A stretch of DNA of 64,000 nt, from the IMG/VR virus record IMGVR_UViG_3300030047_000014, positions 1 to 64,000 of that record; one strand, 5' to 3'. The DNA comes from a virus. This document shows positions 1 to 64,000 of this stretch, in pieces (within the stretch, counting starts at the first letter, position 1; each line of letters begins with the position of its first letter). The notes beneath the pieces were generated by a model. That model worked only from the letters and a program-made list of their open reading frames with translations, had not been told where the DNA came from and ran no database searches. A program made the position numbers and the translations under genes.

Positions 1-224
1 ATTTGCAGCTAATAAAAGGATATTCCATAATTATTTACGTTCTATATAAATTACAGATGTATTATCTGTCCTTAGAGGACCATAACAGAATCCTGCTACA
101 TCTCCTAGTTTATGACATCTAGGAATAGAGGCTCCTTTATAAATACATCCTGAACAATCTTCACCAGGTACTACTACTAGATTTCTTCCATTATCAAGGA
201 AGGTTTCATTAACTTTCTTTTCCA

Positions 225-623
225 TTATAAATTGTATTTGATTTTTAAGTATTCTCTGCGTTTATTAATCTCTGGATATCTATATATATCATTTCCTACA
301 TTAGTATGCTCATCAAGAGTAAGAAGAATGATATTCTCTTCATTAAGTTTAGCTTCTTCATGTTTTTCTTTCTCTAGAATGTGGTGAAAGAAGACTGTTA
401 AAGGTTCTCTTCCTAAATATGTACCTGAGATTTCTGATTCATGTTTTCTTTTATTCCAAATAGAAAGAAAAAAAGCTCTCATCTCAAGTACATCATCAAA
501 TATCTTAGACATTTCTTCCTTTGAAGGAACTTTAGAATAGATTCTCTTTCGTGGTATGTGATTTTTACACAGACCATTTGACCATATATTATTATTACAA
601 TTCTCTATTTTACATGTTTTCAT
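225..623 (-). CDS. HNH-like nuclease with N-terminal Cys/His motif (start probably MKTCK at 623)
   Basis: FHHILEKEKH...EENIILLTLDEH resembles an HNH core; the ATG overlaps the end of the upstream ORF. Confidence 0.55.
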   Translation of the reverse strand: MKTCKIENCNNNIWSNGLCKNHIPRKRIYSKVPSKEEMSKIFDDVLEMRAFFLSIWNKRKHESEISGTYLGREPLTVFFHHILEKEKHEEAKLNEENIILLTLDEHTNVGNDIYRYPEINKRREYLKIKYNL

Positions 624-864
624 ATTTCCATATATAACCTTTGTGTGATTTACGATGTTGTTTACATACATCAACTATTCCTCCTGAACTAAAACCCTCT
701 GCTGCAGCTTCAGTAATAGAATTCCATTGTTTTATTACTTCTCCTGATTTAGTAAGTTGGATTACTTTTCTTTTCTTTCCTCCCCATCCATTAGATTTTG
801 CTAATTTAGACATTTCATCTTTCCATTTTTTAGATTTAGGAAGCTTTCTCACAATTCTTTCCAC
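610..864 (-). CDS. NUMOD3/NUMOD1 DNA-binding module only (homing endonuclease remnant)
   Basis: RKVIQLTKSGEVIKQWNSITEAA...IVDVCKQHRKSHKGYIWKY is a typical NUMOD1; no nuclease domain; GTG start. Confidence 0.7.
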   Translation of the reverse strand: MERIVRKLPKSKKWKDEMSKLAKSNGWGGKKRKVIQLTKSGEVIKQWNSITEAAAEGFSSGGIVDVCKQHRKSHKGYIWKYENM

Positions 865-869
865 AAATT

Positions 870-2726
870 TTACACTTCATTTTTCTCTACTTCTATTTCT
901 ATAGGAATATCAGCTCCCATAATTTTTTCAATTATTTTGGTTCTAATTTCTTCTGTTAGTTCTGGATTATCATTAAGAAGATCAGCGACACCTTTAATTC
1001 CTTGTCCAATCTTTGTTTCACCATAACTAAACCAGGAACCTGCTTTTTGAATGATATTAAACTCTACACCAAGATCTACAATTTCTTTTACTTTATCAAT
1101 TCCTACTCCCCAGACTACATCAAATTGACTTACTCTATATGGAGGACACATCTTATTCTTAATAGCTTTAATCTTAGTAACATTACCATAATTTACATCT
1201 CCATCTTTAGCCATTGATTTACTAATTTCTAATCTACAATCAGAATAGAACTTTAAAGCATGACCTCCTTGCGTAGTTGCAGGGTTGCCAAACATTACAC
1301 CAATCTTTTCTCTAAATTGACTTACTACAATAACACAAGTCTTATTCTGAACTAATAGACTCTTTAATGAGGGATAAGCTCCATTATTTAAACGAGCTTT
1401 CTTACCTATAGAAGAATCTCCCATATCACCTTCTAATACTGATTTAGGTATTAAAGAGGAATCTGAATCAATTACTAGTAGATCAAGTTTTCCACTCATT
1501 ATCATTTCTTTAGCAACCTGGAATCCTTCTTCTCCTGAAGATGGTTGAGAAATTAAAAGTTTTGAGGTATCAACACCAAGAGCTGTGAAATAATTTTTAT
1601 CAATAGCATGTTCACCATCAATACACATTGCAACACCACCTGCTTTTTGACATTCAGCTATTGCATGACCACATACTGTTGATTTACCTGAATTATGGAC
1701 TACTATCCCTTGTGCAATAAAATTATTATAGGGAAACTCACACTTAATATCATAGGTTTCCATTTCTCCTACAGAAGTAATACTTTCAATTATATCGGGA
1801 GTAACCATAAATCTAAGGTTATTGTGATTTGCTAAAGCATGTAGTCTATCATGGACAGAGTTACTTAGAAGTTCCAAATTAGAAGGGTTATTATTTAACG
1901 TATTCTCATCAATATGATGAACATCATAGCCTTCAGGTATGGTCCAAAAATCTATTGGAAGATACTCTACAGTATTAAGCATTTTTTTGTAATTATAATA
2001 ACTCATATTATTTTGAGTTGCTTCAAATGTAAGTCTATGGACTGTTTCTCTAAAGTAAGGATAACCATTAATCATTCTTGGTTTACCTCTATAGTAAAAC
2101 TTCATTGTAGTCTCTGCATACTTATTTCTATGAGATATCTTTTCTTTTATATAAGGAGTATTATTATGAATAAATACAGTATCTCCTTTTGATAGATCAG
2201 ATAATGATACATAGTTAGTTCCTGTGTAGAATTTATGATCTTTAGTAGTTTTAATTCTAAATCCATCTTTAGTTATAAGTTCAAAGCATTCTTTAACCCC
2301 AGATTTTACTACATCTAATATTGGATTTCTGAATACCCGATCTTCTTCATTTATGGAAGTCACATTAAACTCTGATTCTTCTGTTATATGATTCCTATTA
2401 TGAAATCTATCATACAGATGTTTGATAGTAGACCCTTTACAGTCTTGAACAACTCCATTGGGTTTGACTGTTATAAATTTGATGTAGGTATCTTCTGCAA
2501 GACATCCTTCCCAACCTATTAGTTCATAAAGTTTACCTTTAGCCCAACCACCAATTCCTAATGTAATATAATCTATTCCTAGTGATCCAGAACTGATTAC
2601 ATCATACTTACCTTTTATTTTTCCATCCAAGGTTAAGACTGTTCCTATTCCGTATGCTTTGTTTAGATGCTCTAAAGCTTGTTGTAGTTTATCTACATGT
2701 ACTTCTACTTCTTTTGCCTTTGCCAT
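870..2726 (-). CDS. recA: RecA recombinase containing an intein (347 aa after splicing)
   Basis: ISSGSLGID, ELIGWEG|SGKST Walker A, IDGEHAID, LLVIDS, QFREKIGVMFGNPATTQGGHALKFYS, KAIKNKMCPPYR. Confidence 0.97.
   Translation of the reverse strand: MAKAKEVEVHVDKLQQALEHLNKAYGIGTVLTLDGKIKGKYDVISSGSLGIDYITLGIGGWAKGKLYELIGWEGCLAEDTYIKFITVKPNGVVQDCKGSTIKHLYDRFHNRNHITEESEFNVTSINEEDRVFRNPILDVVKSGVKECFELITKDGFRIKTTKDHKFYTGTNYVSLSDLSKGDTVFIHNNTPYIKEKISHRNKYAETTMKFYYRGKPRMINGYPYFRETVHRLTFEATQNNMSYYNYKKMLNTVEYLPIDFWTIPEGYDVHHIDENTLNNNPSNLELLSNSVHDRLHALANHNNLRFMVTPDIIESITSVGEMETYDIKCEFPYNNFIAQGIVVHNSGKSTVCGHAIAECQKAGGVAMCIDGEHAIDKNYFTALGVDTSKLLISQPSSGEEGFQVAKEMIMSGKLDLLVIDSDSSLIPKSVLEGDMGDSSIGKKARLNNGAYPSLKSLLVQNKTCVIVVSQFREKIGVMFGNPATTQGGHALKFYSDCRLEISKSMAKDGDVNYGNVTKIKAIKNKMCPPYRVSQFDVVWGVGIDKVKEIVDLGVEFNIIQKAGSWFSYGETKIGQGIKGVADLLNDNPELTEEIRTKIIEKIMGADIPIEIEVEKNEV
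1692..2504 (-). mobile_element. 271-aa intein with HNH endonuclease, inserted in the RecA P-loop
   Basis: Starts CLAEDT, block B TKDHKF, ends VVHN followed by Ser; internal VHHIDENTLNNNPSNLELL...H. Confidence 0.95.
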
Positions 2727-2780
2727 TTGATTGATTTTAATAACAAATTTAATTAATATTTTTCAATAACTAAATAAATT

Positions 2781-2822
2781 AGAAAGAAAAATCCTACACG
2801 TAAGCATAGGATTTTTTCTTCT
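2781..2822. terminator. Intrinsic terminator-like hairpin
   Basis: AAAAATCCTA-N10-TAGGATTTTT inverted repeat upstream of recA. Confidence 0.6.
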
Positions 2823-3278
2823 AACATCAATATTACTTTAAAGGAAGAGGATTAGATTCCAGCTTTACCAGAATTCGCTCTGAATGTCTTTGTACCACTT
2901 TAAAGTATTCACTTCTTATCACTGGATCATCTCCTTTAGGTCCTTCTACAATACATTGCAGAAGGTTGGCGATCTCAGAGAATTGTTCTTCAGGCATATT
3001 TTCCATATCTATTAATGTTTAGAATTCGTCCTAATTGTAGGAAAGAGTAGTAAAACTAAGTCTTTCCTTTAAAAAAAGCAAGAGAACTGAAAAATTTTAC
3101 TTAACCAATTCTCTTACTTATTACTAACTGTTTTTATTAGATTTTGAGGAGTTTACAGATATATCTAAAGGTATTAATATCTTTACATTCTCCTTGATAT
3201 AGATATGAAAGATTTGTTCTATCTATCCATTCCCACTCATACCTTACCCTCAATTCTTCTATATCAGGAATAAAATAC

Positions 3279-3833
3279 TTATTTTCCATGCAATTTTATT
3301 TTATCAATATCTAAAATTTCATCTTCTTCTCGAAATCCATCCCATATCTCCTGTTTATTATCAAACTCTATTCCAAATTTATCCTCCCAATATTGAACAA
3401 GATCTTGAGTCTTATTAAATATTCTATACTGCAGAGATATTTCTTCTCTTGAGGAACCATTCTTTATAAGTGTAACCACCTTAGGAAATAAAGCTTGAAA
3501 AGGTAATGAGGTTTTAGAATACTTTCCTTCTTTTATTAGATCAAAATCCTTAATGAAAGAGGTATCTAATTTATATACCACTACTACAAAGCCATCTTCA
3601 TAGTTATAATCCTCTATTATTGTTTTGGTTCGTTCATACTCATCATCCAGGAATCTTCTAAACTTGTTAATGTTAATAGGCTTAAATAACAAATAGATAG
3701 AGTTAGGATATTGAAAATCCTTTCTAATATCTTTTATATAGCCATTAATAAAAGCATTGTTCTTCAATCCATCCTTAGGAATCTGAAGGGTTGGAACCAT
3801 AAAAATACTGGTAATTGTTTTCTTTACTTCCAT
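3279..3833 (-). CDS. Hypothetical protein, 184 aa
   Basis: Abuts the upstream nuclease gene; no recognised motif. Confidence 0.75.
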   Translation of the reverse strand: MEVKKTITSIFMVPTLQIPKDGLKNNAFINGYIKDIRKDFQYPNSIYLLFKPININKFRRFLDDEYERTKTIIEDYNYEDGFVVVVYKLDTSFIKDFDLIKEGKYSKTSLPFQALFPKVVTLIKNGSSREEISLQYRIFNKTQDLVQYWEDKFGIEFDNKQEIWDGFREEDEILDIDKIKLHGK

Positions 3834-4886
3834 CTAATCTTTAATATTTAATCGTCCATTACTTAAATAATTCTTCATGGATATGTTCCATATTCCATTG
3901 TCAAGAGCCCATTTTAGATTCTCAACGACTTCTTTTACTCCTGGATAGTGTGTTCCTTTATACTCAAAACCATAAAGAGCTTCTAATAGATCTTCATTAT
4001 TCATCCCATAAATCAAAGGACTATAGTAATTAATTGAATCACACACAATAAACTTAGGAGGAAATACTATATATCCATAGAATTCGTGATTAACATCCTT
4101 AGTTAGAGATAACATAGCTCTCCAATATAAATAACCTTGTATATATGCTCTATGATATAGATAGTATTCTTTATAAAATCCTTCTACAGCCCATACACAT
4201 TTAAGATCATATATCTGAATAGTTCTTTCAAAATGGTCTACTATCACCTTGTCTAACATTGATTTAAATCTATGCCCTCCTACAATATAGTTTTCTATCT
4301 GAAATTGATTTAATATGGTATAATGATTACTGTTTACCAGATTTACAATGTCAGATGTTATAGCATTGGTTCTGAGAGCTGAAACAATATTTTCAGCATT
4401 AGTAACATCTTGAGTAGTTACTACATCCAAATGATTAGCTCTTACAGTTCTAATCTCATTATAATAGATTTCATCATCAGAACCTATAAACTTTTTAATA
4501 ATTGTATTATAGGTTAATTTGTATCCTGCATCTATATAAGCAAGCTTTGAGATATCTTCAAATGTCTTATTTACATTACCATTCTCATCAGTAGATCTTC
4601 TTGTATGTTCATATAATGCTTCTACAAACTTAAGCCCTAATCCTGTAGGAGCCAATGCAATACATGACATATAAAATCTAGAATCAAACAATTCTTTCTC
4701 CAAAAGAAGAGTTTCAACAATTCTCCCCATAAGACTTGCCTGGGTATCCTTGTCCTCAACCTCCTCATTCATTATATACTTCCTATAATACTTCTTTCTA
4801 TCAGAGGAGAAATCCTTTAATGAGCTAGAGCTATCGAGCATCTTAGCCCGATATGTTGCTTCTGTTCTTGATTGTCCTTGTATCAT
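3834..4886 (-). CDS. PD-(D/E)XK nuclease (RecE/exonuclease VIII-like)
   Basis: SSSSLKDF, MGRIVETLLLE, FKSMLDKVIVD...IYDLKC, YIQGYLY. Confidence 0.75.
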   Translation of the reverse strand: MIQGQSRTEATYRAKMLDSSSSLKDFSSDRKKYYRKYIMNEEVEDKDTQASLMGRIVETLLLEKELFDSRFYMSCIALAPTGLGLKFVEALYEHTRRSTDENGNVNKTFEDISKLAYIDAGYKLTYNTIIKKFIGSDDEIYYNEIRTVRANHLDVVTTQDVTNAENIVSALRTNAITSDIVNLVNSNHYTILNQFQIENYIVGGHRFKSMLDKVIVDHFERTIQIYDLKCVWAVEGFYKEYYLYHRAYIQGYLYWRAMLSLTKDVNHEFYGYIVFPPKFIVCDSINYYSPLIYGMNNEDLLEALYGFEYKGTHYPGVKEVVENLKWALDNGIWNISMKNYLSNGRLNIKD

Positions 4887-5461
4887 TTAGTCTTTAATTT
4901 TAATTTTAGCTAACATCTCATTAATTAAAGTAATCTGAGATTCAAATCCTTCCTTGCCTTCTTTTGTAGAACAATCCCATTTTCCATTTATAGCCATTTT
5001 AGCATCTTTCCTAAGAGTCTTAAGTAAATCTTTTATTTCTTTTCTTAGTAATAGATCTTCCTTCAAATCAGGAACAATGTGGTCCATCTCTGCAGCTAAT
5101 GTATAACTATCAATTTCTTCAAATTTCTTATTAGGAAGCATATTTAGAAATCTTTGTACACATTCTAATATTGGTATTGTTATTACCTTCATTTTTTATA
5201 ACGTTTTAGACATTTTAATAAATCTTCAGGAGTTTGACTTTCCTGAAGTTGCTCATCCACATAACCACTCTCCCATTCATATTCTTTGGAGAGTGTCATT
5301 ATCTCTAAACATGTTTTGCATGCATATGTAGTACAGAAATCACCCTCATAAATACAAACTTGATATCTCATTTCTGTATTAACAGGGAATTTTCTAAGAC
5401 ATGAGAAACATCTATGTACTTTCTTTGTTGTTACATTTAGATTCTTCAGTACTGTTGCCAT
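4887..5461 (-). other. Two small hypothetical CDS (4887-5192; 5189-5461 with CxxC pairs)
   Basis: Tightly packed co-oriented ORFs. Confidence 0.65.
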
Positions 5462-5920
5462 TTCTTTCCTCCTTAGTTTTTATATTGTGTCTTAAAATAT
5501 AATTAGCAGCTTTTATTAAGAGTTCAGGACTATCCTTAAGATAACCTATACCCTATTACATTCATTACAAAGAAGATCTCTTATAGTATCTGTTGTATGA
5601 TTGTGATCGACTGCAAAGACTTTCCATTTACCTGTAGGTGTATTTGTACCACAAATAGCACAACAACCATTTTGATTATCTAACATTTTATTATAATCTT
5701 CTTCTGTAATATTATAATTTTGTTTTAGACAATATTTTCTATGTCTTCTAGCATAGAGTTCTGGCTTCTTAGCAATAGATTCTTTATACATAGAATAATG
5801 TTTTTCTCTATTACGAACACTCCATCTACCTCCTTTACTTAAGTTTTCATAGGATTCTCTTGTATGTCCCTGCTTGATTAAGAAATCATCTGTAACTTCT
5901 AATTTAACTCTGCCTCTCAT
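5412..5920 (-). pseudogene. Endonuclease VII-family nuclease with an apparent 1-nt deletion at about 5552
   Basis: YNITEEDYNKMLDNQNGCCAICG...AVDHNH...IRDLLCNECNR, continuing in the -1 frame as GIGYLKDSPELLIKAANYI. Confidence 0.8.
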
Positions 5921-6296
5921 TTGCTGTTTTTTTAGTGTGGCAATTGTTGCACAATACTTGTAGATTATCAATTTCACAAAACAACCTTCTTACAAATCCA
6001 GGGAGATCATCATAACATCTTAACGTTCCAGCAGGTATAATATGATCTACTGCTATTTCTTTTTCTGGAAAGAGTTGTTTACAATGATTACATTGATAGG
6101 CTACTTTTCGTCTTTTATTATCACCAACATAGGTTCTCTTTGCTAATCTTTTAGCCTGAGCAATTGGTTTCCACCATCTGTTCTTCCCTCTTAATGCAGA
6201 ACGAATGAGTGACCAAAAGGCACTTTCTGTCATGGTTCCAGAGTTTCTTGTTCTGATAACTCTTGGATTCTTAACTACATGTTTTATTTTTCTCAT
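5904..6296 (-). CDS. HNH endonuclease
   Basis: YQCNHC...IAVDHIIP...NLQVLCNNCHTKKT. Confidence 0.88.
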   Translation of the reverse strand: MRKIKHVVKNPRVIRTRNSGTMTESAFWSLIRSALRGKNRWWKPIAQAKRLAKRTYVGDNKRRKVAYQCNHCKQLFPEKEIAVDHIIPAGTLRCYDDLPGFVRRLFCEIDNLQVLCNNCHTKKTANERQS

Positions 6297-6310
6297 ATAA
6301 AAAGTTAAAA

Positions 6311-6343
6311 ATGTATCCCAAATATAATAAATTTGGGATACAT
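6311..6343. promoter_or_regulatory. Palindrome carrying TAnnTTTG -7 boxes on both strands
   Basis: ATGTATCCCAAAT-ATAATAA-ATTTGGGATACAT; TATATTTG on the minus strand (6326-6319) lies upstream of the HNH gene. Confidence 0.5.
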
Positions 6344-6357
6344 TATTTAATCTTAAC

Positions 6358-7710
6358 TTATTTAATTAGAGAAATTCTATTAGCTATTTCACTCTTCATA
6401 GTCTGTAGAGAATTCACAATATCATTTATCTCTATTGTAGAGATTGCAGGTAAACTGAATTCATGCTTACTTGTTTCAGCAACAAATCCTGCTTTAACTT
6501 TTGCTTCAAGACCTTCTAATTCATCAATAGCATATTTCTCATCCAGTTGAAGAAAATCAAAGTCTGAACTGCTCATAATTTGATTTGCTTCTTCAACTGT
6601 AGTTACCATAAATGGTAAGTATTCCCAACATCTGCCTTTTACCTCTCCAATACCAACTACTTTCATAGGATTATGAAGGGTAAATATTGTTGTATTTCCA
6701 CAAAGAACATAGGGAGCTGTATGACCTGCAAAATGTAAGCCTGCTTCACCACAATCTGCAGTAGACCAACTACACTCTTCAGGAGGCATATTTACCACAC
6801 GCCCAATACGAATATCAAAAGTATGGGTACGACCATCTGTATACCGATTCTCTTCCATAGTAGGAAGATCCAGATACAGATTTTTTAAATTACCTATTAC
6901 TTCATGTCCCATTGTTTTCTCTTCAGGAATATCAGTAATTTTAGTAAAATAAAGATTGCCTTCATTATTCTTATATACACAATAATCAGAAGGTTTCTTC
7001 TTCCATACAGTTTTGATCTTGTTATAAGTGTTGGTAATAAAATTTACCATACCATCCTCATCTGTATCCTTTATTTGAACAACATTACGAAGAGCCACAA
7101 AGAATCCCTGTTTAGTAATCTTAAAGTCATTCTTCATTAAGAAGTCATAAAGCTGATCAGCTACTTCTGCTCTTGGATTCAAACAACACCACATAAAGAA
7201 TCTTTTAAGAGCTTGGTACATTTCATTCTTCAATAAAAGATCTTCTGTCTGCTGTACTGTATATTCACTATAATCACTTAAGATTTCAGCAAATTTGTTT
7301 ATTAAAAGTTTTGGCAAACTTCTGTTGATTCCAGTAAGATAAACACTATTATCTTCTACTTTAAAGTCACCAAAATTCTTAAGTACTTCAAATCCTTTAT
7401 TGATAGTCTTAATTTGTTCAAGCTCAACTCTCTTATCCTCTTTATCATCTACTACGTCCCTATTAGCAATTACCTCTAGGATATCTGCAAGATTAGATGC
7501 AGCTTTAACTGCCTCAAAATCTGCAGCAGTACACCCTACCTTGTTTAAGATAGATCCATCATGCATAACTACCACCAGAGTATCACTTATTAGATTCAAT
7601 CTCTTATAAGGTTTCTCTGTTACTGAAATAATTCCTTCTTTTTCAGTTACTTTTTCAACTACTTCTTTTTCTTTGTTCTTTTTAAACCAATTTAAACTAA
7701 ATAAACTCAT
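6358..7710 (-). CDS. rIIB: rIIB-like protein
   Basis: ALKRFFMWCCLNP, QLYDFL, ITKQGFFVALRNV, VVNMP...DCGEAGLHF, KGRCWEY; directly downstream of rIIA. Confidence 0.8.
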   Translation of the reverse strand: MSLFSLNWFKKNKEKEVVEKVTEKEGIISVTEKPYKRLNLISDTLVVVMHDGSILNKVGCTAADFEAVKAASNLADILEVIANRDVVDDKEDKRVELEQIKTINKGFEVLKNFGDFKVEDNSVYLTGINRSLPKLLINKFAEILSDYSEYTVQQTEDLLLKNEMYQALKRFFMWCCLNPRAEVADQLYDFLMKNDFKITKQGFFVALRNVVQIKDTDEDGMVNFITNTYNKIKTVWKKKPSDYCVYKNNEGNLYFTKITDIPEEKTMGHEVIGNLKNLYLDLPTMEENRYTDGRTHTFDIRIGRVVNMPPEECSWSTADCGEAGLHFAGHTAPYVLCGNTTIFTLHNPMKVVGIGEVKGRCWEYLPFMVTTVEEANQIMSSSDFDFLQLDEKYAIDELEGLEAKVKAGFVAETSKHEFSLPAISTIEINDIVNSLQTMKSEIANRISLIK

Positions 7711-7730
7711 AATACTTGATTTTTAATTGT

Positions 7731-9740
7731 TTACACTTCTTCTTCTTCAATCACTGATTCTACTTCAGAACCATCTTCCAATAGATTATCAACAGTTTCA
7801 TCTGTTAAGATTTCATCCATCCAGGTAGTATCATTTAATGTGATATTATAATTGGTATAATCTATTCTGATTTTGTAATACTTTAGCATATCACATAAAA
7901 TACTAATTAAAGCCTTATCCTCATTATTTTCTACATCTCTCTCATATCTATCCATACTACCTAAGAGAATATTTATAAAAGGTAATTTCTTTAGAAAGTC
8001 ATTGACATTTGTATAGATATGATAGATCTCCTGATCAAATAGACTATGTTCTTCTGCAACTGTAAGCATTGCATCATATAAAGTACTATCTGATCTCTTG
8101 TAATTAAGTGCTTCATAATTAGCTAATAATCTTATTTTCTCTATTAAATCTTTTGAAACAGTTTTAAGATGGAATGTCTTATTAAATACTGCAGGATATT
8201 CATCCATTAATTTCTTAATCTTATATGCTGTAACAAGTCTTTTAAATGGTTTATTATCTCCTTCCATAAATTTTTTATATGATATTAAATTATGAATTTT
8301 AAGTTTTTCTAAGTTACTTATTTCTCTTTCAGAGAATGTTATACATCTTATTTTACCCAGACTACCCACAATATTGTATAAATTATCTAACTTATCATTG
8401 TTGTCATGGGTATCATAGATAATAAGAGCACCAATATTATGAAGATTTTCATATTTAAGGGTTGTTGCTACAAATTTACAACTTCTCCCCTGTACATATC
8501 TCTCTAATGGTTGTGCTACTTTACAAGAAAATTCTCCCTGAAGTTTTACTCTTCTATTTCCTCCTTGAGATATAGATAATCTTTGTCTTTTCCTGGAATC
8601 TAACCACTCTTGGGATACTTCAATCTCATCAACATTAATAAATTTAGAGATGAGTAAAGATTGGACAAATTGATATTCTTTAATCATTGTTCTCCATTCC
8701 TCTCTAGGATACTTCTTAAGTTTAAGAATTTTCATATAATTCTCAACCTCAAAGTACTCAGCTCTAAGACCCAGATTATACTTACTTACCTTCTTTACTA
8801 AATAGACAGTATCATACCCATTAAGAGTACTTTTAAGATATTCTTTCTTAAGAAAACTCATAGGAATATTATACAAATAGTACTTCTTACTTGAATTGTT
8901 TAAATTTGATACAGTAACATCACTACTTTTTCTTTTATTAAGTTCTTTTATTCTATAAAAAGAAGCCTCAAATTTAATCTTATATTCTCCAAGAAGTTTA
9001 TCTTTATTATCTACAACTCTCTCCAGATCCAAGAGAGTTATTTCTTCAAGTTTTGGTTTAATCAAAGCTTTTGTAGAGAAAGGAAGAAATGTTCTAACAT
9101 CAAAATTCTTCCCAATATCATCACAAATACTTACATATTTCTCCTTGAAATTATAATACTTAAAGATATCATCTAAACTCTTTGTATCTGTAATAGACTC
9201 ATTATACTTATCAATAAAATATTCTGCTACAAGCTTTATCTTACTTAATATAGTAGCTTTAGCTTCTGAGGTATATCGTAGAGATTCTCTATTTGGTGTA
9301 GGAAATAATCCATCAGATAAAGAGAATCTTAATCCAATAGGAGCCTCAATTCTGGGAATATTCATTTTACCAAAATCAATTGGATAGTAAACATTATCCA
9401 GGCATATATGAAGACTATTATCTGAAGTATTTTCAGAATATTGGAACTCAGATCCACGATGTATCTTGAAATCATTAGACATACCAGTAAATATATCATA
9501 GTAGACATCTTCAAAATAAGCAAGTTGCTCTTTTATCTTATTAAGAAAATCATGCCTATCACTAAAACTAACAGGAACTATAACCTTTACACCATCTCCC
9601 TCATCAGTTTCAGTTTCATACAAAGGATCAATAGTATTACCATTTTCTCCTTCATACATCATGTATTTACGTTCTATTCCATCTTTCCTGGCTATGAAAT
9701 AAAATGCTGATGTATAAGCAAGTGGAGATTTAAAACCTAG
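7731..9740 (-). CDS. rIIA: rIIA-like protein, exon 2
   Basis: The frame extends upstream of the listed ORF as LGFKSPLAYTSAFYF...; contains LFPTPNRESLRY. Confidence 0.88.
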   Translation of the reverse strand, partial: LGFKSPLAYTSAFYFIARKDGIERKYMMYEGENGNTIDPLYETETDEGDGVKVIVPVSFSDRHDFLNKIKEQLAYFEDVYYDIFTGMSNDFKIHRGSEFQYSENTSDNSLHICLDNVYYPIDFGKMNIPRIEAPIGLRFSLSDGLFPTPNRESLRYTSEAKATILSKIKLVAEYFIDKYNESITDTKSLDDIFKYYNFKEKYVSICDDIGKNFDVRTFLPFSTKALIKPKLEEITLLDLERVVDNKDKLLGEYKIKFEASFYRIKELNKRKSSDVTVSNLNNSSKKYYLYNIPMSFLKKEYLKSTLNGYDTVYLVKKVSKYNLGLRAEYFEVENYMKILKLKKYPREEWRTMIKEYQFVQSLLISKFINVDEIEVSQEWLDSRKRQRLSISQGGNRRVKLQGEFSCKVAQPLERYVQGRSCKFVATTLKYENLHNIGALIIYDTHDNNDKLDNLYNIVGSLGKIRCITFSEREISNLEKLKIHNLISYKKFMEGDNKPFKRLVTAYKIKKLMDEYPAVFNKTFHLKTVSKDLIEKIRLLANYEALNYKRSDSTLYDAMLTVAEEHSLFDQEIYHIYTNVNDFLKKLPFINILLGSMDRYERDVENNEDKALISILCDMLKYYKIRIDYTNYNITLNDTTWMDEILTDETVDNLLEDGSEVESVIEEEEV

Positions 9741-9864
9741 CGGTTATGTAATCTCTAATTTCTTAGAGTGTCGGACTATATCATCATCCTCAAAAGAGGA
9801 GTTGGACGCTTTTTCATATGGTGACTAAACCATACTACTTCCTGTTATTAAGCAAATTTATTGC

Positions 9865-10626
9865 TCAGGTAGTCTCTAAACCTTCTGAAGATTTATCTTC
9901 AGCTTGGCTTTTGATTGTCTTATTAAATTCTTCAAGTTTATCATGTTTTCTCTTTAAAAAATAGATAGCATCTTTATATAAGTAGTTTAAACAATTTTGA
10001 ACATCTTCAGTATTTTCAATCCAGAGAACATATACTATTTGTGTTCTTTTTCTTTCAGCTATATAAGATTTTTTAGTTGGTAAGTATTCTACAATTTTTT
10101 CCAGAAATACTTTATCTGTAGAACAGAAAGCAATCTTTAGTTTATATTGTTGAACATGTGCGTTCTTCGTCACATAAGTAGCTTTTCTTTTATACTTATA
10201 ATTAAGTGGTTTAAGAATTATACTACCATCACCATCCATAAATCCTCTAATAAAATGAGGAATAAAATCTTTATCTAACTTAGGAAATGTCATTCCTACT
10301 CTACTTTTATTTATATTACAACCATAGTTAATAAGAGATTGACAAAGTTGTGTAGAATGAATATCAATAAGTGCTGTTTTTTTCCAATTCTTAACAACAT
10401 TTGAAGGATAATGTACAATAGATATTTGTTTACCTCCTGCTTCTAAAGCAAGTTTTTCAAGTATATATCCATCTTCTTCTTGTACATTCACTCTTAACTG
10501 TATTTGTCTGTTCTCTGATGATTGCCATACAGATCCATCTGCATATATAAAACCTAAAATATAGGCTTTATACTCATTATCTATCTTCTCAAAATATTCG
10601 TGATTCACAATAAATTTGTATCCCAT
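9865..10626 (-). CDS. Intron-encoded LAGLIDADG homing endonuclease (two motifs)
   Basis: AYILGFIYADGSV and HFIRGFMDGDGSI. Confidence 0.93.
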   Translation of the reverse strand: MGYKFIVNHEYFEKIDNEYKAYILGFIYADGSVWQSSENRQIQLRVNVQEEDGYILEKLALEAGGKQISIVHYPSNVVKNWKKTALIDIHSTQLCQSLINYGCNINKSRVGMTFPKLDKDFIPHFIRGFMDGDGSIILKPLNYKYKRKATYVTKNAHVQQYKLKIAFCSTDKVFLEKIVEYLPTKKSYIAERKRTQIVYVLWIENTEDVQNCLNYLYKDAIYFLKRKHDKLEEFNKTIKSQAEDKSSEGLETT

Positions 10627-10646
10627 AGTATGTACTTGTTAGGACA

Positions 10647-10678
10647 CAAAGATATAAAATCTAACTTAGATTTCCAAA
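10647..10678 (-). promoter_or_regulatory. Bacteroidota primary-sigma promoter inside the intron, upstream of the endonuclease ORF
   Basis: TTTG-N20-TATCTTTG, 20 nt before the ATG. Confidence 0.75.
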
Positions 10679-10734
10679 AATTCATCCAATATTTATAATA
10701 CAAAATTACTCTTGTACTGGGCCTAGTTTTGTTG

Positions 10735-11103
10735 ACCCATCATTCCTAATGAATTAACTTCTGTTCTTGCTAGAGATTTACCATATTTACTTATGATATT
10801 CTTTACATCACTCTCATCTAAGCCTACACCAAAATCTTCAACAGCAAACTCAAGATTTCCTTCAGAGTTATACTTAAATGAAACTATAATAGGTTTATCT
10901 ATTACACCTGCACGCCTATGACTATCAAGGGCATTACTTGCTAATTCCCTTATAGTAGAACCTATCTCATCTGCATAGAGATTTTTACTCAACATCTGCA
11001 TAAGCATTTGAGTAGAATTCTCATCCAGGGACATTGCTATAGATCCTGTTTGCTCTTCTCCATCTGATAATATTATTGTGTCTTTCTGTTCTTGTAATAT
11101 CAT
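10735..11103 (-). CDS. rIIA: rIIA-like protein, exon 1 (GHKL/HSP90-like ATPase N-terminus)
   Basis: LSKNLY, IRELASNALDSH, VEDFGVGL, YGKS...LGMMG. Confidence 0.9.
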
Positions 11104-11173
11104 TCCTTTACTATTATTAATAATTTAAGTGCTTCAATTGCGTGAACTAATTCGTAAACTTCTTCTTGGTATT

Positions 11174-11886
11174 TCATTTTGCTGATTTATTAAATGAATT
11201 AATAGCCAATACTATATTATCATCTTCATCATATGACCAACATTTAGGGCAATAATGAAATCCTTTATGTTCTATCCATTCAGATTCTATTGCTTGCTCT
11301 TTGGCTGCTGATTCATCACTCCAACATGATCCAGAATCATTGTCACATCCGGCATCTTCTCCGCAATTATCACAAACCACTGTAAACATTTCAACTTTTT
11401 GTATCATTTTCTCGTTTTTTTTAATTTGTTTTAAAGTTACTTAATTTCAATCAGTTATCAGATCTTTTTCTTTTTCAATTTGTCTTCTAACCATGATCTC
11501 TAGTTGTAATTGTAGTTCTTTTAAAATATTATCATCTTTATTCATAACTTTCTATTTAATAAAAATATATGACAATAATTAAGTTTAAAATATTGTTCAT
11601 GATTATGCTCTGTTGGATTAAATATAAACTTTACCCTTCTATGATGTCGTATAGTAGTATCCCAAAAATATGTAGTATCCCATTCTTTTATCTCAGCATT
11701 TGTACTACCCCAAATATTACCATACATTTGTTTTCCACTTCTATCTAACTTAAGGATTCTATTTTTGTCTTTATCCTTTACATATAATAGACGAGCAGGT
11801 CTAATTACTTTTATATGAATAAATTCACTCCCATGAGGGATAATTATTTCATCTCCTTTTTCTAATTGTTCCACTTTTACTAACAT
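11174..11886 (-). other. Two small hypothetical CDS (11174-11407 with a CxxC...CxxC zinc finger; 11542-11886)
   Basis: ORF track; co-oriented. Confidence 0.6.
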
Positions 11887-11896
11887 ATTTATTTAT

Positions 11897-12622
11897 TTAA
11901 AATGGTAAATTATCCTCTTCTTCATCTAACCAGGTAATACTTATATTATTTGTTTCTTTTAGTACCCTGTTAGTTAATGTAAATACTCCCTCTGAATTCC
12001 ATTGAGTCTTTCTATAAGAAGCACTTGCAGGGTGACTAACCTTAAATACCCAACTATAGGGATCTATAAACTCCTCAACTTCAGCAGCTTTTTCTCCCAT
12101 AAGAATTATTGGAGTGCCTCCTGTTGCTAAGTGAGAAAATAAATATTTCATAAAAGGTTTCCATAAACCCTGATGTGCTCCTGCTAATCCTATTTCAGTA
12201 GTAAGAGCAGCATTAAGCATCAATACTCCTTTATTAGCTAGATAACTAACATCAGGATTCTTAAAGTACCTAAGATTTAAGCCCTTATAAAGCTCATTTT
12301 CTATAGCTGTATAGAACTGTTCCAGGGAAGGTTGAGGATATCCTGTATTACTACATCCCATTAATAAACCATCTGCAATAGGCTTTCCGTCTTTTAAGGA
12401 ATGATAAGGACACATTCCTACTAATATTACTTTTAACTCATCTAAAGAAGTTTCTTTAAAACACCTAAATGTATTAGAAGAGAGAGGAGCAATCTTCTTG
12501 CCCCTCCCACTTTCTTCTTTAAGAAACTTATAGATCTTATCACATTCTTCACTTTCAATAAAAGGTTTCATCTTTTCCCACCAGGAATGGTGAAATAGAT
12601 CTTTAAAATTATCCCAAATCAT
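11897..12622 (-). CDS. ung: Uracil-DNA glycosylase, family 1
   Basis: KVILVGMCPYH, ADGL, PQPSL, GVLMLNAALT, VSHPAS. Confidence 0.9.
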   Translation of the reverse strand: MIWDNFKDLFHHSWWEKMKPFIESEECDKIYKFLKEESGRGKKIAPLSSNTFRCFKETSLDELKVILVGMCPYHSLKDGKPIADGLLMGCSNTGYPQPSLEQFYTAIENELYKGLNLRYFKNPDVSYLANKGVLMLNAALTTEIGLAGAHQGLWKPFMKYLFSHLATGGTPIILMGEKAAEVEEFIDPYSWVFKVSHPASASYRKTQWNSEGVFTLTNRVLKETNNISITWLDEEEDNLPF

Positions 12623-12909
12623 TTTTTAGCATTTATAGTTATTTCTAATTTAGCAGTGAGCTCCTTTACTATAGTTTCAGTAATATCTGTTCGTAATTTA
12701 CCCCAGTTACTACTTCCATATTTATCTGTAGTAATAATGTTATTTAATATCGTTCTCACATTAAATGAATTAAATTCATTATTTACCATTTTAGTAGCCT
12801 CATCTCTTACAGCTTCATCAATCCATTCTCTAATATCTTCCTTAGTTATACCAAGCTCATTATGAAGATAGTTTTTAAATAGCAACCATTTATCATCACT
12901 TTTCATAGT

Positions 12910-13722
12910 TTAATATTGAGCAATTTTGTCGAACTCATTGTACAAACTTAATTGAGCTTTGTCTTCAAATACTACTTCAGGAACCTGGATAGGCTCTTGT
13001 TTAGGAAGAATTAAACCTGTCTGTCCTACAAAATATCTATGAACATCTATATGATCTTGTAACCATGTAGTAGGATGTAGTTCCTTCATAGAATAAGTTG
13101 TAAACTGATAAAGTTCCCATAAGCTATTAGCAGCACCATAATCAAACGTAGGAGAATCTAATTCCCTCTTAATGATATTTAGCTGTGTACTCTCAATAAG
13201 TCCTTCTTCAATATACATTCTGCCCAGGAGTTCAGCAGTAACCCTTTTGGTCATTTCAATATTCTTCATAGCATCTCTTTCCTGTTGCATAGTAATAAAG
13301 ACATCCCCTGCAGTCTTGATGTATTCTGCAATACTATGTGGAGTGAATGTCTGTACATCTCCCCAATGTTTCTTCTTGAATGCACCCATATCACCGGAGA
13401 TAGCACCATTACTGCAGATGAAAATATGAACACCCATAGCCCATTTCAAACTAATAGACTTATCCAGGCTATTCTGCCAACCAATCTGAATCTGCATTTC
13501 ACTATCAGCAACATCACTAATAGTATAGCGACCATTGGCTACATTACCTTTTCTGGCCATTGTATAGCTTTCTTTATCCAATTTAAAACCTGACTGAACT
13601 ATTCCTTCCAAGGTTAAATCAATAAGGGTTTCATGTGACATTGCTTTATAAGTACGTGTAGATTCTGGAGTAACAGTACTTAAGACATCTTGTTTTTTTA
13701 CACTATATGTTTTTAGATCCAT
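12910..13722 (-). CDS. DUF932-like phage protein
   Basis: YKAMSHETLI, IGWQNSLDKS, FICSNG, SLWELYQFTT pattern. Confidence 0.65.
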   Translation of the reverse strand: MDLKTYSVKKQDVLSTVTPESTRTYKAMSHETLIDLTLEGIVQSGFKLDKESYTMARKGNVANGRYTISDVADSEMQIQIGWQNSLDKSISLKWAMGVHIFICSNGAISGDMGAFKKKHWGDVQTFTPHSIAEYIKTAGDVFITMQQERDAMKNIEMTKRVTAELLGRMYIEEGLIESTQLNIIKRELDSPTFDYGAANSLWELYQFTTYSMKELHPTTWLQDHIDVHRYFVGQTGLILPKQEPIQVPEVVFEDKAQLSLYNEFDKIAQY

Positions 13723-13742
13723 TTTTATTGTTTATTAATTTA

Positions 13743-14293
13743 TTATTCTTCAAAATAACCTTCACCACAAATACTATTCTCATTCTGAAATTTCTCTGCT
13801 ATCTCACTAATTGTTTTATCACTTAGTAATCCAATAATATCTATCTCTCCTACAAGAACAGCATAGATATCAAAATCCCCTCCTTCTGCAGGATACCCGG
13901 GGTCTCCATTAGAAAGATACATTTTCTCAGGAATGTATTCAGACCATTCATATTCTATGTACAAATCAATTCCTCTGAACGTTATATTTCCAGCTCCTTT
14001 TTTCATTCTTGTGCTAATTTATAAAGTTCTTCTTCTACATCTGGATCATTTGTATCATCTCTGTATTCTCTATTTCTGATAGTCCAGATTAAATCGTATT
14101 TAGCGATAGTTATCTCTGATGTTGGATTTGTGAGAGGACTCATTGTTCCAATTCCAGTAAATCCACATATCTCCTTACGAAATTTATTCATTAATAGAGA
14201 TGAAAGTTGAATTGTAGCATTAGTATTATCCTCTCCCTTAGAAAGTCGGGAGAAGATAACATTACTAATTACATCTATCATTACTGTTTTCAT
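13743..14293 (-). other. Two small hypothetical CDS (13743-14006; 14003-14293)
   Basis: Overlapping start/stop codons. Confidence 0.6.
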
Positions 14294-14655
14294 TAATCTC
14301 TTATATGTTCTACAACACCATTTTCATCCGGAGTTCCCCAAGTTCTACTCTTATTCTCTTCCAGTTTATTAAAGGCAACTGTAAGAAGTTGATCAGCATT
14401 AAGCCCATAATGACACGCAGCATCCATTAAAAGAATCAGAACATCTGCAAATTCTTTATTTGTATCTTCTATAAATTCCAATGTAGGCATACCACCACTA
14501 TAGAACTCTTTTAAAGCTTCTGTGAGTTCCTTAGCTTCCTTTTGAAGATGATACGAGATAGAAACACTTCTATTCCTTCTGAATCTTCCTTCATCAAAAG
14601 TTTTATCAGACCAAGCTGATGTTTCATTCATTAGATTCTGTAAACTCTCTGTCAT
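14293..14655 (-). CDS. MazG-fold nucleotide pyrophosphohydrolase (DUF550-like)
   Basis: WSDKTF, HLQKEAKEL, EFADVLILLMD, KLEENKSRTW...VVEH. Confidence 0.75.
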   Translation of the reverse strand: MTESLQNLMNETSAWSDKTFDEGRFRRNRSVSISYHLQKEAKELTEALKEFYSGGMPTLEFIEDTNKEFADVLILLMDAACHYGLNADQLLTVAFNKLEENKSRTWGTPDENGVVEHIRD

Positions 14656-15148
14656 ACATTTTTGGTGTAAATTGAAAACTTTTTACTATTGAATTATTTT
14701 TACTAAGCCCTACTTTAGCATATTTTCTTCTATCTAGTGATAACAAAGAGGAATTAAAATTATAGAGCTTTACTTCATCAAGTAATTTAAGATAGGTAGG
14801 ATCTTTAACAAACACTACTGTATCCGTTCCATAGATATCGAGTAGTGTTGTACAAAAATCTCTAGTTTTCCCTTTTAAGAATGAGTAAGGACAATCTTTC
14901 TCTATTACTTTTTCTTTTTTTGTTAGTGAAACTGTCGTATTTAGAAGTTTATTACTATATTCTTTATTAAGAAGTGCTAATGACTTATTAAGAGAGATTA
15001 CTACTTCTACTTCTTCTTCTAATTCTTCTATTCTTTTTACTAATTCATCAATTATTGATTTTGCCATTTCAGCATTAAGACCTAATTCTACATCTTTCAT
15101 AATCCTTTTGTTTTTAAATGATTTTATTTCCTTTATTAATATTTCCAA
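14624..15148 (-). CDS. Hypothetical coiled-coil protein
   Basis: ORF track; the true start is probably internal. Confidence 0.6.
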   Translation of the reverse strand: MEILIKEIKSFKNKRIMKDVELGLNAEMAKSIIDELVKRIEELEEEVEVVISLNKSLALLNKEYSNKLLNTTVSLTKKEKVIEKDCPYSFLKGKTRDFCTTLLDIYGTDTVVFVKDPTYLKLLDEVKLYNFNSSLLSLDRRKYAKVGLSKNNSIVKSFQFTPKMYDREFTESNE

Positions 15149-15180
15149 TATATGTGACTCCTTCTACTGTGTAAGAAAAA

Positions 15181-16197
15181 TTAACCATATAATCCTTTTT
15201 TTATGAAATGATTTTCTAATTCTTTTAAACCTCTATCTTTGCCCCACCCTGCCCAATCTTTTACAGAAGGAAGTAAATTATCTGGAGGATTTATGTGTTT
15301 AAATCCAAATGCACTAGTAATAGCATAACTTGCTTGTTTACCAGGAGCATCAGAATCTCCTCCATAAAATACTTCTTTAGAATTCTCTTTTATATATGCT
15401 ATATTTTCATGTGAAAAGGCAGCAAGACTTTCATTTTGAGAGTGAGCTACATATTCATAAATTTTTCTACAAACCATATAATCTTTAAGAGAATCTAATA
15501 TAAGACTATTATATTCTTTATTTAAATTGTCTAGTCCTCTCATCATATTTAATGGCACATTATTTGGAACCCATTTTGATCTCTTATCAGCAAATGGTCT
15601 ATAAATTTTCCAGTATCCATCATATAAATACCCAAATCTAAGTTCATTATCATTCAAAGGAAATCTCTTCTTATTCAGATAAAGTTCCTTAATAGAATAA
15701 ATATGATTTGCTCTTAGATCCTCTATATCTTGATAATACAGATTCCAATAAGCTAACTCATTATGTGTAAATTGTCTGGTAGATACCTGAACTAATGAAT
15801 AACGTTTACCTAAATCTTCAGGTTGCTGATATTGACCTACTATCTTTTTATAGTTCCCTACTTGTCCTGTAGATATACCTAATCCAAAATCTCTATCAAT
15901 AGTTTTTAATACTTCATCCAGGGTAGGAATGTGTAATAGGAGTTTAACAAATGTAAAGCAATCACCTCTAAGACTTGTATCAGTGAAATCTATAAATGAA
16001 AGATTACCATGTTTATTTCCTATTACAAAGGAAGGATTATTCTCTATTCTTCCGTCTGATCTTGGAAATGGTGATATAGTAGCATCATTAGGTTTCCATT
16101 GTGTATTAGGCATATAGTAGCGAAATATATCATATTCTGATATTCTTCTAAGAATAGCCTCTGTAGTAAGTGTTACTTTCTTTACTCCTGTTATCAT
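15181..16197 (-). CDS. DNA primase (crAss-like, TOPRIM)
   Basis: ISPFPR...ENNPSF...FIDF...GDCF N-domain; SLKDYMV, SQNE, DSDAPG, KDW. Confidence 0.82.
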   Translation of the reverse strand: MITGVKKVTLTTEAILRRISEYDIFRYYMPNTQWKPNDATISPFPRSDGRIENNPSFVIGNKHGNLSFIDFTDTSLRGDCFTFVKLLLHIPTLDEVLKTIDRDFGLGISTGQVGNYKKIVGQYQQPEDLGKRYSLVQVSTRQFTHNELAYWNLYYQDIEDLRANHIYSIKELYLNKKRFPLNDNELRFGYLYDGYWKIYRPFADKRSKWVPNNVPLNMMRGLDNLNKEYNSLILDSLKDYMVCRKIYEYVAHSQNESLAAFSHENIAYIKENSKEVFYGGDSDAPGKQASYAITSAFGFKHINPPDNLLPSVKDWAGWGKDRGLKELENHFIKKGLYG

Positions 16198-16431
16198 TCT
16201 TTATTTTTTAAATCCTTTATGAACTTTAACCAAGGTCTTTTTTCTAGGAACTCTATTTTTTCATCTAGAGTATTATTAAGTTGTTCTTCCTCCCAACCAG
16301 CAGCTATAAGAATCTCATTATATTCTGGATAATATCCTTGTATTCTATCGTGAACTGCTGCTACATTAATCTTTCCTCCAAGAGCTATAAGCTTTGATAT
16401 CTTTTCCTCTATAGTCATAATTAAAAAATAA

Positions 16432-16459
16432 AAACTCCCCCTATTTTTAGAGGGAGTTT
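16432..16459 (-). terminator. Intrinsic terminator after the SSB-like gene
   Basis: AAACTCCC...GGGAGTTT stem followed by a T-run on the minus strand. Confidence 0.65.
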
Positions 16460-16471
16460 ATTAATACCTAA

Positions 16472-17338
16472 TTAATACTCAGGTCCCTCTGAACTAACTG
16501 CAGGAGCATTGGTACTTACAGGATTTTCCTCTGGTACATATTCCTTAATGTCTTTCAGAATAAAGAAATCTTTACAACCATACTCTGGATCTGTAACATT
16601 AAGTACAAATTTTTCATATGGTTTAAGTTTCTCTTTATTCTTAAGACTTTCGATAACAGTAGAATCCATATAGTCTACTAATCTGAAATTCTTCAAACAA
16701 TATGGAGGAAGAAATGCTTTGTTATAAATACCCTGGAATTCTTTTACTTTTGTAGGATCTTCTTTATCCTCTTTTACAATAACAGTAGCCAAAGCTATAA
16801 TATCAGTACACCATTCTCCATCAATAAGATCAGTAAGATCTTTTACATTACCATTCATCAACTTTTTCCATTCAAGTTGTAAAGTAGTTTCTGCAGAACG
16901 ATAGTCAAGCTGACCTAACCATGTCCTTAAGAAATTATAAAGATCTTCTTCTCCTACATATGCTACTCTATAATCTCTTGCAGTAAACCAAGCAGGTAAA
17001 TTATTAGGATCATCTGCCCAACTACAATTACCTACTGCATTAATATACTGTTTCTTAGTAAAATCTTTATTCTCTCTCTCCCTGTTCTCAAGGAAAAAAG
17101 TAGCTTTGAATCTCTCCTGGTTCTTAATAGCTTCAAGCCAGACATCAATTCTTAAAGTATCATTACCTTCTCTTTCACCAAGATATTCTGTTGCCTTGCT
17201 ATCTTCTTTTAACTCAATGTTGAAATGCTCTTTGTATTCTTCTACTGAAGGATTAATTGCTACAACTTTACATTCCACTAAACCTACTTTTTTAGAGAAA
17301 TCCTGATTTGCTCTACGTGTTCCACCAATGTTACTCAT
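16472..17338 (-). CDS. Putative single-stranded DNA-binding protein
   Basis: Lies between the ATPase and primase genes; KVVAINP motif; flexible tail ending in an aromatic residue; assigned by inference. Confidence 0.5.
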   Translation of the reverse strand: MSNIGGTRRANQDFSKKVGLVECKVVAINPSVEEYKEHFNIELKEDSKATEYLGEREGNDTLRIDVWLEAIKNQERFKATFFLENRERENKDFTKKQYINAVGNCSWADDPNNLPAWFTARDYRVAYVGEEDLYNFLRTWLGQLDYRSAETTLQLEWKKLMNGNVKDLTDLIDGEWCTDIIALATVIVKEDKEDPTKVKEFQGIYNKAFLPPYCLKNFRLVDYMDSTVIESLKNKEKLKPYEKFVLNVTDPEYGCKDFFILKDIKEYVPEENPVSTNAPAVSSEGPEY

Positions 17339-17354
17339 TTTTCTAATTTTAAAT

Positions 17355-17648
17355 TTATACTATTCTTCTAAATGCTTCATTATTTACATCAATTCTCACA
17401 ATTATTCTTTCTAATTTATTTAATAGAGAAGACATTTGTTCTATTATTGATTCCTGTTCTGGTTTCGGAACTGGATTTTTTATATTAACATCTTCTTCTG
17501 GTTTATAACTACTAATATCTAATTTCTTAATCTGATCACTAAAAATAGCAGCTTGATCATCCAAGTAATTAGTTAAATTACTTAATCTGCCAAGTGCTAT
17601 ATTCATAGTAGTTTGATCTGTTGCAACACCTTTTGCTATATTATCCAT
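17355..17648 (-). CDS. Hypothetical protein
   Basis: ORF track. Confidence 0.6.
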   Translation of the reverse strand: MDNIAKGVATDQTTMNIALGRLSNLTNYLDDQAAIFSDQIKKLDISSYKPEEDVNIKNPVPKPEQESIIEQMSSLLNKLERIIVRIDVNNEAFRRIV

Positions 17649-17654
17649 ATCTAA

Positions 17655-18494
17655 TTATTTATAAATTTTTTCCCAAAATGTTTCAATACTACCATCTGTA
17701 CCTTTTCTAGAAATAAGCATTTTACCCTCAAGAAAAGGAGCACGACTACCTGCAACAATACTGTCATTCTGAACATCAAAGTTTAACCATCTCTCCGAGC
17801 CTTCTACAACTAATTTAGCCATAGTAGTTACCTTTGATGCAAATATACGCTTCAACTGTCCTGTAAGTGCTAATTCACTTCCTATTACCTGTTCCTTGCC
17901 ATTATCCTTTATGTATTTATCTGCAAGATGTGCAGCCCATAGTCTATAAGGAGCAATTTGTTTGATTAATTCTACCTGTTGCATGAACCATGTTCTTGTA
18001 TGTTGATAACCATACCCTTCAGGAAGAGTTAATACAGACTGGAATCTAGGATCACTAAATTCAAATTGTTCTCCATAAGCACCACTGGCTAACTTAGGAC
18101 GATTGAAATTCTTACCAATAACACTATTCATATAAGCATATGTTCCTCCAATCTCTGACAAATCATCAAGATCTGAGAGACCATCAACAATTAGATACTC
18201 ATATTTACCTTTATTCTCCAATAGCATCTTTCTATACTTCACATAGTTCTGAAAACTTTCCCACCTGGTAGTTTCCTGTCCTGTATATGTAGAGATTTTT
18301 CTGGCAGATATATAATCATATCCACCTTTCTCAAGATCTAATACAAGAGCATTATACTGCTCTGAGAATTTTCCAAGAATTGTTCCTTTGCCTGCTTTTG
18401 GAATAGAGATTATGACTAAATCTCTGGGGGGTAATAATGTTGCTTCTGTAATCTCTGTTGGTAATTTAAATTCTTCTTTTTCTTTTTCTACCAT
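17655..18494 (-). CDS. AAA ATPase (Sak4/AAA_24-like)
   Basis: SIPKAGKGT Walker A, VLDLEKG, LIVDGLS. Confidence 0.8.
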   Translation of the reverse strand: MVEKEKEEFKLPTEITEATLLPPRDLVIISIPKAGKGTILGKFSEQYNALVLDLEKGGYDYISARKISTYTGQETTRWESFQNYVKYRKMLLENKGKYEYLIVDGLSDLDDLSEIGGTYAYMNSVIGKNFNRPKLASGAYGEQFEFSDPRFQSVLTLPEGYGYQHTRTWFMQQVELIKQIAPYRLWAAHLADKYIKDNGKEQVIGSELALTGQLKRIFASKVTTMAKLVVEGSERWLNFDVQNDSIVAGSRAPFLEGKMLISRKGTDGSIETFWEKIYK

Positions 18495-18539
18495 TTCTCA
18501 CTTTTTTAATTATTGTTTTTAACTTATTTGATTATAAAT

Positions 18540-19106
18540 TTACGAATTATCTTTCTCATTTCCAAATATTTCTGAGATATTTATGTCTGTGTAATCACAA
18601 ATTTCTTGCATTAAAAAGCACATATACCCCTCTTTCATATGGCATAGCACGCCTTCTTCATCAAGTATGTTAGGACCTAGTAGAGTGATCCATTCTGTGA
18701 GTAGATCAAAAGGAATAAATAAAATTACATCTATTTCCTTAAGATTCACCCAATGCCATTCAAGCTTATTCTTTGTTACAAACTTATATAAATCTAATGC
18801 TGTCATAAATATGTAATTTTACCAGTATTTTTTTGATCTCTTACTATCTATCTCGACTGTCCATTCTCCTCTACAGTAAATGAGTCCTTGAGAAGGACCG
18901 CAGAAAAGAGTTATACCTCTTTCATCTGGATATGTACAGAAGTATTCTGCTCTATGTTCAGCTACTTCTTCTTGAGTTATAATCTGACCATTCAAAAGAA
19001 TATTTTTTCTAATATAGAATGTTCCTTTTTTAAACCCTCTTTTGTCAGCCTCTTTAATTAATTCTCTAATTTTTTTCTGTTCTTCTTTAGTTCCTATATT
19101 TTTCAT
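18540..19106 (-). other. Two small hypothetical CDS (18540-18806; 18819-19106)
   Basis: ORF track. Confidence 0.6.
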
Positions 19107-20230
19107 AGATATATAATTTTTTCTTTGTCAAAAAATTCTAAAGCTTTATCTAACCAAGCAGCTTCAATAGCTTCATCAGTACTTATGATATAGATTTTAG
19201 CTTTCTTATCTGGATTGTTATATTCCAAACCCATACACCTGTTAATACGTTGTGTTAAATCTTCTGGAGATGATGAAAAATAATTTATTATCACCTTATC
19301 CAGAGGTTTATATGTAACACCTGTATTACCAATCTTAACAACAGCTAATTGATTTCCAATACCATCAGCAAAATCCTTAAAGATTTGTTTGTTCTTTGAT
19401 TTGCTGTGATAAGAAGAAATTCCTAAGCTGTCTGCAGTAGCAGTGGTTCCACAAAATACTAATATTCTCTCATTAGAATATTTAGCTAAAAGTTCTTTGG
19501 TCTTATTTAGCTTACTTACACTTTTTTGAATTATTCTCATTCGTGCAAGTCGCATAAACATAGAACTCTTCTTTTTCTCTTCCAGAGCTCCAATTACCCA
19601 AGTAAGATTGTTAAATCTTGTTTTCTCTGAGATAAACTTATTCTTAACCCAAGTTCTCTGATAAAGATCTAAAGGAACCTGAATAACAGAAATATTGTAA
19701 TCAACTACTATTCCCTCCTCAACAGCTTTCTCTATTTTGTATTCTGCTATTACAGGAAGGTTTAGTTTATTATAAAATATCTGCTCATTCTCATCACTAA
19801 GAGTACCAGTAAGACCAAGTATTCTTTTATTATTTTTAAAGAGTAATTTACATACTATTATTTCAGCCTTACTAAGTTTATGTAACTCATCAATAATAAT
19901 GAAATCATACAAGTATCTTTGATATTTATGAAGAGAAATATGAGTAGAGAATGTAATATTAGGATTTGAATATTCTTTACTTACAAAATCTTCTTCCCAG
20001 GAAGCTTTAATCTTGTTATCAGGAATACCAATAAGAATCTTACTATCAGAAGGTAATCTCTGCATAATATCTATTCCTACATAACACTTACCAAACCTGG
20101 GGGCTAAAAGAAGAATGCCTCTCTGATCACTATTCCAGAATATATTAGCAAATTCCTTCTGTCTTTGATCTCTCAAAGGTAAAGAAGTGTCTATAGGATC
20201 GTCTAAATCTAATTTAGTCTCTATAATCAT
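19103..20230 (-). CDS. SF2 DExH helicase
   Basis: APRFGKC, IIIDELH, GLTGT, ILVFC, QRINR. Confidence 0.88.
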   Translation of the reverse strand: MIIETKLDLDDPIDTSLPLRDQRQKEFANIFWNSDQRGILLLAPRFGKCYVGIDIMQRLPSDSKILIGIPDNKIKASWEEDFVSKEYSNPNITFSTHISLHKYQRYLYDFIIIDELHKLSKAEIIVCKLLFKNNKRILGLTGTLSDENEQIFYNKLNLPVIAEYKIEKAVEEGIVVDYNISVIQVPLDLYQRTWVKNKFISEKTRFNNLTWVIGALEEKKKSSMFMRLARMRIIQKSVSKLNKTKELLAKYSNERILVFCGTTATADSLGISSYHSKSKNKQIFKDFADGIGNQLAVVKIGNTGVTYKPLDKVIINYFSSSPEDLTQRINRCMGLEYNNPDKKAKIYIISTDEAIEAAWLDKALEFFDKEKIIYL

Positions 20231-20869
20231 TTCTGATAAGTTTCTATTGTAATTGGTTCAATTCTTTCAGATAATCTAAGAGTTCCTGTCTCTGTAGTCA
20301 TAAGATCAATACAAAGATCTTTTATTATCTGGGAGCACAACACCTGATGGACTGATCCATCCTCTAATTCTACCAATACTAAAATAGTCTTAAGCTTCAT
20401 TTTGTTTGTTTATTAATAAACCCACATTGTTCCAAGAAACTTTGTCCTACAGGAGAACCAAGCCATTGAATAAGATTTAAACAAATATCTTCTTCATCAT
20501 CTGTTAAGAATCTATTAGGAATTTTCTGATCAAAGCCTCTCCATCCAAATATTATTGCAGAAAGTATTTTATTTGCTATTCCAGTGCTTTTAAACATCTC
20601 TATGAATTTATCATGAAGCTTTTTTTCTTTAGGATTATCCTTAAATCTATATTCTTTATTACTTTTCATTTTATTGATAATTTAGGTAAACCATTTTTAA
20701 TCTTACTCTCAAGTAATACTATATAATCTGCTACTCTTGTTTGTACCAAATAGGATTCAATATTACTCTGAATACTACCTTTCTCGGATTTAACTGGTAT
20801 TACAATCCATGCTTTCTCCATTTTTAAATTTGGTACTCTTTTACCATTTTGTTTAAAATATCTAGGCAT

Positions 20870-21940
20870 TTATTTATTAGTTAGAAAGTACGAACCATTA
20901 AATAATTCATTATAATCAAAACTAGTCATTAAAGACTTCTTTGGTAACTCGGAAAATATCCCCGTAGAACCCTGAAATGCCATTCCTGAGCCAACTAAAT
21001 CTTCCCCATATGAATTCTTAAGGATTTTTACTCGTCTGAAATAATTAGCTCCAGTTTCAGAATCTATAAATTTATCTACATTATATGTAGGATCTGTTGT
21101 CTTATATCTGATAGGATCAAATAAGCTAATGACAACATCTGAATCTTCTCCAGGTCTTCCTGTCTCTTTGACATCATCAATGTTTGGCTCGAAGCTTTCC
21201 ATTTTCTGATAAACAGGATTACTTAGAGATCTATTAAGCATACTAACAGCTACAGGAGAATATCCAAATAAATCTCTAAACATTTGATTGTATTCACTTA
21301 CCTTATCAATTGCTGCTTTTTTAGTAGTATAGTCCTTTTCAGTTTTAGTTAAACCTAAGTGGTCTTCAGCTACAATTACTATTTCATTAGGATGATTAGG
21401 CTCATAAACTTTATTAAACTTATCAATCTGATGTATCACACCATTTTTCAATGCATATTCATTTACAGGAACAAAAACTCCTCTTGGATTTTGTGGACCT
21501 TCTATGATATCAACAACTTCCAGAAGTTCACCAAGATAGTCTCTTTGAGCTAAGAATAAATCATGTTCGTCCTTAGTCATTTTAACATCCCACCATCCTA
21601 ACATCTTCTGAATAGGAATAAGAATTCCATAATCAATAAAAATTCTTCTACTAATCCACTTAGCTAGGATATATACTTTACTTCTTTCCATAGAGAATAG
21701 GATTACTTTAAACTTAATGTCTGTTTTATCCTTATTCTTTATATACCAATCAAATGGATTTAGGATGTAAGCAGAGTGAATAAAGGCAGTCTTACCTGAA
21801 CCTGTGGATCCAAACACTAATGTAAGGATTCTTCTACGAATCCCTACATAGTGATTTAATCTGTCAAAGCCCATAGGAATACCATTATTCTTCCCTGCTA
21901 ATCCATCATTTACTTCTTGTTCAACTATATCAAAACTCAT
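20870..21940 (-). CDS. DnaB-like replicative helicase
   Basis: GIPMGF, GSTGSGKT, FSMERS, EDHLGL, VSMLNR, DVKETG...DSDVVI. Confidence 0.88.
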   Translation of the reverse strand: MSFDIVEQEVNDGLAGKNNGIPMGFDRLNHYVGIRRRILTLVFGSTGSGKTAFIHSAYILNPFDWYIKNKDKTDIKFKVILFSMERSKVYILAKWISRRIFIDYGILIPIQKMLGWWDVKMTKDEHDLFLAQRDYLGELLEVVDIIEGPQNPRGVFVPVNEYALKNGVIHQIDKFNKVYEPNHPNEIVIVAEDHLGLTKTEKDYTTKKAAIDKVSEYNQMFRDLFGYSPVAVSMLNRSLSNPVYQKMESFEPNIDDVKETGRPGEDSDVVISLFDPIRYKTTDPTYNVDKFIDSETGANYFRRVKILKNSYGEDLVGSGMAFQGSTGIFSELPKKSLMTSFDYNELFNGSYFLTNK

Positions 21941-23477
21941 TTCTTGATTATTAGATGATCTTCTGCTAACTTTTTAGATATTACTCTACCATCTTCGAGT
22001 ACAAAGTTACTCTGAAGTAGAGAATAATCAATGATCATTAAGGTATCTTTCCCTAAAACTACATGTTGACCTATTTTATTTGTAAAAGACTTCTCTGCTT
22101 TTTCAAAATCCTTTTCTATCATTTGGACTAATACTGCTAATACAATAATTAGGAATCCTAATATTACTACTCCTACACTTTTTATTGTTCTCATGGTTTT
22201 ATTGAATTTAAGTATGTAACTGCTTCACTAAATAAAATCATACCATTCTGTACAAGAGAGATAAGATCATGATTTCCTGCATATCTATCTAAGATACTAA
22301 CTACCCTAGCACATATAAGACAATCATCCATTTCTTCTTTACTTATTAATTTATCTTCTACAGAATAATCTTCCATAGTAGGGACATTATCTCCTGTTGC
22401 TATATTATCACGATCAAGAACGATATACTCTATAGATTCTGTAGAGAAAATTGATTGAATATTTCCTCCTTCAACAATTATTAATATTTTTGTCATTGTA
22501 AAAATTGGTTAACAGATGCTTCTAAACTATCTTCTTCATCTACAGTATTACCATCTTCATCTTCTTCTTCTCCTAATTCAAATAAAGCAGCTCCTATAAA
22601 TCCAGAACAGTCTTCTAATACTGTCATAAAATCACCAAGAGGAACTATAATACCATTCTGACAATATTCTTCTTTAGCTATTTTAGCTTCTGCTAATGTA
22701 TCGAGTATCAAATAATCACCTGATTCATCATCTTTACATACTATGTTTATAGTATCATTAAATAAATCTATAAGTATATATTTCATTTTATTTGCTCTTT
22801 AGTTTTTAAAATAGATTCTTTATCAATAACTGCCCACCAAGTAGGAGGAGGTCCATATGTAAGTCTTTCTCCTTCCATTTTGATTTGAGCATTTTCAGCA
22901 CATAGATCAACAGCTTGGTTACAAGCCTCTTTCATAGCTTTTACTATAACTGCACTTAAGCATATTCCAAGAAACCATCCCTGATCTTCTCCTAGTTCTT
23001 TCTGTAGTATCTCTTTAAGATTTACTCCTTTAAAACATTGATCAGGTCTAAGAGGATATTCTGCAAATTGCTTCTTAAACTCTGCTATCTTATTTCTTTC
23101 ATCTAAAATCTCTTCTGGTGTCATAATGGATAATTATTTACTCTTCTTATTACTTCACCTTCTATAAGTGCTTCCTGAGCATATCTTAATCTAAACTTAA
23201 GAATTCTAATTTGTTTAGCTTTTCTTGCTTTAAAATTCTTAAGAGCTTCCATTTCAGTAGGATATGCAAATCTTTTTCTTGCTCTATTACTTACCCATCT
23301 TCTTCCAAGCTTACTAAAAGGATACAATATCCAAACCCCACACGAAGTTTCTTTCACAATAGGAAATTTAGATAATTCTACTTTCACTTCTATATCTCCA
23401 TAGTCTCCATAGTTCATATCACTATATCTATACAAACCAGGACCAGGATTCTTAGGACTAAATTGATCTATTATCAT
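21937..23477 (-). other. Run of five small hypothetical CDS
   Basis: 21937-22194, 22191-22496, 22493-22786, 22783-23124 and 23121-23477, all with ATGA-type overlaps. Confidence 0.7.
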
Positions 23478-24100
23478 ATTTCTGTATATCCTTTAGATGC
23501 TTCGGGTGATTCTATAATTACAGCTCCTGCTCTTACAAGTTCAATAAAACCTTCAAAGCTTCTCTGATTCAAATATGTCAAGCTGTTCTGCATATAAGAA
23601 AGTTTATTATTTCCTGTCTTAAAGGAAACTTCCTTCTTCTGATGAATATCAAATTCTAATGCAGAGATCATATCTTCTAATTTATATTCTCCTTCTAATA
23701 GGATCTTATCAAACTTAGAACGACATTCTTCTTTATTTGCTCTTAAACTTCTAGCACCCTGAAATGTTTTACCATTATAAACAAAGGTATCTGTTCCGGG
23801 ATAAACTTGCCACCATGCTTCAAATTCAGAACTATCAACAGTATTCTTTTTCAGCCTTCTGGATATTTTACTATCCATAAAAGCTAATAGTTCCTGTCCC
23901 ATAAGAGTAAGTTTACCATCTTCTGATAAAAGTTCTTTTCTTACAAGTGTTTCATAAAGCATATCTATTTTAAGATTATTCGCTTTAAGCTCAGTTATGT
24001 CTGTTTGCTCATGAATAAGTCTTAATAGGAAGATGATGTCCAGAGAATAACCTCTCTGGATAAGTTCTTCAAAATGAAAAGGTGTTAATTTTAGTATCAT
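23474..24100 (-). CDS. Putative replication initiator/organiser
   Basis: N-terminal wHTH-like region; FEAWWQVYP...SLTYLNQRSFE resembles the C-domain of phage replication proteins. Confidence 0.45.
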   Translation of the reverse strand: MILKLTPFHFEELIQRGYSLDIIFLLRLIHEQTDITELKANNLKIDMLYETLVRKELLSEDGKLTLMGQELLAFMDSKISRRLKKNTVDSSEFEAWWQVYPGTDTFVYNGKTFQGARSLRANKEECRSKFDKILLEGEYKLEDMISALEFDIHQKKEVSFKTGNNKLSYMQNSLTYLNQRSFEGFIELVRAGAVIIESPEASKGYTEI

Positions 24101-27100
24101 TCTTCTATAATATTATTTGCAGGTAAAATCTTTCCATAAAGCTTTGTAGTAAATTTGAATTCACTAGTGCCAGGAGTAAAATCTTCTAACTCTATGTCAT
24201 AAACATCTAATCCTGTACTGTATTTACTCTTTATATGAGCCTTAATTTCATCTTGTATTGTATCTTTAAGAACAGTGTATTCATTTAGTTTCTCTCTAAA
24301 TTCTTTAAGATGATTCTTAGTATCAAGAGGTAGATAGCTTTTACTTATTTCTCCAGAAAATCTGTCAAAAGAAGAACCTGTTCCTTCTTTTAGCTTTCTA
24401 ATTTCTTGTTTAAGACTTTCTATTTCTTTCTCTTTAGGACTGCTATAAGAATAATCATAAGGAACTATTTTAGGAATCTCATCCTGTACAACTTCTGTTA
24501 CTTCTACTGTTCTTACATAGAATCCTTTATATTTAGAAGAATAGAAATTATTGACACTATTATAATCCTTATCTGATTTACAAATAAAGGAATGACTAAT
24601 ATTAAGATTTCCTGCTCTTGTAAGTTGACCTATCTCTATATTATAAAAGTTTGGTACTTTGATCTCTTTGCTCATGTTTCTTTGTTTTAAATGGTTTTAA
24701 TACTACAATCTTAGCAGGAGAAGGATGTTCTTCTTCCCATTTCTGCCACTCTTCTTCTATCTCTTTTTGATATTCCTCAAGATACATCTGATCTTTTAGA
24801 TGTGCTCTCTCGAAGTCTTCTTCTTCAAATCTCATAGTTTTTCAATTAATTGTCTAATATCCTCTATGCAAAGTTCAATTTCATGCTCAGAAGATTCTCC
24901 CTGGGAGATTTCATCATTACAAAGTTCCACAAGACTTATTATATCCCTCTTTAACCCAGGATGATCTTTTATTACACTATTTGCATATTCTAATAATTCT
25001 TTCATATTTAATCATTTTCTTCTTTTATATAATTCTCCCACAAATCTTCAGCATTATATAATCCTCTCTCAAAAATAAGAGTGTTATAAAAATCAAACTG
25101 AAATTGGTTTTTATTAATCCATTTACCTTTTCCATTTAATCTAAACCAAGTACTAAATGCATTAAGGTTAAAATTAGCTGCTTTAGGATTATTAGGATTA
25201 CTTCCTGAATCACCTGTCCATTTATCTATAAATCCTATCTTACATGGAATTCTTTGAAATTCTACCCATCCTTCTTTCATGATGTTTAACTTTTGAGTGT
25301 TTTTTAAAATCAGCTTCTCCCATTGTATCCAACCAAATAACTTTTGTAGACTTTTTTATATCCTCTTTAGCTTCTAAATACAAGTCTTTCTTATCTACAT
25401 CTTCTGTTTTATACCACATTTTAATCTTCTTTGTCTATTTGATAAGCATAGTGTTTTTTAATATATTCTTTGGCTTCTTTATCCTTAGATATCCCATTCT
25501 CAACCTCTATAAGAGAATCATCCATATAGATACTAAGTCTATCATTTACTATATCAAAAGTGATGATACAAGGTTTTACCATCTCAAACTCTTTTCTCTC
25601 AACTAAATTCTGTGCCAGGTGATGATACCAATAACCTTTTTGTTCAAAGATATCATTAGTCCAGTGTTGTGTGTTAGAAAAGAAGAATTCAGGCTCATCT
25701 GCTTTTTGTATAAGCCAGAAAACAAAATCTGCTGAATTATCCAGGACAAGATTTACCTTGTCTCCTTTTTGTGCTCTCATTGCAATCATTATTTATGAAA
25801 ATATATGTGATCTAAATGTAATGCTGTAATCACCAAAATAACTATAGAACCATTTACAATTATAAATGATGAGATAGCAAAGAATAGTTCTGATTTAAAT
25901 AGCTTTTTCATTTCCTAATTTTTTAATCTTAAGCCAAAATTACTCCAGTACCATTCAAATGTATTAAGAGCTTTTGTCCTATTACATTTGAATGTCTTCT
26001 TTATCAGAGAAATAGCATCTGATCTAAAAGCTGAAAACTCATTACGAGTAAGAGTATTATTAAATCTCCAGTTATCATCATCAACTAGTGTAGTAAGATC
26101 TTTTCCTACCATTTTAAGTTCATCTGTAAGTAGAAATTTAAAGATGTTAAAACGATTTACTGTTGTCTCCATTGTAATTTTCTATAAAATTAATCACTGC
26201 TAAATAAGTAGCTTTCAATAATGTATTAGCCAGAACTAATTGAAATCCCTCTAGTCTTACCATTATTCCTCCTGATTCTTTATCAAGCATTCCGAATGTT
26301 CTAGGATAAGCATACTCTACAAAGATTTTACCATCACCAATTTTAAGCCTACAGATCTTTTCAAGAACAGGCATTAACCAATCCCATTTTTTGTGATATT
26401 TGAGATCAGTTTCCTTATACTCTTTATTGCCTAATGTCATTACCATAGTAGAGGTGAATATTATTCTTCCCTTACCTCCCATGAAATTTCCTATTAAGAC
26501 ATTATTCTTCCTTATCTCCTTGAGTGTCATCTTTTATTTCTTTTAAGAATTCTTCTTTCTGATAATCATATACGTGTCCTACATTCCTAAGACGATATTC
26601 CCATGTCTGTTCTATACCATCCCACCTAATATTTAAAATCTCAGGATTTACATGTCCCCAAGCATTAAACTTTGTTTCATTATTAAACTTAGGGAAAGAC
26701 TTTGGTTTGGGATACTCTACTATAGTTAGACATTTTTTATAGTCTTCTTCAGAAAGATCTGTCCAATTTTTAGTCATAAAACCATGACCAGATTTTAAAT
26801 ATTTCCACACTCTTTCTATAGCTTCTTCATCAGTTTCAGCTCCATTACGTCCAACATAACCTTGTCTAAAACCTATTTTAGTTTGAAAAGGTAATCCAGT
26901 AAATTTGAATTTTATAGTAGGATGAACTAATTGAACCTCTTTGTTGATAAATTCAAATGTCATTGGTGTCATTTTCGTCAAGATTAAATACTAATTTATC
27001 TCCTAATCTCATATCATCTGCTGCATAATCTTGGAGAGCATCAAGAAATTCAATAATACCCTCTATATGATCATATCTTTTGGGAGTAGTTTGCAAAGTT

Positions 27101-27664
27101 TCTTGAATTCTCAAAAGAGTTTGTTTTTGCTCTCTTAATAACTTCCAATCTATTTTCTGTATGAATTCAGGAATCTTTTCATGATTTTCCATTTTGTAAA
27201 CTATTTATATAGAATGATATACTTGATAATTCTTCATTAGTAAACTGTTCTATTTTTAAATGAAGCTCTTGAATCAATTCTTCCTTAGTAATGGTTATAA
27301 TATCTTCATTCTTATATTCATAAAACAGATCTTCTTGTTCTTTATTAGGAGGAGCAATTCTTACAAATATCATTCCTTCTCTGGGATGATAAGTAATACC
27401 TATTCCAAATCTCTTATAGAATAAATCAAGAAGACAAAAGAATCTATTCTCAATTGCATCCTTACAAGATTTACCAAGTTCTCTCATTATCGTATAAGGT
27501 TTATAAGCTTCTACTCCTAAATGAAATCCTACAGATTTTCCTTCAAGATATGCTTTTCTTTGAATCCTTAATCTTCCATAGTTATTCCATAGGGAAGTAG
27601 GAATATAAGATTTATCACATCTATTACTTTCTAAAAGTGCTAATTCCTCAACATAATTACTCAT
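24097..27664 (-). other. Run of small hypothetical CDS
   Basis: 24097-24675, 24641-24835, 25008-25280, 25421-25789, 25915-26172, 26147-26530, 26502-26981, 26953-27192, 27179-27664. Confidence 0.65.
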
Positions 27665-27681
27665 TTCATAATAGGAATAAA

Positions 27682-27715
27682 TATTCCTGTCTGTATATTA
27701 CAACAGACAGGAATA
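27682..27715. terminator. Terminator-like hairpin after a two-gene cassette
   Basis: TATTCCTGTCTGT...ACAGACAGGAATA, a 13-bp stem. Confidence 0.7.
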
Positions 27716-27727
27716 ATAAATAAGAAA

Positions 27728-28108
27728 TTAAATAGAATTTAATTCAGCCTGAAGTTCCTCAATACTCTTAGCAGAAAGGTTCTCATCCTGTTTCTGAGCA
27801 ATTAACTCCATAAGCTTAGCTTTCTTAGCTTTTCTTTCAATATCAAGTTTAGATACTTCTTGTTCTGTGAGTTTTGTTACAACAACATACTTGATTAAAT
27901 CTACTCTTAAAGCTAATTCTGTATCTGCTTTAGTTTTTGTACCTAATAAAGATTCTTCACCCGCCTCTTTAAGCTGTTTGTTCAATCCCTTAAATAATGT
28001 ATCCAGGGAGGTTAAGGATAAATCCCAAAGGTCTTCTGTACTTAATACTCCTTTGTTTGTAGAAAACCGTAATTTGATCCTTGATGCTTTTTCAAATAAT
28101 TCACTCAT
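27728..28108 (-). CDS. Coiled-coil phage protein, probable partner of the 682-aa protein
   Basis: LFEKASRIKLRF...LSTEDLWDL; lies 12 nt downstream of the large gene. Confidence 0.75.
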   Translation of the reverse strand: MSELFEKASRIKLRFSTNKGVLSTEDLWDLSLTSLDTLFKGLNKQLKEAGEESLLGTKTKADTELALRVDLIKYVVVTKLTEQEVSKLDIERKAKKAKLMELIAQKQDENLSAKSIEELQAELNSI

Positions 28109-28120
28109 AATACTTAATTT

Positions 28121-30169
28121 TTAAAAATTGATTTTAATTGTTCTTGCAAAACTTCCTTCTACTTTAGCTATTACACTGTTCCTTTGTGTACTGCTGAAAC
28201 CTAAACCACTTAATTGGTTATCAGAACTTTCTACTCTCATCTTATCCCCAAGTGCTTCAAATACTCTTTTTTGTTCCATGAGATCCTGTTTAAGAAACTC
28301 ATTATAGAAACCTCTTGGAGTAGAAGGATTCTTACATCCCTCAAGAATAAAGAAATAGTGTTTGTTACCTATTCCTTGTTGTTGATCCCAATAATTAGGA
28401 CTGGACATTATCATAGATACTTTCTGGAAATTATTTGTTTTAACTCCCCAGATCTCTTTTGTAAATGCAGAAGAAGGCAATGATTTAATAATCTTGAAGT
28501 CTTTACCATCAAATTCTACTGAAGCTACATCAATAGACTCACCATTTCTTACATGTTTATTATAATTAAACTGGAAGATTTGTCCATTAAATTCAATTTC
28601 AGCAATAAAACCTTTCTGTTTTCCTCTAAGAGCAAAATTATTAACTGAGAATCTATAGATCCCTTTTTGCATTTTAGATATATTAGACCATGTGATGTTC
28701 TCAACTACATTTTTATTTCCCTGATTATTAGGAAAACGAACATCTACATCAAGATGTCCTGTGGTTGTAGGATGAACCATATCTCCAAAATAGATATGAT
28801 GTCCTAAAGGTTCTGTACAATGAGCATCAAGATCACTATTATCAGAGGGTTGATTCTCCCCCCACATAACAGAAAATCTTAATACACCTGTAACATTACC
28901 TCCCCTGGCTTTAACAGCTTCTTTAATAGAATCAGCTACTTCTCCATTATAAGACCAACTAAAATTGTTTGCCCATTTAAACATTGAAGGAGCTTCTTTA
29001 TCTTGTGGAGCTATCAGACTCATTAGGGAACTAGTATGTACATTTTCAGGAATAATTTTTATGCTACTTGCTTTTGGTACAATATTATTGATGAAGTCTT
29101 CAATGGTAACTTCCTCAACTTTATTAAGAGTCTTTGGACTAACAGTTACTTCTTCTTTCAAATCATCAAATACAGAAGCATTCATTTTCTTCTTTGCATC
29201 CCTATCAGCAAAAATCACATTATTTACTGTAATGTCTTCAACAGTTGCAAATCTTCTTCCTAGGCTATTACCTAATCCAAGTTCTTCAATTTTCTTCTGA
29301 GCCTGTTCTATTATTGTTTTGGTAAGAACTGCTGTAGGACGCTTGTAGTTAGCAGGAGCCATGATCTTTTCAAATGCTGTCACTGCATAATCCAGATCTC
29401 TACCTTCAGAAATATCTGTTAAGAGAGTTCCTATTGCTGAATTTCTAATTTTACTGATAGCTTGTCCTGCTTTAATAAAAGTTGCCCAGCAGTAATTATC
29501 TCTTTCATTCAAAGGAACCTTTAAATACTCTTGTTGATATTTTGAGAATGTTTCAAGAATACCTTTTGATTCTTCTCCCCTGTATAAAGAGTTTTGAGCT
29601 ATAAGCTCTAAAGCTGTTTTAACAGCATCAATGGAGATTTCCTTTAAGGAACGCTGAAATACATTTCTACTATCTCTTAGAGTACCTTGTTTTGCTTCAA
29701 CAGAATCTGCAGAAGTATCAACAAATTGTTTAGGGAGTTTATAATGAAAATGTTCCCAGGTAGTAATACTTCCGTCTTTCTCTTCAGCATGGTTATGATC
29801 TGTACCACAATTAGCAAACTTTGTAATAAATACTTCCTTAATTGGTTGTAATGTAACTAAATTAGTTAGTCTTTGAGCTACTACATTATAAGGATAAGGT
29901 ACTTGCTCTGCTACATCCCAGATAGATACTAATTTATTATTTACAATAGCTACAACATTCCCAAAAGGTCTTAGGAATTGTTTACAGGTGTTGCAATCGT
30001 GCTCTCCTCTTTCTTTATAAATATTGTTTGTACCTGCAGGATAACTATTCAAATACGTTTCCCAGATAACATCTTTCTCAACATCTGTAAGGAATAACAC
30101 AGTGTTGCTTGCTACTAATTCATCAAACTTTTTCTGTACTGCTAATTTAAAACTTCTAAATTCTGACAT
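28121..30169 (-). CDS. 682-aa phage protein with a YfaP/DUF2135-like C-terminal domain
   Basis: HDCNTCKQF; LRFSVMW...DLDAH...IYF...GHLDVD...VENITW. Confidence 0.7.
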   Translation of the reverse strand: MSEFRSFKLAVQKKFDELVASNTVLFLTDVEKDVIWETYLNSYPAGTNNIYKERGEHDCNTCKQFLRPFGNVVAIVNNKLVSIWDVAEQVPYPYNVVAQRLTNLVTLQPIKEVFITKFANCGTDHNHAEEKDGSITTWEHFHYKLPKQFVDTSADSVEAKQGTLRDSRNVFQRSLKEISIDAVKTALELIAQNSLYRGEESKGILETFSKYQQEYLKVPLNERDNYCWATFIKAGQAISKIRNSAIGTLLTDISEGRDLDYAVTAFEKIMAPANYKRPTAVLTKTIIEQAQKKIEELGLGNSLGRRFATVEDITVNNVIFADRDAKKKMNASVFDDLKEEVTVSPKTLNKVEEVTIEDFINNIVPKASSIKIIPENVHTSSLMSLIAPQDKEAPSMFKWANNFSWSYNGEVADSIKEAVKARGGNVTGVLRFSVMWGENQPSDNSDLDAHCTEPLGHHIYFGDMVHPTTTGHLDVDVRFPNNQGNKNVVENITWSNISKMQKGIYRFSVNNFALRGKQKGFIAEIEFNGQIFQFNYNKHVRNGESIDVASVEFDGKDFKIIKSLPSSAFTKEIWGVKTNNFQKVSMIMSSPNYWDQQQGIGNKHYFFILEGCKNPSTPRGFYNEFLKQDLMEQKRVFEALGDKMRVESSDNQLSGLGFSSTQRNSVIAKVEGSFARTIKINF

Positions 30170-30345
30170 ACTCTTTTTTATTACTTGTTTTTACTTATTA
30201 TTCAAATAAAACTGTAGAGAGTATTAACTCCCTACAGTTCTTTACTTTATTTTTGATAATACAATACTCTTTATGAACATCAAATAAATATCTAGCAACT
30301 GTATCTCTAAACAGTTGACTTCCATCACATTTCACACACCAATAT

Positions 30346-32433
30346 TCAGGCAACTTGTTCTTCATCATCTTCTTCTTTTTTAATTTTTTTTGGTTTCTTC
30401 GCTTCTCCCCATGAAGGACCTATATGAGCATCTGCAGGACATTTAAGTTCTGACAAATAATAATTAGCTCCTTCAATCATACATCTCTCAAGATTATCTC
30501 TAACAGGTTCTGCAAGATATTCTCTGCATTCTGTTACAAGTTCATCATAAATAGAATTACAGATTTTTACTTTCCATATAAAATTATTCTCTAATATCCA
30601 GTCAAATAATAGACATGCTGCTAATTTAATCTGATGAGCACCTGCAGTTTGAATAGGACTATTAAGGCAGAGCCTACTATATTCAGATTTTTGTCTATAG
30701 AATTTTGATAGAATAGGTTTATACTTAATGTAGAATTCATAAGATATCTTGTCTGCAACAATATACTTCTCATTCTTCAACTTAGCTTCCTTTATTCTAT
30801 TAGCCTGTCTCTTTCCATCCTTATATAAAGACCACTTATATTCATCAAATGAATCAACAACTTTTTTATTTTCCTTGAAATCATCGAACTTGGGTAGCTT
30901 TAGTTTCCAACCATCAACAGACTCAATATAACCTGTTCTCATTGATTGTCTTAAAACCTTCTCTCCCCATTCATAGATACCAGAATGTAATTCCTTATAC
31001 TTCTTCTCAATTTCTACAGCTTCATCATAAGGAATATTACCATTCTGATGAATAGTATAAGCATTTCCTCCATAAGCAAAAGCAAATCGTATTGGTTTAG
31101 AATCCTGTCTTTCTTTAGAGTGATTATTCATTATCTCTTCATCAGACATATCAGCCATATAAGGATGTAATACTCTGGTCAACATACAATGCAAATCTCT
31201 TCCTTCTAATACAGCAGATGTCATTGCTTTATCCTTGGTAAAGTCTGCAGATAATACATTCTCCTGTCCTCCAAGATCACATACAACCATCTTATTTCCT
31301 TCATTAGCTCTAAAACAATCTCTTGTTTCACTATCTCTGGGAAAATTTAGAAAGTTAATATTACCTTTTCGTACTGAGAGCCTGGCAGTATCCACCATAG
31401 GATTAAAATTAGTATAGATTCTATTATTTTCTATTTGCTGATACACTTTATCTCCAAAGGTAGTTACCCTATGATTGGCTTCCTGAAAATTAAGCCACAT
31501 ATCAACAAATTCATGCTTAGTCTTAATAAGGATATCTTCTTTGATACTATCATTACCATCCTTATCTTTTGTAGGAATCTTGAATTCAGCAAATATATCT
31601 AACATCTGTTGAGGAGATGAAATAGAAAGAGTAATTCTCTCATTAGAATCCCATAAGCTCAACTGAGTTTCTCTATACTTAGGAATGTGCTCATAAATAT
31701 AAGCTTCAATCTTAGTCTTCCAGGTATTAGTATTAATAATATCCTGTTCCATTTTCTTCTTCCACATTTCAGGATCTATAGGAAGACCACACTGTTCTAT
31801 ATAAGCCAACACTCTAATATATCTGCAATGAAGAGCATAGGTATTGATAAAATCACCATCTACAATCTTCCTATACAATACATCATGTAATTCTATAAGC
31901 CTGTCTACATCATTAAAGGAGTATTCAATTGTACTGGGCATACTAAGCTTAACTTCACTGATATTCTTCTGTTCAGTCTTGTTATACTTAATATCTAATT
32001 CTCTCTCCATAACAGCTCCAAAATCTTGTTTGAGAGGGATAAAAGACTCTTTACCAGCTTTCATTATCCATACACCTTCTCCATTGTAAATAATCTTACT
32101 GGCAAGCATTGTATCTCTAACTTCTTCAGGAAAAAAGTTATAATTATACAGAAATCCTAAATCAAATAAAATATTGTGTCCAATAAGTATCTTTCTTACC
32201 AAATAAGGAATTACTTCTTCAAATGTATAATTTTTGTTATAAAGAACAATTAGATAATTATTTGATCCAGTTCCTATCTGGCAACAAAATAAATCATGAA
32301 TTCTTGCTTTAAGTCCTGTAGTTTCTGTATCAAATGCTATTACTTTAGGAAGAATCATCTCTTCAAGAGTACAATAATTGTAATGTCCTAATTTTTCAAA
32401 AGGTTCTCTTTCTTTAGCCACTATGTAATTCAT
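30346..32433 (-). CDS. polA: DNA polymerase family A with 3'-5' exonuclease
   Basis: FDTETTGL, GHNILFDL, DTARLS, DLGGQE, RQDSKPIRFAFAYG, NSPIQ, IYDE. Confidence 0.95.
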   Translation of the reverse strand: MNYIVAKEREPFEKLGHYNYCTLEEMILPKVIAFDTETTGLKARIHDLFCCQIGTGSNNYLIVLYNKNYTFEEVIPYLVRKILIGHNILFDLGFLYNYNFFPEEVRDTMLASKIIYNGEGVWIMKAGKESFIPLKQDFGAVMERELDIKYNKTEQKNISEVKLSMPSTIEYSFNDVDRLIELHDVLYRKIVDGDFINTYALHCRYIRVLAYIEQCGLPIDPEMWKKKMEQDIINTNTWKTKIEAYIYEHIPKYRETQLSLWDSNERITLSISSPQQMLDIFAEFKIPTKDKDGNDSIKEDILIKTKHEFVDMWLNFQEANHRVTTFGDKVYQQIENNRIYTNFNPMVDTARLSVRKGNINFLNFPRDSETRDCFRANEGNKMVVCDLGGQENVLSADFTKDKAMTSAVLEGRDLHCMLTRVLHPYMADMSDEEIMNNHSKERQDSKPIRFAFAYGGNAYTIHQNGNIPYDEAVEIEKKYKELHSGIYEWGEKVLRQSMRTGYIESVDGWKLKLPKFDDFKENKKVVDSFDEYKWSLYKDGKRQANRIKEAKLKNEKYIVADKISYEFYIKYKPILSKFYRQKSEYSRLCLNSPIQTAGAHQIKLAACLLFDWILENNFIWKVKICNSIYDELVTECREYLAEPVRDNLERCMIEGANYYLSELKCPADAHIGPSWGEAKKPKKIKKEEDDEEQVA

Positions 32434-32651
32434 CTTTTAAGATTTTATAGTTATTAATTTTTTCTTGCCAATCAGGAAATTTCATGAATTCTAGTACCAA
32501 CTTATTTAATTCAATATCACATTGAGTACATAAAGGTCTGAACACATTACCATCAGAACAAATCTGCCACTGATATTCTGCCTTGGCATTACATCTAAAA
32601 CATTTTAATCTCTTTATTCCAATTGCTGTATATGGTTTCCTTCTCATTGTC

Positions 32652-33071
32652 TTACAATCCTAGTTTTGTTCTAATCTCCTTGTAAAATAATTGTTTCTCT
32701 CTTACAGAATCTACTCCTTTTTGATAATATACTATCATATCTCCAGGAAGATTTATATAACTTCCTATAACTTCAAGTGTTTCATTAGGAAATAGTTCTT
32801 TAGCAAGAACAGAAAATGTTTGACGAGCATAAACAAACTTTCTTCTACGAATACCTGATTTAGCTTGTTCTACAGATATATTTGATGCATTACATACTTC
32901 TCTAAGAAGATCCTCCAAATTATTTAATACAGGAGAATAACTTACAAGCAAAGCCTCTTCAAGTTTACTTATAAGAGATTTCGTAGCAGAAGAAGGTAAT
33001 TCAGCAAGTTCTGCTGCTTTTAATATTACTTTTAAAGAATATGTCATAATTATAAAATATAAAATCCCCAT
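32652..33071 (-). CDS. Protein with a DnaA domain IV-like HTH
   Basis: LLREVCNASNISVEQAKSGIRRRKFVYARQ...TLEVIG. Confidence 0.65.
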   Translation of the reverse strand: MGILYFIIMTYSLKVILKAAELAELPSSATKSLISKLEEALLVSYSPVLNNLEDLLREVCNASNISVEQAKSGIRRRKFVYARQTFSVLAKELFPNETLEVIGSYINLPGDMIVYYQKGVDSVREKQLFYKEIRTKLGL

Positions 33072-33138
33072 CCTTCACTAAGAAGGACAGGGACAAGTAG
33101 TAGTATATGTTGTTGTAGATAGCATATGTAATTAAAGC

Positions 33139-34635
33139 TCAAATATATTTAAACCTTTTTACTTTTGCAACATGTTCCAGGTATTCTTCTGAAGGAGTAT
33201 AATAAAACTTTCCATCCTTCTTTATCACTCTATCTACTTTTTTGATCATTAATTGTGTAATGAGCTTATTGGTAACAGAGTCTGTTGGAGATTCATAAAC
33301 TGAAGGTTCCAACGTACATTGATTTGATCTATAAACTAATTGTGCTTCCATTATTTCTCAAATATTCTATCAAAAGTTTTTGTAAGTTTCGAAAAAACCT
33401 TGTACAGTATCTCCTTATAGTTATCAGGAGATTCATTTAGAGGTGCTTCAGCTATAATACTATCGTATATTCCTTCAAATTCCTTAGGAAAACCAAATTG
33501 AAATGTAGCAAATGTATTATCAAAATCATCATCATAATCCTTAATGTATGTAGGCGTTGCTCTTAATTCAGCTATTTCTGCTTTATAATCTTCTCTGTTA
33601 TTTCCTCCTACTCTTGTATAAACACTAATAACTTTTTTAGTTATGTCATATACTTTAAGAGGAATACCAAATTGATCAGTTCCATCTTTACTATTTGATA
33701 ATTCTCCTAAGAAACAATCCCTAAATCTTGGATACTCATCTGAATGTTTTCCTAATACAGGAAGAATAAAAAATGTAGCAGGATTTACTCCATTTATCAT
33801 GTTATATAAACTCATACGTGTTTTTCTTTATTACTTTTTATAGTTCTTTTACATTGATTAATAGCCATATCAATACTATCTGAATTCATTTGATTAATGG
33901 CTTGATCAATATTATAATTTAAATGCTCATGACAAAACATTTTTTTAAACATCATCTGTTGAGCATGTGTACATTCCAAGAGTAATTCTTTAAGAGTTAC
34001 CTTAGCAGAGTCTTTCTCTTTCATTTGTATCTGTTTTTAGCTCGTCCTTCATGATGATCATTATCTGGAGATGTATAAGCCCATATCCATAACACCAGAA
34101 TAATAACAATAATGACAATAATAATACAGATTTTCATATGAAATAGTCTTGTTTAGAGTAATCAAACCATCCTTCCTCTACACATTCTATCCTAGTAAGC
34201 TGTCCTGTATAGTTCATATAATTATCCCAGTCTTCAGCACAATGAAATACTATGAAAGGATTTAAAGTCTGATTACTGAATGACTTTATTATTCCATTCT
34301 GAATTTTATATTCATCACAATTCTTCCGGGAGTATAATGTACTTTGTCTCCTATTTTCATGGTAATTGAATTAAAAATCCATCATCATCTGTTGTTACTT
34401 TAATAGCAGGAGAGAAATAAAGATCAGTAATCTTTCCTTCTTTCTGTGCTTTTCTTAGTATTTTTTGGGTATTAATTATTGGTTGAGGGGTTTCATATCC
34501 ACCTTGCTGTGCAGAATTATTATCATGGATAATATACAACCCTATCTTATATACCTGGGAAGTCATTGAATGCTCTTTACCATCCTGTTTAAAAGAATGA
34601 AAGGCACTATATTCCCATACTTTTTTCTTTTTCAT
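33139..34635 (-). other. Small hypothetical CDS (33139-33351, 33351-33815, 33812-34024, 34357-34635)
   Basis: ORF track. Confidence 0.6.
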
Positions 34636-35060
34636 TCTATGAATTCTTTAAAGATGATTGTCTCACTTACAATACAACCTGCACTATTCTTAAAATAGTT
34701 TGAACCTTTTGGAATAATGAATTTTCCAAATGTAGCATAAACTCTACTTCCTTTGTTAAAACGCTTCTTATCAAGTGTTGTAAGAGCATGAAAGCCTGAT
34801 CTAACCATAGCATAACTGTTTGTTAGCTTCCATTTATATTTAGTTTCTTTATTATCAAATGCTACATCACTATTATTATAATCAAAATTTACATTATATG
34901 TCTTACCAAGTTCATACTTAAAGGACTGAAAAGGGGATACAAATTGATTCCCCTCTAAACTATCTAAGCCTGCTTTATACACTACAATATCTTCTTTTGC
35001 TATAGAAGGCTTATTCATTTTTCTTAATGGTATTACTGTACACATATTATTGATATTCAA
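34632..35060 (-). CDS. Hypothetical protein, paralog A
   Basis: MCTVIP...IAKEDIVVYK...GFHALTT...FIIPKG. Confidence 0.75.
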   Translation of the reverse strand: MNINNMCTVIPLRKMNKPSIAKEDIVVYKAGLDSLEGNQFVSPFQSFKYELGKTYNVNFDYNNSDVAFDNKETKYKWKLTNSYAMVRSGFHALTTLDKKRFNKGSRVYATFGKFIIPKGSNYFKNSAGCIVSETIIFKEFIE

Positions 35061-35505
35061 TTAGTTTGTTAAAAATAATTTGATCACTTACAATACAATC
35101 AGCTTTATTTTTATAATAAAAAGCTCCTGCAGGAATAATAAAGCTTAAATAAGCTATTTTTTTACTAATACCGATCCATCCTCTTGATAAATGAAGTCTT
35201 TCTTTATTATAGGTAGTTAATGCATGAAAACCTGTTGCTACATAAACAGGGTTTTCTAAGCTATTTTTATAATCTGCTTCAATATTATCAAAGTAACTAG
35301 TGGTTCTAGTAGTGGAGAAATTTGTTTTAACGACTACTCCTTTGATATATTTAAAACCTTTTATAAATGCAGCTTCACATTCCTGTGGATCTTTCTCATT
35401 ATAGAGATATTGCTCATTATTAATATATCCTATCTTAAAAACCTCAATATCCTTTTCTGCAATATGAGGTTTACCATTTTCACTCATTGGAATAACTGTA
35501 CACAT
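35047..35505 (-). CDS. Hypothetical protein, paralog B
   Basis: MCTVIP...IAEKDIEVFK...GFHALTT...FIIPAG. Confidence 0.75.
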   Translation of the reverse strand: MCTVIPMSENGKPHIAEKDIEVFKIGYINNEQYLYNEKDPQECEAAFIKGFKYIKGVVVKTNFSTTRTTSYFDNIEADYKNSLENPVYVATGFHALTTYNKERLHLSRGWIGISKKIAYLSFIIPAGAFYYKNKADCIVSDQIIFNKLIEYQ

Positions 35506-35878
35506 GTTTTTATTTTCTATAAAGATTTAAAACTTCTTCAGAACATTCTACACATTTTAGAATATTCTCTTTATACAATACTTTATCTCCCTGTTGTTCT
35601 ACAAAATCAAGTCCTTTTTCTTGCCAATGACAATATATACACCAATCATGTCCATATCCTTTCTTAGCAAGCCATAATAGATTCTTATTCTGTAATCTTG
35701 GGGCTGATTCCATATCTAATCCCTCAGGACTATTAGGAAGAATACCTGATGCGAATATCTTTCCATCAGGTATTTTGTTGAATTCTTTTAATGTTAACAT
35801 GATTCCTCTGTTTCTATTATAGGAAAATCTTCATCTTCCTGATCCTCATCTTCATCATACAATAGATTTGCCATAACT

Positions 35879-36241
35879 TTAAAGTATTAATTTACCAAAT
35901 TTAACTTTCCAATCTTCAATTTCATATATTCTTACTCCATGAATTTCTTCAAGCTTCATACCAAAGAATCTACTCCAGGTTATTCTATAACAAGGAATGT
36001 TATGCTTTAAAGCATATTTAAGCTCTTCATAAACTCCTCTACCAATATATCCTTTGTATGAATGAGCAATAACAGCTTCACAACTCTTTATAGCTTGCAA
36101 ATAAGGCTTCATTGAACCAAGCTCTCCCATCATAGTATTAGGATCAAGAACATCTATTCCTGCATCCCGCATAGCCTTCATAAGAGCTCTTTCTAAAGGC
36201 TTACCATAAATCATTTTACTGTGTGCAAAGTATGTTTTCAT
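35879..36241 (-). CDS. Nucleoside 2-deoxyribosyltransferase-like (TIR-like fold) protein
   Basis: YFAHS, VLDPN, IKSCEAVI, IGRGVYEELKYA. Confidence 0.6.
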   Translation of the reverse strand: MKTYFAHSKMIYGKPLERALMKAMRDAGIDVLDPNTMMGELGSMKPYLQAIKSCEAVIAHSYKGYIGRGVYEELKYALKHNIPCYRITWSRFFGMKLEEIHGVRIYEIEDWKVKFGKLIL

Positions 36242-36243
36242 GT

Positions 36244-37619
36244 CTAAATTAGTTTTAGTGCTTCTTCAATAGCTAAAGTATATCCTTCATAAAGTTTATT
36301 AGTATCATGCCATTCATTATAGAAGATTAGGTCTCCCTGACCATCAAAACCAAGCTTCTTTGCTCTTACTTCTCTTGCTTTCTTATTATACCGTCTGAAA
36401 GCTGATAATAACTCTTTATTTGTCATATATATAAAAATTAATGATTACGAAAAAAAAAGAGTGAGGACATAATCCCCACCCTCTTAAACAAATGTAAACA
36501 TGGAAAAACAATCTTCTATGGCTTTACAGCCTCCTGATTAACAGCTTTAACACTATTCACCTGAGAAGGTAAATAATGCTTAATTGGTTTGAGCCAATGT
36601 TTCACTACTTTACCTTTTTTGTCAGTAATCTTGCACTTAATCCACTGTACAACTCTTACATATTTGGAATCTTTGAGCACTGTAAGATGAGGACCAGGAG
36701 AATTACCTTTAAACCTGGGCTCATTTTTATATGCCCTGCGAGATCTTCTGTTTTCATCATAACTGATGTAATCATGCTCAATAGCATTGATACATATACC
36801 ATTCTTGTTAAATTTTTTCTTGTACGGAACATTTGTTGCTGGATCCATTTTTTAAATTTTAAAGTGATTAATTAATTACAATTATAAGAAAGTTTTAAAC
36901 ACTATTTGATTACTTACCATTTTTCTTCTATTTTAACAAGTTTATAACCAAAATCTTTAGCACCATCATTAAACATGTCAATACTAATTTGTCCCACAGC
37001 ATAGAAAGGTGTTATAGGTGCAAATTCAATGATAATAGCTATTATAGGTCTTTCACCTATTGCACCATTTTCTTTAAAATGTATTTGTGTAGGTTTACCT
37101 TCAAAAAGATGTTTTCCATTGTCTTCTAATTCTATGGCTTCTTTACCCCAGTTAAATCCTTGAAATGGTTTCATTTTGTTTATTTTTTAAAATTTCTTTT
37201 TTCCTTAAATTATGCTTTGTAGTTATCTCAATGAGATCAGATATATTTGTCCAAAACAACTTATTAGTTGTTCTTGTGCCTAGCAGAGCTCTAGAACCAT
37301 CAATTTGTTTTAATACAAATCTCATAGTTTTATTGCTCTGCCATTTTACATGATAATTACATCCTACTACATATTCTTTTTCCAGAACATTAATCTTTTC
37401 CATAGTGATGATGTAGATTAAGTTTCATAATAATGGTATTAAGAATAAAATAGAACCATTCATGGCAAACCCCAGAAAGAATAAAGCAAGTCCAAAACAT
37501 TCTAATTGCTTATTCCCTTTTTCAGAACCATACAGGCATAAACATGCTCCTATCATTACCAAATAATTGCCTGCTGTTAACAAGCAATTATAGGTTTTGT
37601 CTTTTAATGTTATCTTCAT
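36244..37619 (-). other. Small hypothetical CDS cluster
   Basis: 36244-36426, 36516-36848, 36914-37174, 37152-37403, 37425-37619 (two hydrophobic segments). Confidence 0.55.
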
Positions 37620-37767
37620 ATTGAAGCATTCAATAATAAAGATAAATCAACTGTAGATATTAACTGTGAAATAGCTAATATCTTTTTTTGTTGATGTAAT
37701 ACGTTTACATTAACACTACTTTTCTTCATGTCCATGATTGCTTGTTTCCTTGGGGATGTTTTAGTTT

Positions 37768-38124
37768 TCATTTTTGTGCCTCCCTTTTCTCCTGAGCTGA
37801 TAAGTACTGATAGTTACGCTTTGGTTTTACAAACTTTGGTTTATGCTGAGTTAATTTGATTACCATTAATTGGCTCTCCATTAATATAGCGTTATCTTTT
37901 GGTGTTCTTACTTCAACCAATAGATCTACTGTTACATACTTAGGATGTACAGTTGCCACTCTTACTATCCAAGAAGATCCAGGAGCTACAAATTCTTTTG
38001 AGGATCTTTCGATAAATCCTACCATGTTATTAACACGACAGACTGGTCTGCCACCATTTTGATTCTTAACAAAATCAACAGTGATCTCATCTCCTTCTTC
38101 AGGAGCAATTTTAAAATTTCTCAT
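37768..38124 (-). CDS. TRAM-like OB-fold protein
   Basis: EGDEITV...GGRPVCRVNNMVGFI...VAPGSSWIVRVATVHPKYVTVDLL. Confidence 0.5.
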   Translation of the reverse strand: MRNFKIAPEEGDEITVDFVKNQNGGRPVCRVNNMVGFIERSSKEFVAPGSSWIVRVATVHPKYVTVDLLVEVRTPKDNAILMESQLMVIKLTQHKPKFVKPKRNYQYLSAQEKREAQK

Positions 38125-38146
38125 TTTTTTTTACTTTTTTAAATTA

Positions 38147-39880
38147 TTAATCTCTACCATGAAAATCGTCAGCAAGCTGCTTGTAATAAAATTCATTTCT
38201 TTCCAGATACTGTTCTCCACCATTAGAGGAGTTAATAATATCTGATTGTAGCATCATTGCATCTCTTATTTCAAGCAATTTAATATGATCGGATGATCTG
38301 CATGCTTGCTTATTAATAAGCTCTTGAATGAGCTGTATTGGTAATTGAAGTTTATTCTGCATCTTCTCTGATATTATAAACATTTTCATTCCAATCTTCT
38401 TCAGAGGATTTGATTTCTCTTTGAATATGATCTTCAGGATCAAATTTCAAATCAACTCTGGCTTTATAAATACGTGTAGCAATATGCTTAGACAAAGCAT
38501 ATTTTATAGTGATAAGCTCATCTAATGAGCAATCTTCTAATTGTTGAAGAATAGTATTCATAATCCTGCTTTTATTTGTTCAAGCATAGCATTTGTAAGC
38601 TTTTTGTCATAAGCTTTTGTTGCATATGACATAGATGTCACATATTCACCCTCAGGAGTATCTTCAGATTCTCTTCCAATGTATTCAACAGAATTCTCAT
38701 TCATTCCAAAGAATTGTAGATTCCTCATAGAACCAAGAGTCAATTTGTCTTCAGTAGTTTCAGCTTCAACCTTCCAACCTACTGTTTTTCCTTCATCCTC
38801 AATTAATATTACTTTCATATCACCAGTATTTACGAAATGATTTTAATTTCTTTTGAGTAGGCTTACTCATAGCAATAACAAATAAGCCCATAATTCCTCC
38901 AAATATTAATGAGAGGATAATATCACCTGGAAGTAATCTTCCATAATTGTAGCATCTAATATCATATATGGAGCTACTTACTCCTATGATATACCATATG
39001 AAACCAAGAACAATTAGAATTGTTTCCATAATAATATAGATTAAACTGCTCCTAATTTCATACATGAAAACACTGCTATTATCAGTATAACAGCAATAAT
39101 AAGCATCCACCAATCAGCAGATAGTGGATAATCAAGCCAGGATTTCTTTTTCATAATTTAAAGATTTTCGTTTATCCATTTCTCTAATCCATCACCTCCA
39201 GGAAAGAAAGTATTTCTTTTATATGATTGAACAACATGAATAGCTGTTCTCATCATTAATCTTTTAACTTCTTCTCTTGTCCAAGAATCTTTAATAGATT
39301 TGATATTGATAGTATTATCAGTAAGTTTTAATACTAATTTCTCTGATGGATTTCCTAACATGAAATTAGAAATATCATCTGAATGAATCTCTTCATATTC
39401 TACCATTACTTTCATAATAGGAGTATGATTGTTATAAGCCTCAATAAAGCTTTTAACAAAGGGATAAGTCATTTCAGCAAGATGAAGATTTGTATCAGTA
39501 GAAGCAATTATCTTTTTAGACCAATCAGGATTATATCCTACAAAGTCATTATTTTCAATACCAATCCATTTATTAAAAATGGAAGTACATTTATATAATG
39601 AATATACAGGAATACCATTATTCTGATCTTTTCTATCTCTATCATCAGTTACAAACCAATCACCTTCTTTAATCTCTTCATCAGAAGTAATATAAAGATG
39701 TTGAAAAGGAATTGCTGAAACAAAATCACCAAATTGTTGATGAAAAACATACATATCAACTAATTCTTTATCTACTAATTGAAGTTTATTGTTGTCACTT
39801 CTTGTAGAGATCATTCCAATTTGAGGTGCTTTTTCACTTATAGGAAGCAGTACACATCTACATTCTTTAAATATTGACAT
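38147..39880 (-). other. Hypothetical CDS cluster (38147-38443, 38352-38561, 38558-38818, 38820-39113 membrane, 39158-39880)
   Basis: ORF track. Confidence 0.6.
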
Positions 39881-39891
39881 AGTCTTTATTT

Positions 39892-40368
39892 TTAAAGTTT
39901 ATTTAATTCATTTATATATGCTTGAGCAGCATCTTCTTCTTTATTAAATCTTCCTAAGAATTTATTCTTACCATCAATTCTTATTTCACTCCTCCATTTT
40001 TTACAAGAAGATTCCCAAGAAACTCCTGTAAATGTAGAAGTACTTATACTATCTTTAGAGTTATTAACTCTTTGAGTAACTATTTGAAGATTCTTATAGT
40101 AGTTATTTAACTTATTATTATCTCTATGATCAACTACTAAATATCTACCATCTCTCTTTTGATCAAGAAAATAATCAGCAACTAGCAGATGTATAAGTAA
40201 GTGAAACTTCTTACCATTTTTTGATAAATGTGCTTGCAAATAACCATCTCCAACAATACTAGGTTTAAGAAGTTTTCCTCTTTTGTTTTTAATTCCTCCA
40301 TAATTAGAGATTTGATAAAATCCTTCATAACCTAGTATATCTTTCCATTCTTCGTAATCTTTATACAT
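39892..40368 (-). CDS. NUMOD4-HNH-AP2 homing endonuclease
   Basis: EEWKDILGYEGFYQISNYG; IHLLVA...VDHRDNNKLNNYYKNLQ; GVSW...KWRSEI...LGRF. Confidence 0.92.
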   Translation of the reverse strand: MYKDYEEWKDILGYEGFYQISNYGGIKNKRGKLLKPSIVGDGYLQAHLSKNGKKFHLLIHLLVADYFLDQKRDGRYLVVDHRDNNKLNNYYKNLQIVTQRVNNSKDSISTSTFTGVSWESSCKKWRSEIRIDGKNKFLGRFNKEEDAAQAYINELNKL

Positions 40369-40996
40369 TATCTTGTAGATTTAAATAGTTCTGTTGTACC
40401 ATCTTTCTTATTAATCTTAGAATTCCACGTTTGGAACGATCATTCACAAGATTATTATCTAGAAATAGAAATTCATCTGAACTGAAGGATTTAGAAGAAT
40501 AATCAGAGTAGCATTCTCCTGTTTCAATATTGTAATATTTACTATTAAGAGAATAAATACATCCTCCTTGTAAATAAGGGGAGGCAAACTGTTCAAAGAT
40601 TACCTTCTCATCACCATTTTTATTAATAATGACAAAATGACCTGCTAAATGAGGTTTATCCTTCTTTATCTTAGTAATACTATCTTCATAATAGGATTCA
40701 ACATGTTTTAATAACATGAAATAATCAGCTTTCATATCAACACTATATCCTCCTATACGATAGAGAGTATTTCTTAGTTTACGCTCACCTAAATACAAAT
40801 GACAATAATCATCAAAAGAATGAACATTCCATCTCTTACGATATCTATCATCTAATTGAACATGTCTTAGATGTAAACCAGTAGTATCCTCAGGTTTAGT
40901 CTCTGTTAATATAGTAGCAAATAAACCTAATGCTGTAAAAAATCCATGTGTATTTCTCATGATAATATAGAATCTAATTAATAATGTTAATATCAA
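40361..40996 (-). CDS. Hypothetical protein (possible frameshift near the 3' end)
   Basis: ORF track; see findings. Confidence 0.65.
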   Translation of the reverse strand: MILTLLIRFYIIMRNTHGFFTALGLFATILTETKPEDTTGLHLRHVQLDDRYRKRWNVHSFDDYCHLYLGERKLRNTLYRIGGYSVDMKADYFMLLKHVESYYEDSITKIKKDKPHLAGHFVIINKNGDEKVIFEQFASPYLQGGCIYSLNSKYYNIETGECYSDYSSKSFSSDEFLFLDNNLVNDRSKRGILRLIRKMVQQNYLNLQDNV

Positions 40997-41035
40997 ATAA
41001 AAAAGGTGCTCCTCTTATATAGAGAGAAACACCTT
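40997..41035 (-). terminator. Intrinsic terminator ending the tmRNA transcript
   Basis: AAGGTGTTTCTCT-N7-AGAGGAGCACCTT followed by a T-run. Confidence 0.8.
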
Positions 41036-41039
41036 AGTA

Positions 41040-41189
41040 AAAATGTACAACTCTAAGCTGCCATCTTCATTTCACTATTTTCGCCATTTACATGACAATA
41101 CCCATTTTATCAGTTAGTTATCTAAAATGATCTTTAGACTTCTATGATTAGAAACTACCATTTATCTGCTGTCAAAACCAGTCAGCCCC
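41040..41189 (-). ncRNA. ssrA: tmRNA coding piece (5' acceptor strand plus tag reading frame)
   Basis: GGGGCTGACTGGTTTTGACAG 5' end; tag GENSEMKMAA* at 41085-41053 preceded by TAAAT. Confidence 0.9.
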
Positions 41190-41454
41190 TAATAAATTTA
41201 AAAGTATGAAAGATAACATCTCTGTCTCCTTATTCAGTAATTGTGGTTATCTTAATGGTTGTCCTCTTGTGCACAGTTATCTCTAAGTTGAGCCTTTAGC
41301 TTACAATATTACTGATATACTTTCTATACTTTTTACTAATTGGCGATTAGTATGTGGAGTAGAAGTTTACTATATCTTGGCACTGGAGTTATCATGAATA
41401 ACCAGATATTAAAGAATACAATATTTGTCTTGCGAACAAATGAGCTTCTACTTT

Positions 41455-41515
41455 GTGGAGCTGAGGAGAATCGAACTCCTGTCCAAACAGTTTCCTTTAA
41501 TTTCAATGAATATTA
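41455..41515 (-). ncRNA. ssrA: tmRNA acceptor piece (T-arm and 3' acceptor strand), transcribed before the coding piece
   Basis: CTGTTTGGAC AGGAG-TTCGATT-CTCCT CAGCTCC A C; pairs with GGGGCTG including G3.U70; the 5' boundary is approximate. Confidence 0.88.
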
Positions 41516-41523
41516 TATTTTTA

Positions 41524-41531
41524 CAAAGATA
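41524..41531 (-). promoter_or_regulatory. -7 box upstream of the tmRNA acceptor piece
   Basis: TATCTTTG matches TAnnTTTG; no clear -33 TTTG. Confidence 0.55.
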
Positions 41532-41998
41532 TAACAAATTATTAGGACACCGCCTTCCCACGTCCAACCTTTTTGTAATATTAAAATGGTTGCAAAACTT
41601 ACTCCCTAAGTATTAAATTTGTGTCCAGGGCAATTATATCATTGACTGTTACTATTGCGTAGTAATTCAATAGATATTAAATATGTTTTTACAGGCTTTT
41701 TAAGCTCTCACATTCATAGTCGTCTCATAGCAGTTCTTTTTATTTAATATGACTATATAGTCATTGTTATTAATCATCCATTTCATCCTCACTCTCATCC
41801 AGATATTCAGGGTCATAATCAGGACACCCATCATCTTCCCAATTTAACAAATCCATCTCAGTATCCTCAGATAGATAAAGCTTTCGAGATTTAATCATAC
41901 TACTAACAGTTTTTCAATACATACCAGGAAAATAACAGCCACTACCAATGATATGGTAATGGCTGCAAAATAACTCTTAACTACATTTGTTTTCATAG

Positions 41999-43120
41999 CT
42001 AATCCTCCAACAAATAATCAGTATTAATGATAAGAGACAAATCTTCATTATATATCTGTAATTGTACAGGTATAAGCTTATCAATAAGCTCTTTGTCATT
42101 AAATGTGGTAAGCTTATGAGTGACACTATTTCCATTTATTTTGAGATAACCCTTTGATCGCCAAGCAGGTATATGTGTTCTTGCCTGAGACAATGGTAAT
42201 GTACGATAGTACACATAATGATCTGCATATCCTTTAGGTGCACCCTTAAAGGGAGCTAAGAATACTAACTGAAGGTTCTTAGTCCAATAGGACTGTTTAC
42301 CTGTCATTTGTAGTTTAGCTCTAGCCCAAGCACCTCCAAAATAAATAGAAAGTCTTTTCAAATAATCTTCCTTATTAAGATTAGGATACAGTTTCTCATA
42401 TGAAGAGAGATAATGATCTCTTTGTTCTAAAGGTATAATACCCTTCCAACCACTACTCATAAGTACTTTATAAGAATTCAACATCTCTACCATATCAGGA
42501 GCATACTTGATCATATTTTCAGATTCAATCAGGTATTCATAAATAAGAGCTGCAAGCTCATGATTAACCTTCTTAAATCTATCTGCATTCTCCATCTCAC
42601 TCTCAAGTATTACTCTAACAGAGCCATCAGGACATAGTATTTGAACAAGATTCTTGAAGTCATTTGAATAAGAATCAATATTTGCACTAATCATTGATTG
42701 ATTACCCTCAAGTGAGAATAATTCATAACCAGATGTATCTTCCACACGAATAACAATCTCCACACCATTAGGATAATATCTCTTTACTGCTTCAGATAAA
42801 CAAACCAGTCTTTGAATAGCAGATAGTTCTGCTATATCAATAGTAGCACTGAAATCACTCTTAATAGAGCCCCAGGGAACCATGATTGGTATTGCTGTAT
42901 TGTTGTTGATTGCCTCTCTTATTACATCTCTGATTACAACCAAGGATTCAGGTGTAGGCAAACAGCCATACCTTACCTCTTTTGTTCCTATTATCAGATT
43001 AGAGAGGATTTCAACTAAATCTGAGGAACTAAATGTAGCCACATTTGGAAATTGCTCATTAATGTGTAAGCATATCAAATCTCCATATGGCTCTTCAACT
43101 CCAATTATTCTTGTTTTCAT
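41999..43120 (-). CDS. DIT1/PvcA (isocyanide synthase)-like protein
   Basis: IPIMVPWGSIKS...DIAELSAIQRLVCLSEAVKRYYPNGVEIVIRVED...IDSYSNDF...HIPAW parallels the PvcA motif order. Confidence 0.6.
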   Translation of the reverse strand: MKTRIIGVEEPYGDLICLHINEQFPNVATFSSSDLVEILSNLIIGTKEVRYGCLPTPESLVVIRDVIREAINNNTAIPIMVPWGSIKSDFSATIDIAELSAIQRLVCLSEAVKRYYPNGVEIVIRVEDTSGYELFSLEGNQSMISANIDSYSNDFKNLVQILCPDGSVRVILESEMENADRFKKVNHELAALIYEYLIESENMIKYAPDMVEMLNSYKVLMSSGWKGIIPLEQRDHYLSSYEKLYPNLNKEDYLKRLSIYFGGAWARAKLQMTGKQSYWTKNLQLVFLAPFKGAPKGYADHYVYYRTLPLSQARTHIPAWRSKGYLKINGNSVTHKLTTFNDKELIDKLIPVQLQIYNEDLSLIINTDYLLED

Positions 43121-43172
43121 GTTATAGTTATTCTTTAATTAATACTATTGCTATATTATTCTTTGTTTATTC

Positions 43173-43421
43173 TTACCAATCATCACCTGCACCTGCTCCA
43201 CCAAATGAACCACCACCAAATTCAATATCATTAGAAGAACTAGAGATATCAACATCACCACCAATACTTCCAAAGATAACAGCAGCAATTCCCACATTGA
43301 GAATATCATCCACCAATGATTCCTCATGGTAATAATCATACTCTTCTTGTTCTAAATAGGACAAGGATTCATAGGTGACATCATTAATGACATCACCTGT
43401 TAATTTGTGTTTGTATTTCAT
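43173..43421 (-). CDS. Small acidic protein with a Gly-rich C-terminus ending in Trp
   Basis: FGGGSFGGAGAGDDW*. Confidence 0.7.
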   Translation of the reverse strand: MKYKHKLTGDVINDVTYESLSYLEQEEYDYYHEESLVDDILNVGIAAVIFGSIGGDVDISSSSNDIEFGGGSFGGAGAGDDW

Positions 43422-44447
43422 GTTCTAGTTCTCCTCTATTTAAAGTAAACAATCATGTCCTTAATGAATAAGAATTTTTCATCCTTAAGTATTGCAATCA
43501 TATTAGATCTCTCTAAGAGACCATGAGTAACTTTGAAGCATGTCCTACCATTATTATATGGATCAGTACATACTTCAAACCTATCACAAGCAGCTATACA
43601 ATGTTCCATGACTAAATAGCTTTAAATGAAGACATTAACCATGATGATCTGTAATCACCAACTCTCCACATTGATTGACCTGCTTCAATCACCTCACCTG
43701 TATTATAAGAGTCAAATCTTACAATAAGCCCTTTATTACCAATACCAACCCAAGGATATACAATAGTCTTCATAACTCTAAATATTAATATTTTTCTGTT
43801 TCGATGCTCAATTACATCATCATCAGTATGAACAATAGTCCATAGACAGAGAGAGAAGGTAATGAAATCCCTTCCCTCTTAAATGTGTCCCTTCATCATC
43901 TCATTAAAGAGTATGTATATACCTGAGTATACTAAGACTGGGACAAGGCTGTTCTTTATTACATGTTAATGCTATTTATATTCTATTGTAAAATGATATT
44001 CTTTGTTATTAGTTTGAGATGTTAATAGTGGATATAGGTAGTCAGCTAATCATTTCCTCACATAATTATTCACTCAAATGATAAGATAATCAAATAGTTA
44101 TAAATATCTATGTTTGAATTGTACACAAATATATATACAACTATTCAATACTCTATATTATATCTATTGATTAGATAGTATCAATGCTATTATGATTAGT
44201 AATAACAAATATACGGGGTTTATACAAACAAACATGATATAAGTCATATTTGTATTGTTTTAACTGATCAGATAGTATCACATGCTGAGAATTGAATATT
44301 TCTGACCAACTTCATCCTAATATCATACAGAGGAATGTTGAATAGATATATAGGATGAATAAAGAGCAACACTGAGAGGATATAGTTTTAACATTCCCCA
44401 CCCTCGTGAAGCCTTCACCCACCCTATATATAAAAAACTAAAAGCCC

Positions 44448-44852
44448 TTAAAGAGCAATTAGTTCTTCAAGGCTAATAGCCTCAACTTCATCAACTGCGA
44501 AGTCAGTGACTTTCATATTGTCAACTGCAAAATGAGTCAAAGTTGTGCCTTCCCTGCTTGGCATTACGGCAACATTCATAGTCTCACCATTACCCAAGTC
44601 CTGCTCAATGACAGTAAGCCCAATAACCTGGCTAAGTTTGATCTCTTTAGATCTGAACAGTTTGCTGACTGCTGTGCTTAGAGTAACAGTAGCACTCTCA
44701 CCATTCTTCTTAGTAAGCACTAGTGCAACACGCTTGCTCAAATCTTTGAGATTCTTTGCAATTGGAGCAACAGTTCCACCCTTACCAACTAACTCAAGAA
44801 TAGTACCAAGCTCCTTACGCTCAGTCCTGGCATACAATTTAAATTCTAACAT
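44448..44852 (-). CDS. First gene of the leftward arm, hypothetical (start probably MLEFK)
   Basis: ATG preceded by an A-rich leader; less AT-rich than its flanks. Confidence 0.7.
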   Translation of the reverse strand: MLEFKLYARTERKELGTILELVGKGGTVAPIAKNLKDLSKRVALVLTKKNGESATVTLSTAVSKLFRSKEIKLSQVIGLTVIEQDLGNGETMNVAVMPSREGTTLTHFAVDNMKVTDFAVDEVEAISLEELIAL

Positions 44853-44984
44853 GATATTTGTTTTTTTATTAATTAATACTACGGGGGTATCCCCAACCAA
44901 TCAAATTATGATGGGGGTTGCTATTGGAGGTACTCCATCATTCCTTTCACACAATAGATTCCAAAATAAAAAAAAATATAAAAA

Positions 44985-45016
44985 TTTGTAATTCTAATTA
45001 TCTTTTTCTAATTTTG
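44985..45016 (+). promoter_or_regulatory. Bacteroidota primary-sigma promoter starting the rightward arm
   Basis: TTTG-N20-TAATTTTG. Confidence 0.75.
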
Positions 45017-45045
45017 TCAGCATAATTATAAAAATATATATAAAA

Positions 45046-45381
45046 ATGGAAAAACAAGAGTATAAAGTAAAGATGGTTTATCCTGATGATCCTTCAGACA
45101 TCACTAGGATATACACACAGACTATTCAAGGTTTTCTTTATTTTGCAAGAGAGTTAAAGATTAGTCCTAAGAGTAATGCTAGTTGGAATAAGAAAGGATT
45201 CAAAGTGGAATTCTTTGTTGACACTGTTAGTGTATCCATAGGAATAGGTAAAGATCATACTGCTGATCTTATTATGACTAAAGATGCATGGGATGCTTTC
45301 GTTGAGGGAGCTGAGATTTCTATTGATACTGTAAAAGAGTTTGAAGGAAAGTATATTAAAAGGAGAAAGAAGAATAAATGA
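45046..45381 (+). CDS. Hypothetical protein
   Basis: ORF track; downstream of the promoter. Confidence 0.7.
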   Translation: MEKQEYKVKMVYPDDPSDITRIYTQTIQGFLYFARELKISPKSNASWNKKGFKVEFFVDTVSVSIGIGKDHTADLIMTKDAWDAFVEGAEISIDTVKEFEGKYIKRRKKNK

Positions 45382-45740
45382 AATTCATAAAACATATCTC
45401 TTCTAGTAATAACTGGGGAGTCTCTATATTAATAATGGAGAGCAGAGGAAAAGCATTTGCCAGGATATATTGGTTTAATGATAAGGAAGAAGATGATGAG
45501 GAAGATACAGTCTATCTTGATATGCTTAGTGTAAATGAAGAAGAAAGAAGGAAAGGTATTGGTACTAAACTACAGGATATAAGAGAGAAGATTGGTAAAA
45601 GAGGAGGTGCTACATATTCTTGTCTTTGGGTATATAAGAATACATGGATGTATGAATGGTACAAGAGAAGAGGATATAAAGAGATAGGAAAGAATGAGAG
45701 TGAAAAGAATGCTGTTTGGATGAGAAAGAAATTAATTTAA
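45378..45740 (+). CDS. GNAT family acetyltransferase
   Basis: LSVNEEERRKGIGTKL motif A; WYKRRGY. Confidence 0.85.
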   Translation: MKFIKHISSSNNWGVSILIMESRGKAFARIYWFNDKEEDDEEDTVYLDMLSVNEEERRKGIGTKLQDIREKIGKRGGATYSCLWVYKNTWMYEWYKRRGYKEIGKNESEKNAVWMRKKLI

Positions 45741-45753
45741 AGATAGAAAAATT

Positions 45754-45783
45754 AAAGCAATCTCAATAGATTGCTTTTTTTTT
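45754..45783 (+). terminator. Intrinsic terminator
   Basis: AAAGCAATCT-CAAT-AGATTGC followed by a T-run. Confidence 0.75.
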
Positions 45784-45790
45784 AAAACAA

Positions 45791-45821
45791 TTTGTTTCTA
45801 ATTAAAAAAAGTATAATTTTG
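45791..45821 (+). promoter_or_regulatory. Bacteroidota primary-sigma promoter
   Basis: TTTG-N19-TAATTTTG. Confidence 0.7.
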
Positions 45822-45865
45822 GTTCATCAATTAGAAATAATTGAAAATGTTATTATAAACTAAAT

Positions 45866-46255
45866 ATGGAAACCAACAAGTTATCAGTTCAAGCATTACA
45901 GAAGAAAGTTCCAGATGATTTAGGACTGGCAGAGAAGTATTATGGTATTCTGTCAGTTATAAATAATCTAAGACTTACACAAAGAGAGATTCAGTTGATT
46001 GCCTTTACAGCTATAAATGGGAATATGTCTTATGCTAATATCAGAGAGGATTTCTGTAAAAGATATGATACCACTCCTCCTACTATTAATAATATTATTT
46101 CTAAGTTGAAGAAGGTCAAGGTGTTAGTAAAAGATAGGGGAAAGATAAAAGTTAATCCTGTTATTCTATTAAAGTTTGATTCAGATGTTACACTAACAAT
46201 TAGATTAATAAATGATAAACTCACTAAAAGCATTAAAGAGACCAAAGATGTATAG
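45866..46255 (+). CDS. Winged-HTH DNA-binding protein
   Basis: LTQREIQLI...TTPPTINNIISKLKKVKVL...KVNP. Confidence 0.65.
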   Translation: METNKLSVQALQKKVPDDLGLAEKYYGILSVINNLRLTQREIQLIAFTAINGNMSYANIREDFCKRYDTTPPTINNIISKLKKVKVLVKDRGKIKVNPVILLKFDSDVTLTIRLINDKLTKSIKETKDV

Positions 46256-46446
46256 GTATATTGTTCCTCCAAAGGTTGAGTCAAATAGGTTTGATAAAAT
46301 TTTTGAGAAGATATCTATACCTGAACAAAGAGAATATGTATATCTATATACACAGGGTTTACATGATTATCAGAATAATACTATAATGATGGGTTCAGAA
46401 CAGTTTGATAGCATAGATGAGTTTAAGAATAAGATGATAGAGAAAT

Positions 46447-46812
46447 ATGGAGAAGCCAACAACATTATCACTTAAAAATTTCTTAATTAGGAAACTGTCT
46501 GTTAACTTAGTAATATCTGAAACTATAATTGAAGCAGTGATTAATCATCAGTATTCATCAGTTATTAAAGCTACATCTGAAAGTAAGAGTGTTGAAGTTT
46601 CAGGTTTTGGTAAGTTTATCTTTAATGATAAGAAGGCAGTAAAGAAGATGGAGAAATATGAAAGTCAAAAACGACTTTATGAATCATACCTGGAGGATGA
46701 ATCTTTAACAAAGATTAAACGAAGAAATATTTTACTAAGATTAGATACGACTATCAAAAATATTAATGATCTAAAACCAAGATTAAACAATGAATGTAAA
46801 TCAGATATATGA
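46447..46812 (+). CDS. HU/IHF-like protein
   Basis: KSVEVSGFGKF. Confidence 0.65.
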   Translation: MEKPTTLSLKNFLIRKLSVNLVISETIIEAVINHQYSSVIKATSESKSVEVSGFGKFIFNDKKAVKKMEKYESQKRLYESYLEDESLTKIKRRNILLRLDTTIKNINDLKPRLNNECKSDI

Positions 46813-47092
46813 GGGATGGAGAAATCATTTATTTCCTCCTGATAAACTAAAACAGTTGATTCTGGATGTTTCAGAAGAAAGAATGTCTGTATGTGATGTC
46901 TGTAAGTATAATTCAGCTAATGCAAAAAGAAAAAGTATTAGACCAGATGTTCATTGTTTACAATGTGGATGCACCTTGTCAGCTAAGACTAAATGCTTAT
47001 CTTGTGAGTGTCCAAAAAAGTTCTGGTTAGCTGTTCTTACAGAAGAAGAAGAGCGTGAAATTATTAATACAAAAGGATATGAAAAAGACTAA
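46790..47092 (+). CDS. Cys-rich zinc-binding protein
   Basis: ERMSVCDVC, CLQCGC...KTKC..CECPKKFW. Confidence 0.7.
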   Translation: MNVNQIYEGWRNHLFPPDKLKQLILDVSEERMSVCDVCKYNSANAKRKSIRPDVHCLQCGCTLSAKTKCLSCECPKKFWLAVLTEEEEREIINTKGYEKD

Positions 47093-47609
47093 CTTTGTCA
47101 TTGAAAAAGTACCCTTGAAAGCCTTTATTGATATTCTCATTGAAGCCTTTAACTCAGGTGCTAATTTTATTGATATTCTGTCTGTGGAAGATAACACTGT
47201 TGGACTCCTTTGTAAAGAGAGTTATTATAGTGCAGAAGAAGAAGGTTCTTTAGAATCTATCACCTTTAATGAAGATGATGTAGATCAATTAATTTAATTA
47301 CATATGGCAGTTTCAAAAAATACTTATACATCTACAGAACTTAATTGGGCTGAAGAACAATTGATATCCTGGAAGACCTACATTGATGAACATCCTTTAC
47401 ACACAATGGTAGATAGAATTGAATGGAGACAAACAAAAACAGGAGCAATGCCTATGGTAGTTGCTTCAATAGAAGCTCAAGGAAAGTTCATTCAGGAAAC
47501 TATGAAGAATTACCTGGCTTTGCTTGAGGTAGTGGAAAGATTAAGAGAGAAAGATGATATAAAGAAAGTAGCAAGAGGTAATGATGAAGTACCACCAAGA
47601 ATGCAATAA
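47055..47609 (+). other. Two CDS before terL (47055-47297; 47304-47609, candidate small terminase by position)
   Basis: Synteny only. Confidence 0.5.
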
Positions 47610-47611
47610 TA

Positions 47612-49645
47612 ATGGAAGTTAAATCTACAGAGTTTTTTAGGAATATAAAGAAACTTCCTCCTCCAGGGACTGAAGAGTTTAAACAACTTATAGATTGGGA
47701 GATTGAGAAGTGTACAGGAGGTGTTACTGTAAATGGTGTCTATTTTTCTAATTGGCTCTATTGGCATCTTAATCATTGGTGGATAAGAATTGATGATGTT
47801 GATAATTATGGCAATGATATACGAATACAATCACTACCAGAACTACGTGATAATGAATGGATTCGTGCAGAGAAACTAGAAGATTGTAGAATACGTAGAG
47901 AAGGTTATATAGAAGTAGGAGGCAGACAGGGAGGTAAATCTGAAATGGAAGCTTCCTACTTTGGTATGAATGCTACATTGTTTAAAAATACCCAGAATGT
48001 TATCATATGTGGAAATGATAATGACTTATCCTTATTAAAGGACAAAGTTGACTTTGGTCTAAAGAAGTTATGGAATGGTATTGCTATTGGTAGATTAGAT
48101 AAAACATGGAGATTAAACCAGATTAGACTTGGTTATAAAAAACCAAATGGTGAAGAAGAGATATGGTGTTATATTGTTATTCGTAATGCCAAGGATGGGA
48201 ACAATACAGAAGTTGCTGCAGGAACTACAGCCAAGACTGCAATTATGGATGAGATTGGTAAATATCCATTTGCTTCTACATTCAAGGCTATGGAACCTGC
48301 TATTAAAGGTAAGAATGGTTGGAGGGCTGTTCCAATTCTTGTAGGAACAGGGGGAAGTTTTGATGCAGGAAAAGATGCTGAAAACTTTTTTTATAATCCT
48401 GCTTCAAATAACTTCCTGGAGATTATAGATCCAGTTTCTGGAAAGAAATCAGGATTATTCTTATCTGGTTTATATAGACATGATTGCAAACATCTTGTAA
48501 ATCTGGCAGATTGGTTAAGAGAAGAAAGAGGTTTAATTCTTGAGGATGATAGTGAATTACGTAATTTCTTAATCAATGTTGCTGATAAAGAAAAAGCTCT
48601 TGCCAAGATAAATGAAGAAAGAGCAAAGGCTAGAGCTAATCCAGATAGAGAATTATCTTTAAAACAGATAATGTATTATCCTATAACTGTTGATGAATGT
48701 TTTCTATCAAGTAGTGAAAATATATTTGATATCGAAGGTGCTAAACGACAGAAGAATAGATTAATAACTAATGAGCATACTGGAACTCCTGTTGTATTAT
48801 ATTCTAATGAAGAAGGGGTAGTTACACATGAGTTTACTGATAAGCAACCTATAACTAATTATCCATTACAAACAGGTGATAGCAAGGAAGCTCCTGTAGT
48901 AATATATGAATTTCCAATAGCTAATCCTCCATATGGATTATATGTAGCAGGTGTTGACCCATATAGACAAGGACAAGCTAAATACAGTCAATCTCTTGGA
49001 TCTGTTTATATTTATAAGAGAATGCATGAACTTACGGGTGAGAAGTATCAGGATATGTTTGTAGCTTCTTATTGTGCCAGACCTGCTAAAAAAGAAACTT
49101 GGGAAGAACAAGCAAGACTTCTAATTAAATACTATAATGCCAGAACTCTTTGTGAGAATGATGATATCTCTTTTATAGAATATATGAAGGCTAAAGGAGA
49201 TGCTCATTATCTTGAGAAACAACCTGACTGGCTAATGGAGATAGTTCCTAACTCTACAGTTAAAAGAGATTATGGTGTACATAGGAGTGCACAAAAGATT
49301 ATTGATTACCTTCACAATTGTTTGAAGAGATATATGGAAGAAACTATATATAAAGAAACAGATGAGAATGGTGATACTGTCAAAGAGATATTAGGTGTTC
49401 ATAAAATATTTGATCCTGTATTACTAGAGGAGATTATTAAATACAATGATAAAGATAACTTTGATAGGATTGTTGCTGCAGAATTAGCTATTGCTCAAGC
49501 TATGAAGATGGATCCTATTATGGGTAAGGTATCTAGTTCAGATGATTCAAGAATTAGATCTCTCTACAAGACAAGAAAGAACAATGTTTTATTTACAGAA
49601 TCCAGAGGACTATTTGTTAAACATAAAAATAAACTTTTCACATAA
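47612..49645 (+). CDS. terL: Terminase large subunit
   Basis: GGRQGGKS Walker A, IMDEIGK Walker B, VGTGG, YVAGVDPY, NFDRIVA. Confidence 0.95.
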   Translation: MEVKSTEFFRNIKKLPPPGTEEFKQLIDWEIEKCTGGVTVNGVYFSNWLYWHLNHWWIRIDDVDNYGNDIRIQSLPELRDNEWIRAEKLEDCRIRREGYIEVGGRQGGKSEMEASYFGMNATLFKNTQNVIICGNDNDLSLLKDKVDFGLKKLWNGIAIGRLDKTWRLNQIRLGYKKPNGEEEIWCYIVIRNAKDGNNTEVAAGTTAKTAIMDEIGKYPFASTFKAMEPAIKGKNGWRAVPILVGTGGSFDAGKDAENFFYNPASNNFLEIIDPVSGKKSGLFLSGLYRHDCKHLVNLADWLREERGLILEDDSELRNFLINVADKEKALAKINEERAKARANPDRELSLKQIMYYPITVDECFLSSSENIFDIEGAKRQKNRLITNEHTGTPVVLYSNEEGVVTHEFTDKQPITNYPLQTGDSKEAPVVIYEFPIANPPYGLYVAGVDPYRQGQAKYSQSLGSVYIYKRMHELTGEKYQDMFVASYCARPAKKETWEEQARLLIKYYNARTLCENDDISFIEYMKAKGDAHYLEKQPDWLMEIVPNSTVKRDYGVHRSAQKIIDYLHNCLKRYMEETIYKETDENGDTVKEILGVHKIFDPVLLEEIIKYNDKDNFDRIVAAELAIAQAMKMDPIMGKVSSSDDSRIRSLYKTRKNNVLFTESRGLFVKHKNKLFT

Positions 49646-52233
49646 TGGCAATTATTAGGTACACCAAGGATGCTACAATAAGGTATGCATACTTAAACAT
49701 CTTCCCTGATCAGTTTAAGACTGATAAAGAAAAACAAGAGGAAGGTTGGATAAAGAATACTATGGATTACTTTGCCAATAAAGCTTATGCAGAGTATATC
49801 AAGAACAGAGAAACTTTCGTTAGAAATTATGATTTAATGAAAGGTATTCTTAGACCAGAAGATTTCTACCAGGTTCCTGAAGTTAAGAGCTTTGCTGAAA
49901 TGCTTACAGCAGATGTGGAACTTCCTGCCTATGTAAAACACTATCCTATTATAACTACACCAGTAAATGAGTTAGTGGGAGAAATTACTAAACGTCCTGA
50001 TACTTATAGAATTAAAGCCTTTGATGATGATAGTCAGGCAGAAGAACTACAATTTAAAACAGATCTTCTTCAGGAGTATGTAATTAATCAAGCCAAGAAA
50101 GAAATATATGAGAAGGCTGAAATGGAAGGAACTGAAATATCTGATAAAGATATTCAGGATCTTACTATGGAGAAGGTTAAAGAACAATTGGATAGTTACA
50201 CATCTGTTGCTGAGAGGTGGGGTAATCATGTTCTTACCTGTCAGAAAGCTGATTTTAATATAAAAGAAAAGAGTGAAGATACCTTCAGAGATATATGTAT
50301 AAGTGCCAGGGAATTCTATCATGTCTATGAAGATAATTCTAAAGTAGGATATAATGTAGAAGTAGCTAATCCTAAGAATACTTGGTTTCTAACAACCCCT
50401 GATAGAAAATGGATATCTGATCCAACAGGTAGAGCACAAGGAGCTTATGCTGCAGGAACAGTTCAGGTAATGGAACTATCAGAGATTATAGAGAATGTTC
50501 CTGATTTGACTAAGGAGGAAATAGATCACTTACGAAGTTCATTACAGGATTATGGATTAATAAATGTTAGAGAATCTAATCTGGGTAATCCTAATGCTAT
50601 TCCAGGAACAGATTCAGTAATGTATGATACCTATGATCCTCTTGTTCTTCAAACAAGAATGATTATAGAGAGTGAGATGAAAGAAAATAGTGATAGTCTT
50701 AAAGACTTTCTGGGTCTTACTTCTAATGTATCTTCCTTTGGATATAAGTATGTGATTGTTAAGTCTTACTGGATATCCAAGAAACAAATAGCTAAAATAA
50801 CTTATACAGATGAAGTTGGTAATCTACAATCTTTACTTGTGGATGAGAATTATAAATCAGGTACTATCCCTACACAAATTTCTTTAGAGAAAGGATGGAT
50901 TAATCAATGGTATCAAGGTACTAAGATTGGTCCAGATATCTATCATGTCAAACCTTTTAATCTTCTAAATTATTGTCCTATTATAGGAACTACATTTGAA
51001 ATAAAGAATACAGAGGCTAAGAGTCTTGTAGATATGATGAAACCTTTCCAGGTAATATATAATATCTGCATGAACCAGTTATATAGACTTCTTGAGAAAG
51101 AAATTGGTAATGTAGCCTCTGTAAATATTCGTAGAGTTCCTAAATTAAAAGATGGAGATGATCAGGATGCTATTGATATATGGGAAATGGAAGCCAAGGA
51201 AAGAGGTATTATATTTGATGATGATAGTCCTGAAAATACCAAAGGAGGTGTTAGTAATCAAACAGTTGCTAAACAAATAGATCTTACTCGTACAAATGAA
51301 ATTCAAAGTAGATATAACCTGGCTGTTCAAATGAAGAATGAATGTTGGGAACTGGTTGGTATGTCTAAACAAAGAATGGGATCTGTATCTCCAAGTGAAT
51401 CTGCAACAGGAACTAATGCTGCTATTCAGCAGTCTTATTCTCAGACAGAACCTTTATTTGTTGCTCATGAATATGTAATGGGACAATTATATCAAGCTAT
51501 TATAGATGCTGCATTATATATTGCCAGTAACAAACCAGAATCTACACTATCCTATATTACATCAGAAGGAGAAGCTGCTTTCGTAAAAGTGAATGGTTCT
51601 GATTTAAAATTCAGGGATTTAAAAGTATTTGCTACTAATCGTCCTGAAGATACTCAGATGTTTAATGAACTTAGAGCATTGTCTCAGGCTGTCTTACAGA
51701 ATGGTGGTACACTATATGATATAGTAGAACTTTATTCTACTAAGAGTATGAGACAACTTAAGAGAATCTTTAAGGAAATGAGAGATAAACAGCAAGCAAT
51801 GCTAGATCAGAAGATGCAACAGGATCAGCAGAAACTTGATCAAGAACAGAAAATAGCTCAAGCTCAGTTAGAACAGGCTCAAGCTCAACATGATCAGGAT
51901 GTAGCTAATGAAAACTATCAAAATGATTTGGATAGACTTAATAAAAAAGAGATAGCTCTTATAGGTGCTGAATCTAAAGGTAGTCTAACAGATAATGATA
52001 GTAACGGAATTCCTGATGTATTAGAGATTAGCAAGTTAGATCATGAGAGAAATAAAGCTATGAAAGACTATAATGTAAAAATGGCAGAGATTCAAAGTAA
52101 GAGAGCAGATAGTCTACAGAAACTTCAGATAGAAAGAGAGAAATTACAAGTAGATAGAGAGAATCAGAAAAATGATCTTGCTATTGCTAAGGAAAATGCT
52201 AAAAACAGAGCAACAAAATCAAAATCTAAATGA
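49645..52233 (+). CDS. Portal protein (crAss-like)
   Basis: 862 aa directly after terL; KHYPII, LVDMMKPFQ, GMSKQRMG, coiled-coil C-terminus. Confidence 0.88.
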   Translation: MAIIRYTKDATIRYAYLNIFPDQFKTDKEKQEEGWIKNTMDYFANKAYAEYIKNRETFVRNYDLMKGILRPEDFYQVPEVKSFAEMLTADVELPAYVKHYPIITTPVNELVGEITKRPDTYRIKAFDDDSQAEELQFKTDLLQEYVINQAKKEIYEKAEMEGTEISDKDIQDLTMEKVKEQLDSYTSVAERWGNHVLTCQKADFNIKEKSEDTFRDICISAREFYHVYEDNSKVGYNVEVANPKNTWFLTTPDRKWISDPTGRAQGAYAAGTVQVMELSEIIENVPDLTKEEIDHLRSSLQDYGLINVRESNLGNPNAIPGTDSVMYDTYDPLVLQTRMIIESEMKENSDSLKDFLGLTSNVSSFGYKYVIVKSYWISKKQIAKITYTDEVGNLQSLLVDENYKSGTIPTQISLEKGWINQWYQGTKIGPDIYHVKPFNLLNYCPIIGTTFEIKNTEAKSLVDMMKPFQVIYNICMNQLYRLLEKEIGNVASVNIRRVPKLKDGDDQDAIDIWEMEAKERGIIFDDDSPENTKGGVSNQTVAKQIDLTRTNEIQSRYNLAVQMKNECWELVGMSKQRMGSVSPSESATGTNAAIQQSYSQTEPLFVAHEYVMGQLYQAIIDAALYIASNKPESTLSYITSEGEAAFVKVNGSDLKFRDLKVFATNRPEDTQMFNELRALSQAVLQNGGTLYDIVELYSTKSMRQLKRIFKEMRDKQQAMLDQKMQQDQQKLDQEQKIAQAQLEQAQAQHDQDVANENYQNDLDRLNKKEIALIGAESKGSLTDNDSNGIPDVLEISKLDHERNKAMKDYNVKMAEIQSKRADSLQKLQIEREKLQVDRENQKNDLAIAKENAKNRATKSKSK

Positions 52234-52399
52234 TAATGTAAGCATTAACTTCTGTTAATAACTAAACAAATTAGAAAAATCAGAAGTTAATGCTATATTA
52301 TATATAAAAATTGCATAGATTAGATGCTATTTTATTATTGCTAAGTATTTTTATTTTACTTTTACCTATTATAAAACCAAAACAAAAAATAAACTAAAT

Positions 52400-53629
52400 A
52401 TGAGTACTATCAAGGAAGATACCCTGGATGATAATTTTGGTATTATCAGTTCAACAGAATATGGTACAGGAAGCCCTGAGTTGTTAGAAGGTCTATTTGC
52501 TTCTGAAACTTCTACAGAAGATCCAGATAAGATTGTACCAATTGTAAAAGAGGTTGAGGATGTTAAGGATAAAGTACCTGAAGTAAAAAGAGGTAAAGAG
52601 ATTGTCCCGAAACCTGATGGTGAGGAACTTACAAATCAAGATTTATTAACTAATTTCCTGGCAGAGGAAGAAAGTGATAATGATGATGGTGAAGAAACCC
52701 ATACAGATCCTATTGTAAAGGATAAAGAAACTACTACAGAAACTGATGATAATCCATTCACTACACTTCATAAAGAACTTCTGGAACTAAATGTTTTTAC
52801 GAAGGATGATGAAGATGGTGAAGAAGAACTGGTAAAAACCCCTGAAGAATTTCTTGCCAGATTTAATTTGGAGAAGAAAAAAGGAGCCAGTGAAATAATG
52901 GATAGATTCATCTCTCAGTTTGGAGAAGATTACCAGAATGCATTTCAAGCCATCTATGTAAAAGGTGTAGATCCTAAAGAATATTTTAGTACTTATAATA
53001 CAATTACAGATTTTGCAACTTTAGATATTACGAAGGAAGAAAACCAGATTGCAATAATGAGACAATCATTAACGGATGAAGGACTTGAACCTGATGATAT
53101 AAAAGATGAGATTGAGAAATTACAGAATTACGGTGATCTGGAATCTGCAGCAACTAAGAGACATAAAATTTTAATAAGAAAAAGTGCTCTGAAGTTACAG
53201 GAACTAGAACAAAAGTCTGAACAGGAACTAAAACAAAAAGCTGAAATTAAGAATCAGTTTATAAACAATGTTCGTAAGACTATTGATGAGAAATTAAAAA
53301 CAAAGGAATATGATGGTATTCCTTTAAATCCAAAATTAGCACAAGAACTACATGACTTCCTCCTAGTAGATGGATGGGTTACACCATCAGGAGAAAAGCT
53401 TACAGGTTTTGATAAAGCTATTTTAGATTTAAAGAGACCTGAGAACCATGCACTAAAAGTGAAAGTTGCTCTTCTTCTAAAGATTATGGAAAAAGATCCT
53501 AATCTATCAACCATCCAGAAAGCAGGAGTTACAAAGAAGTCAGAAGAATTATTTAAACAAACTGTTGGATCAGTTAAAAAAGTAAAAACTTCTTCCACTG
53601 AACCACAGTCTAGATCATGGTCTTTTTAA
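52400..53629 (+). CDS. Putative scaffolding protein
   Basis: Very acidic helical protein between portal and MCP. Confidence 0.65.
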   Translation: MSTIKEDTLDDNFGIISSTEYGTGSPELLEGLFASETSTEDPDKIVPIVKEVEDVKDKVPEVKRGKEIVPKPDGEELTNQDLLTNFLAEEESDNDDGEETHTDPIVKDKETTTETDDNPFTTLHKELLELNVFTKDDEDGEEELVKTPEEFLARFNLEKKKGASEIMDRFISQFGEDYQNAFQAIYVKGVDPKEYFSTYNTITDFATLDITKEENQIAIMRQSLTDEGLEPDDIKDEIEKLQNYGDLESAATKRHKILIRKSALKLQELEQKSEQELKQKAEIKNQFINNVRKTIDEKLKTKEYDGIPLNPKLAQELHDFLLVDGWVTPSGEKLTGFDKAILDLKRPENHALKVKVALLLKIMEKDPNLSTIQKAGVTKKSEELFKQTVGSVKKVKTSSTEPQSRSWSF

Positions 53630-53664
53630 AATATTCATATTTCTAACATAAAAATAATAATAAA

Positions 53665-55221
53665 ATGGCACAACTTCAAACACTCCCAGGAGCTTCTGGG
53701 TTTATGTATGCTAGAGTAGCTTCTATGGACAAACGTGCTGTAGGGAAGCTAACTGACTCGAATCACTTAGAATCATTCCATTCTAGTGAACCTGCAGACT
53801 ATGATAAAAAAATCATAAGTCTCTATACTCAAAGTTCATTGTACAGTAATGACTTTCTGGACATGATCAATAAGAGTACTCCTTACTATATTGATAATAA
53901 TAGTGATTCTTGGAAATGGGAAATTTCTGTTCCTTACAAGTTCCCTAAGATTATTGATATTCCTACAACGACTTCTAACTTAAGTAAGCCTGGTATTGAT
54001 GGACAGGAATTTCAACTTATTTTGGATACTAATGAATTCTCCAAGAACTCTATTGTATCTGTTGGTTCTCGTCAGTATGGTCCTCGCTTTTATGTTATTA
54101 AAGATCCACAGCCTTGGAGTGTAGGCTATCTTTATAGCTTCACACTTGTTACTGATAATCCTATCATAGATTTCGTTAGTTCTACCTTCCTTAAAGTTGG
54201 TTTGGAACTTGAATTGATTGATGGTGCTATTGGTGAATTTGATCAGGATTTGTTAGGTCTTCCTCGTTTGGGTGAAAAGATCCAGATGTTTGAAAGTCTT
54301 GGTTCTGGTTATGGATTTGAACACAAAATTACAGAATGGGCTGATCAGCGAATGATGGTTGATGCTGCAGGTCGTCCTCTGGATATTTTGGTATATGCTC
54401 CTCAGAAACGTAATACATCACCTCTTACTCGTAATGATGTTAAGTGGGAACCATTTATTGAATTCTGGATGCGTAAATCAATGTTGGAACTAAAGGTTAA
54501 CAAGATGATCTGGGGTAAACCAGGAACAGTTAAGACCAATGGTTCTAGACAAGAAGTAAAACGTACCTCTGCAGGTGTTTATCATCGTATGAGAAACAAT
54601 GGTAATCTTGTTCAATACAATCGTGGTGAATTCTCTGCAAATCTTATTCGTTCGGTATTTGGAGATCTTTTCTACAGGCGTGTAGATGTGGCTGACCGTC
54701 ATGTCAAAATGTATACCAATGAATCAGGGTTTGATGTATTCCAACAGGCTCTTAAGAATGATGCTCTTAATTCAGGTTTGACCTTTATGGCAGATTCTGG
54801 TAATCGCTTCATGCAGGGTGAAGGTCAGCATATCACATATAACTTTGCATTTGATGCAATGGTTACACGTGAAACAGGTAGGGTGGAATTGATTCATCTT
54901 AAGGAACTTGATCTTCCTCAGTCTAATCTTGAGTTTGGACAGAATAAAAAATCTACTCCTGTCTTTATGGTATTTGATGTTAGTCCAATGAGTGATGGTT
55001 CTATGGTTAACAACATGCGTGAGGTCAGAATGAAAGGTGCTCCTTCTATGACTTGGGGTTATATTGATGGTACTGCTCACCACTTAGGTTTTGCTAAATC
55101 TCAGGGTATGAGTTCTGCTAACAAGTTCCCAGGTTATGAAATCTGGATGAAAGACCGTTGTGATTTGTTCATTGAAGATTTGTCTCGTACAGTCTTAATT
55201 GAAGAGATTCCTCAGTTCTAG
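53665..55221 (+). CDS. Major capsid protein
   Basis: 518 aa, synteny, highly biased codon usage (CGT/GGT), followed by a terminator. Confidence 0.85.
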   Translation: MAQLQTLPGASGFMYARVASMDKRAVGKLTDSNHLESFHSSEPADYDKKIISLYTQSSLYSNDFLDMINKSTPYYIDNNSDSWKWEISVPYKFPKIIDIPTTTSNLSKPGIDGQEFQLILDTNEFSKNSIVSVGSRQYGPRFYVIKDPQPWSVGYLYSFTLVTDNPIIDFVSSTFLKVGLELELIDGAIGEFDQDLLGLPRLGEKIQMFESLGSGYGFEHKITEWADQRMMVDAAGRPLDILVYAPQKRNTSPLTRNDVKWEPFIEFWMRKSMLELKVNKMIWGKPGTVKTNGSRQEVKRTSAGVYHRMRNNGNLVQYNRGEFSANLIRSVFGDLFYRRVDVADRHVKMYTNESGFDVFQQALKNDALNSGLTFMADSGNRFMQGEGQHITYNFAFDAMVTRETGRVELIHLKELDLPQSNLEFGQNKKSTPVFMVFDVSPMSDGSMVNNMREVRMKGAPSMTWGYIDGTAHHLGFAKSQGMSSANKFPGYEIWMKDRCDLFIEDLSRTVLIEEIPQF

Positions 55222-55233
55222 AATATAAATTTA

Positions 55234-55265
55234 AAGAATACTCCTCAGATGTGGGGAGTATTCTT
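55234..55265 (+). terminator. Terminator-like hairpin after MCP
   Basis: AAGAATACTCC...GGAGTATTCTT. Confidence 0.7.
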
Positions 55266-55358
55266 ATAGATTAAGAATAGGAATTAGTAAAGTTTATTAA
55301 TTGCCAGAGTTTCGATACTCATATTCTACAATAGTAAACCAATATAAATAACTACATT

Positions 55359-56327
55359 ATGGGTAACATTGGAAAGATTGCAGTAATTAAAAGAGATTAT
55401 AGTGATTCTCAAATACAGACTATGCAAAGTGGTCTTGCACAAAGAGGTTTATCAAGGATTCCAGGAACAGGAGTATTTAAGTTCCCTTATAAGGAATTAG
55501 ATGGAAAATATAGGACAGGTCTTGATATAGAAGCAGCTTATATTAAAAGAATTCAGGATCCTCTTGAAAAAGAATTAGAGATTAAACGAATTACAGAATT
55601 GAAAGAAAGAATTCAAGCAGGTTTAGGTGATATTGATCTTAGTCCTCGTTCTCCTTTCTGGAATTATGCTTTATCAACATCTCAGGATGATCAAAGACAT
55701 GTCCAACCTGCTAAGTTATTTGATGGAGATAACACATTTGATCTGTCAGTACCATTTCAGGAATTAACTTTTTCTTGGCTTAGAGTTCATCCAACAATTG
55801 CTTCTAGTTATCAAGCATGGGAACATGGAGATTATCCTGCAGATACACAGTTTTATGTAGCAGATAGTGAGATTGAGAATGCTATTATTTTTAAGAAGAA
55901 ACAATTAATGAATAAGGCTATTTCTAAATTTGATGATATGACTCCTGATAGGAAACGTAAAGTTGCAAGACTATTAGGTTTACCTGTCACAGAAGATACT
56001 AAAGAAGAATTAGTTTATAATTTAGTTGATGATGTTCTTAAGGAAACTTCTTTTAAGACTGGAACATTCCAAGGTCTTTCAACTATTGATATTTTCAATA
56101 GATTTGCAGATATGAAAGAAAGCTTACTCCATATTAGGGATTTAATAAAACAAGCAATTACACACTCCATTTATAGAGTTAAACCAAATGGTAGAATCTA
56201 TGAAGGTGAGTATGAACTAGCAGTCGATGAGGATTCATTAGTAAGATTCCTCGCAGATGATGATCATCAGGAAGATTTGTTAACTTTAGAGGGAAAATTG
56301 AAATCTAAAAAACTAGCAGCAGTATGA
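55359..56327 (+). CDS. Virion-module protein of unknown function
   Basis: Position after MCP, as in crAss-like phages. Confidence 0.65.
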   Translation: MGNIGKIAVIKRDYSDSQIQTMQSGLAQRGLSRIPGTGVFKFPYKELDGKYRTGLDIEAAYIKRIQDPLEKELEIKRITELKERIQAGLGDIDLSPRSPFWNYALSTSQDDQRHVQPAKLFDGDNTFDLSVPFQELTFSWLRVHPTIASSYQAWEHGDYPADTQFYVADSEIENAIIFKKKQLMNKAISKFDDMTPDRKRKVARLLGLPVTEDTKEELVYNLVDDVLKETSFKTGTFQGLSTIDIFNRFADMKESLLHIRDLIKQAITHSIYRVKPNGRIYEGEYELAVDEDSLVRFLADDDHQEDLLTLEGKLKSKKLAAV

Positions 56328-57046
56328 TACCAGTAGATAGCTTATTATATAAAATAGACCAGAAGCTTAATAAGCTATCTACTAATTCACATCAGCAGAT
56401 ACAGCTTGAAGATAAGATTCTCGCTTTGAATGAAGCTCAAATTAAATTAATAAAACAGAAGATGGATGGAATATCCACTTCTGGTTTGGATTCTTCTAAG
56501 AAGAGATATGAGGATCTACAGAGATTAATAGAGAGTCATGAAGATCATAAGTTAGAATTAAAGGAGACTAATAAGGAACTAAATAAATGGACAGCTTCCA
56601 TAGAAGGAATAACTCCTACATATATGTTTTATGTAGATAGTTATATCCTGGCTGACAAAGGTAGATGTAAGAATAGAAAGATATGGATTAATAAAGATCT
56701 TACAGCACATGGAGATATTCAGATCCTGCTAAATAATGATCATTATAAACCTTCTTTTGAATATCAGGAGACTTTTAATTATATTTCTTCAGATGAAATA
56801 TCTATCTTTACAGATGGAACATTTACACCACTAAATTTATATTTATCCTATATAAGATATCCTAAGTATATTGATAAAGAGGGTTATATAAAATTAAATG
56901 GTGTTGCTTCTCTTAATCAGGATTGTGAACTAAAGAATTATTTGGAAGATGAATTAGTTGATCTTGCTGTTCAGAATATAGCAATGTATACTGAAAATTC
57001 TTCTGCAGTTCAAAATGCTAGATTAAGAATACTAACGAATGAATAA
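56324..57046 (+). CDS. Tail ring/head-tail adaptor protein
   Basis: LNEAQIKLIK, YLSYIRYP, DCEL...ELVDLAV. Confidence 0.7.
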   Translation: MIPVDSLLYKIDQKLNKLSTNSHQQIQLEDKILALNEAQIKLIKQKMDGISTSGLDSSKKRYEDLQRLIESHEDHKLELKETNKELNKWTASIEGITPTYMFYVDSYILADKGRCKNRKIWINKDLTAHGDIQILLNNDHYKPSFEYQETFNYISSDEISIFTDGTFTPLNLYLSYIRYPKYIDKEGYIKLNGVASLNQDCELKNYLEDELVDLAVQNIAMYTENSSAVQNARLRILTNE

Positions 57047-57077
57047 TTTTTATATATAAATTTAATAAATAAACAAA

Positions 57078-58217
57078 ATGGCTGATTACTCGTTGACTAC
57101 GCTATTTGTAGTTCCAGTAGGGCAAACCGCACTCCCTAGCTCTGGTTCTACACAAGATTTGGCTGCAGGCAATGTAGGTCTTTTTAGAAATGACTACAGT
57201 GTCGCTACTTCAGCAAATATTGCTGCTGCACCTTATTTCTATGTTGCTCAGGGAAGAGCTAATACTTACCTTCAAGGTAGTAAAAAATCTGACAAAATTA
57301 AGAGCACGAATGTTATTGATTGGTACAAAGTAAATGGTTGTGCTACTTCTCGTAACCAAATTATGGAAATAAGTGGTTGGAATGTAAAATGTGGTGAGGA
57401 TGTAACTTTAACTTTACGTGCTCATTCTAGTTACATTGGAACTCTTTATTACAATGGTTTAACTCGTTCTGTAACTGTAAAGGCTCCTTGTTGCGATTGT
57501 GCAGGTGATCCTTGTGTTAATGTTGATGTTCCTGCATTAATTGATGCTTTCATTGTTAAGCTTACTACTCAGGCTCCTGGTGCTAATCCAGATAATATCT
57601 TCCTGACTAAGTTCTTTAATTTTGAACGTATTGGTACTGGTACTACAGCTATTCTTCGTATTCATGGTAAGGCTTTAACATCTTATGGTGTTCCTTGTGA
57701 TGTCTCTGCATTCCCATACGAATATGATAGAATGTGGTTCAATACATTCGTATATTCAGGTCCTCCTACTACTGTTGACTTCATTGTAAATGATTCTTGC
57801 AATATTGTAGCAAGTTCTGCCACTACACAGACTTCTACCTATCCTGTAGGAACTTCTGCAGAAGTAAAACAGTTGGAGAAAAACTTCCACAGCTATCAAG
57901 CTGCTTATCTTAAACATCTGTATAAGTTAGCAGGTTACAATGGTAACTTTGAAAGCCAGGTAACTGATGGTACAGTGTATGACCTGTATTATATCAAATT
58001 TCTTGAATATGATAGGTCTGCTCATAATTGGGGAGATTATGTACCTATTGATAGTACTGTTGTTATTGCCGCCACTACTGGAGGTGCATATGCATCAGCT
58101 CTTGAAACTGCTTTAGTTGCTGCTCTTGGTGCAGTTGTTAGTAACAATACTTGTATTACTACTACGACAACCACTACTGTTGCTCCTACAACTACCACTA
58201 CTACTTCACACGCATAG
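57078..58217 (+). CDS. Abundant structural protein (auxiliary capsid/decoration-like) with poly-Thr tail
   Basis: Biased codon usage, own terminator, synteny. Confidence 0.6.
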   Translation: MADYSLTTLFVVPVGQTALPSSGSTQDLAAGNVGLFRNDYSVATSANIAAAPYFYVAQGRANTYLQGSKKSDKIKSTNVIDWYKVNGCATSRNQIMEISGWNVKCGEDVTLTLRAHSSYIGTLYYNGLTRSVTVKAPCCDCAGDPCVNVDVPALIDAFIVKLTTQAPGANPDNIFLTKFFNFERIGTGTTAILRIHGKALTSYGVPCDVSAFPYEYDRMWFNTFVYSGPPTTVDFIVNDSCNIVASSATTQTSTYPVGTSAEVKQLEKNFHSYQAAYLKHLYKLAGYNGNFESQVTDGTVYDLYYIKFLEYDRSAHNWGDYVPIDSTVVIAATTGGAYASALETALVAALGAVVSNNTCITTTTTTTVAPTTTTTTSHA

Positions 58218-58240
58218 TAGTAGGCATTGTAATATAAACC

Positions 58241-58274
58241 TATGCCAGAGGTGAGAGGATCATCCTCTGGCATA
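58241..58274 (+). terminator. Terminator hairpin
   Basis: TATGCCAGAGG...CCTCTGGCATA. Confidence 0.75.
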
Positions 58275-58288
58275 TTTATTTAAAATAT

Positions 58289-58870
58289 ATGACAGATCTA
58301 AAATTAGATATATTAGTAGTTCCTACATATAATACTAAGACTATGGGTATTGCAGATGCTTCTCGTTACCCTAATGATATGTCAGGTATTATGTCTCCGA
58401 CTATTGAAATAACAATTCCTGGTTTTGGTAGAAAGATATTTCCTTTTAGTATTGATAACTTCACTATCTATTCATCTAGTACACTAGAACTTACAGAAGT
58501 AGGTGATGAAGATGTACCATTACCTGATGGTGTTTACTTCTTAAAATATTCAATTGCTCCTGCTTACATTAACTATGTAGAGAAATCTATAATGAGAGTA
58601 GATGTACTTCAGGAGAAGTTTGATGAAGCTTTTATGCATTTAGATTTTATGGATAGTAATCGTTCTATCAAGATGCAAACTAAAGTAGATCTAGACACTG
58701 TATATTACTTTATCCAGGGAGCTATTGCTGCAGCAAATAATGGTGCAGTAGATGAAGCTAGTAAGCTTTATACACAAGCAGATAAGATGCTTACTAGTAT
58801 TATAGGTAACAATTGTGGATATTCTGAGAATAATTATATAACAAATTTTGGTATAAATGGCAACATGTGA
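58289..58870 (+). CDS. Putative tail/structural protein
   Basis: LPDGVYFLKYSIAP; synteny. Confidence 0.6.
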   Translation: MTDLKLDILVVPTYNTKTMGIADASRYPNDMSGIMSPTIEITIPGFGRKIFPFSIDNFTIYSSSTLELTEVGDEDVPLPDGVYFLKYSIAPAYINYVEKSIMRVDVLQEKFDEAFMHLDFMDSNRSIKMQTKVDLDTVYYFIQGAIAAANNGAVDEASKLYTQADKMLTSIIGNNCGYSENNYITNFGINGNM

Positions 58871-58944
58871 TGCAGGAATTTATAGAATAGTTAATATCAA
58901 GCTCACACTAAAAATTATCATTTTAAATTTAAAGAAAAATAAAT

Positions 58945-59043
58945 ATGAGTGCAACATGTAAAAAATGTGGAGCTAATGTTGGATGTGGCTGTCAATTAGT
59001 TAATGGTCTATGTCCTGCATGTGCTGCTTTAGAAAAGAAATAG
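58945..59043 (+). CDS. 32-aa Cys-rich peptide (below the ORF-track cutoff)
   Basis: MSATCKKCGANVGCGCQLVNGLCPACAALEKK*, with an A-rich leader. Confidence 0.65.
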   Translation: MSATCKKCGANVGCGCQLVNGLCPACAALEKK

Positions 59044-59060
59044 ATTTAAACTAAAAAGTC

Positions 59061-59327
59061 ATGATAACTCCAAGACTTATAAATGGTTCAGAACATATTG
59101 AGATTATAGATTTATTGAATGATATTGATTGTAAAATTGCTATATTAGCAAAAGATTTCTACAATAATATTATATTCGCTTTGAATAGACCTGTATCACG
59201 TAATACTATGCGTGATCTTCTTCATTATAAAAGGATTTTAATATACAAATCATGTAATCGTCATTATGCTAGTCACTATACAGTGAAAATGATTGCAAGT
59301 AAAGTTAAACTTTTAAAATTTAGATAA
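59061..59327 (+). CDS. Hypothetical structural-module protein
   Basis: ORF track. Confidence 0.65.
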   Translation: MITPRLINGSEHIEIIDLLNDIDCKIAILAKDFYNNIIFALNRPVSRNTMRDLLHYKRILIYKSCNRHYASHYTVKMIASKVKLLKFR

Positions 59328-59329
59328 TA

Positions 59330-60451
59330 ATGTCAGACTGCAATAATTGCTATAATGGATGTCCTGATATAAAATCAGATCAGTGTATTAGATACACAGG
59401 AATTGACATTCCTATTCTAGGGATAGAATCTGGTGACTCTCTCTCATATGTTGAGCAAACACTAATTCAGTATCTGCTGTCTACATTAGATGGAACAGGT
59501 ATAAAACCAGATATTGATCCTGCACAACTTGGAACATTAGTAACAAGTTTTTTACTTGAGTGTAAAGATGTGTCAATTGTAGATTTATCTATAGCATTAG
59601 CAAAAGCTATAGTAAGTCTTGAAACTGATATTGATGGTCTTACATCAACTGTAAATAGTATAAATGCTTCCTTTACTGTTTCATGCCTTTCAGATGTAAC
59701 TGCAGAGTCTCATATTCATGAGGTTGTACAGTCAATAATTAATTCTCTTTGTACACTTAAAACTAATTTAGAGAACCTGGCTCATGATGTTGATGTTAAC
59801 TACGTCAAACTTGATGAACTTAGCTCATTAATAGATGAACATATAGGCACTGGATCAACATTAATTAAGGATAAGATGGTTCCCTATGTTGCAGTAGAAT
59901 ACTATGGTCCACTTTCTAATTTTGATATATCAGGCGCAGGAACAGGAAATTGGATAGATATTTATCTATGTAATGGAAATCATAATACACCTGATAAAAG
60001 AGGAAGAATTCCAGTTGGTGCTACAACAGGTATGGGAGGTGGAACATTTGATACCACAACAGATCCTGCAGTAGCTGGAAACCCCACCTATGTTCTTCTA
60101 TCCAAAGGAGGAAGTAATAATATTACTCTTTCTGGCTCTCAATTACCTAGTCATACTCATTTAGCATCAGTAAAAGTAACTGAGGATGGTCACTACCATT
60201 ATAGTTTTAATACAAGTACATTAAATGGAACTAATCTTAGTGCTTCTAATTTCCCTTTAAAAGGTTTTTCAACTGGTGGTAATATGGGTTATGAAATAGT
60301 AGCAGATAATGCTACTCCTACTATTGGTAAAACTAATTCTACAGTTACAGGAGTTAAAGTAGCTGTAGACAATTCTACTGTAGGAGAGAATAAATCACAT
60401 TCAAATATTCCTCCTGTATTAGCTTGTTATTATATAATTTACATCCCTTAA
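59330..60451 (+). CDS. Tail fibre protein with collar-like domain
   Basis: LCNGNHNTPDKRGRIPVG, LPSHTH, HSNIPPVLACYYIIY. Confidence 0.8.
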   Translation: MSDCNNCYNGCPDIKSDQCIRYTGIDIPILGIESGDSLSYVEQTLIQYLLSTLDGTGIKPDIDPAQLGTLVTSFLLECKDVSIVDLSIALAKAIVSLETDIDGLTSTVNSINASFTVSCLSDVTAESHIHEVVQSIINSLCTLKTNLENLAHDVDVNYVKLDELSSLIDEHIGTGSTLIKDKMVPYVAVEYYGPLSNFDISGAGTGNWIDIYLCNGNHNTPDKRGRIPVGATTGMGGGTFDTTTDPAVAGNPTYVLLSKGGSNNITLSGSQLPSHTHLASVKVTEDGHYHYSFNTSTLNGTNLSASNFPLKGFSTGGNMGYEIVADNATPTIGKTNSTVTGVKVAVDNSTVGENKSHSNIPPVLACYYIIYIP

Positions 60452-61196
60452 AAATCATTGTTATGTCTGGATGCAATAGTGGAAGAAGTTATCAGAAAGT
60501 ACTAGGTTCTGCCATAAGTAAAAGAGGTGGATGTGGTTGTAATGAGGATCCATGTAAAGATACTTACCAGGGACCAAATCTACCCTGTACAGGCATAGAA
60601 ACTTACACTTCTATGGAGGTAGTTATTCAGATGATTGATCAGAAGATATGTGAATTAACTGAATTGTTAAACACAATAACAACTACATCAACAACAACAA
60701 CATTACCATTATGAGTGTTAAAATAACTCTTACAAATGTAGGTTCAAATATAAGTCCTACTTTAGATATTTACTCTAATGCAACAGGTACTTGGGTATTC
60801 TTTAAAAATGTATCTGTTACAGATTTACTTGGAGGATATGTATTTACTCCTCCTTTGAATGCAACTGGGTATCAAGTTAGAGATACAGGTGCGTGTGGAA
60901 CTATTCTTGAATTATATTGTGAATATATTACAACCACTACCACTTATAATCCTTCTTATACCACAACTACTACAACTACAGCAGCTCCTGTTTATTGGTA
61001 TATTCTTAGTAAATGTATTCCTAATGGAACTGATTATTATGCAGGACCATTTTATACTAACATGTACTCTATGGGGGATAGAGTAGAAGGTGCTACATCA
61101 ACCTATTATGTTGTAATTGGTTCTTATACAACAGAGCCTGTTAATAGGGAGAAATTATCTGGAATTACTGGAACAGGCTATAGAGGCTGTCCATAA
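60424..61196 (+). other. Two small Cys/Thr-rich structural CDS (60424-60714; 60711-61196)
   Basis: YQGPNLPCTGI echoes the fibre N-terminus; poly-Thr runs. Confidence 0.65.
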
Positions 61197-61241
61197 CTAA
61201 AATAATCTTGGTAATTTTGTTGGTTTTATTATCAGGATGAG

Positions 61242-61273
61242 GCTCTCAGTATTTATTACTGGGAGCTTTTTTT
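61242..61273 (+). terminator. Intrinsic terminator
   Basis: GCTCTCAGTA...TACTGGGAGC followed by a T-run. Confidence 0.75.
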
Positions 61274-61378
61274 AAATTATAACTTATTTAGTTATAGTAT
61301 ATAATCTAGATAATTAAAAAAGTTTTGAAAATATAAAAAGATGGTATATCTTTACCTGTAATTTAATTCTTCTTATTA

Positions 61379-62143
61379 ATGGCAACTCTCAGATATTTAG
61401 TTTCTTCTGTAAGATCAATGCATAAACTCTTATCCACAGATGCTACAATAACGGATAGAGTAATAGCTGCTGAAATTAAAAGTAATGCTCGTTTACTTAT
61501 AAAGAGAGATACAAATCTTAGGAAACTTTGGGCTACAGATACTATATTTACAACAATCCCTTGTTTAGAAATGGAAGAAGTTCCTATTACAGAATGTTGT
61601 GATTATATAGATACTTGTACAATAGCTAGGACTAAGTATAAACTCCCACGTATTTCTGAAGGTAATTATCAGTACATTATCCAAGGTGTCTATAGTATTA
61701 ATGCTATGGGTGGTAAAGGAAAGAAGATAAAAGAGATATCTATTAATAGGTATCTGAATCTTCTAAAACTTCCTATTATAAAGAAGGAAGCATACTTTTG
61801 GATATCTAATGATTACCTTTACGTAACTAATTCATCTATCCAGGCAATAAGAGTAGCAGCTCTATTTGAAGAGGATATTCCTAATTTTATAATGTATTCT
61901 CCATGTGCATGTAAGACTACCAAGGTTACAGATGAGGATTGGTGTAGGAATCCATTAGATAAGGAATTTGCTTTGCCAGGATACCTAGAGAAACAAGTAC
62001 TGGAATTGGCTTCACAAAAATTACTTAGTACCTATTTTAAAATTAAATCTGATAATACACAGAATAGTGTGGATGATCAGTCTGCTATCCAACCTTCCAG
62101 ATATTCACAACCTCAATCTTCAGGTAATGAGAGTCAAAGTTGA
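61379..62143 (+). CDS. Tail ring protein (crAss-like)
   Basis: RARLL-like and AALFEED motifs; synteny. Confidence 0.6.
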   Translation: MATLRYLVSSVRSMHKLLSTDATITDRVIAAEIKSNARLLIKRDTNLRKLWATDTIFTTIPCLEMEEVPITECCDYIDTCTIARTKYKLPRISEGNYQYIIQGVYSINAMGGKGKKIKEISINRYLNLLKLPIIKKEAYFWISNDYLYVTNSSIQAIRVAALFEEDIPNFIMYSPCACKTTKVTDEDWCRNPLDKEFALPGYLEKQVLELASQKLLSTYFKIKSDNTQNSVDDQSAIQPSRYSQPQSSGNESQS

Positions 62144-62609
62144 TTGGAGAAGTGCTAGTAAAGAAAACTACAAAGATTTCTGCCATAGATATAGTAGTAT
62201 AAATATATCCTTTGACACATGGCAAAACATACTATACTCTTATAATGATCAGTTTAAGGAGTATATTCTTGAAACAGGAGAAAAAGCAAAACTTCCATTA
62301 GGACTTGGAGAGTTTTCAATTAATAAGAAGAAGAGAAAAAGAATAAAGGTAGATGTCAGACACAACAGAGAATTTATTAATCTACCAATTGATTGGCAAA
62401 AAACTAAAGCAAAAGGAAAAATAATCTATAATTTTAATTTCCATACAGAAGGTTTCTCTTTTAACTGGATTTGGTTTAAATCAAGTGCAATGTTTAAGCA
62501 ATCTGATTTATGGAGATTTAAAGCAAGTAGAGTTACTTCCAGATTATTAACTCATTATCTTAAGTCTGATAATAAATATCAGCATCTATATAGAGAATGG
62601 CAACACTAA
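62127..62609 (+). CDS. IHF/HU-like virion-module protein
   Basis: ILETGEKAKLPLGLGEFSINK...IDWQKT; ATG at 62127. Confidence 0.6.
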   Translation: MRVKVDWRSASKENYKDFCHRYSSINISFDTWQNILYSYNDQFKEYILETGEKAKLPLGLGEFSINKKKRKRIKVDVRHNREFINLPIDWQKTKAKGKIIYNFNFHTEGFSFNWIWFKSSAMFKQSDLWRFKASRVTSRLLTHYLKSDNKYQHLYREWQH

Positions 62610-62627
62610 TTATATAAATTAATTGAG

Positions 62628-63572
62628 ATGTCTTACTATTACAAATATAATTTTACCAGTCCAGAACTGGTATACTCTGTAGTTAAGGAGGAACTTAAGA
62701 GTTACTTTGATACAGGTGCTGTAGATGATTTACTATTTCCTACCTATGTTGATAAATGTCTTCGTAAGTTAGGGAGATCTTCCTATGTAATTAGTGAAGA
62801 GATGATGACAATAGAAGATTTTGAATCAAGATTACCTGATAACTTCTATGCTGTTAGAGAAGCTTGGTTATGCTCTGAAGTAAAAGGACCTATTACACAA
62901 GTACCTAGTGCTTATTATTCCCAATCTGATACTCAGGATACAACATTAATTGGTCCAATAACTACGGACGAAGTTGAGGATGAACATTGTTGCCACCATC
63001 ATGATGATGAGGAATTACTTACCTACAAAACTAATTATCAGGAGTCAAAATCATACAAAAGACAATATCTTCTTAAACCAGGGAATATTTCTGCTAATAA
63101 GAATTGTGATGTGAATTACTCTAATGAATGGTCTTTCTTCTCTGAAAATCCTTCTGGTTATGCTCCTGGCAATGCTGATTATGATTCATTTGATATTAGA
63201 GATAATAAATTCATTACCAATTTTAGAACTGCAGTAGTTTATTTAGTATTCTATGCTACAGCATATGATGAATCAGAAAATCAATTAATACCTGATAATT
63301 ACCGTATTAGGGAATATATTGAGAGTTTTATAAAATATAAAGTATTTGAGACTTTGTATAATCAGGTTAATGATGAAACATATAATCAGATAGAAAAAAA
63401 GATGATGCTTTATAAACAAGCTTCAGATGAAGCATTTATACTTGCAGATATAGAGGTAAAGAAACAAACAGTATATCAGAAACAAAGAAGTATAAAGAAT
63501 AATCTGAATAGGTTTCAGATGTATGAGTTACCCACACGAATCAGTAGAAATAGTTTAAGCAGAAATAGATAA
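62628..63572 (+). CDS. Tail ring protein (crAss-like)
   Basis: LPDNFYAV, FITNFRTAVVYLVFY...LIPD; synteny. Confidence 0.6.
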   Translation: MSYYYKYNFTSPELVYSVVKEELKSYFDTGAVDDLLFPTYVDKCLRKLGRSSYVISEEMMTIEDFESRLPDNFYAVREAWLCSEVKGPITQVPSAYYSQSDTQDTTLIGPITTDEVEDEHCCHHHDDEELLTYKTNYQESKSYKRQYLLKPGNISANKNCDVNYSNEWSFFSENPSGYAPGNADYDSFDIRDNKFITNFRTAVVYLVFYATAYDESENQLIPDNYRIREYIESFIKYKVFETLYNQVNDETYNQIEKKMMLYKQASDEAFILADIEVKKQTVYQKQRSIKNNLNRFQMYELPTRISRNSLSRNR

Positions 63573-63574
63573 TT

Positions 63575-64000
63575 ATGGCTACTTCAGAACAAGATAGTAA
63601 TATCAAACAAGAGTTTAATACAGCTTCAGTTGGGTTAAACCAAGACCAATCTGCTAATCAGGTTAAAAAAGGTGCATTAACTTACGCCTTGAATGCTACT
63701 ATTGAGAACTTTGATGCTAATTCTGTGTCTTATCAGAATGAGGGAGGTAATGAATTCTGCCTTAATTTCCCTGCTGATTTTGTTCTTATAGGCAAACATT
63801 TCATTCCTGAGAGAAATAAACATATATTCATGTTAGTTAATCCTGAAACAGAAGAGAGTCAGATAGGATATATGGATAATACTGATTGTGTATATAGAAC
63901 TTATGCAACTGGTGGGTGTTTGAATTTTAATGTAAACTATCCTATTCACAAGATAGTTCATAAGATAACTAATTGCTCTACAGAGATTTACTGGGCAGAC
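63575..64000 (+). CDS. Tail stabilisation (muzzle) protein, N-terminal fragment cut by the window edge
   Basis: GLNQD...YALNA...QNEGGN...CLNF...IYWAD, open to the end of the window. Confidence 0.7.
   Translation, partial: MATSEQDSNIKQEFNTASVGLNQDQSANQVKKGALTYALNATIENFDANSVSYQNEGGNEFCLNFPADFVLIGKHFIPERNKHIFMLVNPETEESQIGYMDNTDCVYRTYATGGCLNFNVNYPIHKIVHKITNCSTEIYWAD

Follow-up and report, generated by a model that had tools for sequence, protein, structure and literature searches.

A probable two-piece tmRNA gene of Bacteroidota type, with a candidate RNA module in its spacer, in a crAss-like phage from peat

Main finding

The DNA analysed here (the window, 64,000 nucleotides) comprises bases 1-64000 of a 120,747-base IMG/VR virus record rated 100% complete by CheckV, and its minus strand carries between positions 41531 and 40997 an element that we regard with good confidence as a genuine, probably functional, two-piece tmRNA gene of a crAss-like phage, apparently derived from the one-piece tmRNA type of Bacteroidota. 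A permuted tmRNA in a phage is in itself of low to moderate novelty, and the phage family to which the gene belongs is already annotated and apparently undescribed. The new points are (i) a blind spot of the annotation programs for genes with long spacers and (ii) a conserved RNA module within the spacer.

Organization of the gene

Read directly along the minus strand, the parts follow one another exactly as a preceding reading of the letters alone (the sequence-only reading) had claimed for 41531-40997: a -7-like box, the tmRNA 3' part, a spacer, the tmRNA 5' part, the tag and a terminator. This is the permuted order, in which the acceptor piece precedes an intervening segment and the coding piece.

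The -7-like box (TATCTTTG, 41531-41524), identified by direct reading, is a candidate promoter of the precursor; it fits TAnnTTTG, which we take to be the -7 promoter consensus of Bacteroidota, and a related phage (G001) has a TATATTTG box at the equivalent position. The motif TANNTTTG was found 100 times in the 64-kb window vs. 89 +/- 9 times in shuffled sequences; because it is not enriched in the window, the box is weak evidence, and the motif was dropped as a host marker.

The acceptor piece (41518-41455) was delimited by alignment to RF04321, the Rfam permuted tmRNA model, by covariation and by cofolding, with a putative start for its 5' tail. It contains a tail strand (AUAAUAUUCAUU, 41516-41505), the P2a 3' strand CTGTT (41490-41486) followed by TGGAC, the T-arm AGGAG-TTCGATT-CTCCT (41480-41464, read directly and aligned by RF04321) and the acceptor 3' strand CAGCTCC (41463-41457), after which come the discriminator A41456 and C41455, the first C being the only encoded letter of the 3' CCA. 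A spacer of 265 nt (41454-41190), presumably excised during maturation, separates it from the coding piece (41189-40997), which is supported by direct reading, RF04321 alignment and folding. The coding piece opens with the acceptor 5' strand GGGGCTG (41189-41183), directly followed on its 3' side by ACTGGTTTTGAC, the D-loop analogue being ACUGGUUUUGAC, and then by the P2a 5' strand AGCAG (41170-41166), all read directly. An 80-nt linker with a hairpin domain leads to the tag GENSEMKMAA (41085-41056; GGC GAA AAT AGT GAA ATG AAG ATG GCA GCT) with its TAG stop (41055-41053), and a terminator-like hairpin of 13 pairs with a T run follows (41035-41003); terminator-like sites numbered 2 in 1.5 kb vs. 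0.3 in shuffled sequences.

The perfect pairing of the halves that had been claimed was borne out: the acceptor stem is paired at 7 of 7 positions, including G3.U70, CTGTT and AGCAG form five pairs, and an unconstrained cofold of both pieces recovered the acceptor stem and the T-arm. The tRNA-like domain thus has the 7-bp acceptor stem with G3.U70, the T-loop UUCGAUU and no anticodon arm, as in tmRNA, and the tag frame likewise opens at a resume codon without a start codon and closes with a hydrophobic ...AA end. The resume codon is GGC, with GUAAAU directly before it. Just upstream of this codon, 41106-41095 could form a 12-bp helix with the tail strand, a length reached in 11 of 500 shuffles. 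The G001 gene has a 10-bp tail helix of other sequence and equal geometry; in both genes the partner segment of the tail ends 9 nt before the resume codon.

Nested folding of the linker gave the hairpin domain, with no pseudoknot identified, and PK2-4 are absent because only the terminator lies 3' of the tag. Since the element is far smaller than the one-piece genes of hosts (317-425 nt) and no pseudoknot was identified in it, its function is a predicted one.

Detection by standard annotation tools

The sequence-only reading had proposed a check with ARAGORN and with tmRNA models in Infernal. ARAGORN in default and relaxed modes reported no tRNA or tmRNA at the locus, in the window or in the whole genome, and at -ps80 made eight spurious calls, all elsewhere; an Rfam scan of the window at gathering cut-offs gave no match. 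In E-value mode, RF04321 did match 41496-41159 (38.6 bits, E 6.5e-6; cut-off 47), with P2a, the T-arm and the acceptor stem aligned across one long insertion over model positions 20-119 only. The gathering cut-off of 47 bits was thus not reached by the window; the G001 copy scored 46.2 bits and that of Maribacter phage Panino 63.9 bits. This deficit is consistent with the insertion of 265 nt and with tails that the model leaves unmatched.

A descriptor scanner requiring the T-arm, a downstream 7-bp acceptor partner with G3.U70, GAC and P2a had exactly one match in the 64-kb window and, in 80 related loci, no match besides the tmRNA of two of them (L034 and L047). The lineage models RF01849-RF01851 scored the homologs at 29.9 bits vs. 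a cut-off of 50 (alphaproteobacterial), at most 41.4 vs. 70 (cyanobacterial) and at most 49.6 vs. 84 (betaproteobacterial). Because ARAGORN was silent and Rfam stayed below its cut-off here, current counts of phage tmRNAs are too low: standard annotators have a blind spot for phage tmRNA genes with long spacers.

Independent assemblies and a diverged variant

Mis-assembly of the unusual order, which the sequence-only reading had wished to see checked, was excluded by independent contigs of two runs: one of run X5 (7275 nt) covers 40900-41551 and one of run X6 (1445 nt) covers 41017-41650, each with 0 differences. Both come from peat metagenomes whose runs were not flagged as a possible source of the record, and as they share one year and habitat they may stem from one campaign.

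A second strain, present in run X6 and in a further run (X7), differs by about 10% over the coding piece with the tag frame kept, its tag being GTNNEMKMAA when translated from the listed differences. One G to A change in the linker hairpin lies opposite U and keeps the pair, and U41100 to C would break a pair of the tail helix unless the tail has changed too. The X7 variant has 258 nt of the spacer (41196-41453) replaced by 68 letters, leaving a spacer of about 75 nt in all, and X7 covers 41368-41445 only by way of this variant joint.

Related phages and covariation

The closest whole relative carrying the gene is G001 (117.6 kb, with terminal repeats), the terminase of which is 78% identical to that of the window phage; it is the only one of five whole related records with an RF04321 match. 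The strict motif pattern misses its copy, which RF04321 finds on the whole record. As in the window, the G001 tmRNA is placed about 5 kb upstream of the terminase gene on the opposite strand. Both sides of its acceptor stem have changed (GGGGGUG/CACCUCC vs. GGGGCUG/CAGCUCC in the window) and a C-G pair of P2a in the window is G.U. Its spacer measures 97 nt, its T-loop is atypical (CUCGUUA), and its tag (GNTVEMNRQSFRMAA*) ends in MAA with final Ala-Ala codons that differ from those of the window and is followed by a terminator. Among the 80 related loci, the gene was found within 10 kb of the terminase only in L034 and L047, with the same tmRNA sequence as the window; since it is this sporadic, the tmRNA is dispensable for the phage clade.

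A search with the 3'-part pattern matched 30 IMG/VR loci, and Rfam scans of 20 of these gave 15 with RF04321 above the cut-off (52-78 bits), four standard tmRNAs and one that was a fragment only. An alignment of 17 sequences (A1) was made from the window, G001, Panino and 14 distinct IMG/VR sequences. In its three helices 95.8% of cells are paired, vs. 50-62% with partners slid, a figure that is partly built in because the scanner demanded acceptor and T-stem pairing; for nine of the loci the 5' motif had been located beforehand without a pairing rule. Seven pairs have changed on both sides, and one acceptor pair spanning the spacer is CG in 11 sequences, UA in three, GC in two and AU in one, so that covariation in related phages, another of the checks suggested, is seen across the spacer itself. 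G3.U70 is present in 17 of 17. A tag frame ending in AA or VA was found in 16 of 17, with the stop 90-134 nt from G1; most of these 16 frames start with GGC after AUAAC or AUAAA, and a terminator hairpin lies 3' of most. Spacer lengths in the family range from 16 to 308 nt, and for this reason the length of the window spacer alone is not unique. The RF04321 alignment, the G001 copy and the covariation among the 17 homologs together uphold the reading of the locus as a phage tmRNA gene that is reduced and has undergone circular permutation.

Type of tmRNA and origin of the permutation

The 3' pattern was also scanned over one genome per species and matched at least 120 loci, from which the Bacteroidota comparison set was selected by the 3' motif. 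Nearly all of the 80 titled loci among the matches listed belong to Bacteroidota. The 120 matches listed include 73 one-piece genes, with the 5' end 250-480 nt upstream, no permuted gene and 47 undecidable loci, mostly with a flank of 300 nt only. Their 5' ends, among the matches listed, read GGGG.TGA..GG.TTTGACAGC(A/G)G and resemble that of the window. They seldom encode CCA: CTCCAC is followed by CA in six of the 120 matches listed, the commonest next letters being AAA, as in the window. The tags of the matches listed resemble GENNYALAA, with a GEN start in 25 of 72 and a MAA end in 5 of 72, and their resume codon is GGC, preceded by UUAAUU, UUAUCU, UUAAAU and similar letters; UUAAAU / GGCGAAAA occurs as a resume context among them. 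The window gene has the CUGUUUGGAC 3' motif, the UUUGAC-AGC(A/G)G 5' motif, the GGC resume codon and a tag beginning with G. The Bacteroidota assignment made from the sequence alone therefore stands, the 3' and 5' motifs, GGC and GEN being shared with one-piece Bacteroidota tmRNAs.

In 101 sampled Bacteroidota genomes, RF04321 had no match above its cut-off, and its two weak matches were the 5' halves of ordinary one-piece genes. By these signatures, as distinct from a phylogeny, the window gene is likely a permuted and minimised form, carried by a phage, that derives from the one-piece tmRNA of Bacteroidota. An independent origin of the permutation is favoured by the same signatures, in a comparison made outside a tree with the alphaproteobacterial, betaproteobacterial and cyanobacterial forms. 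The phage-borne, minimal two-piece family of Bacteroidota type, which now includes a crAss-like peat phage, may thus represent a further origin of permutation, and it would define a very small working core of tmRNA that consists of the tRNA-like domain, one helix and the tag.

Comparison with known tmRNAs

The nearest likeness is the tmRNA of Maribacter phage Panino (GenBank PP540027, 27557-27889), whose host is a bacterium of the Bacteroidota. Its parts are ordered as in the window, and it shares the CTGTTTGGAC ... GACAGCAG signature, a CCA that is not encoded and a short coding piece. Unlike the window gene, it lies within a tRNA array and has, according to ARAGORN, the tag GKVMNVSFAPTVRQFA. 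Its spacer is 39 nt long, and therefore both ARAGORN and RF04321 detect it. This homolog is already annotated as a tmRNA in GenBank, and the accessible part of the Panino paper mentions the tmRNA but not its permutation (PMC11590407).

Two-piece tmRNAs have been described in other phages. ARAGORN classed 53 of 133 unique phage tmRNAs, mostly of aquatic phages, as two-piece in the available portion of one survey (PMC9004378), which also covers those of OM43 phage Melnitz, pelagiphages and cyanophages; like the window gene, these are phage-encoded and circularly permuted ssrA genes. As far as that portion goes, the two-piece tmRNAs of aquatic phages follow alpha- or betaproteobacterial or cyanobacterial host lineages, whereas the window's family has Bacteroidota signatures. 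Among the five Bacteroidetes rows of its Table S1, as accessible, only Cellulophaga phi4:1 is marked 'Permuted' (PMC9004378). We rejected phi4:1 as a permuted tmRNA: the ARAGORN call is probably false, because three tRNA genes lie within its span and RF04321 does not match there.

With regard to cellular forms, the one-piece tmRNA of Bacteroidota (RF00023) is like the window gene in both tRNA-like halves, which are nearly identical, and in the UUUGAC D-loop analogue, the GGC resume codon, the GEN... start, the ...AA end and the CCA that is not encoded, and unlike it in its standard gene order and its length of 317-425 nt. One-piece Bacteroidota tmRNA has a full pseudoknot ring. The two-piece tmRNAs of Caulobacter and other Alphaproteobacteria, of a betaproteobacterial lineage and of some cyanobacteria (RF01849-RF01851, RF04321) likewise consist of base-paired acceptor and coding pieces, according to the part of the source at hand (PMC11915505). 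Unlike the window gene, they belong to cells and to particular lineages, are longer, and have encoded tails and pseudoknots. The same partial text gives three tmRNA gene forms and a database with 79 phage sequences, and names the alpha, beta and cyanobacterial lineages as the only seeds of RF04321 (PMC11915505).

The novelty asserted in the sequence-only reading was accordingly overstated, given the published two-piece phage tmRNAs (53 of 133 in the accessible text of PMC9004378), the annotated Panino gene and the 15 of 20 IMG/VR loci that pass RF04321. A literature search for tmRNA in crAss-like phages and for two-piece tmRNA in Bacteroidetes or phages found no paper on the window's family.

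A candidate RNA module in the spacer

Inside the tmRNA spacer lies an RNA module of 82 nt (41315-41234, minus strand) composed of a conserved core and a closing helix, P1. The P1 5' strand is TCAGTAAT (41315-41308) and the 3' strand ATTACTGA (41241-41234); the invariant 22-nt core, GAGGACAACCATTAAGATAACC (41266-41245), has exact matches elsewhere, and the lead to it was a 36-nt match of the spacer to the gut crAssphage cr126_1.

The exact core occurs at 8 loci of IMG/VR and at 13 of metagenomes, and some contigs are common to both sets. Its settings are (i) the spacer of another, divergent tmRNA with permuted order (L252), where it ends 8 nt before G1, (ii) the interval between two tRNA-Lys genes in cr126_1 and relatives, (iii) a position upstream of a tRNA in L240, L244 and L258, with a TATATTTG box and a U-rich end, (iv) the inside of a conserved tRNA-like gene in L241, L245, L250, L253, L255 and L259, where it replaces the anticodon arm, and (v) a place adjoining a tmRNA-like 3' end (L246). 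The copies in L240, L244 and L258, read by eye, share about 85% of their letters with the window across some 115 nt. The tRNA-like genes with the core score 38.5-39.4 bits over 158 nt with the Rfam tRNA model and receive an 'intron' call with a poor anticodon stem from ARAGORN. A contig from a soil RNA library (X24) contains 83 nt of the module region followed by unlike sequence, a context other than that of the window locus.

The 3' strand of P1 begins 0-3 nt past the core and the 5' strand ends 32-41 nt before it, and the helix has 7-12 pairs of unrelated sequence in seven of eight sequence versions. In a scripted test whose geometry window was set after inspection of the data, helices as good arose in 11 of 2000 shuffles for the window, 0 of 2000 for L252, 1 of 2000 for L254 and at most 78 of 2000 for four others, and the result for L243 was not significant. 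The fold z-score of the whole spacer was -1.0. The spacer is not a repeat within the phage genome, Rfam has no family for the module at E<=10 or E<=1, and no diverged module copies were found in 1.77 Mb of loci. The core was absent from 401 sampled Bacteroidota genomes, where one match with two mismatches lay in coding-looking DNA, and a search for the core string in literature text found no paper.

Our best guess for the spacer module is a small, stable RNA that tRNA-type processing would release. We propose more tentatively, rating it as possible and somewhat short of an even chance, that it belongs to an undescribed class of small structured phage RNA which rides on tRNA-type processing. 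Grouped for this purpose, the invariant core and a covarying closing helix recur in five settings: the spacers of two unrelated permuted tmRNA genes, sites between tRNA genes or a little upstream of one (also in a human-gut crAssphage), the place of the anticodon arm in a conserved tRNA-like gene, the vicinity of a tmRNA-like 3' end (L246), and a free-standing unit with a promoter-like box and a terminator-like end. From the module it would seem that two-piece tmRNA genes use the segment they discard as a slot for additional cargo. If the module does belong to such a class, the tmRNA spacer would be a cargo slot from which RNase P and 3'-end trimming release a second functional RNA, whether a ribozyme, a decoy or an RNA that binds protein.

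Proposed mechanism and alternative explanations

As a two-piece tmRNA gene, the locus would give rise to a single precursor, with transcription starting at a promoter near 41531 and ending at the terminator (41035-41003). This precursor would be cleaved 5' of G41189 by host RNase P; host 3'-end enzymes would remove the spacer as far as A41456/C41455, where the CCA-adding enzyme would complete the CCA. The acceptor piece (about 64 nt) and the coding piece (about 190 nt) would then be held together by the 7-bp acceptor stem, P2a and the tail helix, and the product could be charged with alanine by host AlaRS through G3.U70. Host SmpB would deliver it to stalled ribosomes, where translation would restart on GGC and add (A)GENSEMKMAA, the tag marking truncated proteins for degradation. 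In agreement with the earlier statement that the window has no smpB, none was found, now over the whole 120.7-kb genome. The presumed benefit is that ribosomes stay available at a time when infection leads to the cutting of host and phage mRNAs, or once defence nucleases have acted, a counter-defence role that we infer from the proposed function. The long spacer would be lineage-specific cargo, its 82-nt folded RNA being released by the same processing.

The best-surviving alternative, which we nevertheless consider unlikely, is that the locus yields a tmRNA-derived RNA without trans-translation, either as a decaying relic, as a decoy for host SmpB or AlaRS, or as a blocker of the host tmRNA. 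The strong reduction with no pseudoknots identified, the sporadic presence among relatives and the deviant T-loop of G001 speak for it, and the CDS-less tmRNA of mycobacteriophage DS6A offers a precedent in the accessible text of PMC11915505. Against it, 16 of 17 homologs, and again the variant diverged by about 10%, retain the tag frame with its GGC resume codon and its ...AA end, and the alanine identity pair is invariant.

Far less probable is that the spacer module is the main product and the tmRNA halves are mainly handles that release it by way of RNase P and 3'-end sites. The core is invariant and the module recurs beside or inside tRNA-type genes (the L252 spacer, the gut crAssphage tRNA array, the tRNA-like genes), as that reading would have it; yet the module is missing from the tmRNA genes of the close variant and of all other family members, and the tag frame is conserved independently of it.

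The 3' ends of tmRNAs are common phage attachment sites, and four standard tmRNAs and one fragment did turn up among the 20 pattern-scan loci. An origin of the locus as a by-product of integration or assembly, either as a chimeric contig or as an attP-type copy of the 3' end of a host tmRNA that happens to lie upstream of a 5' fragment, is nevertheless scarcely credible given the independent contigs that span the region with 0 differences, the covariation of the acceptor stem across the spacer, the syntenic diverged copy in G001 and the lack of any tyrosine integrase found in the genome.

The phage, its gene neighbourhood and its host

Small genes oriented leftward make up a block at 36-45.8 kb that varies among relatives and includes the tmRNA gene. 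The region 40300-43200 showed no DNA similarity to the 80 related loci, and the flanking ORF 40361-40960 had no relatives among viral contigs. By PHROGs annotation the plus strand carries, from 47.6 kb onward, a terminase, a portal and a major head protein, and the minus strand has replication genes. A search of the phage genome for a tyrosine integrase was negative.

The phage is crAss-like and comes from peat, and its large terminase has 452 relatives in IMG/VR. Its host is probably a bacterium of the Bacteroidota. Compared with isolates, the terminase is 38.6% identical to that of Leptolyngbya phage Lbo-JY46, about 29.5% to those of Cellulophaga phages phi17:2 and phi4:1 and about 27% to those of gut crAss-like phages. 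The nearest cultured relative by terminase (38.6%) has the cyanobacterium Leptolyngbya as its host.

A conserved RNA module in tmRNA spacers and other settings

A conserved RNA module of 82 nt was identified on the minus strand of the window (41234-41315), within the spacer of the permuted tmRNA gene, and at the compared loci L238-L246 and L248-L260. It includes a core of 22 nt that is invariant, and the helix closing the module shows covariation. The settings in which it was found comprised tmRNA spacers, tRNA arrays, the interior of tRNA-like genes and free-standing positions. The Rfam search returned no family matching the module, and a search of the published literature using the core string returned no match.

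In the third of these settings, the gene around the module is tRNA-like and conserved (L241:425-582 and L245:426-582; also L250, L253, L255, and L259). It has an acceptor, a D-arm and a T-arm, and the module stands where the anticodon arm belongs. These module-bearing genes scored 38.5-39.4 bits with the Rfam tRNA model, and ARAGORN called them as "tRNA-Leu(taa) with 64-nt intron" with a poor anticodon stem.

Two other features of tmRNA spacers were observed. In the window a 15-codon frame (MLSFILLNLLGADWF, followed by a stop; 41184-41231, minus strand), whose ATG start lies 6 nt after AAGGAG, begins at the spacer end and continues as far as the opening bases of the tmRNA's coding piece; it is probably due to chance. 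Another conserved stretch, GTTGTCGCTAACCCGTCGCGTTAGTACGG-like, was common to four family members (L007, L015, L016, and L021; columns ~290-320 in the alignment of 17 permuted tmRNA homologs) and may represent a second kind of spacer element.

tmRNA calls at other loci

Cellulophaga phage phi4:1 (NC_021788) is entered as "Permuted" in Table S1 of PMC9004378. That entry is probably a false positive, since the ARAGORN permuted tmRNA call (L265:13919-14580) covers tRNA-Tyr, tRNA-Ser, and tRNA-Asn and the site had no match to the Rfam permuted-tmRNA model RF04321. The IMG/VR contig L004 carries a standard tmRNA (463-808; 114.7 bits) and, ~560 nt further on, a GOLLD RNA (RF02032; 1372-1790; 281.8 bits).

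Protein genes elsewhere in the window

An HNH endonuclease gene (39892-40368, minus strand; phrog_59, E-value 2e-29) is located two genes downstream of the tmRNA. A 618-aa ORF (870-2726, minus strand) shows HNH endonuclease matches at residues 227-303 and a UvsX-like recombinase match at residues 345-521, a combination that may reflect an insertion or a fusion. Adjoining RIIB-like and RIIA-like genes of this crAss-like phage (6358-9662, minus strand) were recognized by weak PHROG matches (E-values 1e-12 to 1e-14).
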